A DNA stretch of 63,753 nt from Rhynchobatus australiae (Eukaryota), in the NCBI GenBank assembly GCA_034780895.1, contig JAUZTB010000017.1:21623554-21687306 (forward strand), written 5' to 3'. Under the pieces are notes generated by a model. The model worked only from the letters and a program-made list of their open reading frames with translations. It ran no database searches and had not been told where the DNA came from. Positions 1-63,753 of this stretch are shown here, piece after piece (the stretch's first letter is position 1; each line of letters begins with the position of its first letter). The translations under genes and the position numbers were made by a program.

Positions 1-199
1 TTTGACAGATTATCTGACTTCAGAGTTTATTGCAATATGTTCAGTAGTTAATTTTTATTGTAAATCCACCAAATCTTTGTCTCTAATTTCTGAATTGATT
101 TCTGTGACCTCTTGAAGTACTGAAAATTCCAAGTGGTTTATACTACTTATCCTAGGAAACTTTTTAATAGGTTATGATATTATAAATCTTGTGGAGGTT

Positions 200-480
200 A
201 CAAAAGCATAGTGGTTAAATTAATGAACTTGTGGTCTGGACCACTAATCCATAGATAGGAGGTCAAATTCAATCACAACAACTAATTCAAGTCATTAAAT
301 AAATTAAAAAAAAAACTAACATTGGTAACCATGAAAAGGATGTTTGTTGTAAAAACTCATCTGATTCCAAAATATCCTACAGGGAAGAAAATTTGCCATC
401 CTTATTTGGTATGAACTAAGTGTAACACCAGACCCAACTAATGTGGTTTTCTCTTAACAGCCCATTTCAGGGCAAATTAA
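200..480 (+). mobile_element. Degenerate SINE, family B
   Basis: Inverted homolog of 49240-49560 (taaccatgaa..., aaaactcatctgattc, ctcttaacagccc..tttcagggcaa). Confidence 0.55.
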
Positions 481-631
481 ATGAACAGTAAACAAGATGT
501 CTGTATCCCACAATGGAATAAATAGTAAAAAAATAAATCCACAATGTTCAAAGCCTCCACACCCTTCAGATAAGAGGGTTTGTTGATGGAGTAGGTAATT
601 ATCGGGCACACATGAAAGACTCAAAACTAAA

Positions 632-750
632 ATAATGCATATGCTGGAAATCTGAAAGCAGAAAATGCCAGAAACCAGCAGGTCAGGCAGCACCCATGAA
701 GAGAGTAAAAGAGCTAATGCTTCTGATCAATGACCTTTATCAGAACACAG
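632..750 (+). repeat. Interspersed repeat end (probably Penelope-like)
   Basis: atgctggaaatctgaaa..cagaaaatgc..agcaggtcaggcagca motif recurs at ~12060-12180 (-), 26452-26545 (-) and 48340-48460 (+). Class assignment is from recall and uncertain. Confidence 0.55.
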
Positions 751-3700
751 AAAGTTTACATGTTAACCATCACTCCTGACCAATTTTATTTATGAACTGA
801 CAGAAACCCAGGACAAATAACATACACTATAGACTGGGTACTCAGAGGGATTACAGAAATCAGCTCAGGAATTAGAGAGAAGGACGTTGTGGATTTACAA
901 TAAATCAAGTACTGAACATACAGTAATGAACTCAGACAGCAGGCAATGCCTGTTGTTTTAAACTACTTGGATGCTTCAAAGGTATGAAGCTTAAGTTGTG
1001 CAATAACTATAGAAATCAATAGAATGATTTAAAGGATGTTCACACTTCAAATGAATCTCTAGGCAGAGGAATGTATTTTGGACAAGACTGGGGGATGAAC
1101 TTTAACCTTGACCACTCAATAGAATTTACTGAGGGTAAATTAAGTAGTTAAAAACTGACAAAGGTGGGTTAGCTGATTATTAGTTTTCCTGGCAGCCTAG
1201 AGTTGACAGGTGAACCCGAGAACTAGCGTTCCATCTCTGGTATGGAGCTGCATGTTAATAAGACTCAGCTATGAAAGCAAATGCATTTCTCATCGAGACT
1301 CTTATGCAGATAGCAATTGGTCTGATCAATCAGCAGACCAGACAACATCTTCAATTGAGAAAGTCTTGCTCATCTGGCTAGTATTTGACCCATTAAACTA
1401 TTCAGTTTACATGCCAAGAAACCCCATTAATTATCCAGAATTTAATGACCTTCATCTATTACCCAATGAACGTTTTGCATCCAATACATAGATTGTCCTT
1501 TTTGACTTAAACTGAAATGATTGTTCCGAGTTTATTTATAGAAATCAACCAAGGAAGTAATCCACAAAAACTGACTTTTTCCACCAGAACATTCCACTGG
1601 GAGAAAGGTCAGAAAGTTTTCTTATAAGCTTAGAACAACATACTGAAACAATATTTTTAAAACCTGCAGGAACTGCCAAAGTTGTACTTAAAATAAAGAA
1701 AAATCTTGCTATGTTACTTTTCACCTTTCAGGAGGTGGCTAATTTTGTTCAACAAAATAAAGAAACCACTGAACATTCAGTTGTGAAGTATGACAGTATC
1801 ATACCACTCAATTGATTTGGCTTTTTCATTTTACTTGTTCCTCTCTTTGAAGCTGAAGACAGCAAGGTCTTGGTGCACTTGAAGATACAATAATCTGCAT
1901 CCTGAACCAAACAACAGTTCTCAACTTCTAGCAGCTCAATCTGCATGTCCATCAAAGCAATGGCCCAGAATAATAATGATGTTCACCATTCATTATTCCA
2001 TGCAACTAACAGCAACTTCTGTACATGTATAATTGAATGCAGGAATCCAGAAGCTCCTGGCAGTGATCCACTGTGCCTTCAAGGGCGGCACTGTTTACAA
2101 TCCTCTCCACCAGACTCAAGATGAAATCACTCGAACTGCCGTGAGTTTGAGTTATTTATGAACAAGTCCCACTGTAAAATATCCTGAAAATCTCACAGTT
2201 GATTACATGTAGTCTGAATGAATTATAATGGCATTCTAACCCAAAATTACTGTTTAGCAAACTATTTGGCTCCAGGAAACAAATCTATTGTGATATTCTG
2301 AAATGAATTCTTAAAGACAAAGGATTTTAAAATTAAAACAAAATGATATTTCATGTTCCTGTTTAATCATATACTTTCCAATCTTTATTTAGCAATCTAA
2401 ATAATGTTAAAATATTTAAACAAAAATTTGTTTTCTGGTTGAGAGATGGTTAAAAAAAAAATCCAGATTGGCTAATCAACTTGAATACACCACAGGTGTC
2501 AGGGATCCCCTTCAACTTGTAGCTGACACCAGTAGGCATCAGACAAGGGGTACATCTCAGCAGAGACAGACTGCAGGGTCTCTGCAGGAAATGTTCAAGG
2601 TTAGCGGAAACACCGATAGTTCAACTTTTACTACGTGTTCAGGGCTATGTAACAGGTTTGTCCATCCCAATCAAGCTTTATAACACCACTGAAGGACTTC
2701 TAATAAGATAATTTTGAATCAGAATACCTGACTGCATATTTGGATATAAACAGTCCAAGCAAAATAAACTGCTACCAGACCAAGCTCCAAATGATGTTCA
2801 CCAAAGTGAATGTTCTAATACCAAATCAATAATTCTCCAATAATTCTTTGAATACAAAATAGTATGGAAAAGTCTTACTAGTTATTATAGGAAATAGCGA
2901 AATAAACCTCTTGTATTCAATTTAAAATTACTACTTCGATTCCATAATGAAGAGATGTAGATTTACAACACCAACGCCAAATAATTTATCGTGGGCCGTA
3001 CGGTTCTTTATCATTAAGAAAATGTAACAAGAATAATTTAAGACTAGGAGCCAAAATTACGGGAGAAATCCAATTGTCTTATCACCATTTTTAGCTGTGA
3101 AATCAATTTCCATGGATTCATTAGGTGATTCTCTGCCAGCTTTGGCCTGCTTTTAAATAGATGCAATAACATTTGGCTCTTCATATTGACACTGTGTGAT
3201 TAAAGTAGAGCCATCACGTTTCAGCACTGTGAAGTGGAAACTGTAAAGACCCAAATTCTATACTCTATTAAATCAAATAATACGCAAAATGTTAAAATTA
3301 TATTGTTGGCCAATCAACCCTTGGCATCAGATGCCAAAGTGACGATTTTGCTCCATCCATGCAATTTCTGTCTCTGGTCCAGACTTCTGCAATCCCGGAC
3401 TTGAGAGTTCTCAAAGCACTTCTATTGGTTCCAGTGCAAGTCATCATCCTTTTCAATCCTCAATCTCATTGAAAGACACTGGAGACTTAGGGTTCCAGCA
3501 TATATTTCCCAACCATCATCCTGCTCGGTCCACAATCTTGAAATGCCCCTGACTCAGTGGATTTACTTGAGAGTTCTCCAGTTATTTCCCACATGGTTAA
3601 GAATTGCCACCGATTTACTTAGCAATGAATGATGCTTATAAGAGAAAAAAATAGAATAATAGAATCAACATCCTTGGATTACATCCTTCCATCAGTTTTT

Positions 3701-4535
3701 GTTTCTGAATAATACACTACCATCAAAAAATACCTTTTCCCATAACATAAATGATAAAAGTCAATGGATTCAGAACAATTCTCAGTATCACAATCAACTT
3801 TCAATTACTTACTGCTTAATATTCATGTGGGAGAATTACTGAGATGCCATGACTTCATAATGTCCAAGATGTAATCTGCTTTTGCTGAACAGGAAATCTG
3901 TATAATACTGTAACTTAAAAACTGCACATAGCTTACTTAAATGGGTGTGGCTGGAAGTACGGCCAACTATTGTTGAAATTATTTTGGGAAGAACTTTCAT
4001 AAACTCGATTGAAATAATTGGGGGAAACTGAAGTTCAAAAATCTAACAATATTATCTTGGCAGAAAATAGGTGTGTTCTGTTTGTGACTCATGCAGTATT
4101 ATGCAGTAGTGTCTGATAGCATTTTCCTATTTGTATGCCAATTCTCTGATTTCCAGATGGAGAACATTATGTTGAGAAGGCTTTAATGTTGGACAGAGCA
4201 GTAACTAAACACCTTTTCAGTTAATTGTTGTCTACTAGCTAATTCTCTGCTTCTTTTAAGACATGCAGTGCCAGGTCTATTGAAGGTCATTGATTATTTT
4301 CCTGTTCAAACACACCTTTCAGAGAAAAATTAAAATAAAATATGTGCTTTGCGCCAGAGTCAAAGAAATCAGGCCTTATGCTTCAGTTAACCATCCAGAT
4401 TCAGTTTCCTGTTGTGGTATAGATAACCATTCACTATTGCTTATTTAACATTTCATTTCGTAATAAATCTGGTGTCCTGTTTAAGATTACTGAAGATAGC
4501 TTCCAAACGAATCCAGACAAAAACCTTAATCAATG

Positions 4536-4573
4536 TGCTTACATGCATTAGTATTGCTTACATGCATTAATAT
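4536..4573. repeat. 19-bp tandem duplication
   Basis: tgcttacatgcattagtat / tgcttacatgcattaatat. Confidence 0.9.
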
Positions 4574-5473
4574 TCTTTGTGGTATTTTTGGTGCACTGGT
4601 TAACACTCAAGTTAAATTCCTGTCTCTGCTATTTTAACACAGTTATTATCTTTGGATTAAGAAAGGGCAGGCAGGAATTTAATATGAGGGCATTAACCAG
4701 TGTACTGAAATAGTTCAGAGGTGGTATTAAACCCAGTATTCTTTGTCATTACTGGATGGCCTTAGCTGTTATTTTTATAATACGTATGATGAATTTCCTT
4801 CAAAAATATTACTTGAAACACAACTTTCATTGCTGTCCAATAAAAGATTTCAACAAATGAATATTTTGTTATAGATGGTAAAACTGACTGCTATTTGTTT
4901 CTTTAATTCTTTTTAGATTATTTCATTGTTCTGCAGCATATGGATCTATAGATGCAACACTGAAAGCTCACATAACAATTAAAGAGTAATAAGGTTATAA
5001 TCAGTCTTATGCCTCCTTTGTGGCAAATAATGGCAAATGCAATTGCAAGAGGATCAGTTTATAGACACTTTTGAGTTGTCCTAAAGAATACTTGACCTAT
5101 GTTAAACAGAAAAATCCTATATCATAATGATGGCTGCTGATTTCTCTATAGAGCCAATATTGCACACTACAATGATATGGTGAATAGATCCACCTTCACA
5201 CAAGTTATTGTATTAATAGAAAGACAACTGACCTTATTAAGTGAGCAGTTGCAGATCAGCACACAAAGAGATATTCAATACTTTTTTTTGAAAAGATGTG
5301 TGTCAAAACAGAGAAACAAAATACATGCCCATAAAATGCAAAAGAAAATCTATCAGCCTCTGTTTTCAATCAGCTTCTGTTCATGGGTTAAAAGAAAACA
5401 AAAACAAATAACTTTAAGTAGGAGTCATAGCACATATATCACACACACAGCTAAAATGTAAAAAATGTATTAC

Positions 5474-7280
5474 TTGGTTCAGGTGATGCCATTGTGGAGA
5501 CAATGACTGGAGGTCCAGTACGCCTGGTCACTTTTGGGTTTGCAGGATTCGCCAGCTGGTAAGCTGAGCTTGTAGGTACCAGTGTAGACTCCACCTGTGT
5601 TCCCGGCTTTCGGAGAATCCGAGGACTGTTGTGTGGGCTGTGCATAAGAGACTGAGTTGAGCTGCGCTCCCTCGTCATTAGTTCTATGGGTACAGTATAA
5701 GTAGTAGAGTAAGCAGTTTTGGGACCTGTATTTGGAGTAGCCTGCAGTGTAGTCATTGCTATTCCAGACTGAGCAGGGTAGAGAGGCCCTGATCGCAGGT
5801 TCTGCAGCCCAACTGGGGCAGTGCCGCTGTAGCCTGTGAAGCTTGGAAAATGGTTCCCCAGTCTTCCAGGCCCAGAGGAACCATAGTTAGCAGTTTCGAG
5901 GAGATGCTGGGATGGGGCACTGGATGGCCGACGGTTCACTTCAGCAAGCCTGGGTGACATTGGTTGCAATGCCATTGGTAGCTGCTGAGCAGTGGGATTA
6001 TCCATTGTTGGGACCACCCCTGGCTGAACTCCATAGTCATTACGCATCAGCTCACTTCTGTGACTGAAGCTGTTTGAACGTGTTCTCATCCGGGCATTGC
6101 TGTTCTGCAACTCCTGTCGTAACTGCATGTCCGCTTTGCAACTGTGGACAAGCCGTAACAGCAACCGTGCCTGACCCAGATTCGGAGCCACGGACTTAAT
6201 GTCGTTTTCTTCCAACATGGCCAGGAAGTTTGTTGAATCAAATCCTTGTTGCAATAAGTTTGCAATTGTGTTTTCAGATAAGCCCTCTGAGCGCAGCAGT
6301 GCCAGGAATTCGGCTTTGCTGTCCTGCCCATGGATTCCAGCAGGAAGATGGCTGCGGGTCAGCATGGTGTTGTCATAACCATCATAAACAGGCTTTGAAA
6401 TTAAACTATCTCTGTGCGTTCCATAATCAGACATCATTCGAGTTGTCACTCCTTGCCTACGGCTGTGGTTTAGTGTGCCAGGGGACAGCATTCTATCCAA
6501 ACTGTTCTCACACCGAGATCCAGTGACAGGATCCACAACTAAACACGTTGGAGTAATCTGTCGTGTGCTGGTAGAGTCCACTGGCCGACCAGTGGCATCA
6601 CTGTACATCTGCTTACCAGAGAGAGGTGGTGGTTCAGCCCCATAACGAGGGAGAGGTGTTTCAGCACCATACCTGGCAGGAGAAGGATCTCGACTGCGTA
6701 TCTTCTGTCCATCGTGGACCAGCTTACCAGAAGGATCATGGTACATACGGTTTACCTCAGGAGGGGGAGGGGGCCTCCCTTGCGAGTGGTCCCACGACAT
6801 TCTCCCACCTGACATCCCATAATTCTGCGCTGATCTGTTAAGCATATGATCCCTATAAAACCGTGCCTCTTCAGATGGCCTAAGTGCCAGACCAGGCTCG
6901 CCATAGTAATCCTGAGGAGGCACTGAGTTGCGTCCAGACATCACGGCCTGCTTTTCATGGGAACAAGAGAGATCAGACACAGAGGATTTTCTCACAAGTC
7001 TGTGATCATTGCGATCGGGATAATCTTCATCAAACCCAGAATCTGGATACCTGTAATGTTCGTAATTATGTTCATACCCTTCTGCAACGTTGTGATCATG
7101 CACTCTGACGCTAACACTGCTGTCGCAGACACCGTCACTGGAGTAGGTTAGTGAATCTCTTCTCCTACGAGGCCTTTGGTATTCGCATGCGCTGTCGTTG
7201 TCCCAGTTGTCTTTGTACCATCCGCTAGAGTCCCAGCTCTGAGAGCAGCCAACAGTTGTATGCTTGCTAGGGACAGGCAT
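5474..7280 (-). CDS. CTBP2: RIBEYE A-domain exon (ribbon-synapse-specific first coding exon of CTBP2), 602 codons + 1 nt
   Basis: 609-aa ORF starting MPVPS and ending ...KVTRRTGPPVIVSTMASPEPS, with RRPSSAPSQHLLET and KTAYSTTYTVPIEL motifs recognisable as RIBEYE A domain. Donor CAA|GTAATA (GT at 5473-5472) is phase 1 (1807 nt), so A+GT gives Ser into the common IRPQIMNG exon. The ORF tail NTFFTF is intronic read-through. Confidence 0.95.
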
Positions 7281-7920
7281 TGGAATAAAATGACTTCAGC
7301 TTAGTTAAAGAGGCGGGACCTCTGGTTACAAAACATGAAACAAAGCAGGCTGGTTTCACCTGAGCCCCAGTGGGACTCCAGAACCAAGCAACTGAAGGTT
7401 TTCTATTACAAAGTACTGCTTGAATTATTAATCCAAAGAAACATCAGTAGAAACAAAACATAACGCACCTTGTTACCAAGTCTCATTCCACAACGGTCAA
7501 ATGAAAGATCCTCTTTGTGTGTCAGCTTGCAGATAGAAAGGGTAGATTCTTTTAATCCACACATTTATCCTTTCCTGCTTGGGACACTGCTTGTGCAGAC
7601 AACTGGTATGGCAGAGCTCATGGATTAAGTGCTAAATTAAACCAGTAAAGCCTTTGCTCTTTGTGACATCAATCGAGCTCATTCCAAACCTTACATTGGT
7701 CATTTGCTGCAGATTCGCAGTTTTTTAAAATCAAGCCACTAAGCAATTTCCGATCAAATTATTTATGTGTTCTGCATTTTTTGAAACGTCACTGTAAGTA
7801 GAGGGCCTTATACTTTCTGGTAAAAAGAGGAAGGGAAATTAAAGAGGCAAAAAGCCTGACAATCGCTCACTGTCAGCACAATTCAAATCCATCTTGATGA
7901 GATACTAATCCAATGAATAT
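7281..7920 (-). promoter_or_regulatory. Putative RIBEYE 5' UTR/promoter with clustered CRX/OTX2-type TAATCC sites
   Basis: TAATCC at 7429, 7553, 7906; GGATTA at 7622; TGACATCA at 7664; CCAAT (minus strand) at 7695-7699; GTCAGCA Maf half-site at 7872. Lies directly upstream of the RIBEYE ATG. Confidence 0.55.
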
Positions 7921-9517
7921 AGCTGGAAGTAAATTGCAAGCGAAAAGGAATGTTGACAAAATGGAATTTTAAACTGCACAAGCAAAGAATTAGAATTATG
8001 CTTTCAGTTTAATTATGGGAATTTTCCTGTGCCATGGGTTTTATGATATAATTATGATATTTATTTTCTAAGTGAAGTCACATTTACTAACCTATATCAA
8101 CCCAACTGAAGATTCAGTACACATTAATGCCACAAGGAGTAAAATTCTCTTGCCAACTTTCAACAAAAAATTATCAGGACATAATCTCTAATTTGCAGCC
8201 TTGTGTGCAAAGCAGAGGTCAGCATACCTCAGGGGAAAAAACAGAAGGGTTAGAATTCAGCTCCACCAGTTCCCAAATAGACACAGTGAACAATATACTT
8301 GCTGGTTAGGCTGATGCAAACATTAACAAATCAAATAGAATTCAGTTTTTAAACCTCAAACGTCATCATAAATGTTTACCTATTTGCATGTTTGAAGAAA
8401 TTTAATATTCCAATGATAATTTTTATATTTCATTTGAGAGCTCTACATCAAAAACTTTGGTGCTTTGGTTTATCCCATTAACAGCCATCTTCCTGTTCTA
8501 ATTTCCCAGTGAGAAGCATGAAAACTTGCATCAAACTTGACCCAAAGGAACCCTGTTTTGCACCCATTTGCCTAGCACAATAATTGGTCAATAGACAATA
8601 AGCAATGTGTGTTTAAGCCCTTGCCATGAGGAGCAGATAATAGCTCTCTCCAAGCAGCGTGCAGAGCAACATGATCCATCAGAAAATACCCAAGTTCTTC
8701 ACCACCATCATCTTAACAACAAGTTAAACATCAGTTTTGAAATACTTGGAAAACTGTATTTAGTGACAACTCCATCAGTGCCAACCCATTCTACAGGACA
8801 ATTATAATAAAATATAATGTTGAAATATTACAAAAGTTCTTCATCCCTACCATGGAATATCAGGAGGAACAGTAAAGGTTGAGTAGAACGATCAATTGCA
8901 ACGTCAATGTTGACGAAGGAGTTTCCGGCCTGTCACTAGTAATTAAAGTACAACCCCTAAGCCTACTGTATCATTTCACTGGATGAGAAAGATTGCTTTC
9001 TGATTCACTGTTAAAGCCTATTGAATCTCATTAATTATGCAGCATTCATTAGAAAAATGTTTAACCTTTCACTGATCTCAAAATATTTTTCAACATGGTG
9101 CAGTATTTCAAATACTATACCCAATATGGTCTGAAAGAATGTGGAGCAAACATACTATAAGTTAAACATTACTGTTCTAAGGAGGTGAAGCAATAAAATA
9201 AACTTTAAAACTATCAATATGTCAAAGGATGTTTAAATCAGTGAAGCATTTATTTTCAAAAAAGTTTTTAAACTCTGACTGGAAGCCCTGCTTGACCAGT
9301 GGACAAATAATCACAACTGATGTTATACGAACAACCGTACCATTAGACCTATCACTTTACTGAGAAGCAAAACAGTAAAGTGCCTTGAAAATTACAGAAC
9401 ACGAGAAGAACTCGATCCTTTACCAATGAAGGTTGTCAAATACAGTCAAGAAAATGTCAAAGGTGGACAATTAACTATGGCTTAAATTACCTTAATTAAT
9501 TTGAATAATATACTTAC

Positions 9518-9548
9518 AACGTTGTTGAATTAAAATGTCTCTTTCCAT
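9518..9548 (-). CDS. Candidate alternative first coding exon MERDILIQQR(C)
   Basis: gttgaaATGG (purine at -3, G at +4), 10 codons + 1 nt, then T|gtaagt; phase 1 like both known N-terminal exons. Confidence 0.4.
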
Positions 9549-11869
9549 TTCAACCAGACTGCTAGCTCAATAGCCAGAAACTAATGGAACAGTCAGCATC
9601 GCTGGCACTCTGTCTGGTTCTCTTTCCTGGAATCCTGCCACTGATGGAAATTTCTATGATTCTCTGCTGTTGAAATTAAACCCTGCTTAAGTACAGTGTC
9701 ATAGAATTTGACAGCTGCATGGCCAAATAGTACTAAGTCTAAGTGAATCAATGGCTGGAATTGAGAAAAATGTAGATGTTTCCTGTAGGACGTAATGATA
9801 AGGAAAACAGAACTGCAACTGGCATAGACCAAGATAAACATACTGACAAAAGTATTATTTTAAAAGGAAGCACTAATGGAAATTCAAACAATGGCAAGCA
9901 GTTAAGATGTCTGATTGTAACTAAGGTCCCTAAGGCAGTGAGCACGTAAGCTGCTAACCATCTAAATGACAGATATCTTATATTCTCAGCCACAGTTGGA
10001 CATTTCACCTTGGAGGAAAAAAACCAACACTGTGTCTGCATTCTCCCACAGTGACTGTATCTCTGATTCATGGAACAACTTTAAAGTTGCCAGTTGTGGG
10101 AGAGACTAGTATGTTTGCACTCTTTGCAGTTGAACTGCATTAATTAATGGAGGAAAGAAAAGTGGAGAGAACATACAGATGAGTGCCCTGTTCTCCAAAA
10201 AAGTAACACAGCAACAAATTTGGCAGAGATACTGAATATCCTGAGCCACCTCCACGTGGAACCTGGCAGTCAATAACATACCGAAGTAATATACAAGTGT
10301 GTTTTATTTTCAATCTGTTGGTACTTGTTAATGTTAAATTAAAAATGGCAAATAGAGACCTTCATTATCAAGTGGCATCTCACACCCTGCAAGGTAGATT
10401 TTAAATATGTGCAAGGAATTTTTGTAGTTTTAATTAATTTGCCTGCATGTAATAGTGTGCCAAATGTACATGCCACTGGTTCTAAGGACTATGATATTGG
10501 TTCTTAATCAAAACTACCAGAAATATGTGAGATCCAGAAGCCAAATGATATTATAAAAGTACTGAAACAACTGCACTGACCAATTATTGAACTGCTGTGG
10601 ATTGTCTTATAGGTATTCCAGCTGTAAAAATGGACCGGACATGTTTTATGTTGCAGGGCACAGATGTGCTGCAATGTAGTCCAGTCTATATTAAACTGTA
10701 CAACATATAGGACATAAGACATTAACTGGAGCTAAGGGAATAGCATATACAAAGTTTAAATATCTGAAAAGGCTCATTGTCTGGAGCACTGATAAACACC
10801 ACGATTCTACAAACCCAAACTTAAAAAGAAATCTAAATACAAGGTAAACATTGTACCAGATAAAACAATTCTGCTTTAGTTAACAGTTCTGCTGTTAAGA
10901 ATGGCGAATCTCTACAAACAATTCATTGGAGGAGACAGCATGGCACTAAAAATCCATTCACTAGGAAGCAAATGAACAACTACATGCCATTAATGATGAT
11001 TTACTTTGCCACGTAAGAACTTCAAGAACTTCACCATTTACTGAACTCATGTCACATTAACTAAGCATGCAAAGCTTTAAAGCTACAAAGACAACTCAGG
11101 CTTTTTTTTTGAAAAAAGACTAATTCATGTCAACCTTTCCACTACTAGTGCCTAGAATGCAATGAAATTCACATTTCTTTAAAACACTGAAGTGCTTGCA
11201 AGAGAGCATTGGAATGTGACTTATTAATGGCTTTGATTAATATTGAAGTAATAATTTTTTACCACTGAATTTTCACCTTATTCATGGAACATGGGCAAAC
11301 ATATTTATTACCTATCCCAAGTTGCCTTGTGAAAATAGCAGTTAGTCTTCTTGGAGTGGAACATGAATGACAAAAAAGACAAGACTTAGATAAGAATGAT
11401 TTCACAAATTTTGATACCAAAATTCCCTGTTATTTTGCGGGGGTCATTTATACCAAACATCAGCAGGAACTGATACCAACTCCAACCTGTCTTGCATCAG
11501 TGCAGGAAAACAAGAGTAATTATAGCACACTCAATGCAAACCAAGCTGAATTCAACTCATTTCAGACTTCATGCTTCATCTTCAATGATGTGATTATGTG
11601 ATTCAGTTAAACATCAGCTGATGGAGTTATTCAGAGCTTTTTTTTGGGGGTGGACCTTTCTTCCAGTTCATGTTCACTTAAGTAATTTACAAGTTGAAAT
11701 TTCAGAAAATACTTAAATCTAACTTTGCCATGACAACCTGATTCTGTAGTATCTGTTGCAATCAGGTAAAACTCTAAATTTCATGGCTACCAAGTGATAT
11801 CAGCTCAGCTTGTTTGTTCTATTTTCCTTCTGAGGGTGGAGGCCATGCCCAGTCTGACCTCCTGGGCAC

Positions 11870-12180
11870 ATCCTCCAACTCTGCATTTCAAAACTCCAGC
11901 ATTCTTTTGGCCATGTTTGTTGGTCTACGTTCTCACTCTCTAACTGCTCCCATTCACTCAATGGCCAGATCACTTTGTTGACAGCTTACGCCCATCGTCA
12001 CCCTACTTTTACCCAATCAGAGACATCCCACATGCTCCTTCCAGCTTAAGAAGCTTTTTTTGCCCCTCCTCTCCTTCCAGGTTCTGACGCAGGGTCTTCA
12101 AACCCAAACTATTGACTCCAATTCTCTTCCTACAGATGTGACCTGACATCAGGGTATTTCCAGCATTTTTGGATTTTAAT
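11870..12180 (-). repeat. Same interspersed repeat family, longer fragment
   Basis: acagatgtgacctgac...gtatttccagcatttt is the reverse complement of the 632-750 motif. Confidence 0.55.
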
Positions 12181-15100
12181 TCTGGTTCAAAGGAATTGCA
12201 CTGGTGTCAAAGTTACAGTCCTGTGCTCCTCCTAGTTTTTAAATGATACTCTACATACTCTCTCATTGTCTAACTAACCTCTCAATCAGAAAAGTCAGCA
12301 ATACTCTTGGNNNNNNNNNNNNNNNNNNNNNNNNNNNNNNNNNNNNNNNNNNNNNNNNNNNNNNNNNNNNNNNNNNNNNNNNNNNNNNNNNNNNNNNNNN
12401 NNNNNNNNNNNNNNNNNNNNNNNNNNNGTGACCTATTATTTGCAGAGCAGGGAAGGTAAGGATTCAAGAGGCTTTTGAAGTAGGTCAGGTTACAGCAGAC
12501 ATCTTTCACTTGCTCTAATGTGACCAGACTGACAGAGCCAAGCAGAGATGGAAAAGCCAACACTTACAAAGAGCAGGCTAGAATACTATGAAAACTGTTG
12601 GTAAGACTTGCATGTGTTTAGGTGAAGAATCCAAGGGTTGGTGGCTGTTGTAGAACTCAACCTTCCAAGAGAAGCAGAGGTGAAGAATGTCCAACTACAG
12701 TGCAATTACACTTGTTATCTCATAAATCAAATGCTACAACTTACAACATTTCCTCAAGATAGGATGAAAGAGCTATTGGTGCATAAATAGCTGCTTGTCA
12801 GAATACAGACTCATTTATAAAATGTCAGAGTCATACAGCATGGAAACAGGCCCTTCAGCCCACTGAATCCATGCTGACCATTGAGCACCAATATATAGGT
12901 GGCAGCCAGTCAACCACCTGAACCAGCTCCACCATTCAATCAAATCATGGCTGAGCTGTCCCTCAACTCCACTTGCTTACCTGTGATCTAAAGATTATGA
13001 ATCTCCATGATCATTAACAAAAACATCTAACAGAATAAAACTTGCTCTTGGATTTATTTCAAGAATGCATTCAATAGCAATTTCCTAAAACCTACATGTT
13101 GGGAAACATTGTTTGGCAGACCAGAGGTGGAGAAAGGAGGAGAGGAATGGTGCTTAATTCCAAAATGTAGTCTCAAAAACATCTAAAGCTACAGCCATAA
13201 TTCAGGTTTATCACAAGTGGTGCCAGAGTGTTTTGGGTGGTTCCAGTTTGTGGAAATTACACATTATTCCAGTGAGTATTGAATTTCATTTGCATATTGC
13301 AGCACAAAAACATCTTTCCCATCACATGATTGCTTATAAAACTGTTACTAATCACAGGCAGCCTCTGCTTTTTACAGCTGTATTTTAAATAGTCTTAATA
13401 ATGATTAAGTATCTTTTAATGAAACTTAGAATAAGCAGCCACCTGTCTTACACAGACAATCTCAGACCAGAAAACGAACAACCAACATGTCACATTATGG
13501 AGTGTCCTATGCCCTGTAAAAATACAGCAAACCACAATGTACAATATGCTATAGGCATAGTTTTCCAAGATATATATTCTACACTGTCATGATATTCTCC
13601 ACAATATCCAATGCAAGTACAAATTTATCAATAGGGAAAAGTGCTCTGCAAGACATATCATCTTACAGTGCACTTATAGAAACTTTTCACTGAAATGCAT
13701 TTGGAAAAATATGGTAAAAATGTACATTAGCATTACACATAAAAATACACACAGTGCCTAAACGAGGCCACTGCAGCATAATTTTACAGACAGAACATTT
13801 TGCTTTGATTTTTACTTGTCCCTACAACATAGGTAAAACTGGCGATATGTATTCTTGATAAGGTTGTAGTTAGGCTTCATTGTTGACCACTGAAATCCTC
13901 AAGAAGATTCTATTTTTAAGAGGAATGTACTGATTACCTTAATCACGTCTTCAAAACAGAGTGTCAAACTGGGCTAGAAAAGTGTTAATTCTAATCAACT
14001 AACTGAAGTTTATATAAACAAAATATTTTCTACCAAGGTGATAACACCATCAAGACTGCAGCTGCAAAACTGAAAGAAATAAACACATGAGCTGGAACAT
14101 CTAGATGTCTGTCCTATTGAAAAGGCTAACTGTTCAGACATATCTGCCATTCAAATGGATCAACAAAAATTAGGTAGAATCATTGGAAATTAAAGGTGTT
14201 TTTAACAGTTTACATGCCTTTGTTGAATTCACTTAGTAGCTTCTTCAATAATAATTGGGGTGGAAATTAGATGAGTATTCTGGGTACAAGCATGTGGTAA
14301 GGCGTCTGCAAGCTTAGAAAGGCCACCCCTGATACAGAGAAACATTTCTGAAAATAGGAATGTAATGCAACGCTGGCCAGATGGAAGTACATCTCAGATA
14401 TTCATGAGATATAAAGTAGCTACCAGTGTAGAAGGTGAATTTAGACAGGAACACAAAATCCAGGAGGACTGGGAAATACAGGCCCATGGGTTAATCAAAA
14501 GCTAGTGTCATCCCAGAGGAAGACAAGGCAACCAGTCATCCAGCCAACTTGAGAACAAAGGTAACTACAAGAATATAGATTTTAATTTATTCAATTGTGA
14601 GCATAGCATATACAGATTTTTATGGAGACGAATCCTATACTGTCGCCAGTTCATATCAATCTTAGAAGCTGATCTCAACTGCAATTTTGTAGTCAATCAG
14701 TTAATGCCCAGTTATCTACTTATTTGCCCTTGTAACCTTTTCTGTTTCATCATTTAACACTTTATACAAAAACCCCATGTTCCCAGAAAATTGGCCACAT
14801 CATGATGTTCTGTAATGCGAATCCATGTCATCTGCGCATGCGTCATAAAATGCAAGTTGACAAAAAAGTGTTGATTTACCTTTTTTTGCACATAAATTCT
14901 GTGCANNNNNNNNNNNNNNNNNNNNNNNNNNNNNNNNNNNNNNNNNNNNNNNNNNNNNNNNNNNNNNNNNNNNNNNNNNNNNNNNNNNNNNNNNNNNNNN
15001 NNNNNNNNNNNNNNNNNNNNNNNNNNNNNNNNNNNNNNNNNNNNNNNNNNNNNNNNNNNNNNNNNNNNNNNNNNNNNNNNNNNNNNNNNNNNNNNNNNNN

Positions 15101-16892
15101 NNNNNNNNNNNNNNNNNNNNNNNNNNNNNNNNNNNNNNNNNNNNNGATGGGAATTTCATGGTGTAAATGCTAATATAATTCAAGCCGCTTGATGTTAAAC
15201 AGTTCAGGGACTCGACATAGGCATCATTAACTCCCAGGCATAGACTGGTTGATAAACCCCAGATGGTTCTATGACGAGCTATTAAGATGAAGGAATTAAG
15301 GATTTATCTGGTACCTCTGATAAAAAAAATAATAATCTTGGCCAGAATAATTTAAAATGCACTCCCAAGATGATCTTGGGTAGGGAATTCTTGGATTTTG
15401 AAACAATACTGAAGAAATAAATATTCAAGACAACTTGGTACATGGCTTGCTGGCAAAGGTATTCCTGCATCATTTCACTGATGTTAATCACTAAAACTTG
15501 AAAATTACTATACTAACCACTGCCAGTACAGATTTATGCATACTTTGAACATATTGCCAAATATCTTATGCTTTCTCTTGCTAACTTTTAAGAATATCGC
15601 TATTATGGACTCCTACTCCTTGAGGTCACCAACTAATTCATCCATCTGACCTATCTGATTATTCATAACCAGATCCAGCAAACCAAATCTTTGCAAAACT
15701 AACATACTGCTCTGAAGAATCCCATTACCTTATCTTCATTTACCTCCTTAATTGATAAATTAATAAGTAACATCTTCTCAAATGATAATTTTGTTCTCCC
15801 CATTTGATCAGTCTATAGATTTCCTCCATACAACTTGGGTCTTGTAACCCACACTACACAAGGATTGAACACTTTGAGGTCCAATTAAGTTAGCTCTAAA
15901 TACTTCCTTTGTTTACATCAACAATGCTTCCCTGAATTAATATTACTGCTTCAAATCCTCTCCTATTTTTCTATCCCTCATAGATGTTATAACCTAATAC
16001 TATTGTTTTCCATTCTCAGTTCTATTTCCTGATTCAGGTTGGAATTCATCTAACCATTAGGCCATCCCAAAGATTGCAACACCTCGCTGTGATCATCATT
16101 TTAAAGTGGAGGATTTTCAGGAGCTGCATCCAAGAGCATCAGATCCGAGAATGGACTTTACAAATATAGAAAAATTTGGTAAGGTAGAGTGCACATTTGT
16201 AGAACCACCATTGCACATGTCGGCAAGAACTCTATCACACCACACCTTACTATACATGGTATTGCTAGGTGATTCACTGTATATTTAAAATAACTTTAAT
16301 TTTCAAAATAGACTTCATGCTGGATAGGAGTTCACTGTGTGATATGTCTAAGTAGTGAAAGTTTGTCTGCTTCTGGTGTGCTACATTGTTGTTCTTGGGA
16401 CCAAATTCCATAAAAATGAAGCCATTTAGCAAAGATACTGCAATTGTAATCTAAATGCAAGCTCTCTCAATGAGTTTCTTAGACAGCTTGGATAATAAAG
16501 ATTCTACCATACAGTTATTTTAGCATGGGAATGGAATAGGAGTACTCAGTGGATTTATAGTTTCCATTCCATCTTACATGTTCAAATGTCTCATGTTAAT
16601 CATTTTGTTCAGCATTATGATGTCTTATCATTGCCTTTAGGATGAATTGGATGTGATCTATAAATAATGTCTGTTGAACTTGAATCAGTACAAGCTTCTT
16701 TGCTTTCATACCTGAATACCCACAATTGTCCAAATCCAACTTTAAACAGAACAGATATATAAACTTCTATGTATAAAAATATACAAAGCCTAGGCTCATT
16801 TGAGTTATTGAGCATATCACAGCAGAAAAGGCTTTAGTATTTCCAGAACTAATTTTTTTAAGTTCATTTTTCAGGATGTGGAAACTCTTAAC

Positions 16893-17436
16893 ACTATTGC
16901 CTCCCTTAATTGTCCTTGAGAAGGCAGTAGTGAGCCAACATATTAAGCTGGTGCGGTCCTTGGGGTGAAGAGACTCTTGACATGGTGTTGGATGGGGAGT
17001 TCTATGATTTAGCAATGAAGAAACAGCAACATATTTCAAAATCCGGATTTGGAGGGGAACTTGCAGATGCTGGTGTACCCATGCACTTGCTGCACTTGTC
17101 CTTCATGGTGGTAGAGCTTGTGGGTTTGAGGGGTCCCGTCACAATAACCTAGCTGGATAACTAGAATATATTTTGTATACATTATAGTCATGGTGAAGGG
17201 AATGGATGTTCAGGGCAGTAGATGGGGAGCCAATTAAATGGCTTGCTTCCTTCTGGAATGTGATAATTTTCTTCACTGTTCTTAAAGCTGCAGTCATCCA
17301 GGTGAGTGAAGAATGTTCTCTCAAGCTTCTGACTCGGACCATGGCAATAGTGAAAACATTCTGGGATGTCAGGAGGTGAGTCAGTTGCTGCAGGATACTG
17401 AGCTCCTGCTCTTGCAATTGCAGTGTTTATCAGACA
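16893..17436 (-). mobile_element. 3' part of an older LINE (second family), interrupted by the CR1 insertion
   Basis: Reverse complement resembles 41530-42050 and 31920-32140 (e.g. ccttaattgtccttgagaagg, ggaacttgcagatgctggtgt, ggaatggatg). Confidence 0.75.
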
Positions 17437-19065
17437 GATTCTAGAGGACTGGAAAATCACAAATGTCACTCCACTCTTTAAAGAAAGGAGGGAGGCAAAA
17501 GACAGGAAATGATAGGCCAGTTAGCCTGACTTCAGTGGTTGATAAGATGTTAGAGTCCATTATTAAGGATGAGGTTTTGGGGTACTTGGAAATAAACAAT
17601 TAAATAGGCCAAAGTCAGCATGGTTTCCTTAAGAAGAGATCTTGCCTGACAAATCTGTTAAAATTCTTTGAGGAAGTAACAAGCAGGATAGACAAAGGCG
17701 AGTCAGTGGATGTTGTTTACTTGGATTTCCAGAAAGCTTTTGACAAGGTGCTGCGCATGAGGCTGTTAAACAAGATAGGAGCCCATAGTATTACAGAAAA
17801 GATACTAGCATGGATAGAAGATTGGCTGACTGGCAGAAGGCTAAGAATGGGAATAAAGGGGGCCTTTTTTAGTTGGCTAGTGGTGTTCCCCAGTGCTGGG
17901 TCCGCTACTTTTCATGTTATGTGTTAATGATCTGGATGATGGAATTGATGGCTTTGTGGCAGAGTTTGCGGATGATACAAAGTTAAGTGGAGGGGCAGGT
18001 GGTGCTGAGGAAGCAGAGGGGCTGCAGAAGAAATTGAACAAATTGGGAAAATGGACAAAGAAATGGTAAATGGAATCCAGCGTAGGGAAGTGTACGGTCA
18101 TGCACTTTAGTAGAAGGAATAAAGGTGTAGACTATTTCCTAAATGGGGAGACAATTCAGAAATCAGAGGTGCAAAGGGACTTGGGGGTCCTAGTGCAGGA
18201 TTCCCCAAAGGTTAACTTGAAGGTTCAGTCAGTAGTAAGGAAGACAAATGGAATGTTAGCATTCATTTAGAGAGGGCTAGAATATAAAAGCATTATATCC
18301 TGGGCTAAGGATGTAATGTTGAGGATTTATAAGACATTAGTCAGATCATAGTTGGAGAGCAGTTTTGGGCCCCATATCCAAGGAAGGATGTGCTGGCATT
18401 GGAGAGGGTCCTGAGGTGGTATACGAGAATGGTCCCAGGCATGAAAGGGTTAACATACGAGAAGTGTTTGTTGGTTCTGGGCCTGTACTTGCTGGAGTTT
18501 AGAAGGATGAGGGGGGGATCTCATTGAAACCTACCAAATATTGAAAGGCCTAGAGAGTGGACANNNNNNNNNNNNNNNNNNNNNNNNNNNNNNNNNNNNN
18601 NNNNNNNNNNNNNNNNNNNNNNNNNNNNNNNNNNNNNNNNNNNNNNNNNNNNNNNNNNNNNNNGCTGGAGTTTAGAAGGATGAGGGGGGGATCTCATTGA
18701 AACCTACCAAATATTGCAAGGCCTAGAGAGTGGACATGGAGACTATGTTTCCAGTAGTGGGAGAGTCCAGAACCAAAGGGCACAGCCTCAGAATAGGAGG
18801 TCCCTTTAAAACAGAGATGGAGGAGGAATTTCTTTAGCCTAAGTAGTGAATCTGTGGAATTCATTGCCACAGACGGCTGTGGAGGCCAAGTCATTGGGTA
18901 TTTTTTTTTAAAGTGGAGGTTGATAGGTTCTTGATTAGTAAGGGTGTGAAAGGTTACGGGGAGAAGGCATGAGAATGGGGTTGACAGGGAAAAGTAATTC
19001 AGCGTGATCAAATGGCAGAGCAGACTCAATGGGCCGAATGGCCTATTTCTGCTCCCATATCTTGA
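17437..19065 (+). mobile_element. 5'-truncated CR1-clade (HER1-like) LINE with decayed reverse transcriptase and 3' tail
   Basis: Translates to EDWKITNVTPLFK, SQHGF, DVVYLDFQKAFDKV, FADDTK, KCTVMHF, RDLGVLV with stops/frameshifts; 3' end ATGGGCCGAATGGCCT..TTCTGCTCC. Gap at 18564-18663. Confidence 0.92.
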
Positions 19066-19079
19066 TTCTGATTTTTTTC

Positions 19080-19770
19080 TGACTCCCATGAAGTTGATGA
19101 TAGTTATACCACTGACCATCAAGGGCTAGCAATTAGACTCTTGTTGAAAATGGTGATGCTATGCATTTGTGCAGTGCAAATGCTACTTCTCTCATACGAG
19201 TCCTTGCTTGAATATTCTCTGGGTCCTGCTACATGCTGGCTTAAACTATGTCCCCTTCTAAGAGGTTGCAAACAGATTTGAACATTGCACAATCATCATT
19301 TCACATCCCTGCATGATCCAACAATGGAAGGAATGTTATTGATGATACTGAGCCCAGGACACTGCCAATGAGGAACCCCTGAAACATTGTCCTTATTACA
19401 GCACTGAAATGATTGATCCCTAACAATCACAAGCATCTTTCTTTGTGCAAGTTTTGGCTCCAACCATCAGTTCTACCAGGGCTCCTTGATGTCAAATATC
19501 AATAATATATTCACACCTCACCTCTGAAAATCAGCTCTTTGATGTATATTTGTGATGAGGTCTAGAACTAGGTGACCTGGCAAAATTGCGCATAGATGAG
19601 CAGATTATTGATGAGTAAGTGCCACTTGATTGCACTGTATACCACATCTTCCATCATTTTGTTGATCATTGAGAGTAAAGCGATGGAACAGTAATTGGCT
19701 GGATTGAATGCGTCTCTCTTTTTTGTTGACAGAACATACTTTTTGTTTGGGCAATTTTTAACAGTTAGGT
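19080..19770 (-). mobile_element. RT-coding part of the same older LINE
   Basis: ORF 19568-19786 reads NPANYCSIALLSMINKMME...LLINNLLIYAQF, a decayed NYRPISLLS..K..E...QFGF non-LTR RT motif. Confidence 0.8.
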
Positions 19771-19810
19771 GGAAGGCATTACTCACTAATGTTGCTGATA
19801 GTTATATATT

Positions 19811-20553
19811 TGTGTACAGTTCTGGTCACCTACCTACAGGAAAGATATCAATAAGCTTGAAAGAGTGCAGAGAAAATTTATAAGGATGNNNNNNNNNNNN
19901 NNNNNNNNNNNNNNNNNNNNNNNNNNNNNNNNNNNNNNNNNNNNNNNNNNNNNNNNNNNNNNNNNNNNNNNNNNNNNNNNNNNNNNNNNNNNNNNNNNNN
20001 NNNNNNNNNNNNNNNNNNNNNNNNNNNNNNNNNNNNNNNNNNNNNNNNNNNNNNNNNNNNNNNNNNNNNNNNNNNNNNNNNNNNNNNNNNNNNNNNNNNN
20101 NNNNNNNNNNNNNNNNNNNNNNNNNNNNNNNNNNNNNNNNNNNNNNNNNNNNNNNNNNNNNNNNNNNNNNNNNNNNNNNNNNNNNNNNNNNNNNNNNNNN
20201 NNNNNNNNNNNNNNNNNNNNNNNNNNNNNNNNNNNNNNNNNNNNNNNNNNNNNNNNNNNNNNNNNNNNNNNNNNNNNNNNNNNNNNNNNNNNNNNNNNNN
20301 NNNNNNNNNNNNNNNNNNNNNNNNNNNNNNNNNNNNNNNNNNNNNNNNNNNNNNNNNNNNNNNNNNNNNNNNNNNNNNNNNNGTGCAGTTCTGGTCACCT
20401 ACCTACAGGAAAGATATCAATAAGCTTGAAAGAGTGCAGAGAAAATTTATAAGGATGTTGCCAGGACTTAAGGATCTGAGTTATAGGAAAACGTTGAATA
20501 GGTTAAGACTTCAGTCCCTGGAGTGCAGGAGAATGAAGGGAGATCTTCTAGAG
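19811..20553 (+). mobile_element. CR1 LINE ORF2 C-terminal fragment spanning a gap
   Basis: Encodes CVQFWSPTYRKDINKLERVQRKFIRMLPGL...RLNRL, typical of CR1. Confidence 0.85.
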
Positions 20554-21177
20554 CTAAATTAGAAAGTAAGATTTGGTAATGTTGGAAACATCAAGCAAAT
20601 CATTTAATGGCCTTGAAAATATCCTGCACAACATCAAACAAACAGAATTGAGAAGATGGATATCATATTAGCTCAGTGCCCGTTTCTGGTCGTTTTACTG
20701 CCAGCCACTAACCATATGGTGGGTATTTTGGGCTGAGGTTTTCCTCTTTGCAAGCACTGCTTTCCCAGTGTCCCACTTGCCCAAATGATCTCAACAGCAG
20801 TGCAACGCCCAAAATTCATCATCAGCAAAATTTTCAACCACATTGGTCAGATCGAAGAAACAAGCCTTTGCCAATGATAAAAAGGGCAAACTAACGTTCT
20901 TTAAAGATCCAGTCATCTAAACCTGTATCATAGACTACACCACTCCACACACTTAGAGCTGGTCCTGCACACTACTCACATTGAAAACTGACCTTTCCCT
21001 GCATCATTAAATATTCAGTTGGAACCAAAGCCGACCTACAAAGCCCATTTGCCTAGACTAACACTCCTCTTCATGCATTTCCCAGGCACCACAGACACCT
21101 GTGAGGACCAAGTCACCCTGAGCCTCAACTCCATGGCTACGTGAACATTCAAGCCTGCCAATATACTATATTAGATA

Positions 21178-21428
21178 TCAAGATATTTATTTACTAGTCA
21201 CATGTACATCGAAACATACAGTGAAATGCATCTTTTTGCATTACTGAGAATGTGCTGGGGGCAGCCAGTAAGTGTCGCCACTCTTCCAGCGCCAACATAG
21301 CATGCCCACAGCTCCTAACATGGAGCCAGAGGAAACCCACACAGACACAGGGAGGATGTACAAACTCCTTACAGGCAGTGGTGGAATTGAACCCGGGTCA
21401 CTGGCGCTACACTAACCGCTACATGGTA
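21178..21428 (-). mobile_element. tRNA-derived SINE (V-SINE-like core), family A copy 1
   Basis: Closely similar to 32553-32827 and 34977-35416; B-box-like ggaattgaacccggg and core ggaaacccac..cagacac. Confidence 0.85.
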
Positions 21429-23576
21429 GTGTTATTACAGGTTTATTACACCTACTACAGCATTACTTCTCATTTCTGCACTGGGAAAGTCACTACTTTT
21501 CTACTCCACCAGATCACACCAGTTGCTTCTCCATCAGCCAATAGAATCAGGTGAGAGGTAAGGGAGAAAGGCATTTGTCTGCATTGCAGGTATGCCAGTC
21601 TGGATGGTCCTTAGAGAGAGCTCCCCAGCTGTAGCCCTGGGGATTCTGTGTCATGGAAGGCCACAGTTTCATGTTAGAAAGAACACCCTTTCCTCAGTGG
21701 AGAATTGCCTGCCCCTGTACCAAATCCTCATCCGGCCCTTTGTTTTATATATACAGCATTGACAATCCTAATCTCCATGGCCCATCCCTCTGTAGAAGAT
21801 GTGATCCTCCAGGATCTGAAGTTCTCCATCCATAACCCAGGAGCACGTTCCCTACCCTCAGAAATTACTGGTGCATCCATAAAGGAAACCACATTTTACA
21901 GGTGCTGGAGGAGTACTGGTGTCATTCTGTTGTGTCTTTAAGGATTGGCTGAAGAGCTCTCAGCTGTATCTAAATGCTGGCAACAGCAAGAAATTTGGCT
22001 AGTAAAGCCTCCCATTTCTGCAACAGAGTGGCATTGCTCAAGGGAGCCCGCTTATGCTATTTTTCAAATAGCATTGAGTTTCATTACCTTTTAAAAGCGT
22101 TTTAAAGCAATTTAGCAAGGTATCAATGCTTTAATACCCCCAACATAATGTAGCTGAATTTCTAGGCCAATTCTATAAACAAAACGGTTGTTAATAGGTC
22201 AGATGCTGACTGACTCCAGCATTTTGTGCTCATAGATATTTCTTACTATATTTGGTTGTTCTTCTCTTAGTACATTTATCTAAACAATAAATGTCATTAC
22301 AAAGAGTCATTGGGGAATTAGAAATATACTACAAAACATTCAATATGTCTAAAAAGTGTTAATATTACATATCATACTGTGATATAGCAAAATACAAATA
22401 TTATTTACTACTCAAAGTTTCAATAATTAATTTCCTCTACATTAGGGCTAATCTGCAGTTTCTTCTCTGCACATCATCACTAATAACTCAATAAATGTGA
22501 TGACCACATTTTTTTTTCCCCCATTTACTAAAATAAAAGTAAGTACTGGCTGTATTCTTCAACACACAGAGTTTGGTACAGTCCACAAAGGAGGAATGAT
22601 CAGCTGGCACCAAGTTCTGAGATGTTAAGGTTTAGCTGGGATACAATTCTCATTACAGGTGAGTTCCTACAATGATGTCTTCATACTCCAAACATGAGTT
22701 TGGGCATAAAATGGGGGTTAAATATTTTTAAAGTGCACTTGAAAACTAAAGTACAGGGAGAATAGCATGATCCATTTTACAATTACACTCACAGCTTCAT
22801 TAATGTAGACATCAAATATAAATAAATACAAAAATGACAATAAATGATATATTTTAAAATAGAGAAATAATACATCTTGACAAACATTTGCATATTTAAC
22901 AACTTATGCATACTAAACTCATTTGCAATACAAATATATTACAAACTTCCTCTCCCACAAATACCAGCCTCTCACTATATACTGTCCAAAGGCGCATGAA
23001 CAACAAATCAAATTATCAAATAATCAGATCTCTTTTGATCATAAGTGCTACATGCCTTGTTATTTGCTTTTCCTGTAAAAGGAATCTGAAAACAACACAT
23101 GATCTGCAGGCTACAAGTTATTATACTGCTGTAATAGCTACCACAAAATATCATTTCAACTAGAAATTCATTGCCTCAATAGCTGAATCAGCTTCATTAG
23201 TTAACACCTCTCCCATGGTCTGAAGCATCTTCATTTGAACAATAAAAATAATTACAAATATTGTCAGCTTCAAAATAACCATTAACATTGGTTCTAAAAG
23301 GGAAAGCGGTCTAAGATTTAAAGGCTATGTTTCTTATGCCACTTTGCAGACATTCTCAAACTAAGGTCCAGATTAATTTCATTTACTGTGGATTGGGGAA
23401 AACATGTTTTGTGCAAATTTCAGATAAATTTATAACATACAAGTTTTCTATTAATTTCATACTTTGCTTTGAATCTCAACATTGTGTCATGCATAATTGG
23501 CGCCCAATAATCCAATGGGCTGCTTGCATTTCACTGAAGTTTCTAACCTTCCTGTATCTGAAATGTGCGTACGTAC

Positions 23577-23654
23577 CTCTCCTCGTTGCTGCTTTGCCTG
23601 CCAGATTGCTGTGTTCCTCTGTAAGCCGTTGCTGGTTTCCCCACCAAGCCCCCG
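23577..23654 (-). CDS. Candidate 78-nt in-frame cassette exon of CTBP2 ((A)GAWWGNQQRLTEEHSNLAGKAATRR(G))
   Basis: tgttcttgttattttttaaag|CGGGGG...GGAGAG|gtacgt; 78 nt, phase 1-1, no stop in the CtBP2 frame, locally GC/CpG-richer than its flanks. Confidence 0.5.
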
Positions 23655-26051
23655 CTTTAAAAAATAACAAGAACATAAGGGTCCTACAATTTGACAATAT
23701 ACGTCTTTCATTGTAATTAGAAGTAAGGGGAGGGGGTAGTAGATTTTTTAAACTGTTGATTTGCACTCGTTATAAGCACCCCCTCCCCCCACACACACAC
23801 AGACAGCAAGCATGCATTTTGTTTGCTTTATTCTCATATGCTCCAGCATGCAACTTTTATGAAGCACCAACATTTAGCTGATTCAGACAGTAACTCAGAC
23901 ACTCAGTTTGGGTTGGGAAGCTATCACATATCAGGAATGTCGAAGCACTTAAATGGGAATTGTAAATTATATAAAGAAGGCATTTATATTCAAACAACAG
24001 ATTTTTAAAAAATGAATCATGTTTCAACACTTTATTTTTCCTGCACAGCAATTTAAAGTCATCATTAACAACAGGTTAACAAAACCATAACGAGTATAAC
24101 CAAAAGGATTTATTTCTAGTGGAACGGCATTCAGAAATAGTAAAGTTATGTTGCACTTGTATATAAAGTCTGGTTAGATCAAAATTTTTTTTTATGGTTC
24201 TGGCACTCTTCTTACCAAATGTAGAAACACTACAGAAACTGCAATAACAGTTATAGGGATGACAGCAGGAGGCATAACCATCAGTAAAGAATAAACGTAT
24301 CAGGGCTTCTTTGCCTGGAGCAAGAGAAGGCCGCTGGATGGCCTGAATGGAAAAAGGGGGACAGTGGTGGTGACCTGATAGAGGAAAGATACATAAGAGG
24401 TTTTTACATTGTGAGGGGAATACATAGCTAAATTAATATATACACACAAACTAGTCACAATAAATCCAATAAAGAAATCAAGAAAAACACCTTTATACAC
24501 AGAGGAGTGAGACTATGGAATCTGCACATTGGTTGAGATAAATATAGCACAGGTGCATTCAATGAAGAGCTACCTCTTTAGCCAAGTTCTTAGCCCCCTT
24601 TCCCAATAGCACCTTGTAAGGGTTGTTCTAAATGCCACTGTGAAGAAATTTGGGACATTTTATTCCAAAGGAGCTACGCAAATAGAAGTTGTTGTTGCTG
24701 CTATTCTATCCAGTGGTGGGGGTTGCAATTTCTCACCCGTTGTTCTAACATTGTAACCAGATCTGGCTCTGATTTTATGATGGTGAGGACTCTCTCTTAT
24801 GCCCAGACTTCACCAAGGCTGCTGCATCACTGCTATGAAAGAAGCTGAAAGCAGTTATCCAAACCAGATCCATGCACACATAAGCAAATACCAAAGGATA
24901 TGTTTCATTTTGAAATAACTATACAGAAAATGTTTAAACTACTTTAGCGTTCATTACAGAATGAATAGTATCAGGGACTGAAAACTGCATCCACGTGACT
25001 GCCTTCCCAGGTGGACAAAATGAGTTCTGAAATTATGGGATGAATGTACTGGGAGATTTACAAATTATTAATAGTGGGAGGGACATAAATAAGATAAAAA
25101 GATGCAATTGCTTTAAATATCTTAATAATAGCAACATCTCAATTCACAAGACTTCACATCCATCACAGCAAGCACTTTCCTAACTCTGGCTAATTACCTT
25201 TGCCCAGTAATGACACTAATGACAAACATACAAATAAAAAAAACTTTTTGAAGAACAAAATCACAGAAAAAGAACAAAATAATGACTACTGATTTTCAAA
25301 CAGCCAGCAACTCAAAAGACTCAGTAATTAGTGGGAACCTTACAGAGATCAATGATTGGACCTCTGTTGAGAAACACTTCTCTCTGTCAATGCATCCAAG
25401 GTCAGTTCACTTGCTGCCTAGGCATATGCAATTTAATTGGAGCCAATGACTGTTTTCGCTCCTGATCCAGACCCTGCTGACTGATGTGGTCTCCTCAAAC
25501 AATCTGCACCCGGACTTTCAACAAAGAATGAAAGCACAGCAGGGAAACACAGCTTTAAGTAGTCCTCAAANNNNNNNNNNNNGTGGAACAAAATAGTTTT
25601 ATCAAAAAGTAATATGCAATCAGCATTCATACAGATCTTATTTTAGTTCAGGAATCTCACTGATTAGTTTGGATCAGTGGCCAACACAGCAAGATTCCAG
25701 GCACAGCAGCAAGTTATAAATAATTGGCCAGGATTTTGAACATGCGCTCAAAGGACAAAACAAAATAAATGACTAGTACACCATTTCACCTAAAAGAATA
25801 ACACCTCAGGAAATGTCATGCTCCCTTAATAATTTCCCAGAATATAAAGTTCCAGGGCTGGACCTGAACCTATAACCTCTGACCGAGAAGTGGGATGAAG
25901 CAAACTGTACTAAACTCCTATTTTAAAAGCAAATTTTACCACTGTACAACCAGTGGGAATCAGGTTAATGTCATTGGGTGGCTATTTTAATCTGGACAGA
26001 AAGACAGCAATCTGACTGACACCTACAGGCTTCAGCTGGTATTTCTTATTT

Positions 26052-26330
26052 ATTACAGCACAGTAAGAGGCCATTCCACCCATCAGATCCATTCCAAGTC
26101 CCAGCAGAGCAATTCCATCAGTCCCATTTGCCTTTTCCCCTCACATGCCCATGAACTCCCCCTTGGCATAGCTAGTTAATAAAACAACCAAGGGGTAAGT
26201 TACAGTAGCTAATTAACCTACTAGCACATCTTTGGGATGTAGGAGGATATCAGAACACCAGCAAAGCCCACGTGATCACAGGGAGAACATGCCAATTCCA
26301 CACAAACAGGACCCCAGATCAGGATCAAAT
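26052..26330 (-). mobile_element. HE1-like V-SINE, degenerate
   Basis: ctaattaacctactagcacatctttgggatgtaggagg...cccacgtgatcacagggagaacatgc is the reverse complement of the V-SINE core. Confidence 0.7.
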
Positions 26331-27896
26331 GGCTTTGAGCAGAGCAGTTGTCAAGATTTTCCTCTACACCTCATATGCCGACAGGAGCAACAGGAGTGCT
26401 CCTTCAGTTCCATGGAAGTTAGAGCCTGTTCCGCGCGCACCCCCCCCCCCCGATGAAAGGTCATGAACCTGAAAGTTTACCTGTTAAAAAAAACTTACTC
26501 TGCAGAAGCAGCCTCACCTGTTCAGTATTTCCAGCACCTTATTTTTAATCCTCATCCCACCAGCTCCAGGTAAAATTCAGGGCTTCATTGTAAATTACAA
26601 TGAATTTCTACACCTTAAGTTTGAAGTACAATATCATTGCTGCAATTTCTACTTGGGTCTTATCACTGAGTGTTGCTGCATCAATATAAAGTGATAGCAG
26701 GTGGCTTTATTCCTAGATGCTATCTGATGGAAGGTAAGAAGTTCAAGACTACAGTGGGGGTGTTTCCCTTTGATCGACCTTTTGTCAGAGGAGGCATGTT
26801 AAGAGTAAAAAACTGGAAACAAGACAGAATTGCAGTGAACAAGAGGAAGTATTTGGCAAGGTGAATGAATGCTCCAACACACTTTCATTGCACGTGACTA
26901 AGTTGCAGAGCAAGAAACTAATGCTCAATCTGATTCAATTTTGTTGCCAGCTGTGTAAACAGACAGACAAAGGTGCTCAGCATTCTCAAGTGTGGTTCAC
27001 TGAACTGGTCCCCTTTAAGAGGAAACGTCAAATTATAGCACACAGCTGGAAATAATCTTCAATCATAATCAAATCTGCAACCGTGGAATTTTTACAACCA
27101 TTTGTTCCCTTGTTCCAGTTATTTTCAAATCAGTAGCTATCAGATCTGATGAAAAACATCAGACAGAAAGGCAAATTTCTAGAAGCCCAGTTCTGCTTAT
27201 TTGTCCTCTTTTAACTTGTCTTCAAAGCCACTTTTGTAAAACAACAAAGCATGATTACCCTCAAATGATGAAACTTACTTTCATAAATCATGGGCAAAGG
27301 GGACACTTAAGCTGCTTTAAAATACATTTGATACAAAGCAAAGAACAAAAAAGACAAGGCGTGGGAACATTGCCTTTCCTTCAGATTTTGCTGCACACCA
27401 GCGCTGTTTTCATCACAGTAATCACTGCGAAGGACCTNNNNNNNNNNNNNNNNNNNNNGTGGGCGTTAATATGCTAATGCGATCAAAAGAACATGATCAG
27501 CAAATTGATTTGGAATTGCAATTGCTCCCCCACCCACACATCCTTCTCCCTTGCCCTTCCCTCCACCCCCACTCCCCCTTCCACTTCTCTCCTCAAAGCA
27601 TTGATTCACACTGGGGTACAGGTTGATGAGTTGCAGTTCCCTGCAAGTCCTGAAACCTTCATTGGCTCTATGTCATCGAACCTCTGAGTGCCAACTGGTT
27701 ACTTGGCCAGAGTAAGGAGGACAGCCAAGTCTGATCCTTTCCCAATTTAATGTCCATACAGTATATTTGCCAGCAGGGGCCACTGCATAACAATGTGAGC
27801 AGGCAGCAGAGCTGACTTGACCTGCACTTCCCCTGGAGCGGTTGCAACCAACTGTTCTATTCTCACTGCCACGCAAGCCAGAACGGACAAACTTAC

Positions 27897-27926
27897 CCTT
27901 AGAACAGGGAATGAAGCTGGGACCAT
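27897..27926 (-). other. Candidate 30-nt microexon ((D)GPSFIPCSK(G)) or 3' end of an alternative exon
   Basis: ccactcccag|ATGGTCCCAGCTTCATTCCCTGTTCTAAGG|gtaagt; near-consensus donor, open in the phase-1 frame. Confidence 0.3.
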
Positions 27927-29689
27927 CTGGGAGTGGACAACCCCACTGAGCACAGCTTTTGATTCTAGTCAAGAACTTAACAGAAGTGGATTTAAAATGA
28001 CTACCTTTTTCAACTCACAAAGTCACTGCATAGTTCAGTGAAAGGATGAGAGATTTTTGCTGTTGAGAATCTTGACTTACAATGGAATCAATACCACTAA
28101 ATGAACTCTGGGAGACCAGTCCACCACCATTAACTGAAAAAAATAAAGCTAACCATGATATAGCAAAGATAAAAATATGCTCACTAAATGAAATGCATTA
28201 GGAAACCAGATAATAACAAGTTCCTAATGGGGGCATTTAATTGTATCCAACTATTGCATGAGTGATCACGACTTGTCACTGATGGTTGTCCAGAAGTAGA
28301 ATTCATATATATCTGTATGTGTGTCTTTGGGCCATTGTTTGCTCCAACTTCTACTCATCTCACATGAAGTCACAATAAAGTCTGATGCAGACATTCAGAA
28401 CATGTGCGTACATATCAGGCTGAGGTTGTTTTACTCTCTTCTGTCACAATTATTAAAAGAATGTATAAACTACAAAATAATCTCAGATTGGAAAATTAAC
28501 TCAGAAGAGGTCACTTAAGGGAAGACAGCCAGGAAATAAATCTGTCCAGATTACAGCACACAGTCTTTTTCATTCATTCTTATAGCTCTAATTGGCAAAT
28601 GTGGGTGTAACAGATGANNNNNNNNNNNNNNNNNNNNNNNNNNNNNNNNNNNNNNNNNNNNNNNNNNNNNNNNNNNNNNNNNNNNNNNNNNNNNNNNNNN
28701 NNNNNNNNNNNNNNNNNNNNNNNNNNNNNNNNNNNNNNNNNNNNNNNNNNNNNNNNNNNNNNNNNNNNNNNNNNNNNNNNNNNNNNNNNNNNNNNNNNNN
28801 NNNNNNNNNNNNNNNNNNNNNNNNNNNNNNNNNNNNNNNNNNNNNNNNNNNNAAAGGATGGTGGTGGAGAGGAATGGAGAGCTAATTCTCACACTTTAAT
28901 CTGCATTGTCCAGTGTAAGTTATTGAATTAATAGGAGGAAATAATTCTCTTAGCTTCAACATGGACGAGAAATAAGTAAGATCGGCCACCCACTATCCAT
29001 GCCAACCCATTTATCATTCCACTGAGAACATCACCTGCTTATTCCTCTGCAGAGACATTCCCACCATCACTTTTTCCCAATAAATAGTATAAATATTAGA
29101 ATGTAAAAACCACATTTCATTTTTAAAATGACGTTTTAATTGCAGGTAAGTTTTAATCGAGCATGTCCAGTCAAAGTCAGCTATTACCCTAATCCAGTGG
29201 CTGTGGATTTCATTTGAGGCATGCAAGTCAGCAATCATCTTCCTGCACAGGCTGAGGTGGCTGTGTTATGTTGACTAAACACTTACATCTTTTCATTTAT
29301 TTTGCATCACTGAAAGAACTTGGATTTATATAGTACGTCCTATAGCCTTGGAGAATGTCAAAGCCAATCAGTGTATTATACACCGTTCTGTAGATAGCAC
29401 ACCAGACAATTTTCACAATGCAGGCTAATAAATAATTGGTTTTCAGTTTTGGTTGTGCTACTCAAGGGAGAAATGTTAACTTACACAGAAGTAGTCCCTG
29501 CTTTTCTTCAACCTAGTCCTTTCTGCCTGATCAAAATATAGCCAATCAAGACCTCCTGCAAGAGTAAATATCCCTACAAATGCAGAACACTCCAGTCAAC
29601 CTGGTTAACGTGCTCAAACCTGTGGAGTGAGACATGAACCCTCAATTTTACATGAGACTAAGGTAAGAAACAAAAGCAGCAATAGGATT

Positions 29690-31290
29690 CAGCACCAATT
29701 CAGTCTTACCAAGGCTCTAGATAATTGCAGTAAGATGGCTGTAGTCTTTTACTCAACTCCTTTTGCAATAAAGAATCATTTAGTTTTTAATTGCTTGCAG
29801 CATCTGTATGCAACTTTCAGTGATTCATGTACAGGACATCTTTTTCCTTTGAACATAAACACTTTTCAATCTCTTATTGTTTTAAGATATCCTACCTTTC
29901 TAATGTTTTCTGTCAAAGTCAGCGTCCTCATATTTCCACATTATATTCCATTCACCACATCTTTGTCCATTCTATTAGCCTGCAAACCCCACTAAAGCTC
30001 CTCTGTATCTCCTTACAACCCAAATGTGGCATTCAGCTTCGTATCATCAGCAAACTTGCATATTCTACAATTGTTCCCCTCCCCTAAATGTAGATTGTAA
30101 AAAGCTGGAACCCAGACACCAATTGCTGCAGCACCCCACAAGTCACCATTTCCCAATCCAAAAATGACCTATTTATTCCTGCTGTCTGCTTTCTGGACAT
30201 TAACCAGTCCTCATTCCATGCCAGTATATTAAACCAAATCCATATGCTCTAATTTTCTTTACTAATCTTTTCTGAAGGACCTTATCAAAGGCCTCCTAAA
30301 AGTTCAAACTCCTGCATCCACTGGCTCTCCCGTATCTATTCTGCTCCTTTCAACTCCAAAAAAAAACTAACAGACATGTCAGACTGGATTTCCTTGTTGA
30401 CTTCACTCTGTCACCCCTTCATTAGTAATAGATTCTCGTATTTTTCCTACTATCGCTGTTAGGCTAACTGGTCTGTGATTCCTGTTTCCTGAAATGGTGG
30501 GGTTACATTTAATCCTTTTCATACTACAGAACCACCGCCGCATTTTTTAAACCATGGGATGCAGGTCATCAAGTCTCCAGTCTCATTAATTTGTCCTATA
30601 CTTTTTTTCCCCTAATACAAATTTCTTTCAGCAACTATTCACTCCAGACTTCTTTTATTTTTTGCAGGCTTTTTTAGGTCTTCTTTCATTAAGACAGACA
30701 CAAAATATTTGTTTAACTTCTCAACCATTTCCTGTCTCAGTCTGTAAGGGATCAACACTAACTTTTGCTAATCTTTTCTTTTACATTTCTGTAGAAGTTT
30801 TTATGGTCTGTTGTCATGTTTCTCAGTAGGTTACTCTTGTATTCTACTTTCCCTTTCTCATCAATTTATTGATCCTCCTTCACCGAATTCTGAAATTTTT
30901 CCAAATCCTCAGGCTTACTGCACCTGATGGCAATTTCATTAGCCTTTTTCCTTCAACCCAATATGATCACTAACTTCTCTTATTAGCCATGACTGGACCA
31001 CTTTTGTGTTGGGTCTTAAAAGGATATCTATTTGCTGCAATCTATGTAATAATTCTTTAAATGTTAGCCATTGCTTGCTGACTGTTATATCTAAGACAGT
31101 TTCCCAATCTACCGTAGTCAATTCATACCCCATGCCTTCATAATTTGCTTTAGCTAAATTTAAGACCTTAATATCAGGTTGAAGTAAATTGCATTTGATC
31201 TCTGTATAAAATTCTATCTTATTATGATCAATCTTCTCTAAAGCCCTCTAAACTACCAGTTTATGAATTAACCCTTTCTCACTGCAATAC
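29690..31290 (-). mobile_element. Degenerate CR1 LINE fragment
   Basis: tcatcagcaaactt = KFADD on minus strand; ggaccttatcaaaggcct = AFDKV; ORF 30939-31133 VDWE..QWLTFKE..LQQ. Boundaries approximate. Confidence 0.8.
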
Positions 31291-31507
31291 AAGCTTATGA
31301 TTCTGCAGCAAGTACACCATCTACTGAGCCAACCTGACACTGCTATTACAGTTGAAGCAAATGCAGCAAAGTCTAGGTTAAAATTTGCTCTTCAAGCTGC
31401 ATCTTACCAAAACTGACAGCCTAACCTGTCACATCTAATGACCCAGGTGCTCTTCAGTTACTACTTCTACTATTGTTAAAGACCATATAACTGTACAACC
31501 TGCTTAC

Positions 31508-31556
31508 CTTCACAAATTCGATCCAATCGTTGCCGCTTCACTTTGTGCTTGTCCAT
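31508..31556 (-). CDS. CTBP2: CtBP2 N-terminal coding exon portion, MDKHKVKRQRLDRICE(G), containing the KVKRQR nuclear-localisation motif
   Basis: Reverse complement reads ATG GAC AAG CAC AAA GTG AAG CGG CAA CGA TTG GAT CGA ATT TGT GAA G|gtaagc, matching the vertebrate CtBP2 N-terminus (MALVDKHKVKRQRLDRICEG). Phase-1 donor. Too short to appear in the ORF track. Confidence 0.95.
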
Positions 31557-31677
31557 CAGAGAAGTCAGCGGTGCCACTTAAAGAATTCCTTTCACTAATA
31601 ACAAGCAAACAGCGTTCGAGTTGTTCACTATTCAGATGAATCCACAGGAGTGCAAGTGCATAACTCTACGCCAAATC
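31557..31677 (-). other. CTBP2: 5' UTR part of the CtBP2 start exon (whole exon 31508-31677, 170 nt)
   Basis: Acceptor gtctcttcaaatttcag|GATTTGG (AG at 31679-31678); in-frame TAA upstream of the ATG. Confidence 0.75.
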
Positions 31678-31914
31678 CTGAAATTTGAAGAGACGAAAGT
31701 AGTCAATGAAACTGGAGCCACATGGATATTCAAAATAAACCCCATACTAAGTTAGTAAAATAAAACAGTAAAACCTCTTTACTAATGCACTGCATCAAGG
31801 CTTTGTTGGGATATCTCAACACCCCACAAAAATAGTCAATTATATTCACAAATACGGAGCAAAGAGAAACTTGAATCATATTTATTTTAATTATTCATTT
31901 TTCAGGATTCTGAC

Positions 31915-32140
31915 CGTAGGCAAGACCAGCATTTATTGCCCATCCCTAATTGCCCTTGGGAAAGTAATGGTGAGGCTTCTTGACCTTCTGTATCCCCTCT
32001 GATGAATGTGCTCCCACAGTGCTGTTGGGGACAGAGTTCCACAGTTTAGTCCTAGTGACAATGGAGGAATAGAGGTACATTTCCAGGTCAGGATGTTGCG
32101 TGTCTTGGGGGGAAATCTGCAGGTGGTGTCTATGTGCCTT
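31915..32140 (-). mobile_element. Short 3'-terminal fragment of the same LINE family
   Basis: ccagcatttattgcccatccctaattgcccttg...catttccaggtcaggatg is the reverse complement of the 41860-42010 tail. Confidence 0.75.
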
Positions 32141-32552
32141 TGTTTTCTATTACTAAACATTGTACCAAATCTGAAACATCTTGTTTTCTGACTGGCATGG
32201 AGATTTTTCTTTTGCTCAAACACTGAAGCATGCAGTGGGAAAATTATGATGTGTGACATTTTCACTCTTTAAAGATTAATTAACCTTTTAAGCCTGCAAA
32301 AAAGAGCACTGTGTCTCATATAAGCGAAGTAAAAAAAATACAAGTTATTACACAGAAAAATTATGAAGTCTTCCTATTTTCTGACCTTTGCTGCTACCTT
32401 GATAGTCAGAAGCCTATTAAACTCTCAAGGCCTAATTCATGATCAACTGAATCCCTAAATCTTGTCTCCCATTTGTACTCTATCCCAGTCCAAAGTCAGG
32501 GTTTAAAATCTACACTAACCTTGAAGCCAGGTTAGGGGTACAAATGTAACTA

Positions 32553-32827
32553 AAGACAAGATATCTATTTGTCACATGTACTTCAAAACACACAGTGAAA
32601 TGTATCTTTTGCGTAGTGTTCTGGGGGCAGCACACAAGTGTCACCACACTTCCGGCACCAACATTGGAAGTTGTCTACAACTTCCTAACCTGTACACCTT
32701 TAGAATGTGGGAGGAAACACACGCAGACATGGGGAGAATGTACAAACTCCTTACAGACAGCGGCCGGATTTGAACCCGGGGCTGTTGGCGCTGTAATAGC
32801 ATTATACTGACTGCCACACTACCGTGC
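32553..32827 (-). mobile_element. tRNA-derived SINE, family A copy 2
   Basis: gtcacatgtac..aaacacacagtgaaatg...ttgaacccggg...cactaccgtgc shared with the other copies. Confidence 0.85.
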
Positions 32828-34976
32828 AACTCATACACGTTTCCCTTTGGTGTATTTAATAACCCTTCAAGTAATAAACTAACACATTATGGGAACAGAA
32901 TGAAGTTGTGTGACACACCAACTTGTGTGTATCATGTATCCTGCTATTGTTATTGCAATTGTAGGAGATAATGTCAGAACAATCACCGTAGAGCAAGTCA
33001 TCTCACGGTTAGATATTCAAGGAATAATAACCAGAGAGACTTGAAACTTGTGCATTGATTAAACAAAATTCAGCCAAGGAGACACAGGCTATTGCTGTTT
33101 TGATCATGTGATGAAGAAGGTTACATTAAAACCTAGATTAGTGCTGGAATTTGAATGTCTTTCTAGAACATGTTTTACATCCTCTACAGTCTCAGAAGTG
33201 TTTACAATTGTATCAATGCTAGATTCTCCAAATGTCAGGCACTGTGTTGCAACAAACTTTCCTAATTCAAAATTTTCAGAGTCCACATTATTGCTGTCGT
33301 TTGAAAACATTGTCAGTTAAAGAAATAGTTTAAAAACGAAAAGCAAGTATTTTGAGTCTATAACAAAAACTCTAGTCAGCAATAATTACCATTCCCCAGC
33401 CCAATGGAGCTATTGAACAGATAAGCCGACGCACAACTGCTTTCAATTTTCATTGATTTAGTAGGACACGAAGAAACAATTTCTAATGAAATGCCGTTGT
33501 CATTATGAGTGAGCAAGTTTCTGCACAGTCTGGAGGCAACACATTTTCTGACTGTATTTGGTGCTTGGTGTTGTATTTTTAACATGGTTTTCACAGATCA
33601 TTCTACACTTTACCAACATTAAAACCACTACAATTTCACCATTGTGAGTACCTACAGCAATACTACTTCACTATTAGATCAATGACTTACATTTGCAAGT
33701 TCCTGCATTTACAATCTCGATAAAATCTAGTGCAAATTGCAAACACTTACAACTTCAGTAGATTCTATATTTAGGAAAATTAGTTTTAATAAGCTGATGG
33801 ATGAGAAAAAAACATTTTAATAATTTCACTAATATGCTTTAAAAAAAATCAACAAAGCATTACCCAACTTTCTCTACATCCATCTCAACAAACCTGTGTC
33901 CAACTTTGAACATCTTTATTGGATCTCTTCACAACTGTATATTTAAGTAAAACAAAGATGATCATCTGCAGATTCAGTGTATACAGAGATGTCATAGGTA
34001 TTGGAAAAATCCAGCATCTCAGTTCATGGTCAAGCTTTATGATATACATTCAGAGTCATACAACACAGAAGCAGGTCCTTCAACTGACTGAGTCCATGCT
34101 GACCATCAAACACCCATTTACACTAATCCCATTTTCTTCTCCCTATGTTTATTCCTATTTATCCTGGTAGACTTTTTTTGCTTAAGCCAGTTTAGTGTTA
34201 GAAGTGAATGGATTATTATATGATATAGGCATTCCTCAAAATACAAATATTTGAGTTATGAATTTGTATTATAATGCACTGGGGTACATGTCTTTGAACA
34301 AAAAGTTCTTAATGCATTTTGCCTGGCCTTTTCAATTAACAAAATTAAGGAAGAAAGGCTATGTTATCTGGATTGCAATGCTCTATGTAGCTGAACTATT
34401 TTATTAGTAACACAGCCAAAGGAAACACCTCTTACGACCAAAATACTTGGAGGACAGTTAATGCACAACTGTACAACACTGAACCGTACCATTATTCAAG
34501 AAAATGTAAAAGATAATGTAATCTTGCACTAGAACTTGGACTTAAAAATAACAGTATTCATTAATAGGTTCCATAAGCCAGCCTGCCTGGTAATTCAGAA
34601 TGCAGATGCATGTCAGAAAAATAGGGAGTAATTCTTAATATCTTAAAATATACTTTATCTATTGGAACAATTATTGAGTCATGGTGCACGTTTATTTAAA
34701 AGGCAGAGAATCTGTTGCAGTGAAAAACTCTTATAGAACAATATAAAGGATTTCACTGCTTGAATGAAGAATTTTAATTACATATTTTAATGAAGCTTGC
34801 AATGAAATAAAAGCAACCATTTGCAATGATAAAAAAGCAAACCAGGAACTGCACACATCTCAGCTCAATCTGGACTTTCAGTTGTTATTGTTTTGACCCA
34901 TTTTAATATTATCAGCTTCAAGTTTGGGATAGATTAGATAAATCCGAACTCAGAATTTGGAGAATATCACAGCTTG

Positions 34977-35416
34977 ATATAAGACACGATATGATATCTT
35001 TATTAGTCACATGTACATCGAAACACACAGTGAAATGCATCTTTTGCATAGAATGTTCTGGGGGCAGCCNNNNNNNNNNNNNNNNNNNNNNNNNNNNNNN
35101 NNNNNNNNNNNNNNNNNNNNNNNNNNNNNNNNNNNNNNNNNNNNNNNNNNNNNNNNNNNNNNNNNNNNNTCGAAACACACAGTGAAATGCATCTTTTGCA
35201 TAGAATGTTCTGGGGGCAGCCCACGTGTCGCCATGCTTCCAGCACCAACATAGTATGCCCACAACTTCCTAACTCTTACGTCTTTGGAATGTGGAAGGAA
35301 ACCAGAGCACCTGGAGGAAACCCACACAGACACGAGGAGAACAGACAGTGGCTGGAATTGAACCCGGATCGCTGGTGCTGTAATAGCATTATGCTAACCA
35401 CTACACTACCATGCCT
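34977..35416 (-). mobile_element. tRNA-derived SINE, family A copy 3 (contains a gap with duplicated flanks)
   Basis: Same sequence family; gap at 35070-35169. Confidence 0.85.
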
Positions 35417-35734
35417 GCGTATATGCAAAATAAAAGGGATTTAAACATAACATGATCTACAAGGATCCATAATGTCTGACAAAATTTGGGATACTTCTGC
35501 CTAAGCATTCACTTATTTGAAAGGAAGGCTGTGGGTACGGATTTCTGGCATATATCGAGGACCTGCTTGTTATTTTGCAGAAAGTGTCCCTCTGAATTGT
35601 TGACCACAAAGTTTCTATTTACGTGCTAGGTGGTGGTCCCTTATTTCAGTTCTGAAGGCACGTATGCGGTGCAATACTTTTGCAGATATTTACTTACAAG
35701 CCTGTTTTCCCAAGAGGCTGTTCACGACTTTTGG

Positions 35735-36090
35735 GTGGCAAGTGGTGCTGCTAGTAGAGCTGCCACTCCTCAATTTCAGCAATTTAAGTTCAATCCTGAC
35801 CTCCAGTGCTGTCAATGTGGAGATTGCACATTTTCCCCATGACCACGTGGGTTCCCTCCAGGTGCTCCAGTTTTCTTTCACATCCCACAGATTGGGAAGG
35901 TTAACTGGCCACTGTAAGTTGCAACTAGTGTATATGAGTGGTAAGATCTGGACACAGTTGATTGGACCGTGGGGGAAAAAAAAACATAAATTTATATAGG
36001 ATTGGTATAGTTTTAGCATAAATGGTTGTTTGTTGGTCAGTATGGAGTCAGTTAGCCAAAGGGTGTGTTTCCAAACCATACAACTTCATG
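35735..36090 (+). mobile_element. HE1-like V-SINE
   Basis: tRNA-like head gttcaatcctgacctc, V-domain gtgggttccctccaggtgctccagtttt, CR1-like tail. Confidence 0.75.
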
Positions 36091-36149
36091 ACTTCAGAGG
36101 TTGCTATCCTTTCCTGCACTTCTGTGCATGTGCCAGGAATAAGAGGTCA

Positions 36150-37335
36150 ACGTCCAATACAGGAGAGCCAGCATGGATTTGTTAAAGGCAAAGTGTGTTT
36201 GACCAACCTGAATGAATTTTTCTCATAAAGTAACATAGAAGATTGATGAAGGGATTGTAGCAGGTGTATCCTGAATGACTTTCTGGAACGCATTACACAA
36301 AACCCACATAAAGGCTGTTTAGCAAAAACACTGGCCCATGGCATAACAGAATCCAGTGGTAGCAGATCTAAACCTGACTTAAAGTTTGAAAACAAACAGT
36401 CATCACGAACAGACAATTTCAGACTGGAGAACAGTGTTTCTCAGGGATGAATACTTGGAATGCTATATCTGTTAATGCCTTGGATGTGAATATGCAAAGT
36501 AGAATTTCATAAGTTACAGATGACTTAAAACTCAAAGATATGAAAAAGAGTGAAGGGAAAGGTAATAGACATCAGGGTGACCTGGATAAGTTTGCAGGAT
36601 GAGTGGACAACCAGCGAATGACATTTAATATCAACCAAGGTGAAGTGATATGGTACAAAAGAAAAATGAGGAGAGGCAACAGAATAGCAGAGATCTGATT
36701 GTTATGCAGCTACAAAGGGATCTTTATATATTTATGTATAAACCTTTGCAAGTAGCAGGACATGTTGAGAAAATGATTGGTAAAGTATATGGGATCCTGG
36801 GCTTCATAAATAGAGGCCATTAGGAATAAAAGTACAAAGGTTATGTTGAACATTTATAAAGCAATAGCTGGGCCACAGTTTGCCCAATTCTGGTCACTAC
36901 TCTTGAGGAACATTAAGGCCCCAGAGAGGGTACAGAAGAGATTTACTTGAATGATTTCAGGGATGAAAGATTTCAACTACCAGCTTAGATTAGAGAATCT
37001 GGGGATGTCCTTCTTGGAGCAAAGAAAATTAAGAGGAGATTTAATAAAGGTGTGCAAAATCACTGTTGGCCATGATAGTGTGGAGAGAAGCCTTTCCCAT
37101 TAGTGGATGGTTCAAGAACCAGAGGACATAGCCTCAAAGTACTGGGCAAAGTACAGGAAGATTTTCTGGAAAAATCAGAGTGGTTCTGATCCAGAACTCG
37201 CTTCTTGCAAGGGTGATGGATACAGAATTTATCAGTTTTCTAGAGGAAGTTGGACAGTTACTTGTACTTGAAACATAATTTCCAGAGTTAGCTAATCACA
37301 GAGCCAGCAAGGACTCAATGGGCCAAATGGTATCT
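36150..37335 (+). mobile_element. Degenerate CR1 LINE 3' half
   Basis: IQESQHGFVKGKVCLTNLNEFF, QFWS, ERVQKRF motifs, and tail ggactcaatgggccaaatgg. Confidence 0.85.
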
Positions 37336-39499
37336 TCCTCTTAAATAATAATGCAATGAAAGGTGAGTTATTTCTGAATCAATGGTTTAAAACCCCACCA
37401 TTTCATGCAATAACGTAACCACCATTCTACTATTGTTTCTTGTGACAAAGCAAACACTTGTTCACACTCATGGAGTATTTATTCTCTGTTTCACAAATTG
37501 AAATTAGTAAACAGCTCAGCAGAGACCCTGCCAGACTAGACAACGTTCAGTGACAATCAGCCATTCTTCAGAAAACAGTTTTTAGCTTTGAACTTTTGAG
37601 TTCTGAATACTGTGAATTATGGCCCATGACCAAATTATTCCCAATGATCAACTTTGGCAAGGAGTCACCCAGTGAAATCAGACATTGGAGGTAATCCCAA
37701 AGTTAATCTGCAAGAGTAGTAAAATTATATTATTGCTGACTGGGTAATCTAAAAAGATACAAGCCAACTGGAATTCTGCCTGTTGCAGAACATAGAAGAG
37801 CAGTTACAACCTTTAGCCAACTGGGAAAGGGGAAAAAAATAGACACTGATGTTATTTTGCAGGATGCCATTATAAAGATTTTACTTGGCAGAGCATCAAA
37901 TTAATATTCTGATTTCTGAGAGTTCTTACAGAACATGAAGTAGTTGGATTTGTTTAAGATCTCATTCCAGGTTCACAAGTGATAAGGCAATTGGACCTCC
38001 AATATTGGCATGTGCCCACTCACTGTACAGGGCATACTTCCTCCTTATTCTTGAGACTAATTGAAAGATTTCCTTCATTCAGTGCTCAACATAATGATAA
38101 GACATAAAACCGGGAAAGACAAAAGCATTCAGAACTGCAGAACTAGAACATTTGCATGTACTTTCAGATAAAGAATTAATTAGTACTTGAGGAGATAAGA
38201 GTCGTTTGAGTTAAAATGTTTTATTTTAGGCACACAATAATCATCTTAAGACTTGGTAATTGCATAATAATTCTCATTTCCCCTCTGCACAGTGGGTGTT
38301 TTCTCAGCAAATCATGTTTGAGGCTCTCAATGACACTTTGCATACTTTTATGAATAAACATCTCATAAACCCTCTGTGTTAAGCAAACTCTATCTGAAGG
38401 AGAACCGAGACATGACTCCAGGGCAGTCAGACTCTGTGAAAACTGCTTACTGTGCACCTCTGTTCTTGTCTATCTGCTGCCCTTTCTACCACTGTTTAAA
38501 TTCCTCTTTGGTGCAGTGTAAAAGTAACTACTAATTAACTGCTGCTGTAAAATGCCAGTGCTCAACTCTCCTGCCTTCCCACCCCATCCCCACCCTCCCA
38601 GTCTCTCCCCACCTTTAAACCTCATATGCTTGCCTGTTGCTTTCCTCAATGAGAACTGCCCTTGTAAATTTAGCTTTCAAGCACTTGGGCTTCTCTGGAT
38701 ATCACGTTCCTAAAAAAAGTACTGTACCTATGACCAGTTTCAGCTGCTGAGCCTGTGACTGCCTTACAATTTACCTGTTGCACTTCAGACTGGTCCATGG
38801 CAGGAATGTCACTTGCCTGGGTCTGAGTCTTAGGCTGACCTCCAACTGCCCGCTTCTACTAAATTCGGTTCTGCAGAGCTCCTTGAACTTCAAGTCCAAA
38901 GAAATCCTCAGTATGTGACCCTACAAATAGTTCAATTTGCCCACCAAACCCATTTCCAAACACGGCAGACAGCTCATCAATATTCCACACCAACTCCACC
39001 TACCAACATCATCTGTACCCCACCCACCACGATAGACCACTGACCTTAACTCTGGGCTCCCTCCTCTCTATTCCCAGTTCACAATCAGAAAACTAGTGAC
39101 TTGCATTTTTTTTTAAAAAAGCAGAAACCAGTCCTGTATAATCTTTGTTTTCCATGTCCATTTATGTACAGTTTGGCTACCAGTCTAGCCCTGAGCTCAT
39201 CATTTCCAAGATCAATTTTTTTTCTCAAAAAAGCTCAGCTATACTCTTGGCTGTTGTTATGTGCTTTCATTTCTTCCTTCTTGAAGCCTCTGCTCTCCTA
39301 TTTTCCTATCCTTCTTTGCTCTTCAAAGCTTTCCAGGCCGCTGCTACTTCCTCGGGCTTGACTCTCACTTGCACTTTCTCCCTACGCCTTTCTTGATGTC
39401 ATTCAAAAGACCCATTGAAGCCTCCCCATAAGCAGCTATCCCACCTGCATCACCCTATTCCCTGGCTGGCTCCTCAGCCAGCAGGCACCAGCATGACCA

Positions 39500-41215
39500 T
39501 CTTATTCCCACACAGAGTAAACTCTGCCAGTGCCGCAGTCACCACCTCTCTCCACTTCCACAACATTTGTTCACTTCTGAATAAGACCCTTGCTACAAAC
39601 AATGTGGCCTTGACCAGATGCTGGCCAGGGGTAACAAATATTTCCTGTGCTGATTAAGCACCTTCAAGCGATCATTTGCCCTGCCCTGTCCATCTTGATT
39701 CATCCCCAAGATCATCCTTTGAGCAGCTCCTCTTGTTCCACCCACCCCGTCTCTCATTTAAAATGTTCTTTTTCTGGCCTCTCTAATATAATAAACATTT
39801 CATCACAATCACATTGATTTTTTTCCTCCTGCACTCACGGCACCAAGAAATTTCTCATCCTCAGTGATTTCAGCCTCGATATAAATTCCTACTCTTCTCC
39901 AAGTTCACTGTGTTCCCAGCCTCCCTTAATCTCTCCATATAAACATTCCCACCCCACAATCTCAGCCAATTGTTGACCTTGCTGTCTCAGATACCATCCA
40001 CTCTCCCACTCAGTCATGATTGCGGCCTGCAAAGATTGCTTCCTGCCCACATTTCCCTTTCCTGTCTCGACCCTCTTTCCAGTATCCACCCCAGAAAAAA
40101 ACTTAGCCAATTCACTAACTGTGGTATTGTCAAAATCCCAACTGTGTAGCCTATGGTCCTCCACTCATCTCAAGATTCTTGCCGCTACTGTTCTCCTTCA
40201 CCACACCTTCACTTCCATTGCTGCTGCCTCTGACATCATTAATACCATTATTTCCTCTCATGATAGCCAGTCCTTACAATGTGGCTTCATTTCCATCCCC
40301 TTATGTCCATGACAATGAAAAATTAAAATAAAAATAAATCTTATGTCTAGTGTCCCCCACTGCAATCATCCCCCAAAATCTATTGGTCTCCTTCAATTCA
40401 CCCCACCCCTACAATGTTATTCAAGAACACACCACCATTGTGCACAAGTATGTTCATTAGCACCAATCTCATCCCCTCCACTTTCTGTAAATTATGACAA
40501 CTTAGCCAATATTCAGTCCAAAATAACAGAAATTTGCTCCCTGAATTGTCTTCACTCCCTGACACAGAATGTTCCCTCACTATCTAGATCTACCCCTTTC
40601 AGGGGCATCTATATGAAGTGAACCCAGGTTATTACAACCGTGATACCGCATCCAACATGGAGACAAGCTACATCAATGACCATCATTTACTTCTGCCTCC
40701 TAACACTGCCTGACTCAGCTCATGCATCAGTTCATCTGCTGTCGAAACTTCCATGTCCAGGTGCTGCTAGACTTGACTATTCCAATGCTTTCCTGGCCAT
40801 CTTCCCTCATTTTACTCTTTGTAAAACCAAAATTGTTCACCCATTACCCCTGTACTTCATGACCCAGTTAAAGAACCCTTGATTTTAAAATGACCATCTT
40901 TTTTTTAACCATGTTCATATTTTTATCATCTCCATCAGTCGTACAGAGGTCAAAGACATCTGCACTCCTCCAACAACAAAAAAACAAAATCACACTACTG
41001 GAATCTCTGGCTTCAAAAAGGAACAACACCAAGCTTTCGAATTCCCTCACTAAAGTTCTGCACCTGTCTACCTCTGCTTTCCTCCTTTACGATACTTATT
41101 AAAACCTCAATGCATTTTTTGTTGATAATGCTCCTGTGCTAACAGTCTATCATATTGTTTTTTTGGACAAGTCTTGGATCACCTTTCAGAAGAAAAGTCT
41201 GCTTATTATAAATGA
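39500..41215 (+). mobile_element. Highly decayed L2-type LINE
   Basis: C-rich strand; ctagacttgactattccaatgct = RLDYSNA motif typical of L2 ORF2; L2-like 3' region near 41040-41210. Boundaries approximate. Confidence 0.55.
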
Positions 41216-41524
41216 CTACGTAATGACTACCTATTCACACAGCAGTGTGCGAAACAGACTGGATGACACGTGTGGACAACGGTCTGGTACTCTTTTGAAC
41301 CTGATTCTAACTAAAGCTGAATGACATTCTGCCTCAATCCATCTCTCTCCCTCTCTGGCAATTGTTGGGAGTCTTTATGGCCTGTTTAATTCCAGTAGCA
41401 TCCAGTACAATGGGATTTTAGTACAAAGTCTTGAGCTTGAAAAGACAGCAAAACAGAATCTGAACTGGACTAGTCCGAATCACAATCTGGCTACAAGAGA
41501 AGGACAGACGCTATGAATCATGTG

Positions 41525-42050
41525 GTGATTAACTCCCCAATGCCTGTCCACTATATACAAGGCTCAGGTCAGCAGTGTGATGGAATACTTAATGAATGAG
41601 TGCAACTTCAACAACACTCAAGAAGCTCAACAGCATAAAAGACATAACAGCCCGCTTGATAGGCACCCTGTCCATTCACTCACTCTACCACCGATGCATA
41701 GTAGCAGCAGTTTGTACCATTCACAGCATGTACTGCAACAACTCACCAAGACTCCTCAGACAGCACCTTCCAAACCCACCAGCTCTACCAGCTGGAAGGT
41801 GAAGGGCAGAAAAAGCAGGGGGACACCACCACCTGGAAGTTGCCCTCTGAGGCACACACCATCCTGACTTGGAAATATATCGCCGTTCCTTCACCGTCAC
41901 CGGGTCAAAATCCTGCAACTCTCTCCCTAGCAGCATTGTGGGCAAGGCAAGGACTGCAGCAGTTCAAGAAGGCAGCTCACTACCACTGTCTCAGGGCAAT
42001 TAAATGCTGGCTCAGCTCTGAAGCCCACATCCCTCACAATGAATGTGAAA
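41525..42050 (+). mobile_element. 3' end of a LINE (same family as 16893-19770)
   Basis: Encodes LSTIYKAQVSSVMEY..TTLKKLNSI..IHSLYHR..VAAVCTI..MYCNNSPRLLRQHLPNP, followed by a 3' UTR. Confidence 0.8.
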
Positions 42051-45000
42051 AAGAGGAAATGTCTTGCCGGTGCTACAGACAGTGCTCAGAGTGACGCTAT
42101 GTATGAATTTATAGACTGAAGTGTTTCACACAATTTGTGTTTTATCTGACCCAAGAGCTTTCATTGCCTGTAAAAGGGGGAAATTCCACACTTGCCCTTG
42201 TTTGTTTATATTGCCACTATTTATTTTCATTAAGACATTTAGATCCGATACTATACACAAACTTGAAAGCTTGCTTACAGAGGGCCCTTGCCAACATAAT
42301 TATTTAATTGATGTGTACTACCAACTATAAAATGAATAAAAGTTTAAGGGGAACTCCATTTATTTTTATCCAAAGTCACCAGGTCTGATTGCTTTCCAGA
42401 ATGCCGACCTTACAATGCAGAAATGAGGCAGAAAAATACAAAAAACTTTACAAACTTATGACACAGCTAAGTTTTATGGAAGGAGGATGAAAGAAAGAGG
42501 AAAAACAAAAGCACAGAAGTGGCTTATAATGGGTGATTTTACACAATACATTGGTTTCTCTTTTACTGCCAAAGTTAAATGCTTCAGAATCTCAAAGCCA
42601 GATTGTTAGAGTAATTAGAAATGTAAAGTGACCCAACATCAGCCGCTTCATGCGCCTGACCTAATTTGTGCAGCTTTGTGTTGCACTCCCTACAGAGAAA
42701 CATTAGGACAATGTCGGAAGGATCCTGGACTTTTGACTTTTAGGTCAGTGCTCTCTACCACAAGTTGTTATGGCAAATTGCAACATTCTCTACGCAAAAG
42801 TGACACATTCCAGTGTATCAAAAATGCACAGCAGAAGGGATGGGTCAGCTATAACCATCAAAATGATGCATTTTAAAATAGCATGGTGATTTTATTTCCT
42901 CCCAAAATGGATCATGTTCTGTGTTGTCCTTAGCAAAGGTAGCCACTTTAGTGTAATTGCTGGAAGCTCCTGCAACTACAAGGGCTAAGCTAAACCCACA
43001 CTTCAGCAACAAGTCACATAAGCAATCCACTGTCAATAACAAAAGCAGCCAAATAATCACACGAGGCTACATCACAATGGCCAATTTTATACTTCTAAAT
43101 GGCTTCCACAAAAAGCACGCCCGGCTACTGATTTCTGTCTGAACGTTCATGATTATAATACCCCTTTTCCTACATCAAACATGGGTTTCTACACATGCCT
43201 GTATGAGTAGGCTGCAGCATGAAGTATTACTCACTGGAGACCATTTCCACGAACTGATAAAGTTATGTTTTTTTTAAAAAAACTGATGTCACAACAGCAA
43301 CTTATACTCTACTTAGAACTACACTCTGATAATGGTGGGGTGGCAGCCTGAACAAGTGTGGTATTGAATCATTCTCCCGTGTCTCCAATCTGCCCAACAT
43401 TGTTCCAAACTGTGACAAGCTGTTCAGCTGCATCTGAAACTCCACAATAGCCACGCATTAAGTTGCTTTTATATTTTGCAGTAAGCCTACTCATTTAAGT
43501 TTTAAGGTCTCAAAACTATTTTGCTGAAAGCTCTGCAAGAAAGGAATGTTCAAATGCACCAAAAACACGATAACTTTATTTAGCTAGACTTGCAGTTTGC
43601 CACNNNNNNNNNNATTTGGGACGAGATCATTATTTATAAGAATCAAAAATTTGTTTTAAATTCTATCCACTTGAATTGAGAAAAATATTGAATGATCAAA
43701 TAATTAGTGACTTTATTGCCAACTTTGTACTGGACACCAGCATCTATGAGCTAGCCTTAAGCATTTATTCTGCTACAACTAATTCCTTTACTCTGGTTGC
43801 TGAGAAATCAAACAGATTCAACATATTAACAGCTGGCTCATGAATGCTGCTCTCCAATAACTTGAACTAAAGGGAACAAAAAGATCTAAAACACAGGTGA
43901 CAGAAGATCCATTACCAGTGTGGATAGTCATAGGAATAATTTGAGTGGCTGGATTAAGGGCACCACAGAAAAAGGGTATTATAATTTACTGGTCTTTCCT
44001 ATAGGTTTATTGACAACTAGTAAATGGCCCCAGTGACAATTCTGAAACATCAATCTTTTTTCCCCGCTGATACTGACTAATTTGCTCTGCTTCTCACATT
44101 TTGTGTTTTTAATGAAGATTTTCAAGTATATTTGCTATCTTTCACCTTTCAATACACAACTTCGAAAACAGTCAAAATGTCACCATTGTCCAGATTCTTC
44201 CACCCCAGAGGAGGTTATAATTTTCTACAGCTCAAAGGGGGTGGTGAAAATCGCCAGACCACCCTCTGTCAATTTCCACAGCTCCTTGTACAATTCAAAC
44301 CTCTTTTGAAAATCAATTGCTGTAAATTAGTTCTGCACCAGTTTTGAAGATCAGAACTTTGATCATTTTTTTCTGTTCCACACAAAATATACAAGAGTAT
44401 GCTTCAATCTGCCAAATCCAATAAATTACTGTAAGCATTAATCTTTTAGTGTAAAGAAAAATGGAATTCATTTCTAAAATGACATCGTGTTAATATTTGT
44501 TTAAATTCAGAACTTTTGCCACTTCATTTCAAATGGAGCAGAAGCAATAAAGCATCTCCTGAAGTTTGCACAAACATTATTGGAGGATTTAAATGTACCA
44601 TTAGACAGTCGTTCAAAACAGTGTATGAAAATATAGGAATGTTGGTAGAGGTTGGGACTGGAATTCAGACTGACAAACATACACTTTCCAACATGGTAAA
44701 CTATCAGTTGCAAGATCCCTGGTTTTATTTCCCCAAAGCTCCCTCGCTGAGGGATACTGAAGCTAATTAAGGAGCCCCTGTGGTTGAAGCTGGCTAATTT
44801 AGTGCAGACGAGGAATCAACATGGGTCTATATTGGTTAATGCCACATTGTTAAGGTTCAAAACCCAAGTCTAGATTTGGTTAAATTGTTAAGGAAGTAAA
44901 CAGAAAATCCCACATTTCTTCAATAAATTATTTGTGCACAACACATTGGAGGATGAATATCCTCAGTCTGACTATTTAAGGAATCTTTTCATAGATATTC

Positions 45001-46629
45001 TTCACTGGAGAATCAAGTGACCCAAACCTTGTACAAGTTTACAAGCTTCCTTTTTGAATAAATCGGAAACAGCACTGCCTTCCAGTTGCACTAGTATCTG
45101 ATACTGAAGCTCCAAGGAATCTAGAACAACATAATAATCAGCCTGGTTTATATGTAGTTCCCAGCAAAGTAAACTCTAGAAACATGAAGAGAATGCAAAT
45201 ACAAAAGGATTAAAAAGCAATTAACACCACAGAGTATATAAACATTCTGTTTACATTGGCACAAGTTCACTTGCAGTAAAGTTAAATTGCTCCAATACCA
45301 GCAGATTCTTTGGACTATGCTGTAAAAATGGTTGGACACTAATAATCGAATTGATTTATATTTGAAAATCATCTCAGGTTTAAGACAAGACATCCCAAGT
45401 GAAAGGGACTTTTGACACACAGCCATTTTAACATCTCCAAACTTTTTCAATGTTGCAGTTCAAAGGCAGGAATACTTGCACTAACTTTGCCATAATGTGA
45501 CGTAAACTGTGCATCACTGTGGCATGACGCAGTTTCATTTGACCTCTGCACAATGTTCCAAAACAAGAACATTACACAAAAAATTGGGCACTGCAGAGGC
45601 AGGTGGAGGTTCATTATCGTGGGAAGTAGCACACCAACGCCAAGAAATTCATTAATGTCATTTTACTGATACTAAAACAGAGTTAACAACTTCCCCTAAT
45701 GCAGTTTCAAAAAGCTGCTAGAGAAAGTTATAACATTCATTAAATACCAGTTTCAAAACTGTGCCAACAGGTTCTCTCAGATGTGACACTACTCTGCTTC
45801 AACAACAGTGGTCATTATTGTTGAATTTCCTCCATTAGTAGCACCCTTCCTCACATATCTAACCTCAGGAAGTAGCTTTTAAAGGGTCACCGCACAACAC
45901 AGCCAGATTTCCAGATTTAGAACAATACAAAAAATTGTTGGCAATTAGTGAGGGTGGGCAACAATGATGGGAGAAACTGCAAAGTCCTTCCAAGGGGTGC
46001 AAGAGTTTTGAAGAGCACTAAGCATAGGAGGCAGCCTCCATGTGTAAAGGGCATTCATTGAAGGAAGCTGTCTGGGAGGTGTCTCTGGGGTCATGAGCCC
46101 CCTCTACCAATGCCTGACTTTTGCCAGCCCTGCTCTGCAGTGAGATGCCACTTCCAGACCTGACTGCAAAAGCCACACTCCTCATATATAGAAGATTCCT
46201 CAAGCTACCTGTCAAGGTTTTCTTGACTTCTGCCCCATAGCAGATAAAAGCAAAATGTTCTTTGCAGCATTCATCAGTCACATAGACACCNNNNNNNNNN
46301 NNNNNNNNNNNNNNNNNNNNNNNNNNNNNNNNNNNTCTGCTGCTTTACGGAAGTCAAGAGAAGATGTACCAGTAAAGTTAGGTTTGATGAATGTGACTTT
46401 TCCAACCACACATGGAAGGGGAATTGGCTGCAGTACAAGGCTGCTGATGGTGCAGGCACTCAGGCAGTTACCAACAACTCTGAGGCAACAAATGCCTTTT
46501 TCCATTTTTATTATTTTTCTTCTGACAAATACCAGCTGTTTCTCTTTTTGCTGGATTTCTTCTGGCATTTCTGGACATTTACTGTTGAGAGAGAACTCTT
46601 TGAAAGAAGCTGGTGGCTTAGTGACCAGG

Positions 46630-46940
46630 ATCCTAGTCTGCTGGTAGAGCAGCTGCCCCATAGCACCAGAGATGCAGGTTCATTCCTGACCTCAGTGTTA
46701 TCTCTGTGGAGGTTACACATTCTACTCGTGACTGCATGGGTTTCGTCTAGGTGCTTAGGTTTCTTCCCCCCTCTCAAAAGACATGTGGGTTGGTAGATTA
46801 ATTGAACACTGTAAACTGCCCCAATATGCAGGCAAGTTGTAGAATCTGTGGGGAGTTGGGGAGAACGTGGGGAGAATAAAATGGGTGCTTGATGGTTGGC
46901 AGAGAAGCGATCGGCTGAAGGATCCACTTTCCTGTGGTTT
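46630..46940 (+). mobile_element. HE1-like V-SINE
   Basis: ggtagagcagctgcc..caggttcattcctgacctc..gcatgggtttcgtctaggtgc..cactgtaaactgcccc, homologous to 35735-36090. Confidence 0.75.
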
Positions 46941-48339
46941 GTCTCTAAGAGATGTAGAGTTGCATGTCAACAACTGCTGGAAAGATCTGCCTGATCATTC
47001 AGGTGAGACTCAGTTTAAGCATTCAGCATTATTAAAAGCAGTAAGAGAATAACGCCAGCTATGGTTTGGGCCAACATGTATGAAAATCTCGCCAGAAACT
47101 AACTTTTTTTNNNNNNNNNNACTATATCAGTTCAATTGTTGATAACATTCAAGCAAGGTGGTCACCATAAACTGTCATAGGGCCTACAGAATTCTTGTAA
47201 AAAGAAGTCCATACCCCATTAAGGGCTGATGTTAACTCAGAAACATGCACACAATTGGGTCATGGCTATTAATGCAAATTATGCACTGATGAATTTCTAC
47301 ATCCAGATTTCTTTCATATTTTGATACAGTCATATGGAACATACCTCTTGCAATACTCCTCACCTCATGCAGCACAAATGTTTTCATTCAGACAGGCATT
47401 TTGATGCAAGAGCCCCATAGTTAAATGTGAGGTGCTAATCTCCCTTTTAGCTATCTACATGCACAGTAAATACATGAACAGGATTACATTCTTGCTCTCC
47501 ATATGCTACCATACTGCAGGTTTAACTGGAATTTTTTTTTACAAACTTTGTAAATTTGATTCAGCTTAACCTCGATGACAATTGTAAACTGAAGATCTTA
47601 AATATACCCTGCAGGAACAATTTTGCACATGATGCACAGCATATCTCAAACACACAACAAAGATTTGGCTTTTAAGTGTGAAATGTCAGTATGCAAAATA
47701 TCTAAGCTTTTCGTTCAAGGGTTTGAGATTCAGCTAGGACTGGAAACGATTCTCTGGTTACAGTACAAAGGCAGGAATGAGAAAATTCTCCTTGTGACCT
47801 TCAGTATAATTAAAAATGTGAAGCAAAAGCACTCATATGACTCAGATCACATTCAACCATAATATGCTGAGAACATATGCTGCAAAACATAGATATGTGT
47901 ACCGTTGAAACAAAAATACACCTGAAACATGGTTGCTGCTTTCCCAAAGTACATCTTGGATGCTGCTGTAGATATTTTCATGTTACAGTGACTGCATTGT
48001 GCATTATCAAAATGAGGAGCTCTGCAGTGGCTCTGAAAACCACAATTTCATTGACTGCCTTTGAGTACACATACCTACAATTACATAAGCCTTGATTAGG
48101 GCCATTATTAGAAACAAGGGATTTAGCAGAAATCATTGCACAGTTTCCTGAGTACTGCTCTACCTGGTACTCCACGTCAAAACACAAACGGCTGACAAGA
48201 TGAGGCAGTTTCCCTCATTGTGTGAGGATTAAATTTCAAGCCCAACACCATCAAATAGATGTACTTAATAGCAATAAAGTAAATTGCCTGAGTTGAAACT
48301 TTCACCGATACTTTCACCGAAGCAGATAATTATAAAACG

Positions 48340-48990
48340 CAGAACAACAAATTGCAGACACTGGAAATTTGAAAACTCCCTAGAAAGTGTTGGTAAAACT
48401 CAGCAAGCCACATCTGTAAAGAGAAACACTTTCCAGGAACCACCATCAGAATTGGTAAAAGCGAGAAAACAAGCCCATTTTGAACAGCAAAAGAGGGCAA
48501 GGGTGGAGAGAAGAGGGATTGTCTGTGATCAGACAAAAGTTATCAACCTGATAATTACTTAAACAAAAAGCAGTTGGAGACAGAAGAGAAAGAAACACAT
48601 TGGAACTGAAAGATATAAGAGAAAAAAAAAGGTAGTTATTGAAACTGTTAAATTCAATATTGTCCCAAAGGCTGCAAGACAGAAGATAAGATTATGTTCT
48701 TTGATATTACTTTGGGCATTTTTGGGACAATGTAAGAGGCTGAAGACAGAAGGTTAGACTGGGAATGAAATGGAAAATTAAAGTATCCGGTGACAAGTAG
48801 CTCAGAGTTGACCTGACAGAACACCGCCGTTCAGTCCGCAAAGTGGTCACCCATTCTGTCTTTGGTTTGTCCAATGTGGAGGAGACTACATTATGAGTAC
48901 TGAATGAAACATTCTAAATTGTAAGAAGTGCAAGTGAATCACTGCTGAGCCCACGGATGGTGGGAAGTGAAGAGATAAAAGGGCAGGCTT
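48340..48990 (+). repeat. Same interspersed repeat family, longest fragment
   Basis: ttgcagacactggaaatttgaaa...aactcagcaag..catctgtaaagagaaac followed by a purine-rich body. Confidence 0.55.
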
Positions 48991-49239
48991 CACATCAAGG
49001 CAGAATGAAAACAGGGTGGCAGAGATGTAGCTGAGATAGCTTTGGGAATCCATAGCCTTAAAATTGATATTGGTTGCTGACTAATCTCCTGGGATTATAA
49101 AGCTATTTTGTCATTTCTTCGTATCAGAGTGAAAATAGACTGTTAGGAAAACTGCTCCAAATCCAAGTCTACCTATCGGTCTGGCTATCATTTTGATGTT
49201 CCTACATTAGTTTTTCTTTAAACAAAAAATTCCTAGGTG

Positions 49240-49560
49240 GTGGGCATGACTGGCATTTATTGTCCATCCTTCATTTTGCTTGAATCGAGTGGTTTGCCAG
49301 TCATTTCAGAGGGCAGTAAGGAGCAAACTATATTGCAATGGATTTCACTTTGAAGCCAGGCAGCCTAAGGACAACATACTTCCTTCATTAAAGGAGGTTC
49401 ATGAACCAGATGGGTTTTATGGAAAGTTGGTCATTTAATGGTTAACATTACTGATGCTAGCTTTATATTTTCAATTTATTTAATTAACAAGAGATTTTAA
49501 CTTCATGTCTTCAAGTTATTAGCCCAGAGCTCTGAATTACTAATCCGGGAGCATAGCTTT
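49240..49560 (-). mobile_element. Degenerate SINE, family B
   Basis: ggcatttattgtccatcc...catttcagagggcag...tgaaccagatgggtttt...tactaatcc; homologous to 200-480. Confidence 0.55.
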
Positions 49561-52500
49561 CAATTTATTGTATGTTGAAATACAACCAACTGCAACATCA
49601 CATCATCATAATTGCTCCGAAGTGGGTTCTGCCCCACAAAAGGATTACAAAAGTCTGCAGAAAAGACGTGGGTTTTAAAGTGAGATTCGAGCTTAATGTT
49701 TTCAAAAGTAAATTTACCTTTACTCATCCAAAAATGACAATGACTTTTTTTTAAACAAAAGGAATTACCTACCTTTCAATTTAACATAACAGACCATTAA
49801 TACTTTTAGACCAACTAGATCAATTTTTCTGTCATAGAAACAGGTCACTCCAAAAGGAACTGGCAAGAATTCAAAGCCATCTGTGATGATTCTTTCCATC
49901 TATATTTTGTGCAAAATAAAAATCAATTTTTTGGATTAGTTTCCTTTAAAAGACAGAGAATCCAAGTACAAGAGCATTGTACACTACTGCCAACAACTCA
50001 GCCGTGTCACTGGGCAGGCAGAATAGCTGGGTAAAAGGCTCCTCAAGTGTTTATCATGTTCTGTGACTGTCAAGTGAAGAGGTGTCTAAAGGCTGAGTAA
50101 TGGGACAGATTTATCTTTTGCAACAAGCACTCCCTGGCTGTTTACATCCCAAGGACACAGGGCAAGATGTTTTTGGTCTGTAGTGGAAAATGCAGGCCTG
50201 CTTTCAGATTACCAAAGTTAAAAGGAAAGAAAATCAGTGGGTTATATGATGGTCTACCGATTCTTGTTTCTTATTTTGCGCTACACTTAAAGACTGATTT
50301 CTCCACCGACATCACATCCAAATAAAAATAATTCAATTTCAGCAGTGTTCTACATTGAGTGTAAAAGATTGGCACTCTAAACTCAGCACTTTTTTTTTTG
50401 GAAAAAGTCCAGTCCTTCAAATACAGGTCAGTACAAACATCAAATGAGTCTGTAAGCAGGTCCAGAGCAAGCATGGACCAATAGCTGCCTGAAGTTTTAA
50501 GGTGGAAGCTGCAGAATTCATACTCTTCCCAGCTGCCGATTAAGATGAGAAAGAAAATGAACCCACTGGTTTCTTGCACCAACTACTCCAGTCTTTGTAT
50601 GAGCAGCCATTGTAAAGTCCAGCTTTAATGCTTCTTCTGAAAACAGGTGCAAGACAATATTGGATTGTGCTCATTTTATGCCCAAGTAATAACTGCTCCT
50701 ATCCATTCAGCTAATGCTTAGTTATATACACAAATTCAGCACAGGCTGCTGCACTGCTTCAAAGTGATGTTGTCCTTGTTCTACATCTGTAAGACAAGTC
50801 CATTAATATTGAACTTAAGCCCAATATTTTTACCTCAATAAAAAAAAATCATTACCTTATCACTCCAGCATCATATTCCACCCATGCAATGGAGTATGGC
50901 TGGAGTCAGAACATTGCAGTTTACAGACAAGAGAATATAGCTGTAAGCTACAGCGCAAAGAGCTGACAAAGTGAACTCTTCCCCCTCCAGCCTGGATCAA
51001 ATTAAAACCTCGTGTCCAGAGGATTTACAAAAATATTAATAACCGCTGAATAAAAGCAACAAAGTACTTCCAAACAAAACAGCTACTATCGATAAACTCA
51101 ACACACTGCAATCTGTTGTCAGCTACATTTAGTGTTTTACCAGCCAGTTGAGAGAATGATGGCAGATGTGCTCTCTTTTTTATTTAGTTGGGCAATCAGG
51201 GAGCTTGTCAACAAATGCTGCAAACTCATTCAGAATGAGTAACAGAAAATGGCTGCCTATGTCACTAAGCTGCTTGCCTAATTCTATCTGCCAGTCATTC
51301 ATTGTCAGGACATTCTTGCCCTTGCCAGATGCTGAAAAACAGCATAAGCAATTTCCGTTTATACATTCACTACTTCAGCCTGATGTAAAACCTGCTCTAA
51401 AATCATTGATATAAATGAATAAAGGCAGATGAACATTTACTGTGTGCAGTGTATTCAAAGTGTTCCAAGAGGAAATCATAATCAAATTGATTTGAATAGG
51501 ATCAAAAGGATGCTGAAATAATAAAGACAGGATTGTTTCCTTCAGTGGCATCTTATTGTAACTCATTTACTCCACAAGATGCACACAATCTGTGTTTTAA
51601 TGCAACAGCTTGAACAAGCCACAGAAGTATTATTCCATCACTGTTCGAATATAGTTACTAAAGCTAGATGGAGCAAGTTTAGCAAGTGCTGGCTGTATAC
51701 CAGCAGCTCATCCAAGTCGTCATTTTTCACGCTTAGAGAGAGAAAGTTGGCAGAATATGCTGGGCCGAGGTTCCCACTAGCCTGCAGGCTCCAAAACCAC
51801 TCACAGTATTCCCCATACCATCTCAGCAGGCATTGACTTATTTGTGAGACTACAGTGAGCAGGCGGCAAGAACAACAGGTGAGACCAGCTTACTCAGTAT
51901 AGGCCTGGGAAAGAACTCAACCCTTTCCTGCTGATTGTGGGGCTCAGTACCAACCCCAGTGAGATCAGATGGCAGTGAAGGAGAGAGGGGTGCCGAGGAC
52001 AGTGAATAATAAGACTCATTTCAAACAGAGATTCAGATAAAGAAATCTTTACCTTAACAGCAATAAATCCTGTGCACAGGAGCAAAAGTAAACAAATAAC
52101 ATTGGTGGATTGTTACAAGATGTACAAAATAATTCCCAACAGCAACATTTGAAGATCAAGAGAAATGTGAAATAACGTGAAGTGTCACTCGGGACAATAT
52201 TGGAATTCAATAAAAGGCATTACTTAATAGTATAGTGCTTACAAAGAAGATAAAGCTAAAAAAATAACAAATATAGCAAATTTGTCATAGCTGAGCAGTA
52301 TGACCCTGGTAACACAGTACACTGAGATGTTTACCCACTGTATTGGCCATCATTTTGATTTTATACTATGCAGTTAGCACAACTTTAACCTTGTCTCCAG
52401 CTGGAACTGTAGGAAGGACAATGATCTAGGGAAGGAAAGGGCCTCACAAGATGCTTACAAATTTAGAACTCAGTTCCTCCTAGGAGAAAATAAATTATTT

Positions 52501-55139
52501 GGGGGAGAAAAGCCACTGGGGAACCAAACCATTTTTTTGATACCTGACTAAGCTACAATCCGTAGGAGGTTTATGCTGTAACAATGCATTACGGATCTGT
52601 ATGGATAAGCATTGCTTCTAATCTCTCTGTTGCATTATACGGTAACTAAAGCACACTGCAACAAATAGCAGAGGGTGCAACGAGGGTTTAGCGTCTATAT
52701 TATTTCCTTATAGGCTAGAAGTGCAGTCATTGGCAATGCATGGTGTTCATTGTTAACCTCAAAGGACACTCTCCTCATATACCCATGAGGTAAGAACTTC
52801 CCCTTGTCTGATCTGTTGGGTTCCGGTACCAGTTCAATAGGAATCCCTGCTGTCCAGCATTTAAGGTCATCATGAGCAGTCAATTGCATTAAAGATCACT
52901 CAGACACAGAAAACTGATGTAAAACCAGTTCACAGAATCATTGGTATAAATGTACTGTATATAAATGGATAAAGTTAAAAAACAGTATTACTGTGTGCAG
53001 TGCATTCAAACTATTCAAAATAAAATCATAAATGAATTGATTTGATTTGAAGAGGATCAAAAGGAACATTTTCTGAACATTAAATAAGGTGCTAAATAAA
53101 GAATAGAATCTGCACATATAACTGCATAAGCTAAAATTTAATTTTTATCTGTTATTTCAAATCAGAGTCCACTATCGTTTGAAATATTTGTGTGAGGAAA
53201 TCAGAATGCAAAATTGGACTTACAGGGATACATACATCCAAGGCAGTAGCTTAATAAGATATATCCTGTCAGATAGATCTCAGGCCACAAAGCTTAATAT
53301 TTTCTGAACATTTCATAATGAGACCAGTTTGCAAAAAGCTTAAATTCACATTAATTCCCTCGATCCCAGTGGAGAAGCCAGCAAACAGCATCTATAAAAG
53401 GCACAATAAATCACTGACAGCAATGTTGGAATTTCCACATTAAACAGTGAATACATGGAATTCACAAAGTTCCCACAAGTCTTATTTAAATTAACACCAA
53501 CAGTTTTAGAGTCATTACCACCAGAAAATCTTAGCCAACATATTTACTTCAGAACTCATGAAGACCTCTTCTTTTTGTAATAAAAATATTAAAAAGATAC
53601 TATCAAAACTGCCTTTTCCTAATCTTTTCTATCATTTCATTGTACTGGCCCCAATCTTTTTGTGAACAAATTCCAGTCCCAAGCANNNNNNNNNNNNNNN
53701 NNNNNNNNNNNNNNNNNNNNNCACCCCCCTCCCTCCCAAACACACACACGCACACAGTAGATTTTCCCTCTTGGCATCCTTTGCGCTATAAATACCACTA
53801 TGAAAAATGATGAACAATCACTACCCACAAAATCCATAATCTCTCAAATTTAAAGTCTCATTCTTCATCCTTAATGTTCTCTGTTATTTCACACAAGTTC
53901 AGTGCCCTCTAACAGTTGCATATCCCATTCTTACCCTTCCAAATTTTTCCTCTAAGACTCTGCAAATAATTCCTTCCCTTTGTTCCTTTTATACGCCAGA
54001 GAATAAACCACTAGAATTTCCTTACCAAATCCCTCCACCTCTTTCTTCTTTAAGAGCCTCTCAAAAGCCATTTCTTTGACTAACCCTTCCAAAACTCTCC
54101 TATATTTTTACCCAGGGCCCACTTTCTCTTTTCTCTCGGGGTCCTTGGGTCTTTATTAAATTGAAAAGGTGCTCCACATATTCAGAATGACATCAGTTAT
54201 ACATTATGGAAGTCTGTAGTTTATGAACCATTTTGAAATGATTAAAAACAATTCAAACAGCGATATTAACTTAGTGTTCCTGATTCTTTATCAACATGAG
54301 CAACTGAGTCTCAATGCTTTTCAAAGCCGTGCTCTTGTCAGGAAGTAATAATGGTAACTAGAAATGGCATTTCAATACAGCTACTCCTTAAGAAGAATGT
54401 CCTGACATTTTGATCAAAGTGACGTTCATGTGCCAGTTCAACAATACAATAGAGGCTGTTTGCTGCAACTCCTTTTTATTTGTACCATATGTCTGGATCC
54501 CTTAGCAGTGATGCATTGTGTTTTTCTGCGTTGCATTAACTTTTCTCACCGTGAGAAGCTCCAATCAGACTGCGCGACCACCACTTCCAACAGGAAATAA
54601 CTCAATCTAAATTCAGCTATTCGGAAGACAAGTCTGTCAAACCAACCACAAGGAAAAAAAATCAATTCAGCCCAGATATCGTTCCTATATCTCTCAGTTG
54701 ATCTTAAGATGGAGCAGGCAGCAAATTTCTGCAAGGCTAAATCCAAACAGTGCTGCCTCACACCACACACTGACATACTGAACCTTACCACAGTTAATTT
54801 TCCTGCCTCTGAAATATCAGCTACAACTCAAAATGAACACAAAGAGTGAAAATGTCTTGAATACATAGATTGATAGATACACACATATTTTGATGCCCTT
54901 CTTCCGTCATTCTTCTGTTACACAGTCTTAGGCAGAATTTCTCAGAACGTTCTTACAGTTGACAGAATCCAACACAACTTGAATGAGCCAGCTGCATACA
55001 AATACTGATCAGCAACAAATTAAATTCTTTTTTTCATGGTTTGAATGTTTTATATTTAACCTTTGGCAGTATTTTTTTGTTACAAAGAGCTGCAAACAGA
55101 AACTACTTCCACTACACTTGAACCTTCTCTAACTGTTCA

Positions 55140-55600
55140 AGATCATGGCTCATGCAAAAAATGCCCAATCTCCAATTTCCTTAAGAGTCCAAAAATATGC
55201 CCATCTCATCCTTGAATATTCTCTGCCTGAGCATCCAAAGATTTACAATCCTCAGTTAAAGAAATTTCTCATCTCAGTTTTAAATGGTCAACCCCTTATC
55301 TTGATATTGTGCCTCCTAGACCTCAACTCCCCAGGAGAAACAGCTTCTCAATTATCTACCCTGTTAACCCCAATCAGAATCTTGCATTTAGGTGAAATCA
55401 TCTTTCTTTCTTCTGCACTGGAGTATGGATCCAAGTTCTACAGAACAAGCTCCTCATCCCAGGAATCAAGCTCGTGAATCTATGGTGCACTGACTCCAAA
55501 GCAAGTAAATCCTCTTAGGACAGCCCAAAACTGCACAGTCCTCTAAATGAGCTCCCACCATAGCCCCATACAATTTCAGCAAGTCTTCCTTACTTTGTAC
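55140..55600 (-). mobile_element. Degenerate CR1 3' fragment
   Basis: gatcatggct, aagaaatttctc..atctcagttttaaatgg, atcccaggaatca..ctcgtgaatct, cccaaaactgcacag are reverse complements of CR1 3' motifs. Confidence 0.65.
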
Positions 55601-57389
55601 CCCAAATACTTAGACTTACAAAGGCCAAGATATTTTCCTATTTGTTTACTGTACTGCAAATTTATATTCCCCATCAATTACCACAGCAAGNNNNNNNNNN
55701 NNNNNNNNNNNNNNNNNNNNNNNNNNNNNNNNNNNNNNNNNNNNNNNNNNNNNNNNNNNNNNNNNNNNNNNNNNNNNNNNNNNNNNNNNNNNNNNNNNNN
55801 NNNNNNNNNNNNNNNNNNNNNNNNNNNNNNNNNNNNNNNNNNNNNNNNNNNNNNNNNNNNNNNNNNNNNNNNNNNNNNNNNNNNNNNNNNNNNNNNNNNN
55901 NNNNNNNNNNNNNNNNNNNNNNNNNNNNNNNNNAATTATTTCCAAAACTTGACCTCTCCTCATCAAATGCTCAAGCACTCCACAACCAAATACACCCTCT
56001 CCCTCTTTTCCAGAACATCACTGAATCCAGATCTCATGTGACCTCCAGCATCCACCTTGCTCCATCTCCCACATTCTAGAATAACATTTAACTGACAATT
56101 AGTCACATTAACTTTATTTCATCCCTCTAAGCAGATGCACAAAAAAGTGCTGAAGGAAAAACCAGAACTGAGTTTTTATGAGCCAAAAGCTATATTAAAA
56201 TGCAGGCCAAGTAAAGATTAGTTCTCCCGCAATCCTTACTAAATCTAACATCAAATTTTCAACTCTTAAACAAATGCTAAAAATTAGCTGTTTCTAATTC
56301 CTGCATTGTGTTCATAGTGCTATAATTCTCTATTAAAGTGAGCTATTATTATTGCACTCTCAACAGAGATATGGTTAGATTACAAAAATAGTGGCCATAT
56401 ACACATTATTTAATTTTCTTTCTAATAGCATTGATCTTCTCCATTCATTGGGCAGTAACTCAAACTGAACTGTTGTTGATGAGATAAAGAGCTCCTTGCA
56501 CGTGATGCTGATGAGAATGACAAATTCTTCATAATCATAGGAAGGAAAAATTTGAACAGTAATGTCATCAATGCAGTGCCACCACTTTGAGAACCTCAAG
56601 GGATTTCACCATTGCATTACAGTAACAAAAAGTGTCCTAAACTGCCTAACTGGGCTTCCTTGGGTACCACTTCACCTTAGCAGAAGCAAATGCCCAAAAC
56701 CAAAATATAATTATAGAAAGAGAATAGTGAGAAACTTTGGAACTTTAATTACACTACAAATAAATAGCATGCTACACAACCCAAGAGTGTCAATATTATC
56801 ACATAACACATGGACCTGTTGAACACAGCACACTAACACTATGCTGTGTGAGGTCACACATTATTTCAGCATGCAATATTCTTGGCAACCTCTGTATTGC
56901 TAGTCAGCACAAGTGATTAGCAGGATATTATTTTACCAAACCACTCTCTCCTCCCCTTCCCTTTCCCTCCCNNNNNNNNNNNNNNNNNNNNNNNNNNNNN
57001 NNNNNNNNNNNNNNNNNNNNNNNNNNNNNNNNNNNNNNNNNNNNNNNNNNNNNNNNNNNNNNNNNNNNNNNAGTGTTTAGCAGGATATTATTTTACCAAA
57101 CCACTCTCTCCGCCCCTTCCCTTTCCCTCCCCCCCCCCCCCAATGTTATCTACACTCAGACTTGGGGAGAAATACTCAATGTGCAAAACAAGCGAAAACC
57201 ATCCACAACTGTGGTTCAAAATGAGGAAGATGTAAGAATGCAAATGAAGTCACTGGACACACTGCTATGACTCTGTGCTGGATTGCAAAGTGATTTCAAG
57301 ATCAGTTGAAAGATTTCCCCACCTCATTGAAAGACTTAAAGTAACAGAGATCAGTGACCCTGTTGACAACCAGAAATGTAACAACTTAC

Positions 57390-57413
57390 CCATGAAATTT
57401 TCAATCAAGATCC
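57390..57413 (-). other. Candidate 24-nt upstream microexon ending in ATG-G
   Basis: ttctttaaccttcaattctcaacag|GGATCTTGATTGAAAATTTCATGG|gtaagt; good acceptor and donor. Confidence 0.25.
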
Positions 57414-58369
57414 CTGTTGAGAATTGAAGGTTAAAGAATATTTTCATATTGTTATTAAATTAACATCAAGTCTGCCAGATGCCTATATGCAGTTTCCACA
57501 CGCAACTGTGCGGAGATGAGGGGGTGAGGCTGAACTTTAACCTACAACTTCTTGCTGCACTAACCCAGCCTCCACAATGACAGCCGTCTGGTGTGCATCA
57601 CACTGTGCTGTGTGAAAGACCGGATCTGCACTGTGTCAGGGACTAATCTTTTTAATTAAGAATACAACATTCAATGATAATTATTAATGCATACGTGCAA
57701 AGAAAACACTGTTGTAACTGGTGACAAACTACAAGCCATTATGTTTTCCCCAATTAAGCCTTCAATGAGCCTGCAGCAGGATGATGTCAGAACATTTTGA
57801 CACATTCCCATATTCAGTATGCTCTGCTCCACCAGACAAACTCCACTCTGAATGCATGACAGTCGCAACATATCCTTTTGTTATTTAGACCATTTAGAGC
57901 CTGTTGGCAGAGCATTAAACAAAACCCCATTCATAGAGGGACAACTTGCGACAGTGACCGAAACAAGGACATATCACCCACGTGAGCTGATGCTCATCCA
58001 TTCTCAACAGTGGCGGTCAGTCATTAGACAATTATAGGGGAACAACATCACCGAGTCCAATTCATACTGATAATGTCAACTGACCAGCAAACAACAACAC
58101 TGCAGCCCTTCCTTTAAAGATGTGGGTGATGGTCTGTCATTCTGTCTTGATATTGTCTACAACAAGTATAACTTCCAGGGGACAGAGGGAGGCAGGAAAC
58201 ATTCCAAACTCAGGAGACAGTGAGCAGTGAGAGTTGTCAGACAAAGTGGGGGCAGCAGAGATGGGTTGGGGGAAAGGGGGAAGGCTGCTTCTTGACAACA
58301 TGGGAGAAAGCCATTCAGCTCATCTACTCTATACCGGCTCTCAGAGCCACCCTTTTCTCCCAATTATCT

Positions 58370-58535
58370 CCGTTACCTATTCCATCAGAAGTCAATTAAC
58401 TCCCGATTCTCCTTCCATCCATCCAACTAGAGGTAGTTTTCAGTAACCAATTAACCAACCAACCAGGACATCTTTGGGCTGTGGGAGGAAAACGGAGCAC
58501 TGTTGGTCACAGGAAGAATGTGCAAATCCCACACA
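58370..58535 (-). mobile_element. HE1-like V-SINE fragment
   Basis: ccaattaacc...catctttgggctgtgggaggaaaacggagcac..ggtcacaggaagaatgtgcaaa. Confidence 0.65.
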
Positions 58536-59339
58536 GTTTGGAAGGGTTGGAAGGAGAGATGGAGGGTTGGGGTGCGGATAGAGAGGAAATGTTGAAAGAA
58601 AGGTGGAGCTCAGGGAAGAGGTGAATGAGAATGGCTTGAAGTAGGAAGAACAACTGAGGGGTAGGGCTATTACAACAAAATACCTTAATATAATCAACTT
58701 CATGACCCTAAAAAATCCAAAACTTCTCCTCATTTATTCCAATTGTGCACAAAAATAAATTTAGAAACTTTACAAAGTAACAAGATATCTACTTTCTTTA
58801 GGTATCTGCATAGTGNNNNNNNNNNNNNNNNNNNNNNNNNNNNNNNNNNNNNNNNNNNNNNNNNNNNNNNNNNNNNNNNNNNNNNNNNNNNNNNNNNNNN
58901 NNNNNNNNNNNNNNNNNNNNNNNNNNNNNNNNNNNNNNNNNNNNNNNNNNNNNNNNNNNNNNNNNNNNNNNNNNNNNNNNNNNNNNNNNNNNNNNNNNNN
59001 NNNNNNNNNNNNNNNNNNNNNNNNNNNNNNNNNNNNNNNNNNNNNNNNNNNNNNNNNNNNNNNNNNNNNNNNNNNNNNNNNNNNNNNNNNNNNNNNNNNN
59101 NNNNNNNNNNNNNNNNNNNNNNNNNNNNNNNNNNNNNNNNNNNNNNNNNNNNNNNNGTAGATAGGACACAACAACAAAAGACAGGAACAGCAATAAATGC
59201 TTTCAATTACAACCAACTCCCAACACACTTCAACAAATCGCTGCTTCTAACCACAGGCGTAAGGTGATAGTTGCAGTTCCACCTTTATTCAGGAGGTTTT
59301 CTGAGTTATTTTACTAAATCAAATATGGTGCCAGATTTA

Positions 59340-59600
59340 CAGTAATGCAGGAGGCACAGGGATACAGTCACCTTTGTGGAGGATGGGAAGTGGACATTGG
59401 CCTGATCAGCTTGGACCAGGAGAAGGCCTTTGACAGGATATTGCACACGTATATGATGGATGTGCTCTCCAAAATAGGCTCTGGGGAGGGAATCGGGACT
59501 TGGATCCAACTGCTCTACACTGACATCAGTAGTGCAGTCCAAATCAATGGGTGGGAAACTGAAAGCTACCCCCATCAAGTCTGGAGTGAGGCAGGATTGA
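59340..59600 (+). mobile_element. L1/Tx1-clade LINE reverse transcriptase fragment
   Basis: GLISLDQEKAFDRILHTYMMDVLSKIG.GEGI..WIQLLYTDISSAVQING is a Tx1-type RT signature. Confidence 0.85.
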
Positions 59601-61408
59601 CCACTATTTTCTGAAATGTTTGTGTGCCACACAGAACATGCTGAGGGATGCACTGAAGCTTGGTGCAGCTAATCCAAAGGTTTTGTCAGAAAGGACTGCA
59701 GTCTAACATCCTTCTACCATTAGACATTGAGGGGCTGAGCCCTGTATGGAATCCTCTCAAATACCTGAGGTTTGTATCGTCCCAGTAAACCACAAGGGGC
59801 AATGGTGCTCTGTACATAGAATGTGCTCACACACAAAATGTACAGAACCAAATCATACCATGAATTACCTTGTATGTAAAGAAATCCATACACTAATTTT
59901 TGTATTTCTTGTATATATTTTTATGAAGTTTATTTTTGAAATAAAAAAGATAATGCAGCAGGTGCAGAAAATCACACTGCTGAAACCTAAAACCTGCAGT
60001 ATAAAAGTGGAATATTACTCATGTGGAAGTGTGTCTTATTGTTGCAAAATAACAGCTAAAATATCACAGGTTGTTAATTACACTAGCTAGGGGCTGTGAA
60101 CTTTCACAAATTAGTCTTAATAAATCAATTTGCTTAAAATTCATTCCTGGTCACAAACATGCTATATAGNNNNNNNNNNNNNNNNNNNNNNNNNNNNNNN
60201 NNNNNNNNNNNNNNNNNNNNNNNNNNNNNNNNNNNNNNNNNNNNNNNNNNNNNNNNNNNNNNNNNNNNNCTATATAGTAACATTAGTGCATTAAACTCTG
60301 CCTCTGAAGATTAATTTCTAGATAATTTTAATTTAAATAATGGTTAGGGTTCAGAATGTGTAACAATTGTCAAGATGTACTTTCACTGGGCTGAGAAACT
60401 AAACAAAAACCTCAATTTCACTTCAGGACCTTGAATCACACAGAGAAAGCTTACCATGATATCACCGCCACAAGGCTCAAACAATTCAAGCCCCTGATTT
60501 TCATTTCAATATGACTGTCAAGTTGCCTCCTTGATTTAGTCAGGAAATGGAAAACTCTCAGAACTCCCAAGGGCTATCTGAAATGAGGATACAAATTTTA
60601 AAATAAAACAGTCAGACTACACTGCAGTGAGGCCTGCTCGAAAGTCCCCACAGAGATGAGGGCTAGGTAGTAAAGTGTGGTTCCCTGGCAGCTGAAGGAG
60701 TGTTCCCCATCAGACAGAGGCAGCTAACAGGGTCTAGTTCAATGTTGGGCAAATTGCAACCATCCCACAAGACTAGCAAGGACAAGTACAACTCATCTCT
60801 CTAGTTATCAACAATGATTTGATAACTCTCTTTTTCCACTCCCTCCCACCACTCTCAATAACTCAATTCTCTTTGCGTATCGAGAAGCGTGATAGTCACC
60901 TCGCTCTCTTTCCAAACACTCATTTTATTCTTTCGTCTCTTCACACCACATACCAACAACATTCTGTTCCTATATTCTAGGACTTGCAGCACCAACAATT
61001 CATCATCAAGATATTAATGTAAGGGTTGCTTTTTATACTCAAGAATGATATTGGCTGATGAATTAATGCCAGCATGTATATGATTAAAGGTGTCCTGAGG
61101 GAGAAAACTACTGCAGTAATTCTCCAAGGTCTCTACCATGGACTGGTAAGAGTAACAATGCACCTCTTCATGGCCACTGTAGAAATCTTGGAGCCCCAAC
61201 ATGCAGATTTTACGTGGGAAAATGGCACACAGCAACAAGAAGAGAAAGAAACCTCAAGAAAAAATTACAGTTGCTTTTTTAAGAATAAATTGCGAAGATG
61301 CAAAACTAAATTATCAACCTAAATCATTCAACTGTGCTTATGCATAGTGGTAAATATTTCAGCTTTTCTTAAAATCTTTGTTATCATTAAAGAAGTTGCC
61401 TAAACTTC

Positions 61409-61470
61409 AATTGCCTGCAGCAGAAAAATAATATTAATTGCCCGCAGCAGAAAAATAATATTAATTGCCC
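61409..61470. repeat. 27-bp tandem duplication (2.3 copies)
   Basis: aattgcctgcagcagaaaaataatatt / aattgcccgcagcagaaaaataatatt / aattgccc. Confidence 0.9.
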
Positions 61471-63753
61471 AACATGCCAACAATAGTCAGTTGCCATAGC
61501 ATTGAGAAAATATTTGTCTGTGCAAATATTCACAATCGGCACATGTGTCAGTTTTTGGCAGTTACTACTAAAAGGAAACAAATTACTAAAGTAATTAAAT
61601 TAATGTAGAGGAGGCAGCTTTAACATGCTCAGCTCTGGCGGCAGTAGGCAAAGGAAAACAAGATCAATATATTTAATGGTAAAATCATGAAACAAATAAA
61701 AAAAATCCAAACAGGAAACCTGCTTTCCAGAAATATACTTTTAATTCTGCTAATAAGTTTAAGCAACAGACATTCTTAAAGTAAAATCCCACTCTCATTT
61801 CAAACNNNNNNNNNNAATTAATTTTAAAATTAGATCCCCATTGAAATAGTGAGAGCTATTTAAATTTAAAGTAATTAAATCAGGACAGATACAGGAGTAT
61901 TAATCTGTTGGCACTTGGTTTTGATTGATAACACTGCTGTAACACATACCCAAACCAGGAGGCCCGAGAGTGGTAAAAAGCCTCCATCCTTCATTCCTCT
62001 GTCACCAAGAGACAGGGCAGGTCAGAGCTCCAACAAGGAATGTGGTGGCAGCAGGGGTGATTAGCACACTGCTCATCCCTGCTCCACAGTAATGCTTCCC
62101 ACCACCTCCCAGAAAAAGTGATGTTTTGTTTGATTGTTTATGGGGAACTTTGTATAAATAGGATAATATTTATATTTTTAAAGCGGCTATAATAGGAAAT
62201 GAACTATATTAAATNNNNNNNNNNNNNNNNNNNNNNNNNNNNNNNNNNNNNNNNNNNNNNNNNNNNNNNNNNNNNNNNNNNNNNNNNNNNNNNNNNNNNN
62301 NNNNNNNNNNNNNNAACCTGAGTCCCTTTCCTTATGTAAATAAGAGCCCTTGTGCCTATTTAAGACAGCTATCAGGAACACCTGAAAACTTGCCAAACTC
62401 TACCTTCCTCGGTAACTCTTTCAGCCATCCTTTGGATATTGGCCTCATCACAACTATACAATAGGTATATCTGGGTCAAACTTAGACCCCATTTTAATCA
62501 ACTCTTGTTGACTTAATGACTTAAAGCATTAGAATTTTACTTAATCCTTCCCAAATTGCTTCAGATAGCTGGTGAATAAAGTCAGCTTAAAAAGCATCAA
62601 ATATCATTTTTTTAAAAAAAGTTCGAAGTAAAATCAGTCTCAAAGTAAAGATAACAAGGGTTTTAGATCTGATGCAAATTATTAATACTTCCACATTCTC
62701 AGCAAAACTAAAATAAAACCAGAATGGTGCTCCTTCCAAGATAAATGGTTTTAGACAAAACAAACAGAAGGTCCTGTTTCTCAGAGTTCTCTGGCAAGTA
62801 TAGTCAAGCATATAATGACCCCTGACCTTTGAACCCAACTCACCTCTGAGGTCTCCAAGACTGGCAAGTAACGCACTGGGAATCCTGAAGAAAATGTGTC
62901 GGCTCCACTGTGTCACGTTTCTACTCAGACACAAGCAGCACCAACAGCCATAAAAAGGTACAAACCCATGGCCCGACTTTCATTTCCTGTCGGCAGCGCT
63001 GGGACTTTCAGAGGAAACCATAACACAAAATAAGCAAATGTATGAACAAGTATTTCTTCATGGAAAACAAGATGGTGACAGTGGTGGTCAGAATGTTTAG
63101 TAAAGACAACTACCTTCACAACTAAACAAAAACCAGAACTTTAAAGCCTAAACTTGCAAAAAAAATTAAAGAGAACAAAGGTCACTATCCTATTTATTGG
63201 GATTTACTGGTCTTAAGTGATATATCCCTTCCTGGTTGTTGATTGCTTTCACGCATCAAATACAAAAGTCAGATAAAATAGCAAATGGTTAAGAAGATGT
63301 GTACTCTGTGGGGGTTTTACTTTTGGTAGGCAAGGACTATTTGGACTTTGATTAAATACTCAAATACAGCATGACTGCAGCATTTGAAATCTTACAGCAC
63401 TGGAGAAAACCAGCAGTAAAGTGTCTCGTAAACATTTTCTAAATCCTGGCAATAAAGTGACTAGATTGGCACTGCTCCCCTTAAAATATTGATCCAACGC
63501 AGGATGTTTTCAGTTTTTAAAAAACAACTTGAAATTCAAGAACTGTATACTTAAAAATGGAAGCAAGCAAGTAACTGCTAGCACTGCCTAGTTATTGTAA
63601 ATACAAATTCCCTAGTGCAGGGATTTATTTTGACTTCTCAGTTAATTCTGTATTAACATACAGGTATGAGCATGATCATGGCAGTAGTAGCTTATTAATA
63701 AGGAACTTACAGGGAAGCCCCCAAGACATTAGATACCCATGGGACTGTTAAGC

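Follow-up and report, generated by a model that had tools for sequence, protein, structure and literature searches.

Does the first intron of the elasmobranch CtBP2 gene hold a coding exon that lengthens the N-terminal tail of the protein and, if so, what might the added residues do? The question stems from a first-pass annotation of a stretch of Rhynchobatus australiae DNA (63,753 nt, hereafter the window), in which a 78-nt in-frame cassette exon was proposed between the CtBP2 start exon and the RIBEYE exon. We have addressed it with the DNA of the locus, with RNA reads of related species, and with the CtBP2 proteins of sharks, rays and bony vertebrates.

The CtBP2 locus

The minus strand of the window carries the 5' part of CtBP2, that is, the start exon and the RIBEYE exon (Table 1). 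Translation starts at an ATG at 31556, and the coding part of the start exon (31556-31508) encodes the KVKRQR nuclear signal up to the donor at 31508/31507; at the other end of the exon, read coverage stops at 31678-31680, at the junction to upstream UTR exons. The common exons of the gene lie outside the window, and exon 2 (155 nt) is found at L007 8822-8668, so that intron 1 measures 82,685 nt, of which 76,637 are non-N. Set against CtBP1 and CtBP1-like, the locus has the features of CtBP2, namely the KVKRQR exon, the RIBEYE exon and KDYF in the C-terminal domain, the last being named as a cartilaginous-fish CtBP2 motif in the available part of a preprint on CtBP evolution (bioRxiv 10.1101/2022.06.23.497424). 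Among six species compared, the sawfish Pristis has the RIBEYE domain nearest to that of the window (583/600 residues identical). Shark CtBP2 begins three residues earlier than ray CtBP2 (445 versus 442 aa; window 31565-31556, minus strand), and the position of the shark start codon reads ACT in the window. At the upstream border of the start exon (31678-31680, minus strand), at least two different 5' UTR exons are spliced onto it in runs X11 and X13, and another in X10.

Table 1. Features of the CtBP2 locus in the window, with the basis on which each was placed
Feature	Position	Strand	Basis or remark
Cassette exon, 78 nt, symmetric phase 1-1, encodes the 26-aa insert	23577..23654	-	Sequence, junction reads, 14 database isoforms
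U-rich tract and weak AAG acceptor	23655..23680	-	Sequence; GT..AG joint in reads
Donor GTACGT (GAG/GTACGT; GT at 23576-23575)	23571..23576	-	Sequence; loose ends continuing into exon 2
In-frame ATG inside the U-rich tract, no sign of use	23674..23676	-	Sequence
TGCATG, upstream intron, lead only	23847..23852	-	Motif scan
TGCATG, upstream intron, lead only	23811..23816	-	Motif scan
TGCATG, downstream intron, lead only	23488..23493	-	Motif scan
CtBP2 start exon	31508..31678	-	5' UTR part and 49 coding nt; donor phase 1
RIBEYE A-domain coding exon (alternative first exon)	5474..7280	-	Internal acceptor 7267/7266

The cassette exon in the DNA

Every element that had been read from the sequence, that is, the U-rich tract, the AAG acceptor, the length of 78 nt, the donor and the open frame, is present as written. 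The AAG of the acceptor lies at 23657-23655 (minus strand), and the reading frame is free of stops and fits both the frame of the exon-1 donor and that of the common exon 2. Scored with rough matrices, the acceptor is weak (1.6 against 8.0 for the exon-2 acceptor, with 339 of 5116 intron AGs scoring equally high or higher) and the donor is fairly strong (25 of 4390 intron GTs equally high or higher). When the whole of intron 1 was scanned with the same rough matrices for symmetric open AG..GT segments of 30-300 nt in which both sites score at least as high as those of the candidate, the one segment found was the candidate itself. An upstream TAG acceptor at 23684 was discarded (score -2.9, and no joint among the rows listed).

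The exon is purine-rich (69%), and its GC content of 59% compares with 31% and 43% in the 100-nt flanks. It has a single match in its own genome by a search that skips common words, which leaves a repeat origin unsupported within the reach of that search, and we rejected the idea that it arose by duplication of exon 1 or of the RIBEYE 3' end, because 192, 377 and 134 of 500 shuffles reached equal scores in the comparisons made. Three TGCATG hexamers, which we take to be RBFOX-type elements, lie within about 200 nt of the cassette against 0.16 expected in 400 nt, a count made post hoc among eight motifs. In the upstream flank, 291 nt of organism C show 2 changes, compared with 38 over 1556 nt (p = 0.08, among the rows listed), and we claim no conservation on this ground.

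Splicing in RNA reads

Of thirteen runs listed, six were compared with the locus, and X11, X12 and X13 among these are raw RNA of one related species (organism A) from one study; 18-24% of each of the three was read. The available RNA runs come from organisms A and E, and the run that contains all the sampled words of the sequence is that of organism B. The junction from exon 1 to the cassette (31508->23654) is carried by 32, 14 and 39 reads in X11, X12 and X13, from 27, 9 and 28 start points respectively, and its CT..AC ends on the plus strand are GT..AG on the minus strand. First mates lie mostly on the plus strand (29:3, 14:0 and 34:5), which therefore fits minus-strand RNA. On the downstream side, loose ends that leave the cassette at 23577 and continue into exon 2 number 16, 12 and 50 among the rows listed. 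Reads that pass directly from exon 1 to exon 2 number 7 in X11 and 10 in X13, with none among the rows listed for X12, where rows of 4 reads do appear. Inclusion stands at 0.77 in X11 and 0.82 in X13, which are samples of unlabelled tissues, and it is similar wherever it was measured; counted like for like, with loose ends onto exon 2 only, 16 of 23 reads (95% interval 0.47-0.87) and 50 of 60 reads (0.71-0.92) include the exon. The cassette is therefore included in the majority of transcripts in these RNA samples of the related species.

Contigs from two further runs, X1 (a different study of organism A) and X10 (organism E), again show the joint between exon 1 and the cassette, and X10 has a loose end into exon 2 as well. 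The joint is absent from run X6 (organism C, DNA-like), in which all 30 bins are covered, and this run therefore behaves as DNA would. The sole change listed within the cassette among organisms A, C and E is a synonymous one at 23584 (ACG>ACA). With GT-AG boundaries used on both sides and with included and skipped forms side by side, the element is a cassette (skipped) exon of the U2 type. The two junctions that the proposed exon had to produce, 31508->23654 and 23577->exon 2, are thus both present in related-species RNA, and these reads, together with the conserved predicted isoforms described below, bear out the first-pass annotation as to the in-frame exon, the precise ends of that exon, and the insertion of 26 aa behind the nuclear localisation signal (NLS). 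That the exon is real and conserved is, in our judgement, practically certain.

A different use had also been envisaged, namely that the in-frame ATG at 23676-23674 turns the cassette into an alternative first exon, which would give a protein devoid of the nuclear signal. The frame of this ATG is the right one and other small first exons are present in CtBP2 intron 1, but the three RNA runs, of unlabelled tissues, have zero depth in 23727-24003 and no start cluster listed (in 277-nt bins, with 23655-23726 unresolved separately), the depth over the cassette agrees with the number of spliced-in reads, and 0 of the 14 insert-bearing database proteins begin at this ATG. The idea thus found no support, and we regard it as extremely improbable.

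One could also argue that the exon acts at the RNA level, as a splicing way-station in an 83-kb intron that routes transcripts out of frame and lowers output via decay. Reads of the kind that this would produce do exist: five in X11 join the cassette to window position 7266 inside the RIBEYE exon, where the frame stops after about 40 codons, and four in X13 join it (23577) to exon 3 (L008 about 6921, minus strand), skipping exon 2 and shifting the frame. Each off-route event is, however, listed in one of the three runs only, with 4-5 reads against 78 in-frame reads from the cassette to exon 2, and in X11 exon 1 seems to use the same RIBEYE acceptor without the cassette, to judge from a mixed loose end at 31508. 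A role of this sort seems to us very unlikely.

An insert shared by sharks and rays

Relatives were collected by a search with the chondrichthyan C-terminal exon and by a listing of cluster members, which gave at least 480 proteins. The chondrichthyan clusters hold at least 77 proteins, 24 of them with both the NLS exon and exon 2, and among these 24 the insert is present in 14 and the remaining 10 are of the skipped form. The 14 are distinct sequences from as many named species, eight of them rays (Pristis pectinata, Mobula birostris, M. hypostoma, Hypanus sabinus, Hemitrygon akajei, Narcine bancroftii, Amblyraja radiata and Rhinoraja longicauda) and six sharks (Hemiscyllium ocellatum, Chiloscyllium punctatum, Scyliorhinus canicula, S. 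torazame, Carcharodon carcharias and Pristiophorus japonicus). Skipped and included forms pair in the databases as 442/445 aa versus 468/471 aa.

Among the other 403 proteins, 112 have both anchors, all of them bony-vertebrate CtBP2 among the members listed. The insert occurs in 0 of these 112 annotated proteins, a set that holds no short isoforms of chimaera, coelacanth or lungfish. In the same listed members the junction is plain in 93 of 112 and holds some other, unrelated sequence in 19 of 112, such inserts being found in teleosts, crocodilians and whales. The junction thus appears to tolerate insertions. Because of the junction counts, the 14 shark and ray sequences and the 0/112 in bony vertebrates, we read the element as an elasmobranch-wide CtBP2 cassette exon, apparently the major form. 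Direct searches with the peptide were of little use: phmmer found 0 hits to a 33-aa frame among 1.84 billion 50% representatives, and a word-based search with a 40-aa window frame against longer proteins gave one candidate and none that scored, both being uninformative since the insert isoforms are hidden as cluster members. The ESM Atlas gave no usable match.

When the 14 sequences are aligned, 17 of the 26 columns of the insert do not vary, among them the first ten and the terminal RR. The variable columns are unevenly spread, with 0 of 10 in the first part and 9 of 16 in the rest (Fisher p = 0.004, post hoc and on related sequences), and position 11 is leucine in rays and proline in sharks. 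Between sharks and rays the insert is identical at 19-22 of 26 residues. The RIBEYE A domain has diverged to a similar degree (428-506 of about 590-600), whereas the core is far better conserved (323-325 of 326) and the C-terminal domain stands at 91-97 of 99, which speaks against strong constraint on the insert.

Much of this pattern would suit a tolerated spacer, that is, an old exonisation that has come to prevail and is under no demand other than to stay in frame and to be spliced, its 5' half being held by splicing enhancers and the two proteins being alike in function. We take this as the main rival because the second half of the insert varies as the RIBEYE A domain does and because unrelated inserts stand at the same junction elsewhere; the weak acceptor, the purine richness of the exon and the absence of the insert from the bony-vertebrate proteins examined, among the members listed, point the same way. 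Even the invariant half may be held by splicing signals instead of by the protein, since it adjoins the weak acceptor. Against this stand the length, which is 26 aa in every one of the 14 sequences although the frame would survive a change by any multiple of three, and the run of ten consecutive invariant residues, WW among them, together with an invariant terminal RR that is distant from the acceptor. The split between sharks and rays is roughly 270-300 million years old, and features that stayed fixed across it therefore count against a mere spacer, which we regard as possible though somewhat doubtful.

What the insert might do

The insert lies between the KVKRQR nuclear signal, which it leaves intact, and the folded core. 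All 15 matches to solved structures begin at residues 41-56 of the 468-aa form, in which the insert occupies 17-42; since none begins before residue 41, the insert is essentially outside the solved structures, in an N-terminal tail that is presumably disordered. An AlphaFold2 model built on a 26-sequence alignment had a mean pLDDT of 34.7 even in the known core and was discarded, and a complex prediction of the insert region with the core dimer and NAD (score 0.02, mark 0.34) was used neither way. The PXDLS motif is absent from the insert, and a leucine-rich export signal was rejected, L11 being proline in sharks.

In the available text of one study, residues 4-14 of human CtBP2 promote nuclear localisation, acting as a signal either for import or, if K10 is acetylated by p300, for retention, and the first 25 residues alone fail to target a foreign protein (PMC1592084); in that of another, a CtBP2 form without the nuclear signal reaches synapses (PMC3382178). 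As far as these texts go, the N-terminal tail sets the localisation of CtBP2, and context matters (PMC1592084, PMC3382178). The effect on nuclear import or partner binding that the first-pass annotation suggested for an insert here is conjectural.

It is tempting to propose that the exon, which is in frame, mostly included and kept at 26 codons, equips the N-terminal tail of a nuclear corepressor form with a short binding motif, a proposal to which we give about an even chance. An insert-bearing protein would be made and would remain nuclear, since its nuclear signal is untouched; the invariant, tryptophan-containing half would be a short linear motif that tunes the access of partners to the tail, candidates being p300, by which the signal lysine is acetylated, and factors of import or retention, and the variable half would be a spacer.

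The terminal RR invites a more specific reading. Placed directly before G-I-R-P of exon 2, this invariant pair might mimic the RRT of the RIBEYE linker and bind the CtBP groove in cis or in trans, with competition against RRT partners or a changed ribbon assembly as the outcome. According to a preprint, filaments are built by the RIBEYE RRT motif, which binds the B domain, and were abolished by alanine at any one of R546, R547 and T548, and the RRT motif of the RIBEYE linker and of ZNF217-type partners likewise has an arginine pair shortly before the core (bioRxiv 10.64898/2026.04.28.721253). The junction [T/A]RR-G resembles [T/A]RRTG in the RIBEYE of rays, sharks and a whale, and R10-x-[T/A]12 of the insert and the RIBEYE RRT are equidistant from exon 2. 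Unlike the RRT motif, however, the insert junction has no threonine after RR, which is followed by G in 14 of 14 sequences; the upstream match has no second R; and the DNA of the cassette shows no similarity to the RIBEYE 3' end (192 of 500 codon shuffles equally high). Because the threonine is missing, each of the three residues is needed for the RIBEYE filaments, and the two exons are unrelated in sequence, the insert falls outside the RRT class, and we find mimicry highly unlikely.

In a bolder form of the binding proposal, the corepressor that sharks and rays make by default would have in WW and the RR before exon 2 an old docking site peculiar to this clade, to which either a nuclear partner or the RRT groove of CtBP2 itself binds. 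Splicing of the one exon would then switch which repressor complexes, or which ribbon assemblies of electroreceptors and retina, the protein joins. We consider this unlikely.

Known forms and what is new

The insert had been annotated as unlike any described isoform, and for the papers searched this stands, since a literature search found the cassette exon undescribed (most subscription journals and preprint supplements such as Figure S12 were outside its scope). The section on vertebrate N-termini of the CtBP evolution preprint deals with RIBEYE only (bioRxiv 10.1101/2022.06.23.497424), and for chick the available part of a further paper describes only the short form and RIBEYE (PMC8793361). 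The statement does not extend to the databases, in which the 26-aa insert is already predicted, in RefSeq and UniRef, as unnamed automated models. Isoform X4 of Pristis pectinata (XP_051883238.1, RefSeq predicted) has the same exon at the same place and of the same 26-aa length, with a peptide identical to that of the window, and exon, place and length are again the same in Hemiscyllium ocellatum X2 (XP_060697989.1), Scyliorhinus canicula X4 (XP_038677654.1) and Amblyraja radiata X3 (XP_032889609.1). In RefSeq an included form often has several accessions where the skipped form has one. These models carry neither name nor function; to them we add direct counts of junction reads, a comparison between species, and the finding that the bony-vertebrate proteins examined lack the exon. 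The exon is machine-annotated, its function is putative, and it brings no new mechanism.

In the available parts of the papers on mammals, CtBP2-L, CtBP2-S and RIBEYE likewise vary only before exon 2, the dehydrogenase-like core being unchanged (PMC3382178, PMC1592084, PMC8793361). As far as described there, CtBP2-S lacks the nuclear signal and RIBEYE, transcribed from a different promoter, has other sequence in its stead, whereas the elasmobranch form keeps the signal and adds 26 residues after it. CtBP2 hardly varies among jawed vertebrates (in the sharks and rays compared, 323-326 of the 326 core residues agree), and the combination of such a core with an insert that prevails in the RNA samples and is common to sharks and rays therefore offers a clean natural variant of the nuclear-retention tail. 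For those who clone or quantify skate or shark CtBP2, the textbook 445-aa form may be the minor one. More generally, in-frame cassette exons that are specific to one lineage and fall in disordered parts of conserved regulators form a known class, with which this exon shares its symmetry, its short length, its weak acceptor, its place outside folded domains and its restriction, so far, to one clade. Young lineage-specific exons are usually minor forms; the cassette differs from them in being the majority form in the samples.

Further alternative exons at the locus

Several other exons and splice routes were seen around the cassette. A small alternative first coding exon at 9548-9518 (minus strand), with its ATG at 9548, a GTAAGT donor and no nuclear signal, matches the 436-aa isoforms of Mobula hypostoma, Narcine and Amblyraja. 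Another short alternative first exon, of the MW[K/R]QHFPG type, lies at L006 about 4901 (minus strand), about 45 kb beyond the window start; exons of this type occur in sharks, rays, bichirs, sturgeon, gar, teleosts and a bird, and the donor here appears to be GC and not GT. In the thorny skate, Amblyraja isoform X2 (P0291) has an extra 35-aa predicted exon between exon 1 and the cassette, the motifs of which are absent from the window. The RIBEYE-internal acceptor at 7267/7266 (minus strand) sits 14 nt past the RIBEYE ATG, and the join made there is out of frame; the Arapaima gene predictions P0316 and P0321 join exon 1 to RIBEYE in frame. Finally, an ATG at window position 7099 (minus strand), in a second frame of the RIBEYE exon, matches the start of the Narcine predicted isoforms P0272 and P0274, which suggests further splice routes through this exon.
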